A stretch of 62,618 nt of DNA, the filler included, from Globobulimina sp. (Eukaryota): NCBI GenBank assembly GCA_003354225.1. It is 21 parts of 21 records of this genome, joined end to end, with 100 filler letters (N's around TTAATTAATTAA, not from the genome) between each part and the next. Parts side by side here need not be neighbours in the genome. Positions count along the whole stretch, not along the records: positions 56,751 to 59,634 come from PIVH01004500.1; 20 more parts are not named here. One strand, written 5' to 3'. Made by a program: the position numbers and the translations under genes. This document shows positions 1 through 62,618 of this stretch, piece by piece. How positions within the stretch are numbered: position 1 is the stretch's first letter; each line of letters opens with the position of its first letter. The notes beneath the pieces were generated by a model, which saw nothing but the letters and a program-made list of their open reading frames with translations, ran no database searches and was not told the origin of the DNA.

Positions 1-145
1 AGATTGCATTTGTAATTCGCTGAGTGCCATGACGAAAGCAAAATGTTATGTTTCTAAATGACAAAAGTTTTTTTTTCTTCAATTATAAAAGCGTTCATTG
101 AAGTAATGAACTAAAAGCAAAAACCCTATAGCAATAGAATAGAAA

Positions 146-712
146 ATGAGTGATAGCGCTGCTGAAAAGGTTGAAAAACAGAACAAAGCAGCCACAAAAA
201 GTGGTTATAAATTTGGTGATTTCAGCAAGGCCGCATATAAGAAAGCTGCAAATTATAAATTTGGTGATATTACAAGGAGTATATTTAACAGCAACAAAAA
301 AGTAAGAAAACAAGCAATTGCCAGTAAAAAAAGGAAAACATTGTATAAAGCAGATGAAAGATTTGATGATAATGAATTCATCGAACCACCTGCAAAAAAA
401 ATGAAAATTGTAACAAATGAATCCTACGATAAAGTGATTATAAATACAAATAATGTACAGTCATTTTCAAAAAATAAATTGAAAAAAGTGGATACTGAAA
501 CAAAAGAAACAAAACCAAAACCACGTAATTTATTAGCTGAAATACAGACATTTTCTAGAAAGAAATTGAAGAAAAAAGCTGAAACAAAAGAAGCGAAACC
601 ACAAACTGTTCAAAACGAATTACATAGCAAAATCAAGAAATTTAGGCGGTTTGTTCACGATGATAATGATAATAAAAGTAATGATGATGATAATAGTGAT
701 TGGGATGATTAA
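146..712 (+). CDS. Basic protein with beta-thymosin/WH2-like actin-binding repeats
   Basis: Complete 188-aa ORF. VQSFSKNKLKKVDTETKE and LLAEIQTFSRKKLKKKAETKE resemble the thymosin F-x-K-x-KLKK-x-ET motif. Two N-terminal YKFGD repeats. Confidence 0.6.
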   Translation: MSDSAAEKVEKQNKAATKSGYKFGDFSKAAYKKAANYKFGDITRSIFNSNKKVRKQAIASKKRKTLYKADERFDDNEFIEPPAKKMKIVTNESYDKVIINTNNVQSFSKNKLKKVDTETKETKPKPRNLLAEIQTFSRKKLKKKAETKEAKPQTVQNELHSKIKKFRRFVHDDNDNKSNDDDNSDWDD

Positions 713-1046
713 TATGAGGAAAGTGAGTATATATAAATATAATTTAGAATAGCTAGCAATCATTTTCTTTTCTTTTTGTAATATACCATTAATTATTTTG
801 TATTCTATTAAAACTATCGTCAATAAATATGGTGTCATGAACAAATCACTGTGCTAATAAAATCAATAAGGCTCTGAGTAATCCCACACTATGGACAAAC
901 ATTCAACTTAGCGTTAATATTGATTTCTGTTTTGCAAATTTCACTGCGGACTGTGTCAGTAGTAGTAGTGGGTCAAAGTTTTTTGCTTTTTTCCTTGCTG
1001 AAAATGCATGAAATATAATACACGAAGATGTCAAATTATTATATAG

Positions 1047-2891
1047 TTAATAACCAGCTGCTCTGTGTTGAATTTCTGGATTCTGTTCACATATTTCGAA
1101 AAGAGGCTCATTTCTTTGTGCAGATTCAAACAAATGTTGTTGTTTTTTTTGATGATAATAATTATCAATTGCATGTAACCGTAAATATCGTGCTTCATTT
1201 TCATTTAATATTTGTTGATAAATTGTAATCGGAATATTTTCTTTCATTTCAATTTCTTTATCATAATCACGACAAATTTGTTTTATTTTTCTTTTGCACA
1301 AAGGACATTTCGGGGAATTATTATTCTGATCCTCATCCTCATTCTCATTCTCATTGCGGTTATATTTATAATCCTCACTATAAGTAATCTTTAATTTTCT
1401 CATTTCATTCCATTGTTCAATACATAGTTTGCAAAAAGTATGCTTACATTCATTATTACCAACGGATGATGGCTTAATTTGCAAATCGCAACAAATCGCA
1501 CATTTTTTATTTTCTGTTATTGCTTCGTTATATGGTATTTTACAATCAATGTAGTTAAAAAACATGTTTTTCTGTAATTCTCCCGCAAAATCCGCAGATG
1601 GTCCAATTTCTATTGTTTCTCCGTTTGATTCTTGTAAGAAACAAGCACCACAGCCAATATTTAACCATCTGAATATTTTATCCGATGCTAATTCTTTATT
1701 ATGCACAATATTAATAATATTATCCTGCAAATGACGCAGTACAATTTTAACGTGATCCATAAATATCTTTTCTTGCTCATGAGAGACCGGCTTAGTTTCA
1801 TCAAATATGTACACATTTCCTTTATATAAAAACGATATTCTCCGTTCAGAAATGGCTTCGTAATGCGGCGGAATTATTTCACACTCTTCGTCTAAGAATA
1901 ATTTATTCAAATTAATAGAGGATGGAACCAGAATGATATCATATTTTCGATTAAATTTTAATAAAGTTGACAATGAATTGATTACACTCAGATATCGTTG
2001 TGGATCATCACCAAATATATCTTTTGAATGATTTGATTGATTGAATGTTTCCATCCATTCAGTCCATAATAACGATAACATATTTTTCGGATAAAATTGT
2101 GCGTCATAGGCGACCCGATATAAATGAATCGCATCTGTTACATCTTGGAAAATATTCGAGCCGATAATGATTGATTGCAATGGATTATATGTCACGATTA
2201 ATGTATTTAAATCATCTGTGTTTTCCGTTTTGTTATCCTTAGTGTCCAAATCTTCATATTCTGGATCATATTTATTGTCCTCCGCTCCCTCATACTCCTG
2301 CTGCTGCTCTGTATGATCAATATATTGCTTATATTGTTCAATATATTGTTGCAAATATTTTGCATTTCGTGTGACTTGAACAGATTGAATAACATTATTT
2401 ATTTTTTTACGATTCTTGTTGTTTGCAGCAAATTGTTGGACAAAGGCCTGGAATTTTTTATATATTTTATTTGCGTTTATATCATTTGTTTCTTCCTTTT
2501 CTTTTCGCAGTTGATTTTGTAACTTGTTTATTAATATCATGTTACATAAATCATATTGATTAAAAATATTGAATTCATGAAAACGGGCTAATAATTTGTG
2601 ATCGTTTTGGCTGCATTTTGGTATAAAAGTTGTTGTAAAAATATCTTGAATGGAAACCATATCCAAAACAACATTGCATAATAAAAAATCCATAGTGAGA
2701 AAACATTTGAATGTTGAGGTGGTAACGATATTAAAATCATTATTTATTACTTTTATTTTTTCATCATCATCGCTGTCAATTTGAGCCAGTTTAAATAGAT
2801 TATCCGGATCAGAATCGTCTGCATTATCTACATCATTTTCCCAGTTATTATCATTCTGCGCAGGTTGTTCATTCTCAGCAGATACCAATTC
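1047..2891 (-). CDS. RING-HC (C3HC4) finger protein, 5' partial
   Basis: Long ORF open to the contig edge; CAIC...CKHTFCKLC...CPLC near the C-terminus. Confidence 0.8.
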   Translation of the reverse strand, partial: ELVSAENEQPAQNDNNWENDVDNADDSDPDNLFKLAQIDSDDDEKIKVINNDFNIVTTSTFKCFLTMDFLLCNVVLDMVSIQDIFTTTFIPKCSQNDHKLLARFHEFNIFNQYDLCNMILINKLQNQLRKEKEETNDINANKIYKKFQAFVQQFAANNKNRKKINNVIQSVQVTRNAKYLQQYIEQYKQYIDHTEQQQEYEGAEDNKYDPEYEDLDTKDNKTENTDDLNTLIVTYNPLQSIIIGSNIFQDVTDAIHLYRVAYDAQFYPKNMLSLLWTEWMETFNQSNHSKDIFGDDPQRYLSVINSLSTLLKFNRKYDIILVPSSINLNKLFLDEECEIIPPHYEAISERRISFLYKGNVYIFDETKPVSHEQEKIFMDHVKIVLRHLQDNIINIVHNKELASDKIFRWLNIGCGACFLQESNGETIEIGPSADFAGELQKNMFFNYIDCKIPYNEAITENKKCAICCDLQIKPSSVGNNECKHTFCKLCIEQWNEMRKLKITYSEDYKYNRNENENEDEDQNNNSPKCPLCKRKIKQICRDYDKEIEMKENIPITIYQQILNENEARYLRLHAIDNYYHQKKQQHLFESAQRNEPLFEICEQNPEIQHRAAGY

Positions 2892-2991
2892 NNNNNNNNN
2901 NNNNNNNNNNNNNNNNNNNNNNNNNNNNNNNNNNNTTAATTAATTAANNNNNNNNNNNNNNNNNNNNNNNNNNNNNNNNNNNNNNNNNNNN
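2892..2991. other. Artificial contig linker (N44-TTAATTAATTAA-N44), first of 20
   Basis: Identical 100-bp spacers with stops in all six frames start at 2892, 5882, 8872, 11861, 14850, 17839, 20826, 23813, 26799, 29785, 32771, 35757, 38743, 41728, 44713, 47698, 50683, 53667, 56651 and 59635. Intervening contig lengths never increase (2891 down to 2884 bp). Confidence 0.99.
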
Positions 2992-3547
2992 CAAAGTGGC
3001 GGAGGCTACGCTGTATTCACAGAATAAGTTTGAGAAATATTGTGTTGGATATCCATTTATGGGCTGTACTGTATTTGCCTTATTTGTAACGGTGCCATTG
3101 TATCTTTTATCGCGTTTTGTTACTTTGTTTTATCCATTCATTGGATTCATTTCTTCGCTAAACAGTTTTGATCAAAGTAATGTATTCCAAGTAATATATC
3201 TGCGGTTTCAAGCAATATATTCCATCTCTTATACCTTGTTGGTGTTGATTATCATATTCTTGTTTGTTAAGTATGCTCTGCCGATGGAATATGCTTTGTA
3301 TCACTTTGTTTGTTTAGAATTGGAAGTTAAATTAAAGCATTTTCCAGATATCTGTGGCGATATAATCGACGAAATGGAGTTTCAATATGAGCAAATACTT
3401 GGGAAACATAGCAGAGATGTGATTATTCAACAAATATTTGGCGATAATTTGGCTTTTTTGATACTATCGTATTGTTCAAATCGTCACGATCTGTTTAAAA
3501 CAGATGATCATGAAATCATAGTCGAATACTCTGAGGCATTATGCTGA
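2992..3547 (+). CDS. Hypothetical membrane protein, C-terminal part
   Basis: ORF from the contig edge with 2-3 hydrophobic helices; C-terminal IFGDNLAFLILSY resembles FFGSLSVTIMEY of the 46918-47697 protein. Confidence 0.55.
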
Positions 3548-3790
3548 TCCCGTTGGTTTCGTGTGTTATTGTGATGTGTTTTGAGTTTTCGCTTATTTGC
3601 CCTTGTTATTATATATACAAATTACGCCATCAAATTGAACGCGTCATATGATGGACAGGTTCATAAAAACAACACCGTCAAAGTACGAGCATATAAAGGG
3701 AGCAACATTATCGTCTCGCATCAGCATATTTTTTTTTAGAAGACGGAGGAAATAAGTTTGTTTGCTTAAATTAATGTTAACTTTTTGCAA

Positions 3791-3960
3791 TTTCTGGGTA
3801 GTTCATCGGAGGGTCATTCGTGGTTCTCTGGGACTCACCGGTTCTTTTGAGATGCTTGAACATATATTTCTCTCGGGCACAAATTTTGGTCGAGCCTCTA
3901 TGGGACGGTTGCTCCGAGTTAAAAACGTTCTTTGTGCACAAAATGCACATAACCCAGAAA
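3791..3960 (+). ncRNA. Candidate structured non-coding element (unassigned)
   Basis: GC-enriched island in AT-rich intergenic DNA. Nested complementarity: TTTCTGGGT/ACCCAGAAA, TCGGAG/CTCCGA, and hairpin GTGCA-CAAAA-TGCAC. Confidence 0.3.
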
Positions 3961-4089
3961 ATAAATACGAAAAAAGAGAAAATAAGTAGAAGAAAAAAAA
4001 GAAAAAATAACTCATAAATAATAAATAATACACTACATTGACTACAAATATAAAATTAAAATAATTCATAAAATATGATATTATACTTA

Positions 4090-5881
4090 TTATACTTGAG
4101 CATGTACATCTTGCTCATCATTATATTGTTTATTTGCTTTGTTTTTCTGATACAAACATAAACACAAAATCACATTGGACACCACCATACAAATTACGAT
4201 ACCCCACAAATGCTCAAATGCTTTTTTGCTTAAACTAAACACCAATTTATAATCCTCTCCATCCTCTCCATCCTCTCCAACAATCCGGTTATCCGTTTCC
4301 CCAAATAATGCATTCGCTGCGTCAAACGAATCAGAGTCTGAACTAACAACACCATCCGAATCCGATGCACAATTCTGTGGCAATAAAAACGCAAAACACG
4401 GCAATCCATCAATGTCACACTCAAACGCGGACTCTGTGTTATTATTGGTTTCATTTCCTAAAACCACACCTTTTGACATACCAATCGCACTCAAATCAAT
4501 TGCAAGGTCCTCCAAATCAATACCAATATCACCACTGTCACTGTCACTGGACACGCCATCCCCCGACATATTCACCGATAAAATAATATTTTGTAAACAC
4601 AACGTAAACCACGTCGCATTCACCGACTGTAATTCCACCAAAATGCCTAATTCGCCATCAATTTCTGCACCAACCGCCTGTGCCACATTGTTTCCCGCAG
4701 AAAATGTATCCGCTGCTATCATACTATCAATATCATCCACAGCCACATCCACAGCAATAGCACTATCACACAATAATAAAAATAACGATTCAATCTCTAC
4801 ACAATCGGGCACGCTGCCATTAATCGTATATGTTATACAGGTCTCGACCAACATATCCATCAAAAAAATATTCCCACCACTCTCTCCACTCTCACTCTCA
4901 CTGTCACTGTCACTGTCACTCTCGGCGGTGTCTAATAACCTCCTCCGCCTTCGCGCATCATCAGAATCGGAAGAATCGGAAGAAACTGCATAACCGCATT
5001 CATTTATAGTCCAATACCCACTTAAACTCGAAGCAGAATCCGATCCAGACCCGGAACCACCAAATGCGACACAAGTAACACCGCCACCTTCTGCGCTGTC
5101 ACTGTCCGCACTGTCCGAAGCAGAAATGGCCGCAGTCATAGGACAGGTTTGCGGCGTAACATTTAATGAGTCCACAACAATGGCAAACGCACACTCATCG
5201 CATGGGGTACACGCATCACCCACACCATCGCCATCTGAATCCGCCTGGTCCGGATTATAAACATGCGGGCAATTATCGCATACATCACCCACACCATCGC
5301 CATCCACGTCGCTTTGATCTGCATTCTTAACAAAGGGACAATTGTCACATTCATCGCCTATTTGATCACTATCAGTATTTAATTGCACTGGATTTGATAT
5401 CAATGGACAATTATCACACGCATCACCATGGCCATCACCGTCGGTATCATTTTGGTCTGGATTTGCAATTCCATAGCAATTATCACAGCCGAAGGTTTGT
5501 CCGATATACGCATCGAAATAAAAGTCACCGACACCATCACCATCCGTATCGGTTTGATAGAAATTATAATCTTGTGGACAATTGTCGACAGTATTATTAT
5601 GAAGATCAGAATCAACATCGGCGTCGTTTTCATTGTCTATGCCATCACCATCAATATCTGGATCGCAGACATCGCCAATTCCATCTGCATCTCTATCAAG
5701 TTGGGCTGGATTGGAAACATCCGGACACTGCGGGATTGTTTACATGGTGTTTGTTTTTGTGTTTTGTATTTTGTATTTTTGTTTGTGTATATTATCGGAT
5801 AATGTATATATATTTTATAATTATCATACGTTATCGAGTGAATCTGGTACACCGTCACCATCAGTGTCTGGACCATAATAA
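4090..5881 (-). CDS. Thrombospondin type-3 (Ca-binding) repeat cell-surface protein with C-terminal TM helix, 5' partial
   Basis: Repeated DNCP..N.DQ.D.DGDGVGD.CD units. A GT-AG intron at 5829-5728 joins DGVPDSLDN to CPDVSNPAQ. Ser/Asp-rich tracts, RRRRRLL site, and TM helix [20 protein letters not shown]. Confidence 0.88.
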
Positions 5882-5981
5882 NNNNNNNNNNNNNNNNNNN
5901 NNNNNNNNNNNNNNNNNNNNNNNNNTTAATTAATTAANNNNNNNNNNNNNNNNNNNNNNNNNNNNNNNNNNNNNNNNNNNN

Positions 5982-6253
5982 ATTAAGAAATATGATGTTC
6001 AAATTATTAGCCAAATATCAATTTGTTGTTAAAGTACCGCATCCAAACTACGACGCCTCAGTTAATTAATTAACCCATAATATAAACAAAATAAATAATT
6101 TCCAAGAAAGCACTCAGAACACACACATACAAATAATACCATATAAAACAGAAAAAGACAGCGGAAAGTAATGGCTGGATACCACATGACGCCATCAAAC
6201 CAAAAAGAGAATCCTTAAAAGCAGTATTTGTGGGTTCAGTGGGTTGCAATGAA
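5982..6253 (+). repeat. Diverged direct duplicate of 6624-6891 (exon-intron-exon piece of the downstream gene)
   Basis: Near-identical sequence from attaagaaatatgatg to gggttgcaatgaa in both places, with scattered substitutions and indels. Confidence 0.92.
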
Positions 6254-6342
6254 ATAAATAACAACGGATTCGCAATTAATTCATTCATAAGTTAATTACA
6301 AAACTCTTTACTACTTTGGTTAAAAGTAAAAAGAAAATACAA

Positions 6343-8871
6343 ATGTCTACAATGCAGAACAAAACAAAATCAGTACATTTTGCCTCTCAAGAGACTAAAC
6401 ATACAATTCCATCATTATCAGCGCCCAAAACAAGAATATTAACAATTGAGGATGAAACACAGAGTCCATCAACCTTAGAAATACCAGAGAAGTCAATGAG
6501 ACAATTAACTGATTCTTCAAACTTAAGAACTGGTAAACAACTAAAGAAATTAGCAAAAGATGGTGTTATATTTTTAAGAGCATCAAAAAACAACAGCAAT
6601 GAACAACGATTAAATGCATTATCATTAAGAAATATGATGTTTAAATTATTAGCCAAATATCAATTTGTTGTTAAAGTACCGCATCCAAACTACGACGCCT
6701 CAGTTAAGCCATAATATAAACAAAATATATAAATAATTTCCAAGAAACTACTCAGAACACACATGTACAAATAATCCCATATAAAACAGAAAAAGACCGC
6801 GGAAAGTAATGGATGGATACCAAATGACGCCATCAAACCAAAAAGAGAATCCTTAAAAGCAGTATTTGTGGGTTCAGTGGGTTGCAATGAACCAAAATGG
6901 CGATCATTTTGGGAGTGGAATGAAAATGAAAATAATACCAACAGTTCGCAACAAAACCCAACATCCACGTCCATTGCACCTGAATCACAGTCTAGTTTAC
7001 TTTCGCCACCACACCTTTTATCTGGACCACATAATGTATGTTCATAATAACACACCGCCTCAACACACCATTTGTGTATATACAGAACAGCGAACCTCGT
7101 TTTTCAGAGTTAAGCGACGCGGAGAAAAAAATGATCTACGATTGGGCGGTAAACCTGGATCAAACCGTATTCATTAAAAACAAAATCAGCCAAATATTCA
7201 ATAACTACGCACTGACCGACAACACTTTGGATTGGAATATATCCATTGTCAATCCATTATGGTTCAGAATACAAAACATTGGCAGTATATTACACACAGA
7301 CATTCCATACATATTCGGCCATACTAATTTATTAAAAAAAATCTCGGGACAAAAACTATTAATCTCCGGCATTGATATGGTTAATCAACAAACATTCATC
7401 GGGAAGAAATCCAAGATACTGAAGCAAAAACTGTCGCATAATGACAATAAATGTCCGCTATGCTCCTACCAATACAACGAAGGCGACAATGAAGCAAAAC
7501 AGCTGGAAATGGATGAGTTTGCTGACGACAATGACCGCAATAAACCGTATCACAATTTCTGTGAACATTGTTGCGATTCGCAGTATGGAATATATACCGT
7601 ATGGACTGCATTGGATTATTTTGATACGCCGTTTAATTCCGGTTCCATTGTGTTTGCGTTAGGGTCGCATAATAAATACAGTGGGCATTACACGACCTCA
7701 TTAAACAATGTATCCGTTCCCAGTGATTATAGTCAGAAATCGATGCGGGACAAACAAAGCGGTGTACGCTGGGCGTATATGAATGATATTAAACCGGGCG
7801 ATATGTTTATATTTAATGTGAAGACCTTGCATGCGGCGGGTGGCGCAAAGGACGGATATTTGAGGATGAGGATGGATACGAGAGTGGCGGTCAAGGTCTC
7901 GGATAAGAGATATCTGAAGGAATTGAATGAAATTAAAAGCGGCAGTCGTTTGGGTTTGAGTCAGTTACAATGCTTAAGCTCACAGCCTGTGAATGTATGT
8001 GACACTGATTCGTTGCCTACGAATGAGGAGAATGAGAATGAGAATGATAATGAGAGTGTGGAATTTAATACGAGTATGCCGGTCAAATCCAAGCATTTAA
8101 GTTTCGAGCAGGATAATTATAATATGGATGGTGAAGGTGTGGGAGAAGAAGGAAGTGCGTTGAAACGGAGTGTGAGTGTCAATGATATGGAGAATATGGA
8201 GGGGGATAAGTTGAAAGTAATGGATAATAATAACATATCCGTGCAGGACCTACCCACGCAGGACAATGATAGTTTAGTTGCTTTTTTATGTGTTTTTTTT
8301 GTTATTTTTGTGCTATGAACCGAGTAAAGGTCCGGATTTAGTGATGAATGAAGAGAGGGAGAAGGAGAGTGTTGCAGAGAGAGCAAAGGCGTTGACACCT
8401 GATGATGTTATAGATGATGATAAAAATAATAAACTGATTCCGTCTCCGCCATCCATTAAAAGTAGGGATTCAATACCGACGCCACAAAGTGTACGATCTC
8501 TGGGCGCCCCAATACGACAAGAAATACATAATAATAATACAATGACTGTAGCAGAAACACAATATAATGATAAGGATAATGAATGGAGACAACAACGCAT
8601 TTTACCGTCAGAAACACAGATACAACAACATCAAATACCGCGGTTAGAAGATCAAACACAAATTTTTAACCGGAATAGCGATGATAATAATAATGATATA
8701 TTGATAACTCCGACAAAACGATTGTTTTCGGGTCTTGAAACAAAGGGTTTGTCGCAGGAAAAGGAGAAAGCAAATAATAAAAATAAGAATGATAATGAAC
8801 CAGCAAAGAAGAGACAGAAAATATCGAATTTTAGTACGCATGGTGTGTATGGCGGATATAATATGAATAAT
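6343..8871 (+). CDS. PhyH-like 2-oxoglutarate/Fe(II) dioxygenase domain protein, multi-exon, 3' partial
   Basis: LHTD (HxD), YTVWTALD, GSIVFALGSH, PGDMFIFNVKTLH (distal His) and RMRMDTR. Probable introns at about 6703-6795, 7035-7085 and 8272-8328. Disordered C-terminal tail. Confidence 0.75.
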
Positions 8872-8971
8872 NNNNNNNNNNNNNNNNNNNNNNNNNNNNN
8901 NNNNNNNNNNNNNNNTTAATTAATTAANNNNNNNNNNNNNNNNNNNNNNNNNNNNNNNNNNNNNNNNNNNN

Positions 8972-9292
8972 ATTGGTATTGGTTTAGCAAATTGGAACTA
9001 TGCTAATGTTAAAATGCCACATTTATTTCAAAATGAAGAAGATGATGAATTAAAAGATTTAATTGTTGTGAGTGGAGCATGTGGCTATTATCATACGCTA
9101 TTATTGACAAAGAATAATGAAATTTATGCATTTGGCAGTAATAAACATCATGCAATCTCGGAAAGTCATATTGAAGAGGAAATGGTTTGCCCATATTGGT
9201 TAACAAAGAAAGAAATTGGAATGCAAGATAATGAAATAATTGTTAGAGTTATCGGTGGTGATCAAACAACAGTAATAATAACTCATTCATAA
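8972..9292 (+). CDS. RCC1-repeat protein, C-terminal fragment
   Basis: ACGYYHTLLLTKNNEIYAFGSN and VIGGDQTTVII are RCC1 blade motifs. Confidence 0.75.
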   Translation: MGIGLANWNYANVKMPHLFQNEEDDELKDLIVVSGACGYYHTLLLTKNNEIYAFGSNKHHAISESHIEEEMVCPYWLTKKEIGMQDNEIIVRVIGGDQTTVIITHS

Positions 9293-9327
9293 CTAACTTT
9301 TTTTTCAAACAAATATCAAAATTAAGA

Positions 9328-10310
9328 ATGTCGTTAACGAAACCTGTGATGAAACTGCTACGGTAAGTATTCTCAAATACATCCTCCTTTGAGCAGCATG
9401 TTAAGCATCCAAACAAATCCAAATAAGCACCAAACGACAATTAGACATTTTCAAACAATTACAAATCGAAGAATATCTATTCCAAGCAACGCAATCTTCT
9501 TTTTGCATATTGAATTATGGCTCTCCTCTACAAGCAGTGGTAATGGGCTCTTACAACGATCCAAAATCATTACTCAACATAGAGAACATCATTGAGTTAA
9601 TAAGATAATAAATTAACCCACAAAGGCATGCATGATTGTTTTCAAACACATATAGGGATAATATTACTGTGATTCGTCGCTTTTCCGGTGGAGGCACAGT
9701 ATTCGTTGATCAGAATTCGTATTTTATGTCAATTATTACAAATGCTGCAGATATTGGTTTGCAACTATTCGCAGGAAAATATATTGGACCGAGAGAAATT
9801 ATGCATTGGAACAAGAATTTGTTATATCCTGTTTTCAATAACTTGAATGATACCGGTCTGGAATTTTGTATTTTGGAGCATGTTGATTATGTGTTATGTG
9901 ATAAAGATAATAGAATGAATCAAAAAAAGATTGCAGGAAACGCGCAAAAAATATCACGTGACAGATTCGATCATCACACAAGTTTTCTGTGGAAGTATAA
10001 TATTGATTCAATTAATAAGTATTTAGCTATTCCGCCAACAAAAAATCAGCCTCAATATAGAAACAATAGGAGTCACAAAGATTTCTTATTATGTTTGAAT
10101 GAGTTATTTAACGATGATATAAATATTTTGGAGAATAAGTTAGTAAATGAATTGCATAAAATGTTTGACATCAAAGAGATTGATTTGGAGGAAATATTGG
10201 AAATATCTGGAGATTTCCAGTCATCACAAACTGTAAACAATAAACAGATTAACCTTAAAACTAAAATCATAAATGATGAACTTAGAAACTTGCAAAACGA
10301 CCGTTCTTAA
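9328..10310 (+). CDS. Lipoate-protein ligase A family (BPL/LPL catalytic domain), with 5' introns
   Basis: IRRFSGGGTVFVD, KKIAGNAQ, HHTSFLW and YRNNRSHKDFL. Upstream exons MSLTKPVMKLLR|GTAAG and FKQLQIEEYLF...AVVMG. Confidence 0.88.
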
Positions 10311-10497
10311 TCTGAAGTTATTTAAACCCACCTTATATTAGGATAAGAAAACCTTATCATCACAACCAACATTTGAAAAACTTTATTTGACAGAAGTCCA
10401 ATCTATGACATCTCTGCAAACCAACAGAATATAATGGGGAATGAGTTAATTATTTGTGCATCAAATACAAATAAGACAACAAATTATATTAAATTAA

Positions 10498-11410
10498 TTG
10501 TTTGTGCAAATTCTATTAAAAAGACAACAAACAAATCTAGAATGCAGTACAAAATTTAGACGATTTTGGACCAAAAAACAACATAATTATGAAACTTTTA
10601 TCATCGCATTCAGTCAAAGTTATCATTCCAAGCTGTCAATAATAAACGACATCGAATCGTTGGATCAGAGACGTGTGATATTTGTAAGTTTAATTGGTTT
10701 ATTTCAAACATATAAGAATTGTCCAGCCCATATACTCCACAGTTCATTGTTTGTATTACCAATCAAAAAAGAGTGGCTGTATAATTTACCAAAATATATT
10801 AATAAAAATATACTTCCTTTGGACAATATCACCAAACTTAGCATTTTTAATTCAGGTTAGGTTTGTCAGTTTGTGTCGAAACAACTTGTACATTTTTATA
10901 TATTTTGCATATTTAAAAACATGTGCCTTAGCCGCAGAGACGAACAAATATATACAAATGCTGCAATGGAAAGACAAACAAGGATTGGTATTTTTTATGC
11001 TGGATAAATATGAGAATAATGAGATGTCTATGATTCATCCATTTTGGTCATATTTTTCAAATAAATTAAGCAAATCATATGATGCGGTGACTGGAAACAA
11101 ATACAATGCACTCAATTTGCAAGATAAATGGTGGGAGAATAGATGTGATAAACATGCATTTGTAAGCAAATACGGTGCGGATAAGATCTCAGTATTGAAT
11201 GAATTATATTTTTTAACAATGAAATTTAATGCAATGAAAGAGATTATATCTGCATCAAATCCCGGGTCATTAAATGTTGTTAGTTTTTATGGTGAAAATA
11301 ATGATCTTTTTAAGCAATGTTCTAGCTCGTTTTTTGACGATATTGAGATGGAACACGCGAAGGGAAATGGCAATGCATCATGGTACATATCTAGTGATTA
11401 TGAAATGTGA
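10498..11410 (+). CDS. Hypothetical protein, probably multi-exon
   Basis: Two overlapping ORFs joinable by a GT-AG intron at about 10856-10937; no motif recognised; start uncertain. Confidence 0.4.
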
Positions 11411-12065
11411 TATTTAGTCATGACAAAATGGAAGATAAGCTGTAAAATATATTTTATGTAATGTTGTGTGACGGTGCTTGTTTAATGTGTTAAACAATGT
11501 ACATACTTATAATTAATATTAATATCGTTAGCATTTTTCCCCTCGAAAGTGTCTTGACACAAGTGCATACATAACACAAGTGCATACATACAATAAAATT
11601 TATAACTTATTATTATGTCGTTATCAAACATTTGAAAAGATATAAATACTGCTTTCTTCAGTTATAGCATTGATTATTTTATGGGATATAATAGTCCGGT
11701 AGAAACCAAAAAAACGAACCATGTTGTTTGGAATTAAGTTTTGGGCGCTCTTTTTTTAGCACTGCGAACCAATACTAAAAATCTGGTGCAAACTAATTGA
11801 TCAACAGTATGGAGTCTGATGAAGAAGCTGCAAAATATTGATCTCTAGAGTCTAGACACCNNNNNNNNNNNNNNNNNNNNNNNNNNNNNNNNNNNNNNNN
11901 NNNNTTAATTAATTAANNNNNNNNNNNNNNNNNNNNNNNNNNNNNNNNNNNNNNNNNNNNAAATAAACCTTACAGTCTCCAGTGAGGTACGTTTAAAACA
12001 GAAAGTTATATTAATTTTGAATATGTCTGTAACTTTTCAAGCAATTTTGTCATTGGAAATATGTA

Positions 12066-12449
12066 CAGATTCCTATTGAATCGAGCTCATCGTTTTCGAG
12101 ATTAAATATGACGCAAAGATCAATATTAAACACAGCATCCAAACATACGATCTTGACAACTGTTGCTATTATGGCAACGCAGTTATTTTTGATTTCCGGT
12201 GTTGTGCATGGAATTGGTATACGAGGATCACAGTTGTATTATGAGATAAGTTTCCATGTTTACTGTGCGTTGCTAGCATTGGATTGTCTGCTGCAGAGTT
12301 TCTGTATTTGTTTGAACATAGAGGCGAATAGCATGTGTTATCAAGGGCTGTGCTTTTGTTGTGATCAATGTTGTAATTCTTTCTGCATTTGTATATCGAG
12401 GAAATTTTACGAAAGATATAAACGAAGTTATATGAATATGAATAATTAA
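12066..12449 (+). CDS. C-terminal exon of a GPCR-like 7TM protein
   Basis: Two hydrophobic helices (KHTILTTVAIMATQLF; LDCLLQSFCICL) followed by a Cys-rich tail, typical of TM6-TM7 plus helix 8. Confidence 0.45.
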   Translation, partial: QIPIESSSSFSRLNMTQRSILNTASKHTILTTVAIMATQLFLISGVVHGIGIRGSQLYYEISFHVYCALLALDCLLQSFCICLNIEANSMCYQGLCFCCDQCCNSFCICISRKFYERYKRSYMNMNN

Positions 12450-13076
12450 TTGGATAATTCTTTTGTGTGACACCTGCATGATTTTGTGTCTTACCGTGAA
12501 ATGTTATGGAATATTTCTGCAATAATAGTATTGATCGGGTTTCAACTTTTACAGTTGGGCGATCCAACCTTTCCAAATGATTTTCAATACACTGTATATA
12601 ATTATATTGAGTGTATAGAATTCCATAACAGTCACGAAAACATTTTTTTTGTGCAAGGATAGCCAAACTCTACAACACTCAATTCAATAAAACACAAACA
12701 CAAAACATGACACAAAAAAAACCATAAAAATAATTATAAACAAAAAAATACAATAAAAACAAAATATTACTTGCACAAGCAACACATTATAATTATTGAC
12801 TGCGATGTGAGAATTTTACATTATCGCTAGTAATCACATAAAAACAGTAAAAACACAGACACGTAATTGCAATAAAAACAAAAAACGTTTTTTGATCATA
12901 TCATACGATACAAAATTCATATGATATAATTTGAAACGTATCAATGAGCGTTTATTTCCATCAAAAAATATATCATAATAAACGACATTGAAACAAATTT
13001 AGCATAACATAAAACTGTTAACACTAAGAAGCAAAATAAACATATTTTTGTCGGTAATTATATGGTTTGAATATAA

Positions 13077-13487
13077 TTACAATCGATACATAGGATCATC
13101 ACAACTGAATACTAACGATAATGGAGAATCAAAATCAATCTCTGGATCATTATCATTATCATTCCATATATCATTATAATTAAGTTCATCCAATGATATT
13201 TTAAATTCATTTATTCTCATTTCAGTCATGTCACTGCATCGGTTCATATGTTGGAGACTGTTTAATCTTTTATCGCTGTTTAACCATTCATCTGTTTTTT
13301 CTTCATACAATACGGATGTTTCCTGATTAAGACTCATTGCTCCTTTAATGTGATGTTTTAATGTAGTATGGTCAATGTGTGATTTTTTTGGTGGATTGGA
13401 TATTTCACTATTAGTCTCGCTGTGATTTGTGACGTTAACTGGAATGCTTTTTGGTTCTGCTACACTATTACTACCAATACAACCCAT
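13077..13487 (-). CDS. Small hypothetical protein with N-myristoylation/palmitoylation-like start
   Basis: Complete 136-aa ORF beginning MGCIGS. Confidence 0.5.
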   Translation of the reverse strand: MGCIGSNSVAEPKSIPVNVTNHSETNSEISNPPKKSHIDHTTLKHHIKGAMSLNQETSVLYEEKTDEWLNSDKRLNSLQHMNRCSDMTEMRINEFKISLDELNYNDIWNDNDNDPEIDFDSPLSLVFSCDDPMYRL

Positions 13488-13872
13488 ATTTTTTTGTTTT
13501 GTGAATGGATATGCTTGAAGTTATAAAGCTACTGTGAAGTTAGATTTTGATTGGGTTTCTTGCATTTTAATGAAACATGGCCGACTTGGAAGTCTATAGA
13601 TCTGTGGTTGAAGCGTATAGATTGCTTTCACCTGGAAAAGATCAACTGATTACAAGTAATTACAATAACACAGTCCCCGCAAATACGCGGCAATGTATGT
13701 ACCATAATATTAAGTTGTACAAATGGCAAATGTATTGCTATGGGCACCAATGTCCATAAATAAACATCGCACTCTGTTGATTATTAAATTAATTATTTGT
13801 TTCAGATTTGGCACGTACAAATTTACACGGAGTGCGATGTTAATTTGACATTGTCGATTTGAAATATATTAT

Positions 13873-14849
13873 TTGTTATTTCTTTTAATAGCATCAAGAC
13901 CAGCATCAGTACGACAGCCATCAATCTCAGGACAACCAACACATTCCAGATGTAATACATTAATTTTTGATGTGGATTTTTTGGATGAATTAGAAGAGAA
14001 AGAAATATTTGAATATGGATTTGGTGTTCCATTTAGTTATTGGAAAGAATATAAACATTATCCATACATTGCTCCAAAATATGAAACTTTAAAGTACGAG
14101 TTATTAAATAACGAAATTGAAACAATCACAGTAAATGAATGGAACTTTATCTTCAAGAAAGCAACCGACAAATTACAAATAATTGATCAAATATTAGGCG
14201 TTAATGGCGATGTAAACACTCCATTTGCTCATTTTCACAAACAATGGAATCAAATCATGGCAATACCAGCAAAATGTAAAATATCTTTATCTCATTTGTT
14301 ATCCATTTTATTTTATACAGATTTGACTGAATTGCCATGCAAAATGAAGAACGTTTGCCGAAAATTAGATAACTATGAAACCAGAAACGATGTACAACAA
14401 AGACATTGCGAATTGACAAATTGGTTAAAGTTATTATTTGAAACTATTGTATTATATGGTCACCATTTAAGTATTGCTGATAATCTGTCACTGTTTCATC
14501 GACTTGACAGGAAATTTTATTTCAGGGAATTTAAGGCGGCATTTTTCATTCCAACATCTGCCACAACTCAAAGGTTTGATTGATCACTAAAATTCCATAT
14601 GCTGTTTTGTTACATCTGTAATAGGAACATGACAGTGACATCGTTTGAAGATAGCGGCATTGTTTTGGAATTTAAGGGCATTGAAACAAAAGGCGACCCA
14701 TATTTTAACACAACTTCGTTATCACAGTATCCCGAAGAAATGGAATGTTTATTTTTTTTTGCTGAATTGCCCATTAAATCTATACATCTAAAGAATGATA
14801 AATTGGATATGAGTGCGTTATCATTATACCAATCCATTGTAAATGGAAA
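13873..14849 (+). CDS. ADP-ribosyltransferase (ART)-like domain protein, partial
   Basis: LLSILFYTD helix, LFHR strand, PTSAT, GIVLEF and SQYPEEMECLF (ExE). An intron at 14574-14624 joins the two ORFs in frame. Start uncertain. Confidence 0.6.
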
Positions 14850-15122
14850 NNNNNNNNNNNNNNNNNNNNNNNNNNNNNNNNNNNNNNNNNNNNTTAATTA
14901 ATTAANNNNNNNNNNNNNNNNNNNNNNNNNNNNNNNNNNNNNNNNNNNNAGGCATAGCGATTTACGACCTGTTCGATAGGATTGTGACTATGGTGGAAAA
15001 GCGTTTTTGAACTGACAAAAAAATCAGTACTTATCGGAAAGCCCTAATGCGTCACTACTCAGTATATATTACAAAAACTTTACATGAATTAAAACAGAAA
15101 CAAGAGCACATATAAAATACTG

Positions 15123-16222
15123 TCAAGACAATGCGACATTTGGATCTTTCATAGTTAAAATCAATGGTACATGATCACTGCAACTCGTTGCCTTTCTTAT
15201 CTGTACATCCTCCACAATATTTACAATATTCTTACTCACCATAAAATAATCCAATCTCCATCCTTTATTCTCGGCTTTCATATCTTTTCCTCGTGCACGT
15301 TTCGAAAAAAATGTAAAATGTTTCTCCCTCTCTTTTGCATATAAATGACGGTACGAATCCACTAAATCCAACTCACGACACAAATTGCCAAAATTCTCCC
15401 TTTCATACGGCGTAAATCCAGGCGTTTTACATCTTTTCTTATTCGTTTCGCCATCATACACATCAAAATCCAATATCGCTACATTTAAATCGCCAGTCCA
15501 TATCACCGCTTTTTTCGCCTGCAATGCATTTAAATGTCTTTTCATCTCAATGTCCCATTTAAGTCTTTTATTTTTAAATTTTAAATTTTGTCCACTATTT
15601 GGTACATACGTATTGATTAAATAAAATTTCTCATATTCCACTGTAATGGCTCTGCCCTCACCATCCATGTAACCAATGCCTCTCTGCACAGATAATGGTT
15701 TTGTTTTGCTCAATATCGCCGTGCCCGAATAGCCGGCTTTATCCGTACATTCATTCCAAATCACTTCATAGCCACGGAATTTGCACGGATTTTGATTTTG
15801 TTTTGCTTTCATCTCTGAGAAACATACAATATCTGCGTCCTCTGTGGGCGGTGTTGGATTTTTGTCGGTTTTTATATGGGAAGACATGCATAGTAAATTA
15901 TACCTTTTTCAATATATTCTTCCAATCCATGTTTATGTGCTGCACGGACTCCATTTAAATTATAACAGCAGATTTTAAATTGTTGCGGTATTTCTTTGGT
16001 GTCCACTGATTTTTGTTCAGGTGTTGATTCTTTTTCATTTTCGAGATTTAATTTCCGTTTTTTTTGTGCTGGAGGTTCTAATTCTTGGTCATCACTATCG
16101 TCATCGTCACTGCTTTGAATTTCTTGTAATGTTCGTTTCTTTCTTGTCTTTGTTGGTTTATCTGCTTCTTTAGCGTCATGAGGTTTATGTTCGTCGGGAT
16201 CAGGTTTGTTGTCTGTGGACAT
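15123..16222 (-). CDS. APEX1: AP endonuclease / exodeoxyribonuclease III family
   Basis: YNLNGVRA, GYSGTAILSK, EGRAIT, NTYVPNSG, GDLNVA, GWRLDYF and SDHVP. Intron 15903-15842 restores KEDADIVCFSE. N-terminal NLS KKRK. Confidence 0.93.
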
Positions 16223-16438
16223 GATGATATGTTTGGGAAATATTGATGGTTGATACAGCTGAAATAAACGGCAAGGAACGTATGTATTATGATGTTTGTG
16301 GATCGCAAATCGGAAAATGTTTCGAAAAACTTTCATCCACTTCTGAGTAATAGTGTTATACCGGAAGTCGATAATTTCGTGGCTAGATAACGTGTTTCCA
16401 AAACAACTCAACCGATCGAGGAAGGAAAAAGTCAATCG

Positions 16439-17838
16439 ATGGCAACTGCAACGGATAAATGGATTATTTGGAGTGTGTTTGGATGTACGTGTTGGTTTTT
16501 CTTGACCCCTGTTTTATGTTATTGCACATATAAATTCGTGAAATACAGCAGAATGAAAGAGAATATTGCAATACATAAAAGATACCCAAAGTTAGCAATT
16601 TTAATCGCAATAGTTGGTATTATCATCGTTTCTATCGAACGACCACTATATTTATCACTGTATACATTAAATGCAGTGACAATAAATGTCGATGCCGAAG
16701 GTATTCCAACCTCAACATTGCTTATTTATTATATTGAGGTAGTATTAAATAATTTGGTTACGATCCCTGCTTCTTGGTTATTAGTGTTACGTTATTGGTT
16801 GATTCATTACAAAGTACAATGGACAAAAAATACATTAGACAGCAAATGGAAAATACATTTAAATCATAACCAAGTAAAAACGAATTGGTACTTAAAGAAC
16901 AAATCAAAATATGGTAACGCCAGATGGATGTTTTTAAGATTGCTCATCTTTTTATCCATTACAATATCCATCAATATTTTTTCCGAGATTGTCTTTCCAA
17001 ACAAAGGATTTATTTTATTGACACTAATAATTTTTTTTGTAATCATATTCCCAATGATTTTCCCGGTCATTTTGTTTGTTAAAATGCGCAAATTTGAAGA
17101 TAAATTTTATATCATTAAGGAATTTAAATATATCACCATAAATATGTTAATCGGCACAGTTTTATTCTTAATTATTGGCGCTTCGCCATCTTTTGGTGTT
17201 TCTGTGTATTTTCAGGGGTTAATGGTGGCTGTATTGGTTGCGGCAATACAAAGTATATCCATTATGATTCAAATATGGTGGGTCATACATATTATTGATG
17301 CTTATTTTAATCAAAAACAGCAATCGCAGAGCGCTCACAAATTAGGTGGTATACGTATACGTAAAAATTCGACAATGGTTGAAATGGAAACTATACTAAA
17401 AGAACAAAGTCCATTTGAATTATTTATGGACCATTTAGCAAAGGAATGGAGCATGGAACTTTTGTTGGCATTAATTGAAATTACGCAGATTCAAAATATG
17501 ATCAAAAAATATGCAAATGATAATGATATTGATATGAAATTATTAGCAGTGCAAGAAAGTTTATTACAAAATGAAAGCATACCAAAATCATACATTGTAC
17601 ATCATGAATCCAGTAAGGAATTGATGGATGAATATAATATACAAAAGGTTATGTTTTTGGATGCTGATCATGACAAAAATGAAGAACAAAACACAAAAAT
17701 GATTGAATTTAAGATTAAATTGTATATTTTATATAGAAAATATGTTGTATTAGGAAGTGAATTACAAATAAATATATCTTATGAACAGAAAGTGATTTTA
17801 GATTCGTTTTTGGTAAATATTAATTATTTTATTAACAA
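16439..17838 (+). CDS. 7TM-RGS protein (seven TM helices plus RGS domain), 3' partial
   Basis: About seven hydrophobic segments, then FELFMDHLAKEWSMELLLALIE and LYRKYV..GSELQINISY, which are RGS-box motifs. Confidence 0.82.
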
Positions 17839-18520
17839 NNNNNNNNNNNNNNNNNNNNNNNNNNNNNNNNNNNNNNNNNNNNTTAATTAATTAANNNNNN
17901 NNNNNNNNNNNNNNNNNNNNNNNNNNNNNNNNNNNNNNTTATTGTTTCTGAGAAACGAAGGCAAACCTATATTATTTTTACCTTTATCAGTCACCAGAAA
18001 CGGTTTGCTTACACCTTACCCCAATAAAAATCTGACGCTGAAGACCGGATGCTCTTATTCAGCAGCTAGAAAAATATACTGTCAATCAGCAGCTAGAATT
18101 ATTAAATTCCACTGCAATGCCAACGACATCACCAACAAATTCAACTTTTTTCCAACTCAGAAAATAATTAAAAAACAAGTACATTAATATCTAAAAAAAA
18201 TCAAAATAAATTAAACCAATTATCGGGAATCGTGCAATGCATTGGTCCAATATCATATTCAGCAGCATCAGCCACACATCGTAGTATTGCTAATGAACGA
18301 TCACCATTTTGAAATTCGTCATCATTCACATGCATGTTCTGTAAGCACCCAAATTCTTAGTAGAACATTCCCTTACATATATATTGTATGCAGTACGTGT
18401 TACTTTTAATAATTTTATTTTCTTTATTTTCAATATTCTTCTTATTTTCAGCTAAGTTTTTTATTTCAAACTAAAAATCATTTAATTTCCGCAAAGATTT
18501 GCTCTATATCCAGATTCCAG

Positions 18521-18841
18521 ATGAAACCAACAGAAGAAATAATGATTAATCCAACGGCCTATGACTTGTTCACAAGTGAATGGAAGACATCAAAACCGAT
18601 CGGAAATTATAATAAGCGTCAAAACCAAGACAATTACAAGATGTCTGTGTATCCCATAATAACTCGTTGCAACATTCAAATGCAATGTGTCCACCATTCT
18701 CCAAATGTATTCTTAATCAATAATTTCTTAAATGACTACGAAATAACTCATTTACTAAATATTGCCCGAAATAACAGCCAGAAATTTGAATGTTCCTATA
18801 CGCAGTCACCACCTTTATTACCTTACCAACGAGTTAATTAA
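18521..18841 (+). CDS. Prolyl-4-hydroxylase-like N-terminal fragment (apparently truncated)
   Basis: HSPNVFLINNFLNDYEITHLLNIA matches the start of P4Hc domains; no HxD core seen downstream. Confidence 0.45.
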   Translation: MKPTEEIMINPTAYDLFTSEWKTSKPIGNYNKRQNQDNYKMSVYPIITRCNIQMQCVHHSPNVFLINNFLNDYEITHLLNIARNNSQKFECSYTQSPPLLPYQRVN

Positions 18842-18930
18842 TACCGAAAATTCGCAATTTATAATGTCAGATTGTCAGAAACTAACTATTGTTTTTTTGA
18901 TATATTCAGCTATATTCTCTCAAACGAACC

Positions 18931-19194
18931 TCAACGAGCATTTTCCTGCGGAAATCTATGAATAAAATAATATATACGATTGAAAAGCGAGCAGCGAATA
19001 TAGTATTTGCGTCCTTTGACTGTGCCGTTGTGTGCGCCTGATTTTGAGTGCAAGTGTATGCCGTAATATATACCTTTTTTATTCTTGCCAGCGGATGGAT
19101 TCCCAGAGGAGATCTCGCCTATATACGCGATTTGACCCTGTTGATTGTCGTTCAGTTCTATTTTATCGCCATAGTGTACATCATATTCGTTCAT
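18931..19194 (-). CDS. CAP-Gly domain protein (short or truncated)
   Basis: GQIAYIGE...GIYYGIHL...GAHNGTVKGRKYY, a variant of the GKNDG motif. Confidence 0.75.
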   Translation of the reverse strand: MNEYDVHYGDKIELNDNQQGQIAYIGEISSGNPSAGKNKKGIYYGIHLHSKSGAHNGTVKGRKYYIRCSLFNRIYYFIHRFPQENAR

Positions 19195-19340
19195 GTTTCT
19201 AATTAATGTTTTGTGGTATTTATTGTTTGTGATGTTTGGTTAGTGAGGGTACAAACACGTCGACATGATTCGCAATAGTAAGTTTAAAACAGTTGCAAAG
19301 TTTTCACTATAAATAAATTTACATTTTTCAGTGTTATCTT

Positions 19341-20261
19341 TCACGTTGCACATATATATTCGCAGCACAATAAATCCAACAAAAAATCCCGCGACCTTGG
19401 CATATGACGTTGTCTCCAATTTTGTTGCGGGAAACATAAATAACAGCAATCAAAACAACAACAACATGTAATGGGACATAAACAGCCGGTTAAACCCAAT
19501 TCTATTCCCACACAAACACAACCAGAATACAATGATATTGGTGCACATAATATCACTCCACAATAATGGCTCTGGGGTAAACCTATCATTTCGTTACAAG
19601 ACTGCGGACCACAACAAAAAAAAACCACTGTCCATTCATAGATGTTACGAAACCACTGTCCAATTAAACTATCTTTGCTTTGCAAACAATGTAAACAATT
19701 TATATCTGGCTCTGGGTTTTCAGTGTCACCATAGGGCATATTTGGAAGGTAACCTCTTTGAACGTTATTAATCCGTTGTATTGTGTGATTTTGTTGCATT
19801 ATATTTATAGTACTATTCATTAATTGTTTGCATGATTTACATAATGGACAGAATGTTCTTTGTCTATGTCGTTGCAACAAATTATTCCAACATGAATGAC
19901 AAATATCTTTTGATGCGTGAATACAATAAAAATCAAATATGCGTTGGAATTCTGATTGGTTTATAACTTTAAATGGAAACTCGTCAAAGCAAACACAACA
20001 TTTACTTGCATCCGTTTCATTGCTTACATTGGCGATGTTATCTATGCTGCGATTAACACCCAATAATCTGCGGGGTGATGATATTGTGGTGTCGGACAAT
20101 GATGTTATTGATTTGTGATGAATCCGATGATGAATAAAGATAATCAATAATATACAAGAGACTATTAAACAAATAATAGATAATACTCTAACGATATAGT
20201 GAATGTATCGATATTTTCGTGCATTTTTATTGAAAGCGTCCAGTTTAGAATTAGGAAACAT
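19341..20261 (-). CDS. Membrane-anchored RING-like, Cys-rich protein
   Basis: N-terminal TM helix, RRLL, then CCVC...CIH...CHSC...CPLC, and a Cys-rich C-terminus. Confidence 0.65.
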   Translation of the reverse strand: MFPNSKLDAFNKNARKYRYIHYIVRVLSIICLIVSCILLIIFIHHRIHHKSITSLSDTTISSPRRLLGVNRSIDNIANVSNETDASKCCVCFDEFPFKVINQSEFQRIFDFYCIHASKDICHSCWNNLLQRHRQRTFCPLCKSCKQLMNSTINIMQQNHTIQRINNVQRGYLPNMPYGDTENPEPDINCLHCLQSKDSLIGQWFRNIYEWTVVFFCCGPQSCNEMIGLPQSHYCGVILCAPISLYSGCVCVGIELGLTGCLCPITCCCCFDCCYLCFPQQNWRQRHMPRSRDFLLDLLCCEYICAT

Positions 20262-20527
20262 TTTTTATGATTTTTCTTAGCTTGGCAAAAAACCCTCAGT
20301 TCAAAGTAGCTCAACAGCTACAAAGTCCGACAATTTAAAGAAACACAAATAAAATATCAATTTACTGCGTCACCAGAGGTCTTGACTTAGAAATTAATTT
20401 TTGAATCAAATCATATTGAATTCGAAATGTTCACTCGTATATTTTCCACCATTCCTAACATAATCAATTAAGAATAAAAGCGTATAGAATTTTCATATGA
20501 ATATGCAATCAATTAAATTGTATTTGT

Positions 20528-20825
20528 TTACATCGTAACACAACAGCAATCATTCGGAGTGGATTTGACATTGATATTTTGTCCATGATCATGAGAAATG
20601 CCATCAATACCATTAAATCCATCAAATGCACATTTAACAGGCTTTGGTGCATTCACTTGTTCATTTTTATAAATTCGATTCACCATTTTACTACATTCTG
20701 AATCCGGAATTGTTTGATTGTTCTCTGATTTTAATATTTTTCTCAATTTATCCAAATCTTGAAGTGTTTGCGCAGAATCCGTTGCTTTTTGGATATCAGT
20801 CTGATTCTGTGATGATTCATTCATT
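20528..20825 (-). CDS. C-terminal fragment ending in a CaaX prenylation motif
   Basis: ORF from the contig edge ending CCCVTM-stop. Confidence 0.5.
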
Positions 20826-21061
20826 NNNNNNNNNNNNNNNNNNNNNNNNNNNNNNNNNNNNNNNNNNNNTTAATTAATTAANNNNNNNNNNNNNNNNNNN
20901 NNNNNNNNNNNNNNNNNNNNNNNNNTACAAACACCACAAATTAACCTATTTAAACAGTCAACATATTGGGATGCATTAGCTAAAACAGCGCATGGCAACG
21001 GATGCATTTTTTTCGCGCATGGCAACGGATTTAGAGTTTTTCCATCCATAAAATAAAACAA

Positions 21062-22080
21062 ATGCAACCAACACGAATAAAAAATGTCTTGATTGAAAGA
21101 AATAATTTATTTGATTTTAGTAGCATTACCAAATTAACAGATTGTATTTTAAAAATTGGTAGGCATAATGCTATAAGGCCAAACAATAAAATTAAAGGGT
21201 GCTCAAAAAAAAGAAATGTTGAACACAAAAAATACAAAGAAGGTTTTTTTGAGAATAATGATTCTTTTGTTTGTGTAAATCATAAACAAATTTTTGAGTG
21301 TGAACAATTGAAATTAATAGAACAAGTTTTTTTGTGGTCCAGGCTTTGATTGCATGTGATTGGTGTGCATATAAATATACTGAGCGTATTTTGCCTTTGC
21401 TTGAATTCGGATTTTTTATTCCCTTTGCTATTGTTGATCCTATCAATGGTAGACAGTTTGCGCATAATATAATCGATTTTGGTCATGAAGCAATTATACA
21501 GCAATGTGCGAAATATACCAACAATTCCGATGAAACTTTCAAACAAAAATTAAATGAATATAAAGCAAACGGATATACAGGACCATTTTTAATCTGCACA
21601 GACGTATTGTGGAAGCAGTTGGAAAGTTTTGCTGATCAAAATGTTTTCGAGTGGCTGGAAGATTGTACCAATCATTTACAAAGTTTAAAAGAATGGTGCT
21701 TTCCACTCATCAATTGTTTTGCATGGACTCTCGCAGTGGAACGGGCAAACAAATCTGCCAAACATGTTAAACCTACATCGTCACAACATGAAGAAACAAT
21801 TAACAGTGAATTATTTTTAGCATTTAATTTGGATAAATGTTTATTACATAACGCATTTGATATTGAGAAATATTATACAAATAAATGTCAATTGCCGCAA
21901 TTACGATCATCCATATCAAATGGCAATAAATATTCATTAATATCGCCTCCAATGACCAGAGACAGATGGATAAAACTAAGGAAATTGATAATATATAAAA
22001 AAGAAATTATTTATAAACAAAAGAGTGATAAATATTGTATTTTAAAAGATATTACATTGGAAGATATAGAAAAGGAATAA
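21062..22080 (+). pseudogene. Interrupted ORF, possibly a degenerate DNA-transposase C-terminus
   Basis: Two ORFs offset at a poly-T run (about 21327-21333). LAVERANKSAK weakly resembles the hAT-type ER dimerisation motif. Weak. Confidence 0.25.
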
Positions 22081-22153
22081 AAATAAAAGGAAAAGGAAAC
22101 GGAAACCGCCAACACAACGAAAATCACAACGTACTGCAAACTCAATAGCTGCA

Positions 22154-22516
22154 GTGTCAAATATAAACAGTGAATTGGATGAGGAATATGTATATGGAGA
22201 TGAAACCATTGAGGAAGAAACAGAATTGGATTACGAAAATGTATCGGATATAATGGATACTATTCAAATTACAACAGAACGAAGACGATACCATTATGAT
22301 GAGTTTGGGCCCACATTAGAAGATATTCAAATGCATATGGCCGACGTATCGGATATGACAAGTACTGAGGATGACGAAAAGCAGAATAACAATCATAATC
22401 ATAATATGGATACAGATATTGCGTTTGCAGCGGAGATAATAAATTGTGAGAAAGCACGAGAAAGAAAAAGAAAAAAAGTAACTGATGAGGAATTATTTAG
22501 GTATTATTTAAGATGA
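22154..22516 (+). CDS. Acidic hypothetical protein
   Basis: 120-aa Glu/Asp-rich ORF, non-ATG start as called; no motif. Confidence 0.3.
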   Translation: MSNINSELDEEYVYGDETIEEETELDYENVSDIMDTIQITTERRRYHYDEFGPTLEDIQMHMADVSDMTSTEDDEKQNNNHNHNMDTDIAFAAEIINCEKARERKRKKVTDEELFRYYLR

Positions 22517-23001
22517 ATTTTGTGTGTACGTATTTTTTGTTTTTATTTTTTTCTGAATATTTTAAGATTGGAAACGTTTTTGACTTTTTTTATTGTTTAC
22601 AACTTGTTTCTATTTTTCTATTTTTATGGTTCAATTCCGAGAGAAAAGATAGACCATGGAAATATTGAATATTGTGACTTGTAATTTGGCACAAGTGTTG
22701 ATGGGTATCTCAGGATACCACAAAAAAATTAACAACTGATTTCACGGAGGTTTGACCTTCATGATTTAAAAAGTCAATAATTTATTGTATTGCATTAGGG
22801 GTTGTTATTATATTGCGCAATATAAATTTGGACCTAGGACCTAGGGTTGAAAGAACATCACATTTGACAATGTAAAAAGTATAAATATGGCTCTTTCCAC
22901 AGAAACGGTACGATTTTGTGACCTTTTGTAAACAAAAAGGAACGAACACTGAACACAGTCAACACAAACGAAATCATAGTCAGCAGACAGAAGTATTACA
23001 A

Positions 23002-23812
23002 GAATGGATATGTATTTTACAACATTAGGAAAGCATCGATTGTGTCGTCAATGACATTCAACACCAAGTCACCAACACAAACACGGCATTTATAAGGAGT
23101 TGGGATTGCAATAATATAATACTTTGCACAACAACTTACCATTCTTTCGTTGTATCACCATACCATGGATAGCCTGCGAACCACAATATTGTGTGCTGAT
23201 TGGTTGTGTCATCCTCAATGTCCTCATAAAAAATGATCCAGCAATATGCCAGTACTTGGGGATTGGACAAATATAGCTTATAATCCAGCATCAAATGTTT
23301 ATTATCACAGAGCAGTGGCTTTATACAATCACAGACCATGGTTCATACTTTATACAATCAGATTTATTTAATTGGTGGCAGAGCGACCTGTTGTTCAAGC
23401 ATCGCAGACAGGAATATGCAAATATATGATATTGCTACAGATACGATTCAAGTTGTAAATGTTGGTTTGCGTCGTTTATATTTAGGGAGATCATCTGCAG
23501 CTGTTATCATGGTAAATAATCAAACTTATGTATTTGGTGGTGTGGATACTGCAGGCACTAAATATTCGTCATGGGAAGATCAAATATGTTAACATTTTCT
23601 CCTACAAAATCACCTACCAACAACCATACTGTGCCTACAAAATTCCCTCCAATTTACCGCCTGTATCACCCACCAAATATCCTATAGTATATATTTATAT
23701 TATTGCAATCCCAACTCCTTATAAATGCCGTGTTTGTGTTGGTGACTTGGTGTTGAATGTCATTGACAACACAATCGATGCTTTCCTAATGTTGTAAAAT
23801 ACATATCCATTC
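23002..23812. repeat. 118-bp inverted repeat pair (23002-23119 / 23695-23812)
   Basis: Right arm is the reverse complement of the left arm with one mismatch seen, and runs to the contig end. Confidence 0.92.
23338..23592 (+). pseudogene. Kelch-repeat gene fragment between the inverted repeats
   Basis: QIYLIGG...IYDIATDT...TYVFGGV Kelch blades; flanking frames are broken. Confidence 0.6.
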
Positions 23813-23912
23813 NNNNNNNNNNNNNNNNNNNNNNNNNNNNNNNNNNNNNNNNNNNNTTAATTAATTAANNNNNNNNNNNNNNNNNNNNNNNNNNNNNNNN
23901 NNNNNNNNNNNN

Positions 23913-24779
23913 AAACCCTGGGATTAAAAAAATATGAGCACCAAATAAATTCGGAACGAGAAGTGAAGCTTGTACGATCACACAAAATGATAATAAAGAA
24001 ACATATGCCCAGCCCAGATAATACCAACAACCTCCAAATGATTTTTGTAAAATGCCACTCTTTCTCATATACATAAAGCGTTTCAATGACAATGTATACA
24101 ATGCAAATATCAACATTATAAACGGAATTGAATGCAGATAAATATTCTCAAATGGCGATGTTGCAGTAATTTGACCAAAAAATATAAACGAAAACATTTC
24201 ATACACTGCAGCTGTGGCATAAAAATACCAAAACGTTTTGGATAATTTCTTCTCAGAATACTCATCGTATACGCGGTACAAATCGAACACTTCATACAAT
24301 AACGCATTCATAGTTTGCGGAAACCACAAAGTTGAGCCAAAATAAGTAAATGGAGGATAGTCATAAAATAAACAGATATTATTCCCTCCCCATGTTTCCA
24401 CAAATGGATTGCTTACATAATCAATGTCTGAAAAATTGGTGCTTACCACAATCGCAATAAATGTAAATATAACAAAACCAAAATAAAACCACATTCGAAA
24501 TGCTTCTGGAACTATGACTATGTGCAATACTGCATTATTATTGACATGCTTGGTTTCAAATGTCTTTACTGCACAACATAACATTTTTAATCGCTCACCA
24601 CATGTTGCTGTTGAATTTATTGTCAATAGCTTAGTATCCGCACGAGACAATTCGTCAATTGTTGCATTTTCACTATATATACCCACAGACGGTGTGTCAT
24701 TTTCATTTTCTGCCCCAGACAGCTGCACTGTGAGCTCCACCTGAATTTTTGATTTGTCTTTTTGAAAGGACATGCTCAA
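23913..24779 (-). CDS. Multi-pass membrane protein, 3' partial
   Basis: Long ORF with about six hydrophobic helices; GGNNICLFYDYPP; family not recognised. Confidence 0.7.
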
Positions 24780-25069
24780 ATTATTGTGTAGTCGATTATT
24801 GAGAACAGAACGTGATGGAGCTAGACTAAAAGGTTTTACTTAAATTTTATTTGTTGATTATATTCAAAGCACCATCAAGTGCCCCCAGAGTATGATAATC
24901 AGGGTTATCACCTCAATGACCTCATAAACTGCAACGGACGAAAGTTTAGAATATGAACCTTTCCATAAATAGTCGTTCATTTCCTGGCCTTTTGTGTATA
25001 CCATAATTTCAAATAAAATGCAAAGAGATGATGCAAAATTCAAGGAAACTATAGAATATAACACAAGAT

Positions 25070-25639
25070 TTATCCAAATTCAGTAATATCGAGACGGGAA
25101 CGTGTTTCCGAAAACAAAGTTTTTAACGTCGAGGGGGGCGCGCCCGTTACCGCCAAGATCATATACTTTACCGCCAAGATCATATACTGAATTTGGATAC
25201 AATGTTTTGTCCAAAAAAGAACCTACAGTGATTGGATAAATACATATTATATGTTGATTATTATAATTCCATAGCTTTTGATTTGTTTTATGGGATACAA
25301 AATGTATCAAATCCATCAATTCATTAAATTCATCATATAATCCCAATCAAATAGCATCCATCAAATTACATCCATACTAATTACATGTGATTTGTGTGAG
25401 TGTGATTGGCGTATTCGGATGCATATTATGGGATATTTATATTTTTGTTATTATCCCATAATTCATCACATTTTTATGTTTTGTATAATATTTTATGTTT
25501 TTTGTTTGTGTTTTTGTTTCTATTTTACTGTCACTAGTGGTGGTAAAAGTGTTTTTCGTTTCTATTTTACTGCCACTAGGTCAGTAAACGGGTCAAAAAG
25601 AGTGGAGTAATGTCACTTTTACTGGCCTTTTTTGGATAA
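25070..25639. mobile_element. Putative non-autonomous element (MITE-like), internally deleted copy
   Basis: Begins TTATCCAAA and ends TTTGGATAA. Left part matches 25647-25917 and right part matches about 26466-26675. Confidence 0.5.
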
Positions 25640-25646
25640 TAGTATT

Positions 25647-26675
25647 TTATCCAAATTCAGTAATATCGAGACGGGAACACACGTTACCGTCAAGATCATA
25701 TACTGAATTTGGATACAATGTTTTGTCCAAAAAAGAACTTATAGTGATTGGATAAATACATATTATATGTTGATTATTATAATTCCATAGCTTTTGATTT
25801 GTTTTATGGGATAAAAAATGTATCAAATCCATCAATTCATTAAATTCATCATATAATCCCAATCAAATTGCATCCATCAAATTCCATCCATCAAATTCCA
25901 TCCATACTAATTACATGATATCTTGCAGCTTGTTAGTGAACATGGAATAGTTCAAAAACTAACTAAGTTCAAAAACAGTTTTTTAATTTACATTTCTTTA
26001 ACCATGGATTCAAGTCAAAGTCCAAACCAATCCACCAATTCATCCAATACAACAAACAATTCATGTATGTTCTATTAGTATCCATTTATTATTATTTTTA
26101 TACAGAAAATACCAGGATTAGATATGGCGGGGCATGGTGCGTTATGCTGCTGTTTGTGTGGTTGGGGATGGGATTTGGGTGGATTTGGGTGGATTTAGGT
26201 GGTATTTGGGTGGTTTGGCGCTGGTATTTGGGTGGGCCTGGCATTTGGGTGGATTTAGGTGGGATTTGGGTGGATTTAGTGGTTGCGTTTGTGTGGTTGG
26301 TGCTGGTATTTGGGTGGTTGGGGATGGGATTTGTGGGGATTTAGGTGTGTTTGGGTGGCGTTTCTGTGGTTGTGGCTGGTATTTGTGTGGTTGGGGATGG
26401 GGTTTGTGTGGATTTTGGCTGTTATTTGGGTGGGTTGTGAGTGGTGTTTGTGTGGATTGTGGGTGTGATTTGTGTGAGTGTGATTGGCGTATTCGGATGC
26501 ATATTATGGGATATTTATATTTTTGTTATTATCCCATAATTCATCACATTTTTATGTTTTGTACAATATTTTATGTTTTTTGTTTGTGTTTTTGTTTCTA
26601 TTTTACTGCCACTAGGTCAGTAAACGGGTCAAAAAGAGTGGAGTAATGTCACTTTTACTGGCCTTTTTTGGATAA
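25647..26675. mobile_element. Putative non-autonomous element (MITE-like), longer copy with G/T-rich core
   Basis: Same 9-bp terminal inverted repeats; non-coding; internal G-rich minisatellite. Confidence 0.5.
26150..26470 (+). repeat. G/T-rich degenerate minisatellite (GGATTTGGGT and GTGTGGTTGGGGATGGG units)
   Basis: Direct reading; strong strand asymmetry; 10-nt units argue against coding. Confidence 0.85.
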
Positions 26676-26898
26676 ACAGTAATAACTAATAAAGCTGATC
26701 ACACATTCAAATATGAATACAGTAGTGTTCCCGATAAGAGGTACGCATATTAGTAATAATATATATATATTAGTTACTAATATATTTATATTCTGGAGNN
26801 NNNNNNNNNNNNNNNNNNNNNNNNNNNNNNNNNNNNNNNNNNTTAATTAATTAANNNNNNNNNNNNNNNNNNNNNNNNNNNNNNNNNNNNNNNNNNNN

Positions 26899-28170
26899 CT
26901 GTTTCTGATAATCCATGGAATGCGCAAATATGTATTGGGACTCCTGGAACATTAATACGCCATATTATTAATCCTAAAAAACGGAAACCGTTTCATATTT
27001 TTATGAAGCATTTTAAGGTGTTTTTATGTGTGATATATTGGCTAATTTTTCAGTGTCAGATATTTGTTGAGCATTGATTTCATTTTGTAACATGTTAGAA
27101 AACGTTCTGACGCTGAAAAATTAATTGTGTGTTTTGGGTGTTTTGTTGTTAAGATATTAGTGATTGATGAAGCTGATGAGTTTTTGAAGCAGCAAGCAAT
27201 AAATACAGTGTCTCGCAGAGGTCGGAACAGAAGAAATAACTCTAGTTTTTGTGCATTGTATGATCAGTTAATAACAATTATAACTGATATTAATAAATAT
27301 AAACGAAATTCGAATATTAATGTTCATACATTATTGTTTTCAGCAACTTATCCAATTAAAGTTAAAAAATTAGCCACAGAGATTGCGTCCAATGCCATTG
27401 TTATTAAAGTAGCAAAACAGGAAATTAAATTGCAAAATATTAAAATATTTAAGGTGACAAGGAACTAAATAATGAATTTTAAAACTTCTTTCAACATAAA
27501 ATATCTGTTAATTTGCTATCGCTGTATATATTAACTTGTACATAATATAATTAATAAAAACAAATACGATGGCAATTTAATATGGATTTGATGTGCAAAA
27601 TATGTTGAAGGAAGTTTTGAAATTGATATAAATTCCATTATTCAACATAAGATATTCTGTGACGAAGATGATAAATTTGATATTTTATTAAAGATTGTAT
27701 CATTATCAAACATTGGTCAAATGATAATTTTTATGAATACAGTAGTGGAGGCAAAGAATTTAGTGTCTGATTTGCAACAAGAAAATATTGGAATTGCATG
27801 CAGTGTTTTGTATGGCAAAGGAATGGATGTTTTGTTACGGGATAAAACCATGGATGAATTTCGAAATGGACAGACACAATGTTTAGTTGCGTCAAATTTA
27901 ATTGCTCGCGGTATTGATATTCCTGCTGTTGGTTTGGTTGTTAATTACGAAATATCTCAATATTATGACCCTGAATGTTTTATGCATCGCGTTGGGAGAA
28001 CGGGAAGGTTTGGAACAAAGGGAGTTTGTATTAATTTACTCTCCAAATGTAATAAGACTGCAAACCAAACATTGGATGCGATACAAAATGAATACTCATT
28101 AAATATTGTTGAATTAAACGATGATAATGATTCTATTAAGGAATCGATAGCAAAATGGTTAAATCAATGA
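26899..28170 (+). CDS. DEAD-box RNA helicase, Dbp5/DDX19-like, multi-exon, 5' partial
   Basis: IGTPG, VIDEAD, LLFSAT, IIFMNT, ARGID and HRVGRTGRFG across ORFs separated by AT-rich introns. Confidence 0.85.
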
Positions 28171-28282
28171 ACACTTTGATATTATTAATTTGTATATAAA
28201 AAATATAAAATGCTTGATCTGAAATCGTATGATGTTTTCCCACCAAAAACCATATGCATGCAGTTGCTAACTCAATAGAGTA

Positions 28283-29784
28283 ATGGCCGCACAGTTTGCA
28301 AAGACATCATCAACGGGCGAGAAAGGTACCGGTATTGATGGTTTAGATATAAATGCCTGGCTCACTCAAAATCGATTAACTAAATTAAAGCAATATTTTG
28401 AAGACAATGAAGTGATTCTTTCTGATTTGCTCAAATATCAGGAAGGAGATATGAAGTTAAATCTACATTGATGTGATTATATAAATGAAAAATACTAAAT
28501 ATTTCCAAAAAAGCGTTGTCTTAAATGATGTAAATATCACTGCGGGAGCGTACGTCAAACGATTCAAAGATTCTGTGCGTGAATTACAACATATTCATAA
28601 TAAAACAATTTTAAGTCCGCCATCGCAAAGTAATTTGAATAAAGTATATCGAATTGTGACTTCCATGAAAGAGGATCAATGTATGTTGTTATTGGAGCGT
28701 AAACTCAATGAAATTGATGTTGCATTAAAAAATAACATAAATATAACAAGTAAATTAAGGGAAAATACCAAGAAAATCGAAAACGATATAAATTTAGCAT
28801 TTAATTTGTATAAAAATAAATTAACGGAAAGGCAGAAATTAATGGTTAATAAATTGAATGAAGAGGCAAATAAACAATTGAATACATTGCAAACTCAGAA
28901 ACGTAATTTTTCCAAATATAAAGTATCGATTGAAACAGCTCAGAAAGCACAGAATTCATTGGTTTTGGATCCGCAGTTTGATAGAGCCAAAAGGCAGAGT
29001 AAAATTGAAGAAATGACAAATAATGTCACAAATTCAATAAATGAAAATGAGATGAAAACAGTGATACATCCACTTACATTTACTGCTGATAATAATGCTA
29101 TGATTCAGGTATTGTTAATGTGTTACTATTGCATTTGTTGTGTGCGCCATAATATCACATAACTGTTCACAATGAATGTAGTGTATAGCGTCCATTGGAG
29201 CAATAAATATGGAGCCAGATATTTCGGCCATTGCAACTCCAATGTTATTGACATTAAGCAATAATAAGCAAAGTGGCGCTGTCATGATTAAATGGGATAT
29301 TTTGAGAAGAAATAAAAATAAAAATGAGAAAATAAAAATTGAGTGGATATTAAAACATGATATCGATGAAAAAAAAGAAGAAAAAGTAGATTTGGATGAA
29401 AAAGTGATGGCGTTGGATGAGAATATCAAGAATGAAACAACAATCACCGTCAAACAAGTTGGCATATATGAGTTTCAATTGTCTTATAATAATGGCGTAC
29501 AAAGGCAATATTCTCCAAAATCAAATATCAAATCAATATCAATTGTTAAAGTGGCGCCAGATTTAATAATTAAAGCCAATGAAACAAAAATATTGGAATC
29601 AGATATCATTCATAAATTTGATAAAATAATAATTGAATCAAATGGTACATTAACAACAAAGGAATGGAATGGAAATAGCGGCGGCAACTTAGTATTACAA
29701 ACATATGCAATAATAATTAAATCAAATGCAAAAATTGAGGTTGATGGTAAAGGATATAAAGGCGGAAAAGCAAAGAATAAAGAA
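28283..29784 (+). CDS. SAM-like + coiled-coil + beta-rich multidomain protein, multi-exon, 3' partial
   Basis: WLTQNRLTKLKQYFEDNEV (SAM-like), a long heptad region, and a beta-rich part ending GGNLVL...IEVDGKGYKGG; short introns link three ORFs. Confidence 0.6.
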
Positions 29785-30012
29785 NNNNNNNNNNNNNNNN
29801 NNNNNNNNNNNNNNNNNNNNNNNNNNNNTTAATTAATTAANNNNNNNNNNNNNNNNNNNNNNNNNNNNNNNNNNNNNNNNNNNNGTGTTTTCCGTTGAAA
29901 GTTCTAGTGGTTTTATTTGAGAGCCATTATTGGACATTCTGAAGTCTGAACGAGCAAAAAACTAAAAAGTTTTTATAGTAAAGGTTAATCTCAGAGGAAA
30001 CAAAGGGAAAAC

Positions 30013-32642
30013 ATGTCATCAGATAATAACGAGCAAAATAGTGATGAAAAAAATGAAATTAATTACGATGACAATACTGAAAATACTGCAGTATATGAAG
30101 TTGGTGAGGATGAATCAGCAGAAATTGAAATTGATGATATTATAAATTTAATTAAACAGGAAGACACTGCAAATAATCAACAAAACGACAATGATGATCC
30201 AATAAATGCCGTCCAATTGGATGTTGTGGAAATAGAAACAGAAGATGTTGAAAATAATCACATATCAGAAGTTGTTGAAGATGAATATGCTGAGATTGAA
30301 ATCAGTCAACAACCAAACGACAAAGAAGATGAAATAATACCTGACAATAATACAAATGCTGTCCAATCAGATGTTGTGGAAATAGAAACAGAAGATGTTA
30401 AACAAAATGATAGCAATAATGTTGAGATTGAAATGCGTCCACAAGTTGTTGAGGATGAATACGCTGCGATTGAAATTAGTCAACAACATGATGAGAGTCA
30501 TGAGACTGTAATCAGTCAACAACCGAACGACAAAGAAGATGAAATAATACCTGACCGTACAAATGATGTCCAATTGGATGTTATGGAAATGCAAACAGAA
30601 GATGCTAAACAAAATGATAGCGATAATGAAAATATTCCCATATTAGAAATTGTCGAGGATGAATATGCAGAAATTGAAATTGATGATATTAAACAAGATG
30701 ATGCTGCAATTAATCAACAACAATATGATCGCGACAAAGAAGATAATTCAAATGATGTCCAATTACTTACTTACATACTTAACACAGAAGTGAGTCAACA
30801 AACATCTGTTTCAAATAACACACAGAACAATGATAATGTTGTCATGGAAAGTCATTTAAAAGAGTACAGTTTGGATTTTTGGTTTGTAACATTTATTACC
30901 TTATTAACAACATCAATTGGTTTATTTATTTATATATTTACGGATTTGTGGTGGATTATTTTAATGTTTGCTTGTTTTGGATTGACCATATCGTCAATGA
31001 TTGAATATTATAAATATTACAAATTGAAAGACACAAAGACAAACTATGCAATAGAAATGGATGTTGATCGCAATAATCCAAACTTGCCAGTGAATGAATG
31101 GACGGAAAGCAAAGAATATGATGGTATTTATGTAGAAACCAATTTTGATAATTCATTTATGGAAACAGTGGCGGACAGCGATGGTAAAAGGGGCAAAAAA
31201 ACACTAAAAAGGAAAGTATGTGTAACTGGTTCGAGCCGAGTCTATCATAAAAAAGGAAGCGGTGTGTTGATGATTGAAAAACGCGCTTTATACACATTTG
31301 AAGACTATAAAGGATATGAGATTTCCGGTGGTTTGTCAAGTTTTGGCGGCTTTTTAATAACAATTATTGTACAACTTTGTAAAATTGGCGTCGATGCAGC
31401 AAGTAATACTAAAGTTGATTGGGCATTGAATATATTTATATTATCATTTATAACATTTGCTTTATTATGTTTCGGCTGCATAATTGAAATCGAATTAAGA
31501 AAAGCAAATGTAATTCCGCCCAATAAAAAAATATTTTTAGCTGCAACCAGTATTGCTTTGCATGAAATAAAGTCGTTGGACAGACATTCAACCACAAATT
31601 ATCAAAATGTGTCCTCTGACTTGGATAAAGCGAGTGTTTCATTGACATTGGAATTGCATGGTTTCAATGTTTATTGGGAATTTATAAATTAATACGATGG
31701 ATTTTTGTTGCATTATATATCAACACACCTTTTGTAATGTTGATATTAGTATTTATTACATTTGCTTTATTATTTGATCTAAGTGCAAATAAATCAAATT
31801 CTGCAATTTCAAACGAAACATTAATCATTTCGATATTTTTATGGATCTCAGTGTTAATTGGCTTATTTGCAATATATTATACATCGCAAGGATGTGAACC
31901 TTTTGCATTGAATAAAGTTTATAAAAGGTTAAGTACACAAAATAGAATTGAAGTATCGAAACAAAAATGTTTATGGATTTTATTGTTAATTGCAACCATT
32001 TTATTATTTTTAGCTGCCACCATGATCACTGCTGTCGATGACGAGATGTACATAGTATGTGTATATATAAAAAAATGCTGCTCCAACAACTAACATTTGA
32101 TTTATTTTTAGCGTAAACCTGATACAAATGGCGTCCAATCAAGTTTGAGAATATGGGATCAAATGTATTGTCTTTCACCATCATCTTCATCGCCACCAAC
32201 ATCGCAACCAACATTGCCACCAACATCGCAACCAACATTGCCACCAACTGTATTTAATGCGACCCAAACAGATATGGATGAAGATGAGACTGATCCATTC
32301 TGTGTCGGTGGAAGAGAGATTACGATCAATTTTGCATTATATTTTGTATGGATTTCATGGTATTTACTATTAATTGCTACATATTATTGGAGAAAATATG
32401 ATCGTGGAATATTTAAATTTGATATTGAAAATAATTCGAAAATGAAAAGAGTTTGGAAAAGATATAGTGTCATAAATCTTGGATTAAAAACTCGTAAAAA
32501 ATCCTCACATTTTTCGTCAATATTTGGTGGATCAAAAGAAACCGTAATAAATATTGAATTGGATCCAAATGAAGCAACAAAATTACATTCATATTTGAAT
32601 AGCATTGTTCCATGTTTTAAAATTGACTTTAAAAGTGAATAA
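30013..32642 (+). CDS. Membrane protein with long acidic repetitive N-terminus (probably one multi-exon gene)
   Basis: Repeats VQLDVVEIETED, VVEDEYAEIEI and ISQQPNDKEDEIIPD; several TM helices; PPTSQPTL repeat at about 32190-32250. Confidence 0.6.
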
Positions 32643-32870
32643 ATTTTGGATTTGTTGTGATCCTTGTTATTCCTCAATATCATAATTACCTTTTATTATA
32701 CCTTTTTTCTATTATTATATTCTATTATTATATTAATTTATTATCCTTTCCTCTTCTTTCTAATTCTCCTNNNNNNNNNNNNNNNNNNNNNNNNNNNNNN
32801 NNNNNNNNNNNNNNTTAATTAATTAANNNNNNNNNNNNNNNNNNNNNNNNNNNNNNNNNNNNNNNNNNNN

Positions 32871-33249
32871 AGTGCTCCATTCGTAGGGAACACAGCCAAT
32901 GGAATGCTTTAACAAATAACAAGGCCACGAATAGCATTATTACCGTCTTATTCAATTCATTGCGGAATGAAGTCAATGCAATGCAGATTTCAGTGATTGA
33001 ATATTTCGATCGTAACATTATTTCATTTGTTTCGTCATCGCCCATTTCACGAAAAAATATGCGTATTATAATATTTGCGATTGTTAAAGCAAAACAAAAA
33101 CCAAAGTTTCCTAATGATAGTATACATAATTTATTATTTGTTAAATACACAACTGTCGGATAAAATTGTTCATGAATTGAGTATGAATGATATATTGATG
33201 CAACAGCTAACAAGGTTGAGACAGAAAAATACGTCACCAGCGACACCAT
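32871..33249 (-). CDS. HRD1: ERAD E3 ligase Hrd1/synoviolin, N-terminal TM part
   Basis: QFYPTVVYL, IFF, TEICIALTSFRNE and LLFVKAFHWL..RME. Confidence 0.88.
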
Positions 33250-33918
33250 GGTATTAAAGTGATGACTAGCTCACTTCAAAAAAAACTTAATATCAAATGT
33301 CTTCTTCTTCTTCAAATACTAAGAAATCAATTATTGATAACGATATTTAATATGCCAATATTTCTAAACATTTGTCGTATGAGGTGAGAAACTTGATATT
33401 ATAACGATACTTTTTTGGAAGGAAAATAGGTGAACTAGCTTTTGGTGGAAATATTTCAATGGATCGTGGTGGAATAATGTGCCAACACATACACCCTCTA
33501 AATACAAAATTTAAATTGCATTACAAAACAAACAAAAAACATCACATTGCTAAAATATCAAAAATAAAGAAAGATAGAATGCAAAAACAAAATAAAAACA
33601 ATACATAAAATATGAATTCTAATTAAAAAAATCCACAATTATGTTACAAGAAAAAAATATTTTGACATAAGAGAATATAATTTTTCTTTCATTTTAATAC
33701 AATTCAATCAATGAATTAAAAATAAAATCAAATCAAAAATTATCGTATCAAAATAAGAAAAGAAAATGGATGAAATATAAAATATAAGTAAGTATAACTA
33801 TTATTTATTTATTAGTATATAAAGTATAAAGAGAGTAAATAAGTAATATCCACCACGCAAACAAGAGATAGTAATAAGAGTTTTTTTTAATTTAATTTGC
33901 AATTTCTTTTTGTTACAA

Positions 33919-35756
33919 TTACCATGAATCGCTGATTTTATTTTTATTCGACCATTGCTGCTGTTGCTGTGGTTGTGGTTGTTGCTGTTGCTGCTGTTGC
34001 TGCTCATTATTATTCTGATTCTGATTCTGATTCTGATTCGGATTGCCATAGTTGTTATTATTCTGATTCTGATTATTATTATTATGACTGTACGTATTTC
34101 GTTTATATCCGCCGCCAGTTCGACCATGACGGAAATCGCGGGCACCAAATTTTTTATTACTGTTATAAGAAGAGTTGGAATAGGAATTATTGTATTTATT
34201 TTTCGAATAAGACGAGTATTTATTTTGTGAAAATGAGTAAGAGGAGAACTTATAATATAAGTCGGCGAACCATTGCGGTATTTCAGATTTGGACTCTTTC
34301 AACAAACTCATCAGCGGTTTGATCACCGGCTTATTGGACTCATTTACAAAAGAAATGGCATTCCCATTGTTGCCACAACGCCCGGTACGACCAATGCGAT
34401 GCACATAAGCATCGATATTGTTTGGCAAATCATAATTTATCACAAATAAAACATTTGGAATATCCAAACCGCGCGAAGCCACGTCGGTGGCCACCAACAA
34501 CGACACCTTTCCCATACGGAACATTTTGAGGGCGTGTTCTCGCTCTCTCTGCGACCGATCTCCGTGAATCGACATTGCGTCGTAGCCAGAACGAATCAAC
34601 TCCTTTTCGACGCGGGCCGCGTCCTTCTTCTTTTCCACGAAGACCAAGGTCAACGGCAAGGTATTTTGCTCGGTTTTGCTCATTTGGTTCACCGTCTCGA
34701 TCAATTTCATGGTTTTGTCGTATTCTTCCACAAATTTCAATTTCTGATCAATGAATGTATTCGTCGAACCGACGCGACCCACCGCAATAAATATATAATC
34801 ACTTAAAAAATCTTGAGCTAATTTCTGAATTTCCTGCGGAAAGGTCGCCGAAAACATTAATGTTTGTCGATGAATGTTATTATTATTGTTGTTGTTGGAA
34901 TCTTTGCTTTTTGGAGGCATTTCTTTTATAATTTGTTGGATTTGAGGCATAAATCCCATATCAAGCATTCGATCCGCTTCATCCAATACATTATACTGCA
35001 CCGCACTCATTCGCACAAAGCCCCGCTCCATGAAATCATTCAAGCGGCCCGGTGTAGCCACGATGATATCGACGCCATATCGCAGATCTCGGGCTTGTTT
35101 GCGCCAATCGGCGCCGCCATAAACGACACACGTTCGCAGGCCGGTGCGGTACAGGAACTTTCTGGCTTGCACATGAATTTGGATCGCCAGCTCCCGCGTT
35201 GGCGACAGGACCACCGCCGACGGGTAAACCTGGCGATTATTGTAGCCGCCGCCGGAATAGATGCGCCGATTGTTGTTGCCCGCTGCGGCGTAGATGTTGT
35301 GGATAATTGGCAATAAGAAGGCGGCCGTCTTGCCACTCCCAGTCTGCGCACAAGCCATTATGTCACGGTTCTGGATAACGCACGGAATGGAATATTTTTG
35401 TATCGGTGTTGGCACCGTATATTTACATAAAAGTATATTTTCTATGATCACCGGGCTTAGCTCCGATTTACTAAAATCATTACAGGCTTCGGGGGCATCT
35501 CTGCCTGACACTTCAACCGGAATTTTATCATAATTCTTGAAATTTATTCCTTGCGCAATTGTATTGTTAGTATCATCTCCAAATAATTCGCGTTCTAAGG
35601 CAATATTCCTATCAGTCGAGGCTGCGTTGGATGAATATCGGTCGGTGTATGTTGTATAATTATTATTGTTGTTATTATTACGCACATCGCCACCTCCGCC
35701 TCTTCCGCCTCTCCCACCTCTTCCACCTCGAGGCCGCGAAAATCGATTCTTTTCAT
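33919..35756 (-). CDS. DDX3: DEAD-box RNA helicase DDX3/Ded1, 5' partial
   Basis: GINFKNYDKIPVE, MACAQTGSGKTAAF, PTRELA, LDEADRMLDMGF, HGDRSQRERE, YVHRIGRTGR and FGARDFR. The frame stays open through RGG repeats to the contig edge. Confidence 0.96.
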
Positions 35757-35856
35757 NNNNNNNNNNNNNNNNNNNNNNNNNNNNNNNNNNNNNNNNNNNN
35801 TTAATTAATTAANNNNNNNNNNNNNNNNNNNNNNNNNNNNNNNNNNNNNNNNNNNN

Positions 35857-37018
35857 CAAGATGCCTTACTCGCACAGCAATTAGCCCAACAGCAGCCGCA
35901 GCCATCCGCAGCATCACAACAACCATTTATCAGAGCACCAGATTCTGCGTATCAAGAAAGATTGGTTGGACCATATACGAATCAGTACGGATCATCACTT
36001 CACAAACAACGACGCGATGCTCAACAGTTAATTGTTAATTATCTGTTTGCGATTTAGCGATCCTTGCACCTCCAATTTAATTAGGAATTTTGCAAGAGAT
36101 TGGCAGAAAGGACCACGAAATGATAAATCAAGTTTTTTAGGAGCATTATTTAGCGATCCATCATTTAAATTTGTAGGCAGCTTAGAAGAGGCCAAAAAGA
36201 AAGGTTGTTTGGAGAATAAATGGGTTTTGATAAATATTCAAGACACAGAGAATTTTTGTTCGCATTGTTTAAATCGAGATATATGGAAAGATAAAGAATT
36301 GGGACCGGTGGTTTGCGAATCATTTATATTTTACCAATGGATGAAGAGAACGGATAACGCCAAGCGAGTCATCAATTTGTACCATCCCTATAAGTTTCCA
36401 TGTATATTTATCATTGACCCTGATACCGGAAGGAAAGAGTACGAATTTATTGTTCCTGACTCGCCCGACAAAATCAATACGTTAAAACCAAAATTACTCG
36501 AATTTTTAGACGATTGTCCAAATCCAAAGGCAAAGCCTAAAGGAAACATGAAACTGAAACAGAAACAGAAACAACCAAATATGACACAAGCACCACAGCA
36601 AAATATGAGCAATGATGAGAAATTGTTGCAACAGGCAATACAGGAAAGTTTACAGCAATCAAAAAAAGCACAAGAGGCCCAACAAGAAGAAGAAGAGGAA
36701 AAGGAACAAGAATTGGAAGAGTTGGAGGAGAAAATAGAAATAAAAGAGGTGAGAGAGCAACTTGAGCCGCAGCCAGATATCAATGATTCGAATGCCACAG
36801 CAATACGGATTCGAATGCCGAATGGTTCTATTTTACAACGATTATTTAAGAAAGATGCAAAAGTAAATCAATTATATATTTGGTGCACATTGAGTTTAAA
36901 TGGGCAAAAAATATCATTGATTCAAACAATGCCACGATTAAAATTAGATGATGTTAGAAATAAAACATTAAATGAATTGGGACTAATTAGAGCTACACTC
37001 GTTTGCTCCTATCATTGA
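35857..37018 (+). CDS. UBXN7: UBX domain protein (UAS + UIM + UBX), UBXN7/Ubx5-like, 5' partial
   Basis: KWVLINIQ..FCSHCLNRDIW (UAS), DEKLLQQAIQESL (UIM) and IRIRMPNGSILQRLF...TLNELGL (UBX). Confidence 0.85.
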
Positions 37019-37209
37019 TTGCTTGCTTTGATTGATTGATTGATTGATTTACATATTTATTTTTTGTTTTCATACAAGTTCGAAAAGCCATGGCCTTTTT
37101 TAATCAGTGATGCGATCAACGTAGTGTTAGTTTAGGAGCAGCTAAGGAAAATGACGACTAATACCAACTGATTCTGAAAACTGTATGTTACTTTTTCGGT
37201 AATGTAAGA

Positions 37210-38742
37210 ATGGCGTTTTCTATTGCAAATCCACAAGGAAGTCAAGCGTTAGCTAGAAATAGTCGCAAAGTATATGAAGGACCAATGCTTAAACAGGGCC
37301 GATACCACAGATCATGGAGATCGCGTTGGTTTGTTTTGTACAACACACGGAAATTAGCATATTATAATGATAAAAAAGAGTCAATCGCACTTAAAGCAAT
37401 CGCAGAAATTGATTTAACAAAAGTAGAAAACATAGTAAATGATAGAAGCAAAGATGTACAAAATAAATATGTTTTTGAATTAATAACCTCATCGCGTACA
37501 TTTTATTTAGCGTGTTTAGATATGGAATCTTTAAATTTATGGGAAAAATTTTTACTTGAAATGGTATTTGGTACACAAATCCACGTTGGCTGGCTAATAA
37601 AAAAAGGCGACAAAATAAAATCTTGGCGAAAAAGGTGGTTTACCTTATCCAATTTACGTGAATTGCGATATTACGAAGACGAAACCCAAAAAAAATACAA
37701 AGGCACCATCTCATTGGCAAATGTAAGCATTATTCGCCATGGCGATAAAGAGCAATACGGCTACGAGTATACCATTGAGATAATCACACCCGATCGGACC
37801 TGGGTATTAGTGACTACCTACCACGAACTACGAGAGCTATGGATGGAAAAGTTAGATGAAGCCATGTTGGGTGGCATCAAAATGAATTTATTATATCAAG
37901 GATGGTTATGGAAGTTTGCAAATACCGACGCCCCGACTTGGACGAAGAAATTCTACGGCATTGATAGCGAATCACTCAACCTTTATTATGTGCAGTCTTA
38001 CAATAAATTTAAACAATTTGCCTCCACTCTATTTTTTGATAAATCCTATTATTTGAAAGCTGTAGATACGCAATTACAAGGTACGCAAATTCGCACTTAG
38101 CCATACATATGCTATAAATATATAAATTATACACTACAAACAGGCAACTTACCCATTCGCAATTCCATTGTAGAACATTATGGCAATGATGATTCACAAT
38201 TCGATAATACATCGCAAAAATCAAATCCATGGATATTTCGGCTACGGAATGTGTTGGGTGAGCATTATTTTGCTGCCGATAACGAATTGGGAATGAAAGA
38301 GTGGATACATCACTTAAATTGGGCACTTGGTATGGGCCCAAATAAAGTGGTGGAGAAAGTCACCAAAGGAGGCAAGCCGGCTATGGACAATGTCAATGTT
38401 AATGGCAATGCTAATAATAATAATAACAACAATGACAATAATGCGGCTTATTATGATCATAATCAAGGTGGATATTTAGATGATAATTATTTGGACAAAC
38501 AAGATAAAATTGAGCAGAAAGACAATAAATATGACAAATATCGGCCACATGGTTTACCTAAACCGCCACCAAAAAGACAACCACCACAGCAACAATATGG
38601 CAAACAAGCACAAAGATCCATTGTTAAAATGCACAAACCAAAGAATGCAGACATTATTCTTACAATCGCCAATCAGACACAACCCGGACAACATAATAAT
38701 AAAGATGATGAGCCACAACCACCGCCGCCGGCTCAGACACAA
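37210..38742 (+). CDS. Tandem PH-domain protein (three PH domains), 3' partial
   Basis: EGPMLKQG..SWRSRWFVL, GWLIKKG..SWRKRWFTL and QGWLWK; intron starting at about 38082; Pro/Gln-rich tail. Confidence 0.85.
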
Positions 38743-39117
38743 NNNNNNNNNNNNNNNNNNNNNNNNNNNNNNNNNNNNNNNNNNNNTTAATTAATTAANN
38801 NNNNNNNNNNNNNNNNNNNNNNNNNNNNNNNNNNNNNNNNNNGATGAATCGTCGGATGATGATGATTGTGCAATGAATGTCATACATAATATTAATAACA
38901 ACGTTTTGATATTCATTAAAACAAATCCCATTGAGTTTGTCGGTTGCTTGTTGTTAGTTTGTACTTTAAACTCGACCGTTTCTTGAGCAGTGGTATGTTG
39001 ATTGGTGTTTACTTTTTGTTAGTTTGTATTTCAAACTCGACCGTACGAAAAAAGTTCAGTAAAAACTAATTGTTTCAAGAAAATATATCCTCCGGGTATA
39101 ATTATTAAATGTTAAAT

Positions 39118-41727
39118 TTACAAAACAAGTACTTTTTGTTGGGGTACATTTACATTAATTTGCATTTTGTCAGTTTTTAATCCACTTGATGCAACGGTTA
39201 ATATAACTTTATCACCTTTATTTTACATTGATTGTACTAAAACTCTTGCTTTACCATGAAATACAGAGCGTTGACTTGCTTTATCAGGTTCATGAGAGGC
39301 AGGATCGCCATTACTTACTCCTAATATAAATGCAACAGATTCATTATCAAGCGAGAAAGTGATTAAATTCTTTGAATTTGGTACAATTCGCATTTTATCA
39401 TCAACCACAAAAACATTTATTAATGCAACATCCTGGCCATCGCCAATTATCGTGTTATTCTCTGCAGTCTCACTATTATATGGATACTCCCATTCCAATA
39501 CAATACTTGTGGCTGAATCAGTTGTTTCTATTTTTGTGCTTGCCAATATCTTATTATTTACATCCAAACAATTACAACTTATCACACCTGCACTCCATCG
39601 CACATTTAATGCATAATATGCCAATGCGTCTACTTTTTGGCGTCCATTACTCACAGAATTATTATTTACAAACAACTCAACATATTCACAGTTTGTATAC
39701 ACACGCACTTGCTCTGGATTTGTATTTGTATCATTATTCCACGTATTGGGCATAATATATAATATTATCTCATCTGCAATATTGGTCCAAGCTGCCCTAT
39801 AATACCAATACATATCCTTTGGGAAACCGGCCATATCATTCACTCCAAAATGTGAATTGATATCAGGCCAACTATACGGAGTCGGTTCCCCTTTATAATC
39901 AAAACCTGTCCAATCAAACGAACCAATGATATACGAAGTTTCATCGACGGGCTTCCAACACCCATCAGGACACGGCACCGAATTCCAGGGACAATTCATA
40001 TAAGCAGAACAATGTCCAGTTGTGGACGACGACACATATTCATTTCTGTCTTGTGTACAGGAGCAGGACTCAGACGATATAATGGATTGAGTTGGATGTT
40101 GTTTGTGATAGGAATCCAAATCATAATTATAATTAGCACTCGCAAAGTCCAACACAGGGTTCAACCAACCGGCGCCTGCAATGGGTCGGTTATAGCCCCA
40201 TCCACTTTGATTATATATGCCATCATATTTTTGAATGATATTTTTAAACAGAACCACCACATTATCAATGCCTGAAGTGTCCTTTTGACAGCCGGCCTCA
40301 TTGCAAATGCTCCAAATAAGCACAGATGGATGATTCCGATCACGCAAAATCATATCTCTTTGATCGTCCATCCATTGCGGACTGTTGCCAAAATGTCGGT
40401 TTTCATCCCATATTAAAAATCCATATTCATCCGCAAAGGCCAACAGCTCCGGATTTGGTGGGTTATGAGACATTCGCCAAGCATTAGCACCCATATTCTT
40501 TAAGTGCTGCACTCGAAATCTATTTATTCGCTCAGGCGTCGCGATACCGGTACCACCAAAATCTTGATGATTACAAAAACCTTTGATTTTGACAGGCTTA
40601 TCATTGAGATATAAGCCTCGATTTACATCAAATACTGCTTTACGATAACCATAGCTTAACGACACAAAATCCATTTCATTATTTTGCGAATCGAAAATTG
40701 TTGCATTCACTCTGTACAATGCGGGACTTTGCACAGACCATAATTCTACGTTTGAATCAGACGATGACGGTCCCACTGAAACGGCTTTATTGGCGGCAAC
40801 AGCCACATTATTACTGGTTAATGTTTTTAATACATTGCCATCGGGTTTAATGATCTCAAATTTTAAGTTGACATTATAATCAATATTATATCGGTTATTT
40901 ATGGTTGCATTGATAATTAAATTGCCATCGCCAGTGCCATCCGCATGTACTGTGCTTACGGTTGCTGGCAAATATATACCTCCTGCTGGCTCGAAAAATA
41001 CTTTGCTGGCTTTGTTTAAAAATACGTTTCTATAAATACCACCGCCTTCATACCACCAACCTTATAATGACATTATTCATTAAATATAATATAATGAAGA
41101 TAATAATACATACCTTCTTCAGCTGTGGCATCCACAAATATTGACAATACATTATCGGAATTATCACCAAATTCCAACGAATCTGTGAATGCATCCAAGT
41201 AATAACGGAACGACGTATATCCACTTGAATGATTGCCTAAAAACTTTCCATTAATGAACGTGATGGAATTTCTATAAATACCATCAAAATCAATCCATAA
41301 TGTTGCATTTTTAACTTTCCATAATGTTGCATCCTCTCCTTTGCTTCCATACGATGTTGGTAGACTGAAATGTTTTCTATACCAACTGGTATTTTTTGGT
41401 AAATAGCCGTGAGAGCCAGAACGTGGTTCTTGTTCAGGTGTTGGATTTACAAAAGTACCATGCACAACAAAATCATGTGGTATATTTATTTTTGGCCATT
41501 TTGAATCATCAAAATTTTTTGTTGCTGCACTAAAATGACTTGGATCTGTATCAGGTGTATTGGGACGTGAATAGAATTGAGCCGCAGAATTTGATTTGCA
41601 GTCTGAAGTCCAACTAAAAGCGTTATAAATTGATATAATATTTCCAATTTCACATTGTCCGGATGACGTTATTTGGAAGAATGCGCACGTTGGGCTGGCA
41701 CAACACGCATTGGCACATCCATTGGTA
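39118..41727 (-). CDS. Glycoside hydrolase family 2 beta-galactosidase, 5' partial, with in-frame TAA near the 3' end
   Basis: FDDSKW..INIPHDF, WYRKHF, SGYTSF, WWYEGGGIYR, KGFCNHQD, RMSHNPP, RDRNHPS..WSICNE and WTGFDYKGEP; intron at about 41112-41061. Confidence 0.92.
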
Positions 41728-41827
41728 NNNNNNNNNNNNNNNNNNNNNNNNNNNNNNNNNNNNNNNNNNNNTTAATTAATTAANNNNNNNNNNNNNNNNN
41801 NNNNNNNNNNNNNNNNNNNNNNNNNNN

Positions 41828-43398
41828 AAGAAGAATTGGCAGAATTAGCAGTTTTATCATCATCCGGATCCTCGTCATTGTATACCGATAATAACGATAT
41901 TTACAGTGTACTTTCATGGCAATTAGGACATGAACGACTTGGTTCTGTATCTGACGGCGCAGCGAAGACAGAAGAAACATCAAATAAACGGAAATTCAAT
42001 CAACTAAAACGATATAAAAAATTATTTCGACAAAAAACATTGCCATCGCCACCAACAAAAAAGTATGGCGATGATAATGAATTAGTTACAAAACAGCTCA
42101 AAAATGATAAAGAATTAAAGCATTGTCACAGTACAACAAATTTAAATCAAACAAGTGATTCAAATCCATTCTCGATAAAGTTACAATCGCCAACAAATCG
42201 GAAGATCCGTTTTGAATTATTATTACACGAAAAAAACAACAAATCACGATACAAATTGATGGACATTAAATCATCAAAATGTATTTGTTCAAATGTTAAA
42301 CGCTTTGATGTCAAGAAGTTTCTATCAAAACATAGAATGAGTATCGATGACGAACTGCAATTAATTCAAACTATTCAGCATTACAAACAAGTAATGATTA
42401 GTAAAAAAATAGAGTCAGACTCATCATCAACAACAGATAATTGTCATGATGATGGTTATGATGAGGACGATGATGATATGAGCATTAATTCAGAAAATGA
42501 GTTAATATCAATTCAAGATTTTGATTTGTGTCATATTACAACACCGAAAAGAAAATACAATTACAACTCTCAGAGTATAATTAATGAAATTTATATGCGA
42601 TATGAAAAACATACCTCGCAAAACCCATATTTAACAAATTATGTATCACTCAGAGAAAAACAGCAACAAATTGAGAATTTTTACAGACACAAAGTGTGTG
42701 ATAAACAAACTGTAAATTTAATTGTCAATGTTTCAGAAAAGGATGTTCTGAACAAGTGGCGTTCAGGGAAAATTGGCTTGAAATCCATGAATAAAAATAT
42801 ATCGAAAGAAAAAGAAAACATACAAAATGTACAGAGTAACTTTCCACAAAATTCGCAGAAAATTTCGGATGAATGTTCAATGATTCCAACTACGAAAAAT
42901 AATATTAAACAAAATACAGAATTTGTTGATAATGGCGAAGAAGATGGATACATTTCAGATGATGAGGATGAGGAAGAACTGTCTGAGGATGATAGTGATG
43001 CTTCAATGGACTCCGACACATTGCAACAAATATTATACGAATCAAGACAGGCTCAGAAAAAGGCCAAAAAGCAAAGAAAACATAAAGTTAACAAGCATTT
43101 AAAAATAATAGTCTCCAAATCAAATAATAATTCCTCAAAAAGAAAGAAAAGTAAATCGTGCGCCACTCGAAAAAAATCCAAACGAAAGGGATTAAAGAAA
43201 AGGAAAAAAGTGTATATACCACGTTTTATGAAATCAACGAGTCATACACCACGGAAAAAAGCTAAATTAAAGTTATGCGACAGTGCCTCAGATATTGTTT
43301 GCAAAACGCCACAAAATGTAACACGAAAAAAAAGAAGGAAACTCATACAAAAGAAGTTTACAGCCAAGAATATAAAAAAAGAACCCGAACACCGATGA
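41828..43398 (+). CDS. Hypothetical low-complexity protein (acidic and basic tracts), 5' partial
   Basis: 520-aa open frame; no domain recognised. Confidence 0.6.
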
Positions 43399-43536
43399 CA
43401 CCATGCATTCGCCACAATATTTACGACTGCAGAAAAATAGTTTAACTAAAGCAGTACCGGTTAAATTATTGGACTTTGGTGGTAGTTGAGCGTCATTTTG
43501 AAGTAACGACTTGAAAATGAAAAACAGTTTTTTTTA

Positions 43537-44712
43537 CTAAACTTGAACTACACGATCGAGGACCTTCGGATGTCGCGCAAATCGTAAATGAAATTGTAAT
43601 ATTGACAGTGCCGGCTCCCATAAAATATTAAACATTTCAGCACCATTTTGTGAGGGTGCAATGGTTGAGAATTTATGTAATTTTTGTGATTTTTTTAATA
43701 TATGGATCCATTCGGATTTCTTAACGTCTTTAACCATATTTGTGGAAGCGTAGGGATCTAAAAAGAAAGAGGAACCCGATGACGATACACTATAATTATC
43801 ATTCTCTTTTGAAGGCGAATTTTCATTCTGATTGTTATGATTATCTTGAGGTGCACTATATTCATATTCATATTCGTCATAATCACTCATATTTTCATCA
43901 AAAATCTCTTTAAAATTACCGGATCTCACTTTGATTTCGTTTTTTGTAATTGATTTATAGATTTTTTGTAGATATTTATCAGGAAAATCTTCCCCGTCGT
44001 TGACCCCTTGCAAATTGCGTTGATAATTTTCAAATGTCATTTTATTTTTAATTTGTTTATTATGTGCATCGGTATTTAACTGAATCATAGAATATGATAA
44101 TAAAAAGGCGGCGTCTTTGGATTTCAAAGGTGATATTTCTTTATCGAAATCATTAAATAGTTTAAAACTGAAATTTTCAATAATTCTCTCAATTTGCTGC
44201 GCTTCGCCCCGTAAAACAAATGATTCTAAAAACATTCTCATTGCTTCATCGGGTGACATATTTGAAAAATCAAACAAATTAACATATGCATCTAAGACCA
44301 ATGTATTAAAATCTTTTTTCTTACCGAGGAATTCGCCTATTTTGGTTTTATCCAAATATGGATTTGTAAATAAAAACTGTGCCACATCGAATTCATTCAA
44401 ATCGTTTCCTTGTGTTTTTAATGTAGTATTAAAACAGCGAGCTGATAATTTTAATTTTCGTTTTTCTTTTTGTTGTTCAGTAATCTCAAAATATTCTTCT
44501 TTTTCCTCCTTATTCACTACGCTCATCTTTGTTTTGTCGACAATAAATTTCCTCGCAATGCAATCAATGATTGCTAATATCCCTTCGGCCGCAATTAAAT
44601 GCAGATTGTTGTTACTATTCTGATTATCGGCGTTATTATCCGTTGCTTTATTTAATAAAAAATTGCATAAATCCTCAAATAAATGGGTGGACATTGGGTG
44701 ACAGTCATAATT
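43537..44712 (-). CDS. Sec7-domain ARF guanine-nucleotide exchange factor (GBF/BIG type), internal fragment
   Basis: LDKTKIGEFLG, FVLRGEAQQIER (Glu finger) and LSYSMIQLNTDAHN..IKNKMT. Confidence 0.9.
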   Translation of the reverse strand, partial: NYDCHPMSTHLFEDLCNFLLNKATDNNADNQNSNNNLHLIAAEGILAIIDCIARKFIVDKTKMSVVNKEEKEEYFEITEQQKEKRKLKLSARCFNTTLKTQGNDLNEFDVAQFLFTNPYLDKTKIGEFLGKKKDFNTLVLDAYVNLFDFSNMSPDEAMRMFLESFVLRGEAQQIERIIENFSFKLFNDFDKEISPLKSKDAAFLLSYSMIQLNTDAHNKQIKNKMTFENYQRNLQGVNDGEDFPDKYLQKIYKSITKNEIKVRSGNFKEIFDENMSDYDEYEYEYSAPQDNHNNQNENSPSKENDNYSVSSSGSSFFLDPYASTNMVKDVKKSEWIHILKKSQKLHKFSTIAPSQNGAEMFNILWEPALSILQFHLRFARHPKVLDRVVQV

Positions 44713-45092
44713 NNNNNNNNNNNNNNNNNNNNNNNNNNNNNNNNNNNNNNNNNNNNTTAATTAATTAANNNNNNNNNNNNNNNNNNNNNNNNNNNNNNNN
44801 NNNNNNNNNNNNGAGAAGATAATTTAGTATTTGATCCAAATGACGATACGTTTAGACCATGGCAACCAAAATCATCTTTTGTTGAATTGAATGCTGATAA
44901 ATGACTATGGAAATATAATGAGTTTTGAATGAATGTGAACGTTGCTATTATGATGATTCAATTGATCAACTTGCTGTTTTTTCACTTGAATACAACACCT
45001 CCTCCCAAAAATATATACTTTAGAATCATATGGATAATGTATACAATTGCAGTGCAAGGATAATGTATACAATTTCAAAAGAAAGTAATTAA

Positions 45093-46753
45093 TTAATACT
45101 GTACATGAGTGACATAACCACACATCACAATATCTGCTTGATTATGCACAACAATTTTTGCATATCTTTCAAATTGTTGTCTAGTTGTAACTGTTAATGG
45201 TTCATTACCGTTTGGTAACAATTCAATGTTAGCTTTATCTCCAGCATCACAAAAAGATGGATACATTTCCTTCTTTTGAGTGGATATATTTCCAGATATT
45301 TTCCAATTAATTTGTATCATTTTACAACATGCTCTTCGAGTACCAACATAAACCAATGGATGATAAAAATTGCAGCGACCACCTTTACAATACAAACTAT
45401 TCGGATGTTTTAATACCGACACTGTAACATTAAAACTCCGAATTTGTTTTGATATCTGTCCATACAAAATATCACTTCTACCATTAAATCCATCAGGAAT
45501 GCATAACATAATATCATTTTTATGAAAGTCCTTGGTTAACCCTTCTATTTTAATCCCCACACAATCACCATATTGTGCATACAGCCTATTATTGTCATTA
45601 TTCATTCCAATCGCTTGTACAATCCCCGTTGCACCGGATTTAGGATGAAACAAAACCTTTTCACCAATTCGAACAGATCCTCGTTCAACTTTGCCCAAAA
45701 AGAAGTTGTTACAAAATTGGAACCTCTTAAAAATAGATACAATGCCGCTGCCAGATATTTGTTTCGATTGAGCTGCAGTCAAAACAGGAAACTCGACAAA
45801 GTGTTCCAGTGCGTCATACAATGTATACCCGCGACTGCTATCCCTAGCGCCAATTTCAAATCCTTTATACCAAGGCATTAAACTTGCTTTTCCCCGAATA
45901 TTAGCTCCAAGCCAACCACATGTTGGTATAAATAAAATATTGCTCATAGTATATCCAATTTGCTTTAATTAATATTCTTGTCAATTCTGTTCTGCATTCA
46001 ACATATCTCTCTTCTGCATAATTAACACTTCGGGCATCCATTTTATTAATACAAACTATCAACTGTTTAACTCCAACATTCATGCATTTCTGCACATGAA
46101 TTCGTGCCATTCCTGTAACTGAACCCCATAGACGATGGCCGGGGAGGTTTGAAATATTTGTTTCAAACTCACCGAGTGCTGCAGAAACGACTAATATGGC
46201 AACATCTGCTAATGCTATGTACTTGGATGCGTTTTTAATAAAGTCTCTGTGTCCGGGAATATCGTGAATGAAAAAGTTGTTCGATTCTGTTTGGAATGAA
46301 TGAGTGGAGCCAGTTATAGAAATGCCACGTTCTCGTTCTTGCTTAATTTTGTCACAGATGAATGCGAAAGTAAATGATTCTTTGCCAAGGTCTCTAGCTA
46401 TATTTGAAAAGGAAGAGTATGTATTTTTATGGGTTTGTTGTAACGTACATACCAATATGTCGAATTTCATTCAATTCCTCGTTAGATATTGCTCCAGTGT
46501 CATATAATAATCTTCCAAGCATTGTTGATTTACCACAATCAACATGGCCAAGCATTGCGATTGACAATGTGTTGGATTTAACGTATTTGTAAATGATTTC
46601 ATATAATGAAAGTGGCATAATTTGGGAGATTGCAAAAGTTTTAAAACAATCTCGAATGTATCCATATGTTACTAAAGTGAGACTGTTATAATTTAATTGT
46701 ATTTCTTGTTGTAATTTAATGTTATCACCATCAAGGTTGCTTGAATTGGACAT
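45093..46753 (-). pseudogene. Divergent EF-1alpha/EFL-family translational GTPase with a frameshift
   Basis: GHVDCGKST, FAFICDKIKQERERGISI, DIPGHRDFIKN, NKMD and CKMIQINWK; intron 46452-46398; frame change at TTAATTAA 45965-45972. Confidence 0.75.
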
Positions 46754-46917
46754 GTTAAAATTAACAAGGTTGAAAACGGATAACCCCACACTGTGTTTTT
46801 TTTGTTATCGGATTTCGACTTTTGCTATGATCCGGATTTCGGTTTTTTAGGGGGTAGACAAGATCTATTTATGTATTGAACAACAGATTCACTTCAACAT
46901 ATAATTCCAGCCAAATT

Positions 46918-47697
46918 TTAACAATTCTCCATTTCAAATAAATACTCACGACAAACAATGGTATGCTTGTGAACAATTTTCTTATTTAATTGCTTATATT
47001 CTTCCAATGATGGAATATATAATGATCCATTCTCTTCCATTATTCCGACATACTCCATAATTGTTACTGATAAAGAGCCAAAAAATGTGTTCAACATAGC
47101 AAATATCATCATATATTCATGAATATGATTATGATATATTCCAACATTTTCCATATTCACACGTTCTAAATTTGCAATATGCAAAGACTGGCAATCATAC
47201 CAAATGCGAATCAATTTATATTCATCAATGCATAAATATGATAACATTGCTAATAACATTATATAAGTTAACAATATCCATAACTTAAAATCTGACACAT
47301 AGTCCACAGCGTAAAATGTATGCTCTGTTATGAATACATAGAAATACATTACAAATAATACAAACGGTAATATTCCTGCCACGATACAGGTGGATAAAAT
47401 AAATATTGGCAGTATAACAAGTAAGCCACACAACTCCCAAATTATATAAATAAAATCTTTACATTTGAATTGGAATTGTTCCGTTACAAAATCATAAAAA
47501 TGCAACAATTTCGAATCGTGCTTTATGTCAAATGCAAAAAACGTCAAATATTTCAAAAAACGCATTACAAAAAATTTTAAAAATCTATATTTTTGCGTCA
47601 GGACAGGTGGCTCTATCTTTTCTTTCATAACAATGCGTCTTACATTGTCATCAAATTGGCCATAACTCGCACTCAAACATTGTAAAATATACAATCT
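46918..47697 (-). CDS. Hypothetical membrane protein, 5' partial
   Basis: 258-aa ORF with hydrophobic helices. Confidence 0.55.
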   Translation of the reverse strand, partial: RLYILQCLSASYGQFDDNVRRIVMKEKIEPPVLTQKYRFLKFFVMRFLKYLTFFAFDIKHDSKLLHFYDFVTEQFQFKCKDFIYIIWELCGLLVILPIFILSTCIVAGILPFVLFVMYFYVFITEHTFYAVDYVSDFKLWILLTYIMLLAMLSYLCIDEYKLIRIWYDCQSLHIANLERVNMENVGIYHNHIHEYMMIFAMLNTFFGSLSVTIMEYVGIMEENGSLYIPSLEEYKQLNKKIVHKHTIVCREYLFEMENC

Positions 47698-47797
47698 NNN
47701 NNNNNNNNNNNNNNNNNNNNNNNNNNNNNNNNNNNNNNNNNTTAATTAATTAANNNNNNNNNNNNNNNNNNNNNNNNNNNNNNNNNNNNNNNNNNNN

Positions 47798-47857
47798 GGT
47801 TCTGGAGATTGGGGAATAAAGACTATGATTAGTACCGAAGGAGTAGTTATTGAATAA
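47798..47857 (+). CDS. 3' end of a bacterial gene
   Basis: GSGDWGIKTMISTEGVVIE-stop from the contig edge, followed by a strong hairpin. Confidence 0.4.
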   Translation, partial: GSGDWGIKTMISTEGVVIE

Positions 47858-47889
47858 CATGATTTAGGATATTTTTAAAATAGGAATGA

Positions 47890-47918
47890 ATAAGGCAGGT
47901 TATTATAACCTGCCTTAT
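47890..47918. terminator. Perfect 13-bp stem-loop, likely intrinsic terminator
   Basis: ATAAGGCAGGTTA-TTA-TAACCTGCCTTAT, about 30 bp after a stop codon. Confidence 0.65.
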
Positions 47919-48200
47919 CAGTTTCATTATCCGTGTTTTAGCACAAATATTTGATGTGACTTTTTAGATTCAGCTTTATTGGAGAATAGCAGGAATAGAG
48001 AATATAAGATCCTATTCAACTTACTACATACTAAAGTTTACTTGGTATAGAACTAAACCGCTTCGCGGCGGCTCCCACCTCAACGACGCAGTCATTTTTA
48101 GACACATTCAACCATTTAACTTTTCTTTTAAATCCCAAATAATATCATAAGTTCCGATATCTCCTCTATGTTTTATTAATCCAAAAAGAGGAGAACCAGT

Positions 48201-49073
48201 ATGACGCCGTTAAGACAAAAGATGATCAATGACATGAAGCTTCGTAGATTTGCCATTAGCACCCAGAACCTTTATATCCATGCAGTTAAAGGACTCGTAA
48301 AATATTATCACCGCTCTCCTGATCTCATCAGTGAAGAAGAAGCCCATTATTATTTGCTTTATCTTCAGGAAGAAAGAAAACTAGAGTGGGGAAGCTGTAA
48401 TTGTATGGCAGCAGGATTGAATTTTTTTTATAAAACAACACTGCAGTATGACAATATCCGATTCAAAATTCCTAAAAGAAAACAAACAAGAAAACTTCCC
48501 ACTATATTCAGTCGGCCTGATTTAAAAAGACTTTTTAAAGCAGCAGATACTTTAAGAAATCGCGTTATGCTTATCACCGCATATTCTGCCGGGTTGCGTT
48601 TAAGTGAACTTGTATCATTAAAGCCTGAACATATTGAATCGGGTCGTAAACTGATCAGGGTTGAACAGGGCAAAGGCAATAAGGACCGCTATACCCTGTT
48701 ATCTGATAAACTGCTAAAAGAATTAAAGATCTATTGGAAGCGGTATCATCCAAAAGAATATCTATTTTATCCTACAGGTAATCCACACAAGCCATTAGGC
48801 AAAAATATGGCTTATCGGGTGTTTATCAAGGCAAAGAAAAAAGCTGGACTTACTATTGGCAGAGGTATTCATTCGCTGAGGCATTCCTTTGCAACCCACC
48901 TTCTTGAAGACGGTGTTGATTTGTATTCAATAAAAACTTTTTTGGGGCATAGTTCTATCTCAACTACCATGATTTATTTACGCCTTACTGCAAATGGTAT
49001 CAAAAAGATAAAAAGCCCATTTGACAGGCATGGATCAGCGATTGTGGAGGTGCCGGATGGTAAAGATAGCTAA
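48201..49073 (+). CDS. Tyrosine recombinase / phage integrase family with N-terminal SAM-like domain
   Basis: AGLRLSE (R), GKGNKDR (K), HSLRHSFATHLLE (HxxR) and LGHSSISTTMIY (H, Y); RBS GAGGAG at 48188-48193. Confidence 0.96.
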   Translation: MTPLRQKMINDMKLRRFAISTQNLYIHAVKGLVKYYHRSPDLISEEEAHYYLLYLQEERKLEWGSCNCMAAGLNFFYKTTLQYDNIRFKIPKRKQTRKLPTIFSRPDLKRLFKAADTLRNRVMLITAYSAGLRLSELVSLKPEHIESGRKLIRVEQGKGNKDRYTLLSDKLLKELKIYWKRYHPKEYLFYPTGNPHKPLGKNMAYRVFIKAKKKAGLTIGRGIHSLRHSFATHLLEDGVDLYSIKTFLGHSSISTTMIYLRLTANGIKKIKSPFDRHGSAIVEVPDGKDS

Positions 49074-50295
49074 TTCAATCAGTGATAAAAAAACACCGGA
49101 GATGGCTGATATTTTTTGCAGTTATGGCAAAGCATACATTGAATCACATCCTATGCCCCTGGAACACTACAAAATCATGAATTCTATTGTAGTTTGTCGA
49201 ACCGCTGCATTGGGTGGCCATGTTGAAGTCTGCGATTCCTGCGGGAAAGAACAAAATTCTTACAACTCCTGTCGGAATCGGCATTGCCCTAAATGCCAGG
49301 CGCTTACTAAAGCAAGATGGATTGAAGCAAGGCAAGCAGAACTCCTACCAATTTCATATTTCCATAATGTATTTACCCTGCCACATGAACTCAATTTGAT
49401 CATTCTTATCAATAAGAAAATCATGCTGGATATTCTATTTAGGGCTGTATCAGCCACTTTGAAAGAATTTGCTCAAAATCCAAAATCCAGGTACAAGGAG
49501 GGGGGTAAAATTGGTTTTACTGCGATTCTTCACACCTGGGACCAAAAACTTCGTGACCATTTTCATCTTCACTGTGTGATACCAGCAGGATATCTCTCTC
49601 ATGACGGCAAGCGATGGATACATTCTAAAAAGAAATTTTTATTCCCAGTTAAAGCGCTATCAATGGTTTTTCGAGGTAAATTCGTGAAACTAATGGAAGA
49701 GGCATTCCATGACCTGATTTTCCCTGGCAAGATTGCTGATATTGGAACCAAAGCCGGGTTCAGAAAATTGAAAAAGCAATTATTCTCAAAAGATTGGGTT
49801 GTCTACTCGAAACAACCATTTGGCGGTCCTGAACAGGTGCTGGAATATTTAGGACGTTATGTGCACCGAGTCGCCATCTCAAATAATCGAATATTAGGCA
49901 TGGAAAACAACACGGTTACATTTTCTTATAAAGATCGTAAAAATGATGATGCGCTAAAAACCATGGTTCTTGATGCCAATGAATTTATCCGGCGTTTTCT
50001 TCTCCACGCTCTACCTAAAAGGTTTATGCGGATTCGTCATTGTGGACTTTTGGCAAACCGTTGCAAAAAAGGAAACATATTCAAATGTCGAAAGGTTCTA
50101 GGGCAGGATAATATACCTAATAATTTATCAGGTAAATCAGTAGAAGAGCTCATGTTGGAATTGACCGGCCAGGATATCTTTACATGTCCGTTCTGCAAAA
50201 TAGGAAAGTTGAATAAAACACTTAAAATCCCGGAACAAACTGGTCCTGGTTTTTTTGAACGATTGAATTTAACCACCATTAAGGACACATCATAG
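49057..50295 (+). CDS. IS91-family rolling-circle transposase (Zn-binding domain + Y2 HUH domain)
   Basis: CRTAALGG..CDSC..YNSCRNRHCPKC, VFTLP, HTW...HFHLH (HUH), YLGRY (Y2) and EFIRRFLLH.LP..F.RIRH.G. ATG 49057 has RBS GGAGGT and overlaps the integrase stop by 17 nt. Confidence 0.96.
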   Translation: MVKIANSISDKKTPEMADIFCSYGKAYIESHPMPLEHYKIMNSIVVCRTAALGGHVEVCDSCGKEQNSYNSCRNRHCPKCQALTKARWIEARQAELLPISYFHNVFTLPHELNLIILINKKIMLDILFRAVSATLKEFAQNPKSRYKEGGKIGFTAILHTWDQKLRDHFHLHCVIPAGYLSHDGKRWIHSKKKFLFPVKALSMVFRGKFVKLMEEAFHDLIFPGKIADIGTKAGFRKLKKQLFSKDWVVYSKQPFGGPEQVLEYLGRYVHRVAISNNRILGMENNTVTFSYKDRKNDDALKTMVLDANEFIRRFLLHALPKRFMRIRHCGLLANRCKKGNIFKCRKVLGQDNIPNNLSGKSVEELMLELTGQDIFTCPFCKIGKLNKTLKIPEQTGPGFFERLNLTTIKDTS

Positions 50296-50782
50296 ATCAA
50301 AAATGTTTTAGACTTGCGATTTTGATAGGTGCGTTATCAACGTAGGTGGATAGCTGCGCCTGCAACAGGCAAAGGTGACAAAAAAAGAAAAACAATGGTT
50401 AATAAATCAGCATTTAATATTAGAAAATTGAAAAATATAATACATTTTGTCATGAAAAAAGTTTTCTTTTTTAAAAACCCATCTAACAATCACAAACCCA
50501 GTCAATACAATCCCCATAGAAAGCCATCCAGCTAGTGTAACAGTTTTTCTTTAGGTTTAGTCCAATAAATTTAATCTATCATCTCTTAAGTATTAGGAAA
50601 ATTTAACTTTTGTTTCTCATGCTCGAATGAGTCTTATGATAACGGCTTTGGTAATAGATGAAAGATAAAATTCTATACATAANNNNNNNNNNNNNNNNNN
50701 NNNNNNNNNNNNNNNNNNNNNNNNNNTTAATTAATTAANNNNNNNNNNNNNNNNNNNNNNNNNNNNNNNNNNNNNNNNNNNN

Positions 50783-51397
50783 TGAATTGGAGAGCGCAGA
50801 CAACCGCGTTATTTCATCAATTACACTCAAATGACTCACTGTATTCGTGTCATCCTTTACATTGTTTGGCCTTTGTTGTAACCACAATTGCTGTGTTAAT
50901 ATACATTGCAATGTGGGCGATATATTAATATTTAATGAACCGATGGTTTTTTCCATATTTTCGTCATTATTAATATTATTCTGTTTTAATTCATCATTGG
51001 TATCTTTTTTATTTCGATTAAATAATTTTTTCATTCTATTTTTGCCTTTGTTTTGATTTGGTGCATTGACTGCATTTTGCCGGTTTTCCATTTGTTTTTT
51101 AGCACAAGATTGACAAATATCATATCCAATGGGATGATCCCAGCATCTCCCTTTTATACCTTTAGTGCAATGATATGCCGTCGCATCGGCTGCTATATGA
51201 CACCAACAATCATTGCAAAATACGGGCACAAAGGATTCATAAATAGTGTCTGCTCGAACTGGTACCATTTGAGTTTTGCATGGACAAAATGCAATTACGC
51301 CTTCATTCCCATCATCTTTTGGTGTTGGATATTGTTCTTCCTTTTTTTCGTCATCATTGTCTATTTTATCTTGTTTCTTTTTTCCTTTACGTCGCAT
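50783..51397 (-). CDS. Protein with ZZ-like Cys/His zinc finger, 3' partial
   Basis: FCNDC...YHC...HPIGYDICQSC. Confidence 0.55.
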
Positions 51398-51445
51398 TAT
51401 CAACTAATTGAGTGGTCAAGATCGAAATTAAACCCATTCTGAATC

Positions 51446-53509
51446 ATGGCACTGCATAATAGAGCTGATCGAAATCATCGAATCCGCACTGTGTCAGAAT
51501 TATCAGCATCAAGCCCTGGTTCCATTGTGTCTCGTTCCGTCAAAGCTGTTTCAATTGGCTCCAAATTGCAAGACACAAATTCAATTCAAAATGATGATGA
51601 AAATATCAAACAAAACAATAATAAACTTATTATTTACATTTCATTCTCTCTCATTTTATTAATATTTGTTGTTTCATTTATATTGTATTTTGTAAATACT
51701 ATCAATGGCATAACTTTATTAATTCTAAATTTGTTTATAATTTTAATATGTATATTTTTAGGATATTATTTTCATAAAATATTAAATGTATATGAAATGC
51801 ATATAAATTCATTAGAAAATCGTATATATGAATTACAAAATTATATAAATGACAATAATAAATATAATAATAAGAATAAACCATCAAATCAGTTTAAATC
51901 TTCATTGCCTCCAATCCCGAAACATATATTTAACCCATCTCACTCTCCTCCAACATACAATAAAATCCCATCTCACTCTCACGCTTCGAACCATACTAAT
52001 AATAAAAATGTGGATTTATTGCAAGGGTTTCGTAATGGAGAGTTATCGCAGCATTTACGACATAGCAGTCCCAATGATTTAGTATCAATGTTGCCGTTGA
52101 TATCAATGTGTATTCAATTATTACCATTTGGAATGAACAGAGAAAAGCAACATTTATTAAATATACTAAAAACCAGATCCGAATCAAATAAGTTTATCGC
52201 CCAACAAATGCATTATTTCTTGTTCTCATATTTTGATCAATACGACATTCGATGCTTATTTCAGAAGAATAAAATTATGAAATATGTCATGCAAACTATA
52301 AATTATTATAATAATATGAATAATATAAATGGCCGTAATAATAATAATAATAATAAACATATTTCCATCGAGAATTCAAGCAATTGGGCAGAAATCACAG
52401 AAAATCCCTTAGTTTATGAAAATAAGGGTGGCTCATTGACACCAGACCAACATAGACAGCACAAACACAAACAGTATGTGCAACAATTAAAAGAATTTCC
52501 ATCTTATGACCCAAATCTAGGTGCAATGCAAGTGCAATTTGATGAGAATTTATCGATTGAATATGACGATGTTGATCCAATACGTTTATATCGATTAGCA
52601 ATTGATAATAATTTAAAACCAGGTTGTCACATAAATATAAATGAAAAGTATTTTAATCATTTTTATGATCCAATCTATGGTATAGCCAATGTGCAACAAT
52701 TAATTATCAAAAAACAATTGAATTCAAACGCAAAACCATATTTAATTGAATGTTATACCGAGAACAATAAGTTATGTTCAACATTTATATTAAAAAAAGG
52801 TGATGATTTGCGTAAAGATGCAGCTGTTTTACAAATGTTTCGATTTATGAATTTGTTATGGAAAGAAAACAATTGTTTAGCACATGTACTGTGTTATAAA
52901 TGCATCCCTTTTGGTAATGATATTGGTATAATTGAGTTAATTGCTGATTGCACCGAATTGAAACATATAAATAATATAAACCAACAATTATTAAGCAAAA
53001 ATATTACCAATTTAATAAATGAGTCAGCGGGAAGTTTTGTTGCTTCCTTTGTTCTTGGTATAAGAGACCGCCATGACGAGAATATATTGATTCGTACTTG
53101 CGACTGTACATTATTTCATATTGATTTTGGATTTTTATTTGGTGAGAAAGCTGGCAATAATATGGTGTATGGCGGAGATACGGCAAAATTAGCCATTACA
53201 TCGAGTCTGCAAAAGATTATGGATAAATATAAACAAAATGGATGGAATGAATTTGTACATTTGGCGTGTAGCGCCTGGTGTATTTTGCGGGAACATTATC
53301 AGGAAATTTTAGATTTTACGAGGGTTTTATTTGGATTTACAAAATCTATCGAAGATATTGATATTTTCTTGAAAGATACACTAAAAATCGACAAAACTGA
53401 TGTTGAGGCAAAAAATTATATGCAACAAAAATTAATTAATGCACCAAAGAAATTGAAAACAAAAATTAAAAATAAAGTACATAATATAGCACAACAAATT
53501 AAGATATAA
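51446..53509 (+). CDS. PI3-kinase catalytic-domain protein with two N-terminal TM helices
   Basis: SNAKP, KKGDDLRKD, GIIELI, FVLGIRDRHDENIL and LFHIDFG; hydrophobic hairpin at about aa 60-108; complete intronless 687-aa ORF. Confidence 0.9.
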   Translation: MALHNRADRNHRIRTVSELSASSPGSIVSRSVKAVSIGSKLQDTNSIQNDDENIKQNNNKLIIYISFSLILLIFVVSFILYFVNTINGITLLILNLFIILICIFLGYYFHKILNVYEMHINSLENRIYELQNYINDNNKYNNKNKPSNQFKSSLPPIPKHIFNPSHSPPTYNKIPSHSHASNHTNNKNVDLLQGFRNGELSQHLRHSSPNDLVSMLPLISMCIQLLPFGMNREKQHLLNILKTRSESNKFIAQQMHYFLFSYFDQYDIRCLFQKNKIMKYVMQTINYYNNMNNINGRNNNNNNKHISIENSSNWAEITENPLVYENKGGSLTPDQHRQHKHKQYVQQLKEFPSYDPNLGAMQVQFDENLSIEYDDVDPIRLYRLAIDNNLKPGCHININEKYFNHFYDPIYGIANVQQLIIKKQLNSNAKPYLIECYTENNKLCSTFILKKGDDLRKDAAVLQMFRFMNLLWKENNCLAHVLCYKCIPFGNDIGIIELIADCTELKHINNINQQLLSKNITNLINESAGSFVASFVLGIRDRHDENILIRTCDCTLFHIDFGFLFGEKAGNNMVYGGDTAKLAITSSLQKIMDKYKQNGWNEFVHLACSAWCILREHYQEILDFTRVLFGFTKSIEDIDIFLKDTLKIDKTDVEAKNYMQQKLINAPKKLKTKIKNKVHNIAQQIKI

Positions 53510-53766
53510 CGATGTTATATAGCTAAGTAAATACAGTAAGTATTACGTTTTTCAATGTGTTTTTTGTTATTTTCCATTCCGTGTTATTGTGTTTTACCGG
53601 CATACTTACTAATTTTGTTTGATGTGTTTGATGTGGTAAATAGTCGCAATATGTCATCGATTTTCTNNNNNNNNNNNNNNNNNNNNNNNNNNNNNNNNNN
53701 NNNNNNNNNNTTAATTAATTAANNNNNNNNNNNNNNNNNNNNNNNNNNNNNNNNNNNNNNNNNNNN

Positions 53767-54613
53767 TCAGCGTTTCACAGTGAAACAATTAAAAGAGAAG
53801 TTAAGAAAAAAGAAGCTTCGCGTTTCAGGCAAAAAGCAGGTGCTGATTGATCGTCTTATCGAATGGAACAAGAATGTACATTCAAACGCTGACATGCAAT
53901 CTTTAAATATGGCGCTGTTAAAGAATGCAGAAGAAGCTCGGAAAAAAGCAAATCAAATGAGCGATATGGATAAGTATAAAATGAAGAAATATCTAAATGA
54001 TGTTATGGATAATAGCAATATTGCGCATATAGCGGAAACTCACACTTCTAATTCACACAACACACAAATAACCGGTTCGTTTCAGTTATGTTCAAAAAGT
54101 GAGTATTTGCAAGTTGTTGAGCAACAATGTATATTTTGGGAAAAGGAGTTGAATAAAATTCTGTTTGTAAATTTCGGAAAAAATAAATTTGAAACTTCAG
54201 ATGAATATTATATGCGAATATGTGCTGAGATGGAAACAGCGCTACAAAACGCAAATAATATGCTCGAGGCAAAGAAATTTGAGTTGCAAAGAGCACAGGA
54301 AAATTTATTGCTATTTTTTGCTCATTTTATCGGATTTTCAGCGAAAATGTATAAATTTTTGAAATATTTATTTCAAAATCCACCAAATGATAAAGGATGG
54401 CATAATTATAGAACGTATGACTTTGAAATGAGGCGAATTAAATGGATTTTAAAGCAAAAGAAAATATCAAAACAAGATGCAAGTTTAATGAAAATAGGTT
54501 TAGAGAGTGTTTGGAGAAATATGGACTTAGAATATGATGGCAATACACAACAATTTGACGGTAAATGTAAAGCAGATATTATTCGCCATTTGTTTATCCG
54601 GTGGAAATGTTAA
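53767..54613 (+). CDS. SAP-domain protein, 5' partial
   Basis: FTVKQLKEKLRKKKLRVSGKKQVLIDRL. Confidence 0.8.
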
Positions 54614-54770
54614 ATTATAATAGCATTTTTATTTAATTAAATTTAATATAAGCTTACCTCAAATAAAGTTTTCAAAGTAAATAATTACGATAATGGCTTC
54701 AGCAAATAATCCGCCAACTATTGTATGTTCGTTTATATGTATACTTAGTTGAAGAATATATATTTTTTCC

Positions 54771-55626
54771 ATGTCAAAGAATACAACAAATGGTTCAGCA
54801 TCAACATCCCCAGTACACTTAGATTCGCCGGCTGCTTTTGATATAACCACCTTTCCAAACGCATCAATGATAAAAATCGACACCACCACCAAAAACGTAA
54901 AGAAATATGTTGCGCCAGTCGCACAATTACGAGCATTACATAATATACCACAGCAAACTGAAATAATTCCTGAAACAGAAATTAAAATTTGCACAGACTC
55001 ACCAAAGCCACCAACATATAGCTATTTGCATCCATCGTATAGAGATAAAATATTACGAGTTATTGCTACGTGTCTTGCCTCAATCACTGCGCTCTTATTA
55101 GTTTTGTTTTGTTTTATTTTATTATATTCAATGTTTGTATACACACAAATTAAAAATGCGTATTTAATGTATATGTATACAGTTTTGTGCGATATGTCTT
55201 AATGATACAGCAAATGGCGAATATTGTACTGAAGGTAATTGTGATGTATACAAATGCCATTGGACAGGAATGACATTTGATGATGGAAATAAATCAAATA
55301 ATTCAAGTGCATATACAAAACAGTATGGTGCTGCATTTGTTTCTTTTATTTGTATAATATTCTCAATTTTATTGCTTATTATTGGTATATTGTATGTTCG
55401 GCCATTTCGGATTCTTCGAAGAGTGTGTATACCGATGCAGTTTGCTAGAATTATTTTTGTTGGGCCATTTCTATTGTTGTTAACATCCGTCATTGTATTT
55501 GTATTTGGTGATACAATGTGTTATGCAAATACAGGAAAGGATATTCATTTTGTGTTAGGTCCATCGATTATTTTGGATATTGTAGGAGTTGTTATTGTTT
55601 TTTTTGTGTTATTTATTGCATTGTGA
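54771..55626 (+). CDS. Hypothetical multi-pass membrane protein, multi-exon
   Basis: Two ORFs with about four TM helices separated by an AT-rich intron-like stretch; start uncertain. Confidence 0.5.
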
Positions 55627-55839
55627 TTACTTTTGCATAGTGTTAATTAGTTTTGTTTGTGATGTTTATTTTTGTATTGTAATTTTAATTGTTTTTTACT
55701 TAATTAATTTGCATGTTTATTGAAATGGTGACGTTCACTGTTTAATATGTACCGGGTGTTTTGTGTCTGAGTCATGCAATTTTACAGTTTTCAGCTCAGA
55801 ATATTTAGCAAGTAAAAGGTTCGTCAAAGTAATGTTCAA

Positions 55840-56380
55840 TATGGTAGTCAAAATAAGTTTATTTGTTCAATCATTATTATTAGTGTCAATAGGAAGCTCT
55901 TTACCAGATCAGCCCCCACTCGCTCCATTTGGATTATTGTTCATGTCTTTGCAGCAAACAATTGAAAGTGAACGATTGTATTATACTCAACAAATCAGTC
56001 AATTGAACCAAGAAGTGAATCATTTAAGACACATAATCGAAAAAGACAAACAAGATTATGTAACAGAACTGCGTTCCCTGACTCAACAAATAGATAATTG
56101 GGCCAACCTTTGGAGTACTCAGAACACAGAAATTAATAAGTTAAGGGAAGCTTCGTTGCCATCGGGTGTCCCTATATCAATACCAATTGCACCAACAATA
56201 CCTAACACACCAATATCTCGACAAACTGAACCAAGAGCAGTGGTTGGCCGTGTTATACGCAGGGGATTGGACCCTACTAAAAGAAAGAGAGACCTCTGCC
56301 GAATGTATGAGAATGAACAGTCATGTAAGTTTGGTGATGGCTGCGGTTTTGCTCACGGACCAGAAGAGCTCAGACTCTGA
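55840..56380 (+). CDS. Coiled-coil + single CCCH zinc-finger protein
   Basis: KRDLCRMYENEQSCKFGDGCGFAHGPEELR (TTP-like C-x8-C-x5-C-x3-H); start uncertain. Confidence 0.75.
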
Positions 56381-56750
56381 TTATTTGTACTAATTATTTT
56401 GCTGACTAATTATTTCATTTCTTTATAAGTCGCATGCCATTGATTCACACAACCTCAATGTTACTAATTAACTTAAGATTGCTGTGGCAATGCTGCCAGT
56501 TTGCTAATTAAAAAGAAAGTTTTATTTATGAATTATCGATGTGGACAAAATATTAAATTGTTTAATTTAATTTAAATTATTATTTGTTCAACCAAACAAA
56601 TAATCTTATCCCAAATAATAATACAATTCAGGAATTTCAGGGTTGGGTGGNNNNNNNNNNNNNNNNNNNNNNNNNNNNNNNNNNNNNNNNNNNNTTAATT
56701 AATTAANNNNNNNNNNNNNNNNNNNNNNNNNNNNNNNNNNNNNNNNNNNN

Positions 56751-56824
56751 ATCCCATATTTATAAGTTGTTGATAAATTGACAAAGAACCTTCTGTCAGT
56801 TCTGTTGAAGTGGTACTCCCCATA
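56751..56824 (-). CDS. 5' end of a probably myristoylated protein
   Basis: MGSTTSTELTEGSLSIYQQLINMG open to the contig edge. Confidence 0.4.
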
Positions 56825-56875
56825 ATTCCTTTGAGAATTGAGGGAAAGAAAACTTTACAAATTCTCACTCTAACC

Positions 56876-58462
56876 ATGCTGCGAAGACTTGTCGCTCGTT
56901 ATTCGCTGCATCATCCACAACATCAAACATACAGCACATTATGCAAAGAAGCAAACAAAGGCAACCTAATAGTTCAAAAATTTGGCGGAACGAGTTTAGG
57001 TTCACACGAAAAAATGCAAAAAGTGATAAATATCATTAAACAATTCAAGAATGAGAGTGATATTATTGTGGTGGTCTCTGCGTTGAGCAGTGATATTAAA
57101 TCGGAAGGAACAACCTCCAGATTGGTATTAGCGGCACAAGCAGCGGTCGAAAAAAAAGAATTCGAATCCTATTTGACACAAATTGAAGATACCCATCTCG
57201 ATATAATGTACACTCTGTTAAAGTCGCGCAATGCTCGCGAACAAATCAGAGCTGTCATATCCAACCAATTAAACGAAATCAGTACATTCTGCAGCTCTTT
57301 GTCTGTAATCCGCGAATTATCGCCACGTTCACACGACAAAATTATTGGTTGCGGCGAACGTATGGCCGCAGCACTGACCAGCGCTATTTTGAACGATCAA
57401 GGTTTTGATAGCAATTATGTTGACTTATCCAACATCTTTGACAATATTGACGCAAATAAACGTGACTTTGAGAAACTTATTAAAGCGGAAATTAAACAGA
57501 TAATAACAGAGGAAATAAATGCGGATAAAATCCCTGTTGTGACTGGTTTTTTTGGTCATGTCCATGGCGGCATTATCAATTCGATTGGGAGGGGTTATAC
57601 TGATTTGACCTCGGCGTTGTGTGCCGGCGCAATGAATGCAAAGTCATTGCAAGTCTGGAAAGAATCGGATGGGATATTTACGGGCAACCCAACCAAGGTA
57701 GAAAATGCTTGACTGTCATTACTATGTTATACTAATAGCAATATACAACAGATCGACGATGCTTATTTATTGTCGTCGGTGACGCCGGAAGAAGCTTCGG
57801 AGCTGACATGTTTTGGGAATGAAGTGTTACATCCCAACACTATGCGGTGTGCCATAAACGACAACATAGCCATTCAGATATTGAATACGTTTGAGCCGAA
57901 TGGTAGAGGAACGATAATAAATAAGGCGATAAACGCAAAAACAGAGAGTGGGCCGCATGGCATTATTGCGGTTTGCTCGAAGAAAGGGATAAATGTCATT
58001 AATTTGAGTGTTATTGAGCCGCATAGATATTTGGGCCATGTGTTTGAATTATTCAATAAACATAATGTTAAAATTGATTTGATATCGACATCAGTGACGA
58101 ATATGTCTGTAGCTATTCATGAGTCGGTGTCAATGCTGTCGATTAAGGATTTAATATATGATCTGGAGGAGTTTCATGGTTTGAATGGGAATATTCACTT
58201 AAATACGAATCGAAGCATTGTTAGTTGTATTGGTTCAGGAATGCATCATCAAATTGGTATTGCATCCAAAATATTTGCATGTTTAGCTCTGGAAAATATT
58301 AATATTGAAATGATATCACAAGGATCGTCAGAGATAAGCATAAGTGTTGTCATCCATTCTGATGACATGGATCAAGCAATCAAAGCAATACATAGAGATT
58401 ATATTGTTAGCGATGGACATCACCAAACGTTAACATCAATTGCTCAGTTTGAGGATGACTAA
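56876..58462 (+). CDS. lysC: Aspartokinase with two ACT domains and N-terminal presequence
   Basis: VQKFGGTS, EGTTSRL, GERMAA, GRGYTDLT, WKESDGIFTGNP, EVLHP, IDLISTS and EMISQGSSEISIS; GT-AG intron 57698-57751. Confidence 0.96.
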
Positions 58463-58604
58463 GTCCGTGACTTCAACAAAACTTCAATATCTAAGATCTC
58501 ACAGTTAGACTTGAAATAAAAAATAATGTACAAATCCGAAGTTCTGCAGTGTTTGTTCTGAAGTGCGAGGATTTTAAAGCGTGCAGTAGTTTGGGATATT
58601 CACA

Positions 58605-59634
58605 ATGATATCCAGACATTTGTGTAAGATTGGAAAGAGACATTTTAGTTACAGCGCAGCTCCAAATATAGCAATTGCAGGCAGCACAGGTGCAGTGGGT
58701 CAGGAATTGTTACAATTGATCGAGTCGAGAAATTTCCCGTATAATGATATCAAGTTTCTAGCCTCATCCAGATCTAAAGGACAAAAAACAAGATTCATGG
58801 GTAAAGATTATACAGTGGAAGAACTCGGAAACGATTCATTCAAAGACATAGATATTGCATTTTTTTCAGCTGGAGGTACGCAATCAAAACAATTTGCGTC
58901 CTCAGCCGTTAAATCTGGAGCTATTGTTATTGATAATTCATCCGCATTCCGAATGGATGAGAATATCCCATTGGTGATACCAGAGATAAACCCAATGCAA
59001 GCTTTGAATATATTGAAACAAGAAAGAAAAGGCGGTATAATGATGAACATTGCAGTATGGCCAATATATAAAAAAGTAGGTATTGATAGAATCATTGTAA
59101 GGTAGGCTCCAAATCATTTGTACAGATAACTCAACCAAATCTTACTTTTATTTTGCTGAACCAATCAAAAAATATGGTTATGTTACGTACAAATGATTGA
59201 TATATTGTGTATTAACTAAGTACCTATCAAGCAGCCAGCGGTTCGGGCTTAACTGCAATGAACGAATTAGAACAGCAAGCAGTGGATTGGGTGAATGGGG
59301 ATGCATTATGCGGATGGAATGGAAAACAATATATTTGGAACTTATTTTCACATAATTCTGATATTGATGCATTGAGTGGATACAACGAGGAGGAAATAAA
59401 AATGATCAATGAAACTAAAAAAATATTTGACGATAAGGCAATTAAGATAACGGCAACTTGTATTCGTGTACCTGTGTTAAGAGCACATTGCGAATCAATA
59501 AATTTGTCATTAAAGCATGGCATGGATGTGGATGAAGTGTATGAGTTGTTATCGAATGTTGAGGGAATATGCGTGGTTGATGATCGCGAGAAAAATAAAT
59601 TTCCGGAACCAATTGATGCGTCATTTGGTGATGA
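58605..59634 (+). CDS. asd: Aspartate-semialdehyde dehydrogenase (catalytic NPNC segment absent), 3' partial
   Basis: GSTGAVGQE, LASSRSKG, FFSAGG, IDNSSAFRMD..PLVIPEIN, STYQAASG, NLFSHN, GYNEEE.KM..ET and TCIRVPVLRAH; GT-AG intron 59102-59220. Confidence 0.95.
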
Positions 59635-59734
59635 NNNNNNNNNNNNNNNNNNNNNNNNNNNNNNNNNNNNNNNNNNNNTTAATTAATTAANNNNNNNNNN
59701 NNNNNNNNNNNNNNNNNNNNNNNNNNNNNNNNNN

Positions 59735-59984
59735 GTTGGTTATATACATTTTGCCATTTGCGATATGAATTTTGTGTGTTTAAATATGATGGCAATTTTG
59801 GAACATTGTGACTGTCCAATGTTTTGATTTTCAATATTTTAAACACCCACAAATAAAATAGGCGATTCATTATATTGCCAAATGTCGAGTTTGGGCTGTC
59901 GACGGGATGTAATGTATTGTAGTTATCATCAAAATCATCGGTTTCGCTGTTATGTATCGCAGTGTACTCATGTCGACGAAGCAT
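59735..59984 (-). CDS. Probable ABCC/MRP-type ABC transporter, N-terminal lasso region only
   Basis: GNIMNRLFYLWVFKILKIKTLDSHNVPKLP resembles the ABCC L0 motif; truncated by the contig edge. Confidence 0.5.
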
Positions 59985-60084
59985 TATCACAGCAACTTGG
60001 AAAGGTAGGATGCTCTTTGTTGTTGTGCGAGGATAATCGATCAAAAAACTTGACAGTCAGTCAGTCAGTAACTACTTCAACTGA

Positions 60085-61989
60085 ATGGGAGCGGTCTCCA
60101 CTTTAATATTAATATTGACCTTCAACTTATACATGGCACATAGCATTAATTCCGAATGTGGTGTTAGATCAACAATCGCCACACACGATATGCATTGCAA
60201 ATATGTGTCGCAAATATCATTACTGACAAACGACTATACGGATAGATGGCAAATAACTTATCCATCCATAAAACAGTTGCAATCCTCACTGCCATTTGAA
60301 CAGTTTGTCTTCATCAAAATCACAACAAATATCAACACCTCTCTGTTAATCGAGCCCTTAATCCGCGAATCTTGTGATTATTCGTTTCAAACTGACCTAT
60401 CCTTCAAATCAGCACTATCCAGCAATGAAAAACAAATGATATATACCGTGATATTACCTTCGTGCAATACAGAAACACTTGAACTCTGTACATATTATAT
60501 CGTGGTGGAGGCCTCCAATAAACTGCTCAATGGCAAGCAAAGAAAAGCAGCTCGCTACGAATTATCTGCTTCATTGGGTGTCTTATTGCAATTTCAACAA
60601 AAATATTCCTACTCCACCATCGAGAGCATCCTCCCCAATAAGACGCAGCCAAACAAACTAATTTCAAACGACGACGCCAAGCAAACAATAAATTCCACCT
60701 GCATTCATTCTCAATTTTATGGCTTAAAAGCGTCGTTAACAGATTTCCCGCTTGGCATTATTGTGCAGCCTGAATTTATTGATACCGATGCATCATTTTC
60801 CATCAATGAGTATACGTCATCGCCAAACTCGCAAATCAATGTGAAACAAGTCAACGCATTGAAAGGCGACGCTGAATCTGCTTCGTACGATGTGCCGCCA
60901 TCCGGCGACGGTTATATCTCTTCATCGGATTACATTTTATTACATATTATCTTTTCATACAATTCCAACCTGAAATATACCATTTACTCGCAAAGCAATA
61001 TCAGTTACATCCAAGTATCGGTTATAAACTCAGGCGGATGGTTTTTGATGTTGATATTAGTGGTTTTGATCTTGATTGCAATGTGTCGCAAACACTGTTG
61101 TTTAAGGCATGATAATCAACGCTTGTCTTACAACGACATCGTAAGAAATATCCAATTACAAAATCCATTGTTCAATTCGTTAAATTCCAATGCCGGATCG
61201 GATGCAAATTCGTCCAATAAAGCGGGTGGGATTACGTGCGAACAATTAAATAATGTCTCTGTGATTGAGATATATCACAAACACAGGTTGCATCGAGGCA
61301 TATTCTCCAAACATAAGCAAAAGAACAAAACCAAATACAGTGTGTGTTGTATTTGTTTATATGACTATAAAAATAATGATAAAATAAGGAAATTGAAATG
61401 TAATCATTCTTTCCATCAGAAATGTATTGATATTTGGTTCAACAAAAATATACAATGTCCTTTATGCAAACAGTCTGTGATCAATGCTCAGATTTTATCC
61501 AAAAGATCGAATACCACACAGTCCGACACGTCCTCATTGATTACAGATACGTCTACGTCTACGTCGACAGCGAGATCTTCAGAGTCTACATCCACGGCCA
61601 CACCGTCATTGTCCGCCACGCATGAAAAGAAAATAGAAAATAATAATAATAATAATATATATTCGTTATCAGACAGTCATTGTATTTATGCCAAAGGGAC
61701 TGACGAAAAGATTCCAGCCAAGCATGTCTGTGATGATTTGTATATTTCCAGGCGCTCAAACATGAGAAATAGATATAGCCAAAGTTACAGTGGTAGTCAC
61801 CAGTCGTCGTCCTCCAATGCGTCAGAAATTGTAAATAATAATATATTTACAATAACCAACACAACCAACACAACGGCTACAACCAATGATATATCAACTT
61901 CTATCTCGCCAATCACAAATGACTTATGTGATGATGTGCCTTTATCGACATTTATATCACTCTCACTTTCGAATCCAAAAAGAGAATAA
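60085..61989 (+). CDS. Type-I membrane RING-H2 E3 ubiquitin ligase
   Basis: Signal peptide, luminal region, TM WFLMLILVVLILIAM, then CCICLYDY..DKIRKLKCNHSFHQKCIDIWF..CPLCK and a Ser/Thr-rich tail. Confidence 0.9.
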   Translation: MGAVSTLILILTFNLYMAHSINSECGVRSTIATHDMHCKYVSQISLLTNDYTDRWQITYPSIKQLQSSLPFEQFVFIKITTNINTSLLIEPLIRESCDYSFQTDLSFKSALSSNEKQMIYTVILPSCNTETLELCTYYIVVEASNKLLNGKQRKAARYELSASLGVLLQFQQKYSYSTIESILPNKTQPNKLISNDDAKQTINSTCIHSQFYGLKASLTDFPLGIIVQPEFIDTDASFSINEYTSSPNSQINVKQVNALKGDAESASYDVPPSGDGYISSSDYILLHIIFSYNSNLKYTIYSQSNISYIQVSVINSGGWFLMLILVVLILIAMCRKHCCLRHDNQRLSYNDIVRNIQLQNPLFNSLNSNAGSDANSSNKAGGITCEQLNNVSVIEIYHKHRLHRGIFSKHKQKNKTKYSVCCICLYDYKNNDKIRKLKCNHSFHQKCIDIWFNKNIQCPLCKQSVINAQILSKRSNTTQSDTSSLITDTSTSTSTARSSESTSTATPSLSATHEKKIENNNNNNIYSLSDSHCIYAKGTDEKIPAKHVCDDLYISRRSNMRNRYSQSYSGSHQSSSSNASEIVNNNIFTITNTTNTTATTNDISTSISPITNDLCDDVPLSTFISLSLSNPKRE

Positions 61990-62086
61990 ACATACTTTAA
62001 TAATTAAAAAAGCAACAAAAAAATGATTTGTCTAATTTTTTCTTAGTGTGACTTGTGACTTGTTACTGAGCCCAGTGTGTTTTTAG

Positions 62087-62566
62087 TTAGTTTTGAAATA
62101 ATAGATACGAGGCATCATCCACAGCTAAAAACATTGTATCCAAATATTTATTATAATCAAAATGCGCCATTTGTTCGCCAGCTAGATCCCCGATATCCAA
62201 ATGTAAGGTATATCGATGTGATAAACCAATCATAGACACCACCACCGATATAGCATCATCATATAACCATTGTCGTAAAATATCACGGAACGTTTGTAAA
62301 TCGCCGTGAATATTTGGGCCGGCGAGAATCATCCATGATTTCTCAATATGATCATTGATATGACTGATACTAAAAAAATAGCCAAATGTACGCGAATAAT
62401 GACTTCGTAATATAATCATCCATGGTTTGATATCAATATTTGTCATTTGACATAAATATTTCCCTTTGTCCTCTTCGCCAGTCCTATACAACCGAAATAA
62501 AGCTTCATTATTATGTTCTCGCTGTTTTATAATTGCAAAAAATTTCCCATCCTCACTAAATCTCAC
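62087..62566 (-). CDS. Hypothetical protein, last exon
   Basis: 159-aa ORF preceded by an acceptor-like AG; no motif. Confidence 0.4.
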   Translation of the reverse strand: MRFSEDGKFFAIIKQREHNNEALFRLYRTGEEDKGKYLCQMTNIDIKPWMIILRSHYSRTFGYFFSISHINDHIEKSWMILAGPNIHGDLQTFRDILRQWLYDDAISVVVSMIGLSHRYTLHLDIGDLAGEQMAHFDYNKYLDTMFLAVDDASYLLFQN

Positions 62567-62618
62567 TGCGTCCTAGTTAAAGTTTTTGCATTTTCAGCAT
62601 GCAACCCATGGCAACACC

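Follow-up and report, generated by a model that had tools for sequence, protein, structure and literature searches.

Structure of the locus

The analysed window is a 62,618-nt stretch of DNA from Globobulimina sp. (assembly GCA_003354225.1), and positions 56751–59634 of it carry, on a contig of their own of 2,884 nt, an aspartokinase (AK) gene followed head to tail on the same strand, 142 bp further on, by an aspartate-semialdehyde dehydrogenase (ASD) gene. The window consists of 21 pieces of 2,884–2,891 nt each, all of them unplaced contigs of ~2.9 kb, with 20 artificial linkers at regular spacing, each composed of 44 N, TTAATTAATTAA and a further 44 N. Because the pieces are linker-joined, the statement of a first-pass annotation that both genes share one contig holds for 56751–59634 only; the window itself is 21 joined contigs, and ASD is cut at the end of its piece. 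The arrangement described there (same strand, a gap of 142 bp at 58463–58604, one GT–AG intron per gene) agrees with the sequence at every coordinate, and the N-termini and motifs that it quoted were found in AK and ASD. No Rfam match was obtained on the AK–ASD contig at E up to 1. The features are as follows.

56651..56750, unstranded: artificial linker at the left contig end, 44 N + TTAATTAATTAA + 44 N
56862..56875, + strand: probable AK 5′ UTR, 14 nt; transcript start tentatively near 56862
56876..57697, + strand: AK exon 1, 274 codons, AA_kinase domain, from profile matches
56876..56968, + strand: AK N-terminal extension, 31 aa ahead of the VQKFGG core; 5 R/K, 1 D/E
57698..57751, + strand: AK intron, 54 nt, GT..AG, phase 0; absent from X2, X6 and X8 contigs, kept in X1
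57752..58462, + strand: AK exon 2, 236 codons + TAA, remainder of the kinase domain, then two ACT domains, from profile matches
58463..58604, + strand: AK–ASD spacer, 142 nt, with AATAAA at 58515–58520
58470..58504, + strand: short multi-context segment (35 nt) in the AK 3′ UTR, also present in other contexts within the runs; no second copy found in the window at up to 3 mismatches
58605..59101, + strand: ASD exon 1, NAD(P)-binding domain, from profile and structure-sequence matches
58605..58667, + strand: ASD N-terminal extension, 21 aa ahead of the IAIAGSTG Rossmann start; 4 R/K, 0 D/E; contains R-H-F-S
59037..59042, + strand: junction of an in-frame 27-nt (9-codon) deletion in ASD, from alignments and X1 and X2 contigs
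59102..59220, + strand: ASD intron, 119 nt, GT..AG, phase 2; absent from X2 and X6 contigs, kept in X1
59221..59634, + strand: ASD exon 2, dimerisation/catalytic domain; contig end ~65 codons short of the expected stop
59635..59734, unstranded: artificial linker at the right contig end, N run

For comparison with public data, four runs (X1, X2, X6 and X8) were set against the window as assembled contigs from Logan, in which rare variants get dropped. X1 is DNA; X6 and X8 were taken by guess to be RNA, and X2 was guessed to be RNA from its intron-less contigs. Contig cover is lacking at 58505–58630 in X2, ~58578–58624 in X1, ~58997–59062 in X6 and ~59037–59082 in X8; these stretches speak neither for nor against bridging, a dicistronic transcript or an intact allele. 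The AK intron is skipped exactly in contigs of X2, X6 and X8 (3 of the 4 runs) and the ASD intron in those of X2 and X6 (2 of the 4), and X1 contigs retain both. Together with the profile matches given below, these intron-less contigs bear out the earlier description of the pair as spliced genes for consecutive-step enzymes, and show both to be expressed.

An intact aspartokinase gene

Position 56862 is the first of one X2 contig (record 10) and, after 20 adapter-like letters, of one X6 contig (record 15), and X1 contigs extend upstream; the first ATG downstream of it is at 56876. The spliced product is 510 aa long. Exon 1 matched AA_kinase (PF00696) at E=1.4e-28, for TIGR00657 the scores were 156.8 bits (exon 1) and 136.3 bits (exon 2), and the C-terminal ACT pair was recovered by ACT_9 in two stretches (E=8e-30), with matches to ACT_7 and ACT as well. 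On these E values the assignment to the AK family is far beyond chance. Of 84 near-invariant columns, defined by conservation of at least 95% in 158 homologues, the protein keeps 81 (its relatives miss 1–5), and the conserved residues kept include KFGGTS, GRGYTDL and WKE.DG. Differences listed between the runs and the window were synonymous in 27 of 36 cases. Judged by its sequence, the AK gene is complete, intact and constrained, and is predicted to encode a monofunctional aspartokinase composed of a kinase domain and two regulatory ACT domains. Members of this family phosphorylate aspartate under feedback control through the ACT domains; by family membership, the foraminiferal AK would phosphorylate aspartate and be regulated in the same manner.

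An ASD of the bacterial/plant type

The ASD reading frame starts at the ATG at 58605, with an in-frame stop just upstream at 58587–58589, and exon 2 is still open where the N run begins at 59635; X2 record 14 extends the gene ~240 nt beyond 59634. Exon 1 matched Semialdhyde_dh (PF01118, E=1.7e-34) and PRK14874 (164.4 bits), and exon 2 matched Semialdhyde_dhC (PF02774, E=1.4e-23) over profile positions 18–152 of 184, the gene being cut by the contig end. These E values likewise place the ASD identity far beyond chance. For assignment to type, TIGR01296 scored 158+107 bits vs 65+34 bits for TIGR00978, and against solved structures bacterial enzymes matched at E=1e-32, fungal ones only at 1e-7 to 4e-4. 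By these sequence matches ASD is assigned to the bacterial/plant asd_B type and not to the fungal/archaeal one, in line with the resemblance noted at first pass. The R-V-P-V...H active-site segment is present in exon 2 (IRVPVLRAHCESINL) as in relatives, and no near-invariant column is missed there.

Deletion of the catalytic-cysteine loop

When ASD was aligned to solved ASDs and 14 relatives, the N-P-N-C loop with the active-site cysteine was found to be missing: GGI is followed directly by MMN in the window, and the relatives read GGI-IANPNCSTI-MMN. Nine of the 78 near-invariant columns (120 homologues) are missed, eight of which lie in the deleted loop and one elsewhere. Two contigs confirm the deletion and read across it without gaps, record 8 of X1 and the spliced record 14 of X2; no X6 or X8 contig covers the site.

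ASD enzymes reduce aspartyl phosphate via a thioester on the active-site cysteine. Since the deletion takes out exactly the cysteine loop, this copy is, on the textbook mechanism, very probably inactive as an ASD. With no catalytic cysteine in ASD, it is doubtful that the pair forms a working two-step module. The aspartate-semialdehyde step would then come from an intact allele, which could exist in the organism, from a second copy or from a partner organism. Strong conservation and synonymous-only changes elsewhere in ASD make an odd pattern for a dead gene, and it is this ASD without its cysteine that gives the locus its main interest.

N-terminal extensions

Both proteins begin with a basic, hydroxylated, acid-poor extension that has no counterpart in bacterial homologues. 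These had been described as Arg-containing and acid-free, which is nearly exact (one D/E in AK, none in ASD). The AK extension aligns with the N-terminus of Nonionella stella AK, and a KIG(K/R)R.F stretch in that of ASD recurs in P0001 and P0002, its closest relatives. Across protist AKs the extensions measure 12–96 aa, with R.[FYLM][SA] in 20 of the 26 rows scored and in 0 of 7 fungal AK N-termini; bacterial AKs have 1–6 residues at the same place. For ASD, 17 of the 21 rows scored from the eukaryote clade have at least 19 aa that are basic, with 0–4 acidic residues, and the bacterial-side rows (n=27) have 3–11 aa at the N-terminus.

Arginine at −2/−3 is a cleavage-type motif of presequences. 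The strict R.[FYLM][SA] form is absent from the window AK and from two other foraminiferal AKs, and ASD has R-H-F-S. On these comparisons the presequence-like extensions appear to be a clade-wide trait, not one particular to the AK–ASD locus. They would act as mitochondrial import signals, which is the most likely role for both. Their occurrence in foraminifera, labyrinthulomycetes, chlorarachniophytes and choanoflagellates suggests that many heterotrophic protists may run the opening steps of the pathway in mitochondria, a pattern that would be neither fungal cytosolic nor plant plastid; in the literature found, as far as the text available goes, this idea is stated only for Halocafeteria.

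Phylogenetic placement

For AK, a quick IQ-TREE analysis with midpoint root was employed. The nearest AK among the matches listed was that of N. stella (76–78% identity; 386 of 507 aligned residues identical), which agrees with the protist source assumed at the outset. In the tree the window sequence joins N. stella (support 94) and then Elphidium (100*), inside a 42-row protist clade (100*) that stands apart from bacteria and fungi; the 10 fungal rows lie opposite this clade, with SAR324 and deltaproteobacterial AKs. By eye, the kinase had been likened to fungal Hom3. The two do share a monofunctional AK, the same domain order and the GRGYTDL and WKE.DGIFT motifs; however, they lie across the 100*-supported split, and the fungal AKs are without Arg-rich N-termini. 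Membership of AK in the fungal Hom3 group was rejected, there being no grouping with any of the 10 fungal rows, and the likeness is not a specific one. The yeast enzymes, HOM3 and HOM2, are cytosolic, and fungal HOM2 is an ASD of the asd_EA type, whereas that of Globobulimina is asd_B.

The ASD exon 1 homologue search covered proteins of 290–2000 aa. In the ASD tree the window sequence lies with P0001 and P0002 (99*), and the three belong to a eukaryote clade of 24 rows (99*) that is separate from the Planctomycetes/Phycisphaerae rows. The latter are the nearest bacterial group for ASD, and SAR324/deltaproteobacteria are the nearest for AK. The protist clades of both proteins hold foraminifera, labyrinthulomycetes and chlorarachniophytes, the AK clade choanoflagellates too. 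Both genes are foraminifer-like, AK by a named relative and ASD by its clade. Hondaea fermentalgiana, Aurantiochytrium, Amorphochlora and Gymnochlora resemble Globobulimina in belonging to the same AK clade and to the asd_B eukaryote clade and in having basic extensions, but the labyrinthulomycete and chlorarachniophyte ASDs retain the N-P-N-C loop that the Globobulimina ASD is without.

Gene order in relatives

Gene order was compared in two named genomes with both genes, neither of them foraminiferal. Each of them has AK and ASD on separate contigs, of 127,913 vs 414,345 nt in Hondaea and 1,046,765 vs 1,247,722 nt in Amorphochlora; a conserved AK–ASD order was thus found in neither, and this speaks against transfer as an operon. 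When metagenomes were scanned with AK exon 1, 161 pattern matches and four confirmed loci resulted; a tblastn search with two ASDs, one of them foraminifer-like and the other from Hondaea, found no ASD beside AK in any of the four, two of these loci being AK-only contigs of ~1.8 kb. As a weak negative from exon 1 queries, none of the AK matches in two sets of the best 120 came from a contig of 3,772 or 2,480 nt, the lengths of those that encode the closest ASDs. The suggestion that the pair was assembled secondarily, and not transferred as an operon, fits the unlinked genes of Hondaea and Amorphochlora and the different nearest bacterial groups of the two proteins.

Comparison with known clusters

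Operons of ask (lysC) and asd occur in bacteria, e.g. Actinobacteria. The Globobulimina pair has the same two enzymes in the same order and on one strand. Bacterial ask–asd operons give one polycistronic transcript and have no introns or presequences; by contrast, both genes here are interrupted by a spliceosomal intron, the spacer between them is crossed by no record and their proteins do not group with one common bacterial lineage.

The closest eukaryotic precedent is Halocafeteria seosinensis, for which Harding et al. (2016) describe, in the portion of the text available, an ectoine cluster of ectA, ectB, ectC and ask with ASADH three genes downstream, ect–ask genes close to bacterial sequences, and predicted mitochondrial signals on the clustered ask and ASADH (PMC4987115). 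Clustered ask and ASADH genes with predicted mitochondrial targeting are therefore already known from that organism. As far as that text goes, both cases concern a heterotrophic protist with intron-bearing nuclear AK and ASD genes close together. In Halocafeteria, however, the setting is an ectoine cluster and ASADH is not the immediate neighbour, whereas AK and ASD are immediate neighbours here and no ect genes are visible on a contig of only 2.9 kb; and the Halocafeteria ask is near to bacteria, whereas the Globobulimina AK sits in a broad protist clade and its ASD is without the catalytic loop. In the diatom Thalassiosira pseudonana, a SAR protist like Globobulimina, AK and ASD are likewise encoded in the nucleus, and their targeting was examined by prediction; according to the available part of the report, its AKs carry bipartite plastid-type presequences, as against the mitochondrial-looking extensions here, and its ASD is without a predicted targeting peptide (PMC4523565). 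A study of horizontal gene transfer in S. rosetta merely mentions asd and lysAC as flagged candidates. Literature searches gave no relevant work on a foraminiferal aspartate kinase, no title on foraminiferal operons among the matches listed, and only bacterial matches for adjacent AK and ASD gene clusters in eukaryotes.

Interpretation of the AK–ASD pair

Taken together, the locus is a real foraminiferal neighbour pair of expressed, spliced AK and ASD genes, whose adjacency stands on the assembly alone. We consider it probable that these are two separate nuclear foraminiferal genes, an intact AK and a cysteine-less ASD, which came to lie head to tail by lineage-specific juxtaposition. Their adjacency would in that case join two old eukaryotic genes and would not be a transferred bacterial unit, and each gene would be transcribed separately, with no operon. 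The term operon-like, applied to the pair at first pass, is unsupported, as the spacer is bridged by no contig of the four runs, though contigs are no proof that a joint transcript is absent.

The pair might instead be a selected, co-regulated mitochondrial AK–ASD cluster, with an intact ASD allele in existence and the adjacency conserved among foraminifera. Consecutive steps encoded on one strand 142 bp apart, expression and splicing of both genes in the same runs, presequence-like N-termini on both, mostly synonymous variation in both and the Halocafeteria precedent of ask and ASADH in one cluster (PMC4987115, in the text available) all speak for such a cluster. We regard it as unlikely all the same: the only ASD form seen in DNA (X1 and the window) and in a spliced contig (X2) is without the catalytic loop, and the genes are non-adjacent in both named relatives, though neither is a foraminifer.

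Slightly less likely again is that the cysteine-less ASD is a selected, catalytically dead pseudoenzyme beside AK, a putative binder of aspartyl phosphate or NADPH or a partner of AK, and maybe mitochondrial. The gene is expressed, and its splicing is correct; of the 70 near-invariant columns that lie beyond the deleted loop, a single one is changed; and all four differences between the window and X2, both deletion-bearing, are synonymous, for which the chance would be ~0.4% if about a quarter of random changes were synonymous (an estimate). Its terminal branch of 0.28 is not much longer than the 0.12 and 0.19 of its relatives. Four sites are, however, a very small sample, a very recent deletion or recombination with intact alleles would give the same picture, and the loss of a core strand and of the first part of a helix with the deletion may harm the fold. 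Were the cysteine-less form both fixed and under selection, it would add a rare case of a pseudoenzyme to central amino-acid synthesis and would control entry into aspartate-family synthesis in a new way; if it is no more than an allele, or a copy in decay, there is nothing out of the ordinary in the finding.

Doubtful, and more so than either of these, is an assembly chimera in which AK and ASD from different loci were joined over the short spacer repeat. At the repeat there are several alternative continuations, with loose contig ends in X1 and X6 at 58469/58470 and 58500–58502, and one X2 contig stops at 58504, after which it runs into adapter-like letters. X1 depth is 25–40 at the multi-context segment vs ~8 on the flanks and is raised over 58401–58594. 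No record among the contigs of all four runs bridges AK and ASD, spacer cover being incomplete through the X2 and X1 gaps, and the contig is one of a chain of very short unplaced contigs. Yet the shared segment is only ~33 nt, easily spanned by ordinary reads, and X1 records 6 and 7 continue past it as far as 58577, which is already in the ASD-side part of the spacer. Moreover, the assembler put both genes in one contig, and both are foraminifer-like.

Acquisition of a bacterial ask–asd operon as a unit, with introns and presequences added later, is disfavoured and highly improbable: such operons exist, ASD is of bacterial type and the Halocafeteria ect–ask genes are close to bacterial ones (PMC4987115, in the text available), but both proteins fall within broad eukaryotic clades, their nearest bacterial groups differ, and neither Hondaea nor Amorphochlora has the two genes linked.

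Foraminifera are major protists of sediments and reefs whose amino-acid metabolism is almost undescribed. That aspartate-pathway genes are present and expressed in this group is shown by the locus described here, together with its orthologues in Nonionella and Elphidium.

Gene structure and expression of the AK–ASD pair

The aspartokinase (AK) and aspartate-semialdehyde dehydrogenase (ASD) genes lie side by side on the plus strand of the contig at 56751-59634 (2,884 nt, GC 0.375), and the first-pass annotation had described them as an operon-like, spliced cluster with mitochondrial-type presequences. The coordinates, introns and 142-nt spacer were all confirmed; the interpretation was supported in part, with evidence for secondary assembly of the pair and a bacterial-type ASD, and against a fungal Hom3-type AK. 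We consider it reasonably probable that these are two foraminiferal genes, each separately expressed, which would have become neighbours secondarily, with extensions typical of their clade and probably mitochondrial, and with an ASD copy apparently disabled by a nine-codon deletion.

Features of the AK–ASD contig
56876-57697, plus strand: AK exon 1, ATG at 56876
57698-57751, plus strand: AK intron, 54 nt, GT..AG
57752-58462, plus strand: AK exon 2, TAA at 58460-58462
58463-58604: AK–ASD spacer, 142 nt
58605-59101, plus strand: ASD exon 1, ATG at 58605, with an in-frame stop before it at 58587-58589
59102-59220, plus strand: ASD intron, 119 nt, GT..AG
From 59221, plus strand: ASD exon 2, open into the linker at 59635

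The spliced AK product is 510 aa, and Pfam and NCBIfam searches returned AA_kinase and ACT domains for AK and Semialdhyde_dh and Semialdhyde_dhC domains for ASD (E-values 1e-23 to 1e-34). For expression and splicing, contigs from four public sequencing runs (X1, a DNA run, and X2, X6 and X8) were aligned to the contig. The AK intron was absent, with exact borders, from contigs of X2, X6 and X8, which represent three studies, and the ASD intron likewise from contigs of X2 and X6; both introns were retained in long gapless contigs of X1 (56915-58499 and 58625-59545). This confirms both genes as real and shows that they are expressed and spliced at the predicted borders. AK contigs from X2 and X6 both begin at 56862, with X1 extending upstream, and 56876 is the first ATG downstream of this position, which weakly suggests that transcription starts 14 nt ahead of the ATG. 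An X2 contig of ASD extends ~240 nt past 59634, so truncation of this gene is an effect of assembly, not biology.

No contig among those of the four runs spans both genes. Within the AK 3' UTR, a segment of ~33 nt (58470-58504) has multiple alternative continuations in X1 and X6; X1 depth is elevated here, and an X2 contig stops at 58504, followed by adapter-like letters. This segment, which has no second copy within the window and no Rfam family match, could represent a small dispersed repeat or a common 3'-end element. Support for the adjacency therefore comes from the assembly alone, and the missing bridge and the alternative continuations would also be expected of a chimeric contig. A chimera nevertheless seems quite unlikely, given that the shared segment is much shorter than a read and that X1 contigs extend from it into the spacer up to 58577.

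Phylogeny and origin of the pair

Among the matches listed, the best for AK were Nonionella stella (EukProt) and Elphidium margaritaceum, followed by further protists and next, at 47–62% identity, by Aplanochytrium, Mucochytrium, Hondaea, Monosiga, Salpingoeca, Amorphochlora, Bigelowiella and Paulinella; SAR324 and deltaproteobacterial sequences reached 41–48% and fungal Hom3 35–42%. In a quick IQ-TREE analysis (74 rows, midpoint root), the window AK grouped with Nonionella (94) and then with the Elphidium group (100), nested in a protist clade of 42 rows (100, stem 0.79), with fungi, two ichthyosporean rows and bacteria on the opposite side of the split. The motifs that had suggested a fungal Hom3 type are indeed common to Hom3, but the tree places the window AK outside the fungal clade. 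Two distinct AKs (P0121 and P0247; 78% and 69% identical to window exon 1) occur in the EukProt set for Nonionella stella and are either paralogues or products of mixed organisms in the transcriptome. AKs labelled Batrachochytrium salamandrivorans and Potamilus streckersoni, a mussel (database proteins P0251 and P0349), were found inside the protist clade apart from fungi and among bacterial rows, respectively; contamination or transfer is the likely cause of these placements.

ASD proved to be of the bacterial type, being asd_B by family profile and by comparison with solved ASDs. In the 55-row ASD tree, the window sequence joined its two closest database relatives, P0001 and P0002 (99), within a clade of 24 rows (99). 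All named eukaryotes of the tree (Hondaea, Aurantiochytrium, Thraustochytrium, Amorphochlora and Gymnochlora) fall in this clade, which is separate from Planctomycetes/Phycisphaerae and Firmicutes-like rows. AK and ASD thus have the same protist distribution and different nearest bacterial groups. Linkage was compared in two named genomes carrying both genes, and in both AK and ASD are on separate contigs (127,913 and 414,345 nt in Hondaea; 1,046,765 and 1,247,722 nt in Amorphochlora). Together with the differing bacterial neighbours, this argues for a secondary, lineage-specific juxtaposition and disfavours transfer as an operon, in line with what had been proposed.

Harding et al. (2016, PMC4987115) describe a nuclear, intron-bearing ectA/B/C-ask cluster in the stramenopile Halocafeteria seosinensis, with ASADH three genes downstream; all the encoded proteins were predicted to carry mitochondrial targeting signals. 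An arrangement of this type has thus already been published, for ectoine synthesis; the window genes, in contrast, are immediate neighbours separated by 142 nt. In the diatom Thalassiosira, AKs appear plastid-targeted and ASD is without a predicted signal (PMC4523565). No paper on foraminiferal AK or ASD, or on an immediate AK–ASD pair in a eukaryote, came up in our literature search.

N-terminal extensions

In bacterial AKs the VQKFGG core is preceded by 1–6 residues, and in bacterial-side ASDs the Rossmann start is preceded by 3–11. The window AK carries 31 extra residues (5 R/K, 1 D/E) and the window ASD 21 (4 R/K, 0 D/E). Of 35 protist AK rows tried, 26 could be scored, nine having no start Met or anchor motif; all 26 have extensions (12–96 aa), and R.[FYLM][SA], a type of motif that we take to be a mitochondrial presequence feature, occurs in 20 of them and in none of seven scored fungal rows. 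The strict motif is absent from the window AK and two other foraminiferal AKs. Among eukaryote-clade ASDs, 17 of 21 scored rows have an extension of at least 19 aa and 14 of 21 contain R.[FYLM][SAN]; R-H-F-S is present in the window ASD extension. A KIG(K/R)R.F stretch in this extension is common to P0001 and P0002, and the extension is therefore translated and conserved. Both extensions fit putative mitochondrial presequences, and mitochondrial targeting would be a trait of the whole clade, not of the AK–ASD locus.

Integrity of AK and loss of the ASD catalytic loop

The window AK is intact by sequence, with 81 of 84 near-invariant columns preserved, where its relatives miss 1–5, and it is colinear with a Nonionella stella AK (386 identities over 507 aligned residues). 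Of 36 AK differences recorded between run contigs and the window, 27 are synonymous, and three of the nine non-synonymous ones fall within the first 16 codons. At 58137 the window has T (Leu, codon 403) and all four runs, including X1, have C (Pro); homologues vary in this column, Nonionella having Leu, and the T is either a private variant or an assembly base error.

In alignment with bacterial ASDs of solved structure, the segment carrying the active-site cysteine was missing or replaced in the window ASD. Over exon 1, P0001 and P0002 are 72% and 70% identical to the window. At this site both have GGI-IANPNCSTI-MMN and the window has GGI-MMN, an in-frame deletion of nine codons (27 nt) at 59039/59040. 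Across 120 homologues, 78 columns are conserved to at least 95%; the window misses nine of these, eight of them in the catalytic loop and only one elsewhere; its relatives miss 0–3 and the worst other row eight. In exon 2, the R-V-P-V...H segment is preserved. An assembly slip was ruled out, since the site is gapless in X1 record 8 (DNA, introns kept) and in spliced X2 record 14, which comes from another study under another organism label; the evidence is that of X1 and X2, as no contig of X6 or X8 (4–5% diverged) covers the site.

ASD catalysis proceeds through a thioester on the active-site cysteine. Because the lost loop carries this cysteine, the window protein is very probably unable to act as an ASD. 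All four ASD differences between X2 and the window are synonymous, with a chance of ~0.4% by our estimate if ~1/4 of random changes are synonymous, and the terminal branch is not markedly long (0.28, vs 0.12 and 0.19 in relatives). The deletion may be very recent, intact alleles may recombine with the deleted form, or the deleted protein may be retained for a role other than catalysis. A Cys directly follows the conserved His in exon 2 (AHCES, 59450-59500) in the window and all eukaryote-clade ASDs of alignment A1, whose two bacterial rows have Ser (AHSES/SHSES).

Make-up of the window

The 62,618 bases comprise 21 pieces of 2,884–2,891 nt, sorted longest to shortest and joined by 20 identical linkers, each of 44 N, TTAATTAATTAA and 44 N. 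The window thus strings small unplaced contigs together into a pseudo-molecule and is no chromosome stretch, and any inference from neighbourhood across linkers is void; the contigs flanking the AK–ASD contig are unrelated to it. Most other contigs carry eukaryotic domains (Sec7, PH, UBX, PI3/PI4 kinase, RING, SAP and DEAD helicase). Of the two long ORFs on the contig at 47798-50682, one encodes a phage-type integrase (48180-49070) and the other an IS91-family transposase that includes a zinc-binding domain (49012-50292). This contig looks bacterial, so non-eukaryotic contigs are present in the assembly. A minus-strand family-2 glycoside hydrolase gene almost fills the contig at 38843-41727, where a frameshift, short intron or stop divides it into two ORFs (39226-41061 and 41076-41726). 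Another small contig holds a G/T-rich degenerate tandem array of ~330 nt (26145-26476), with units such as TTTGGGTGG and ATTTAGGTGG.
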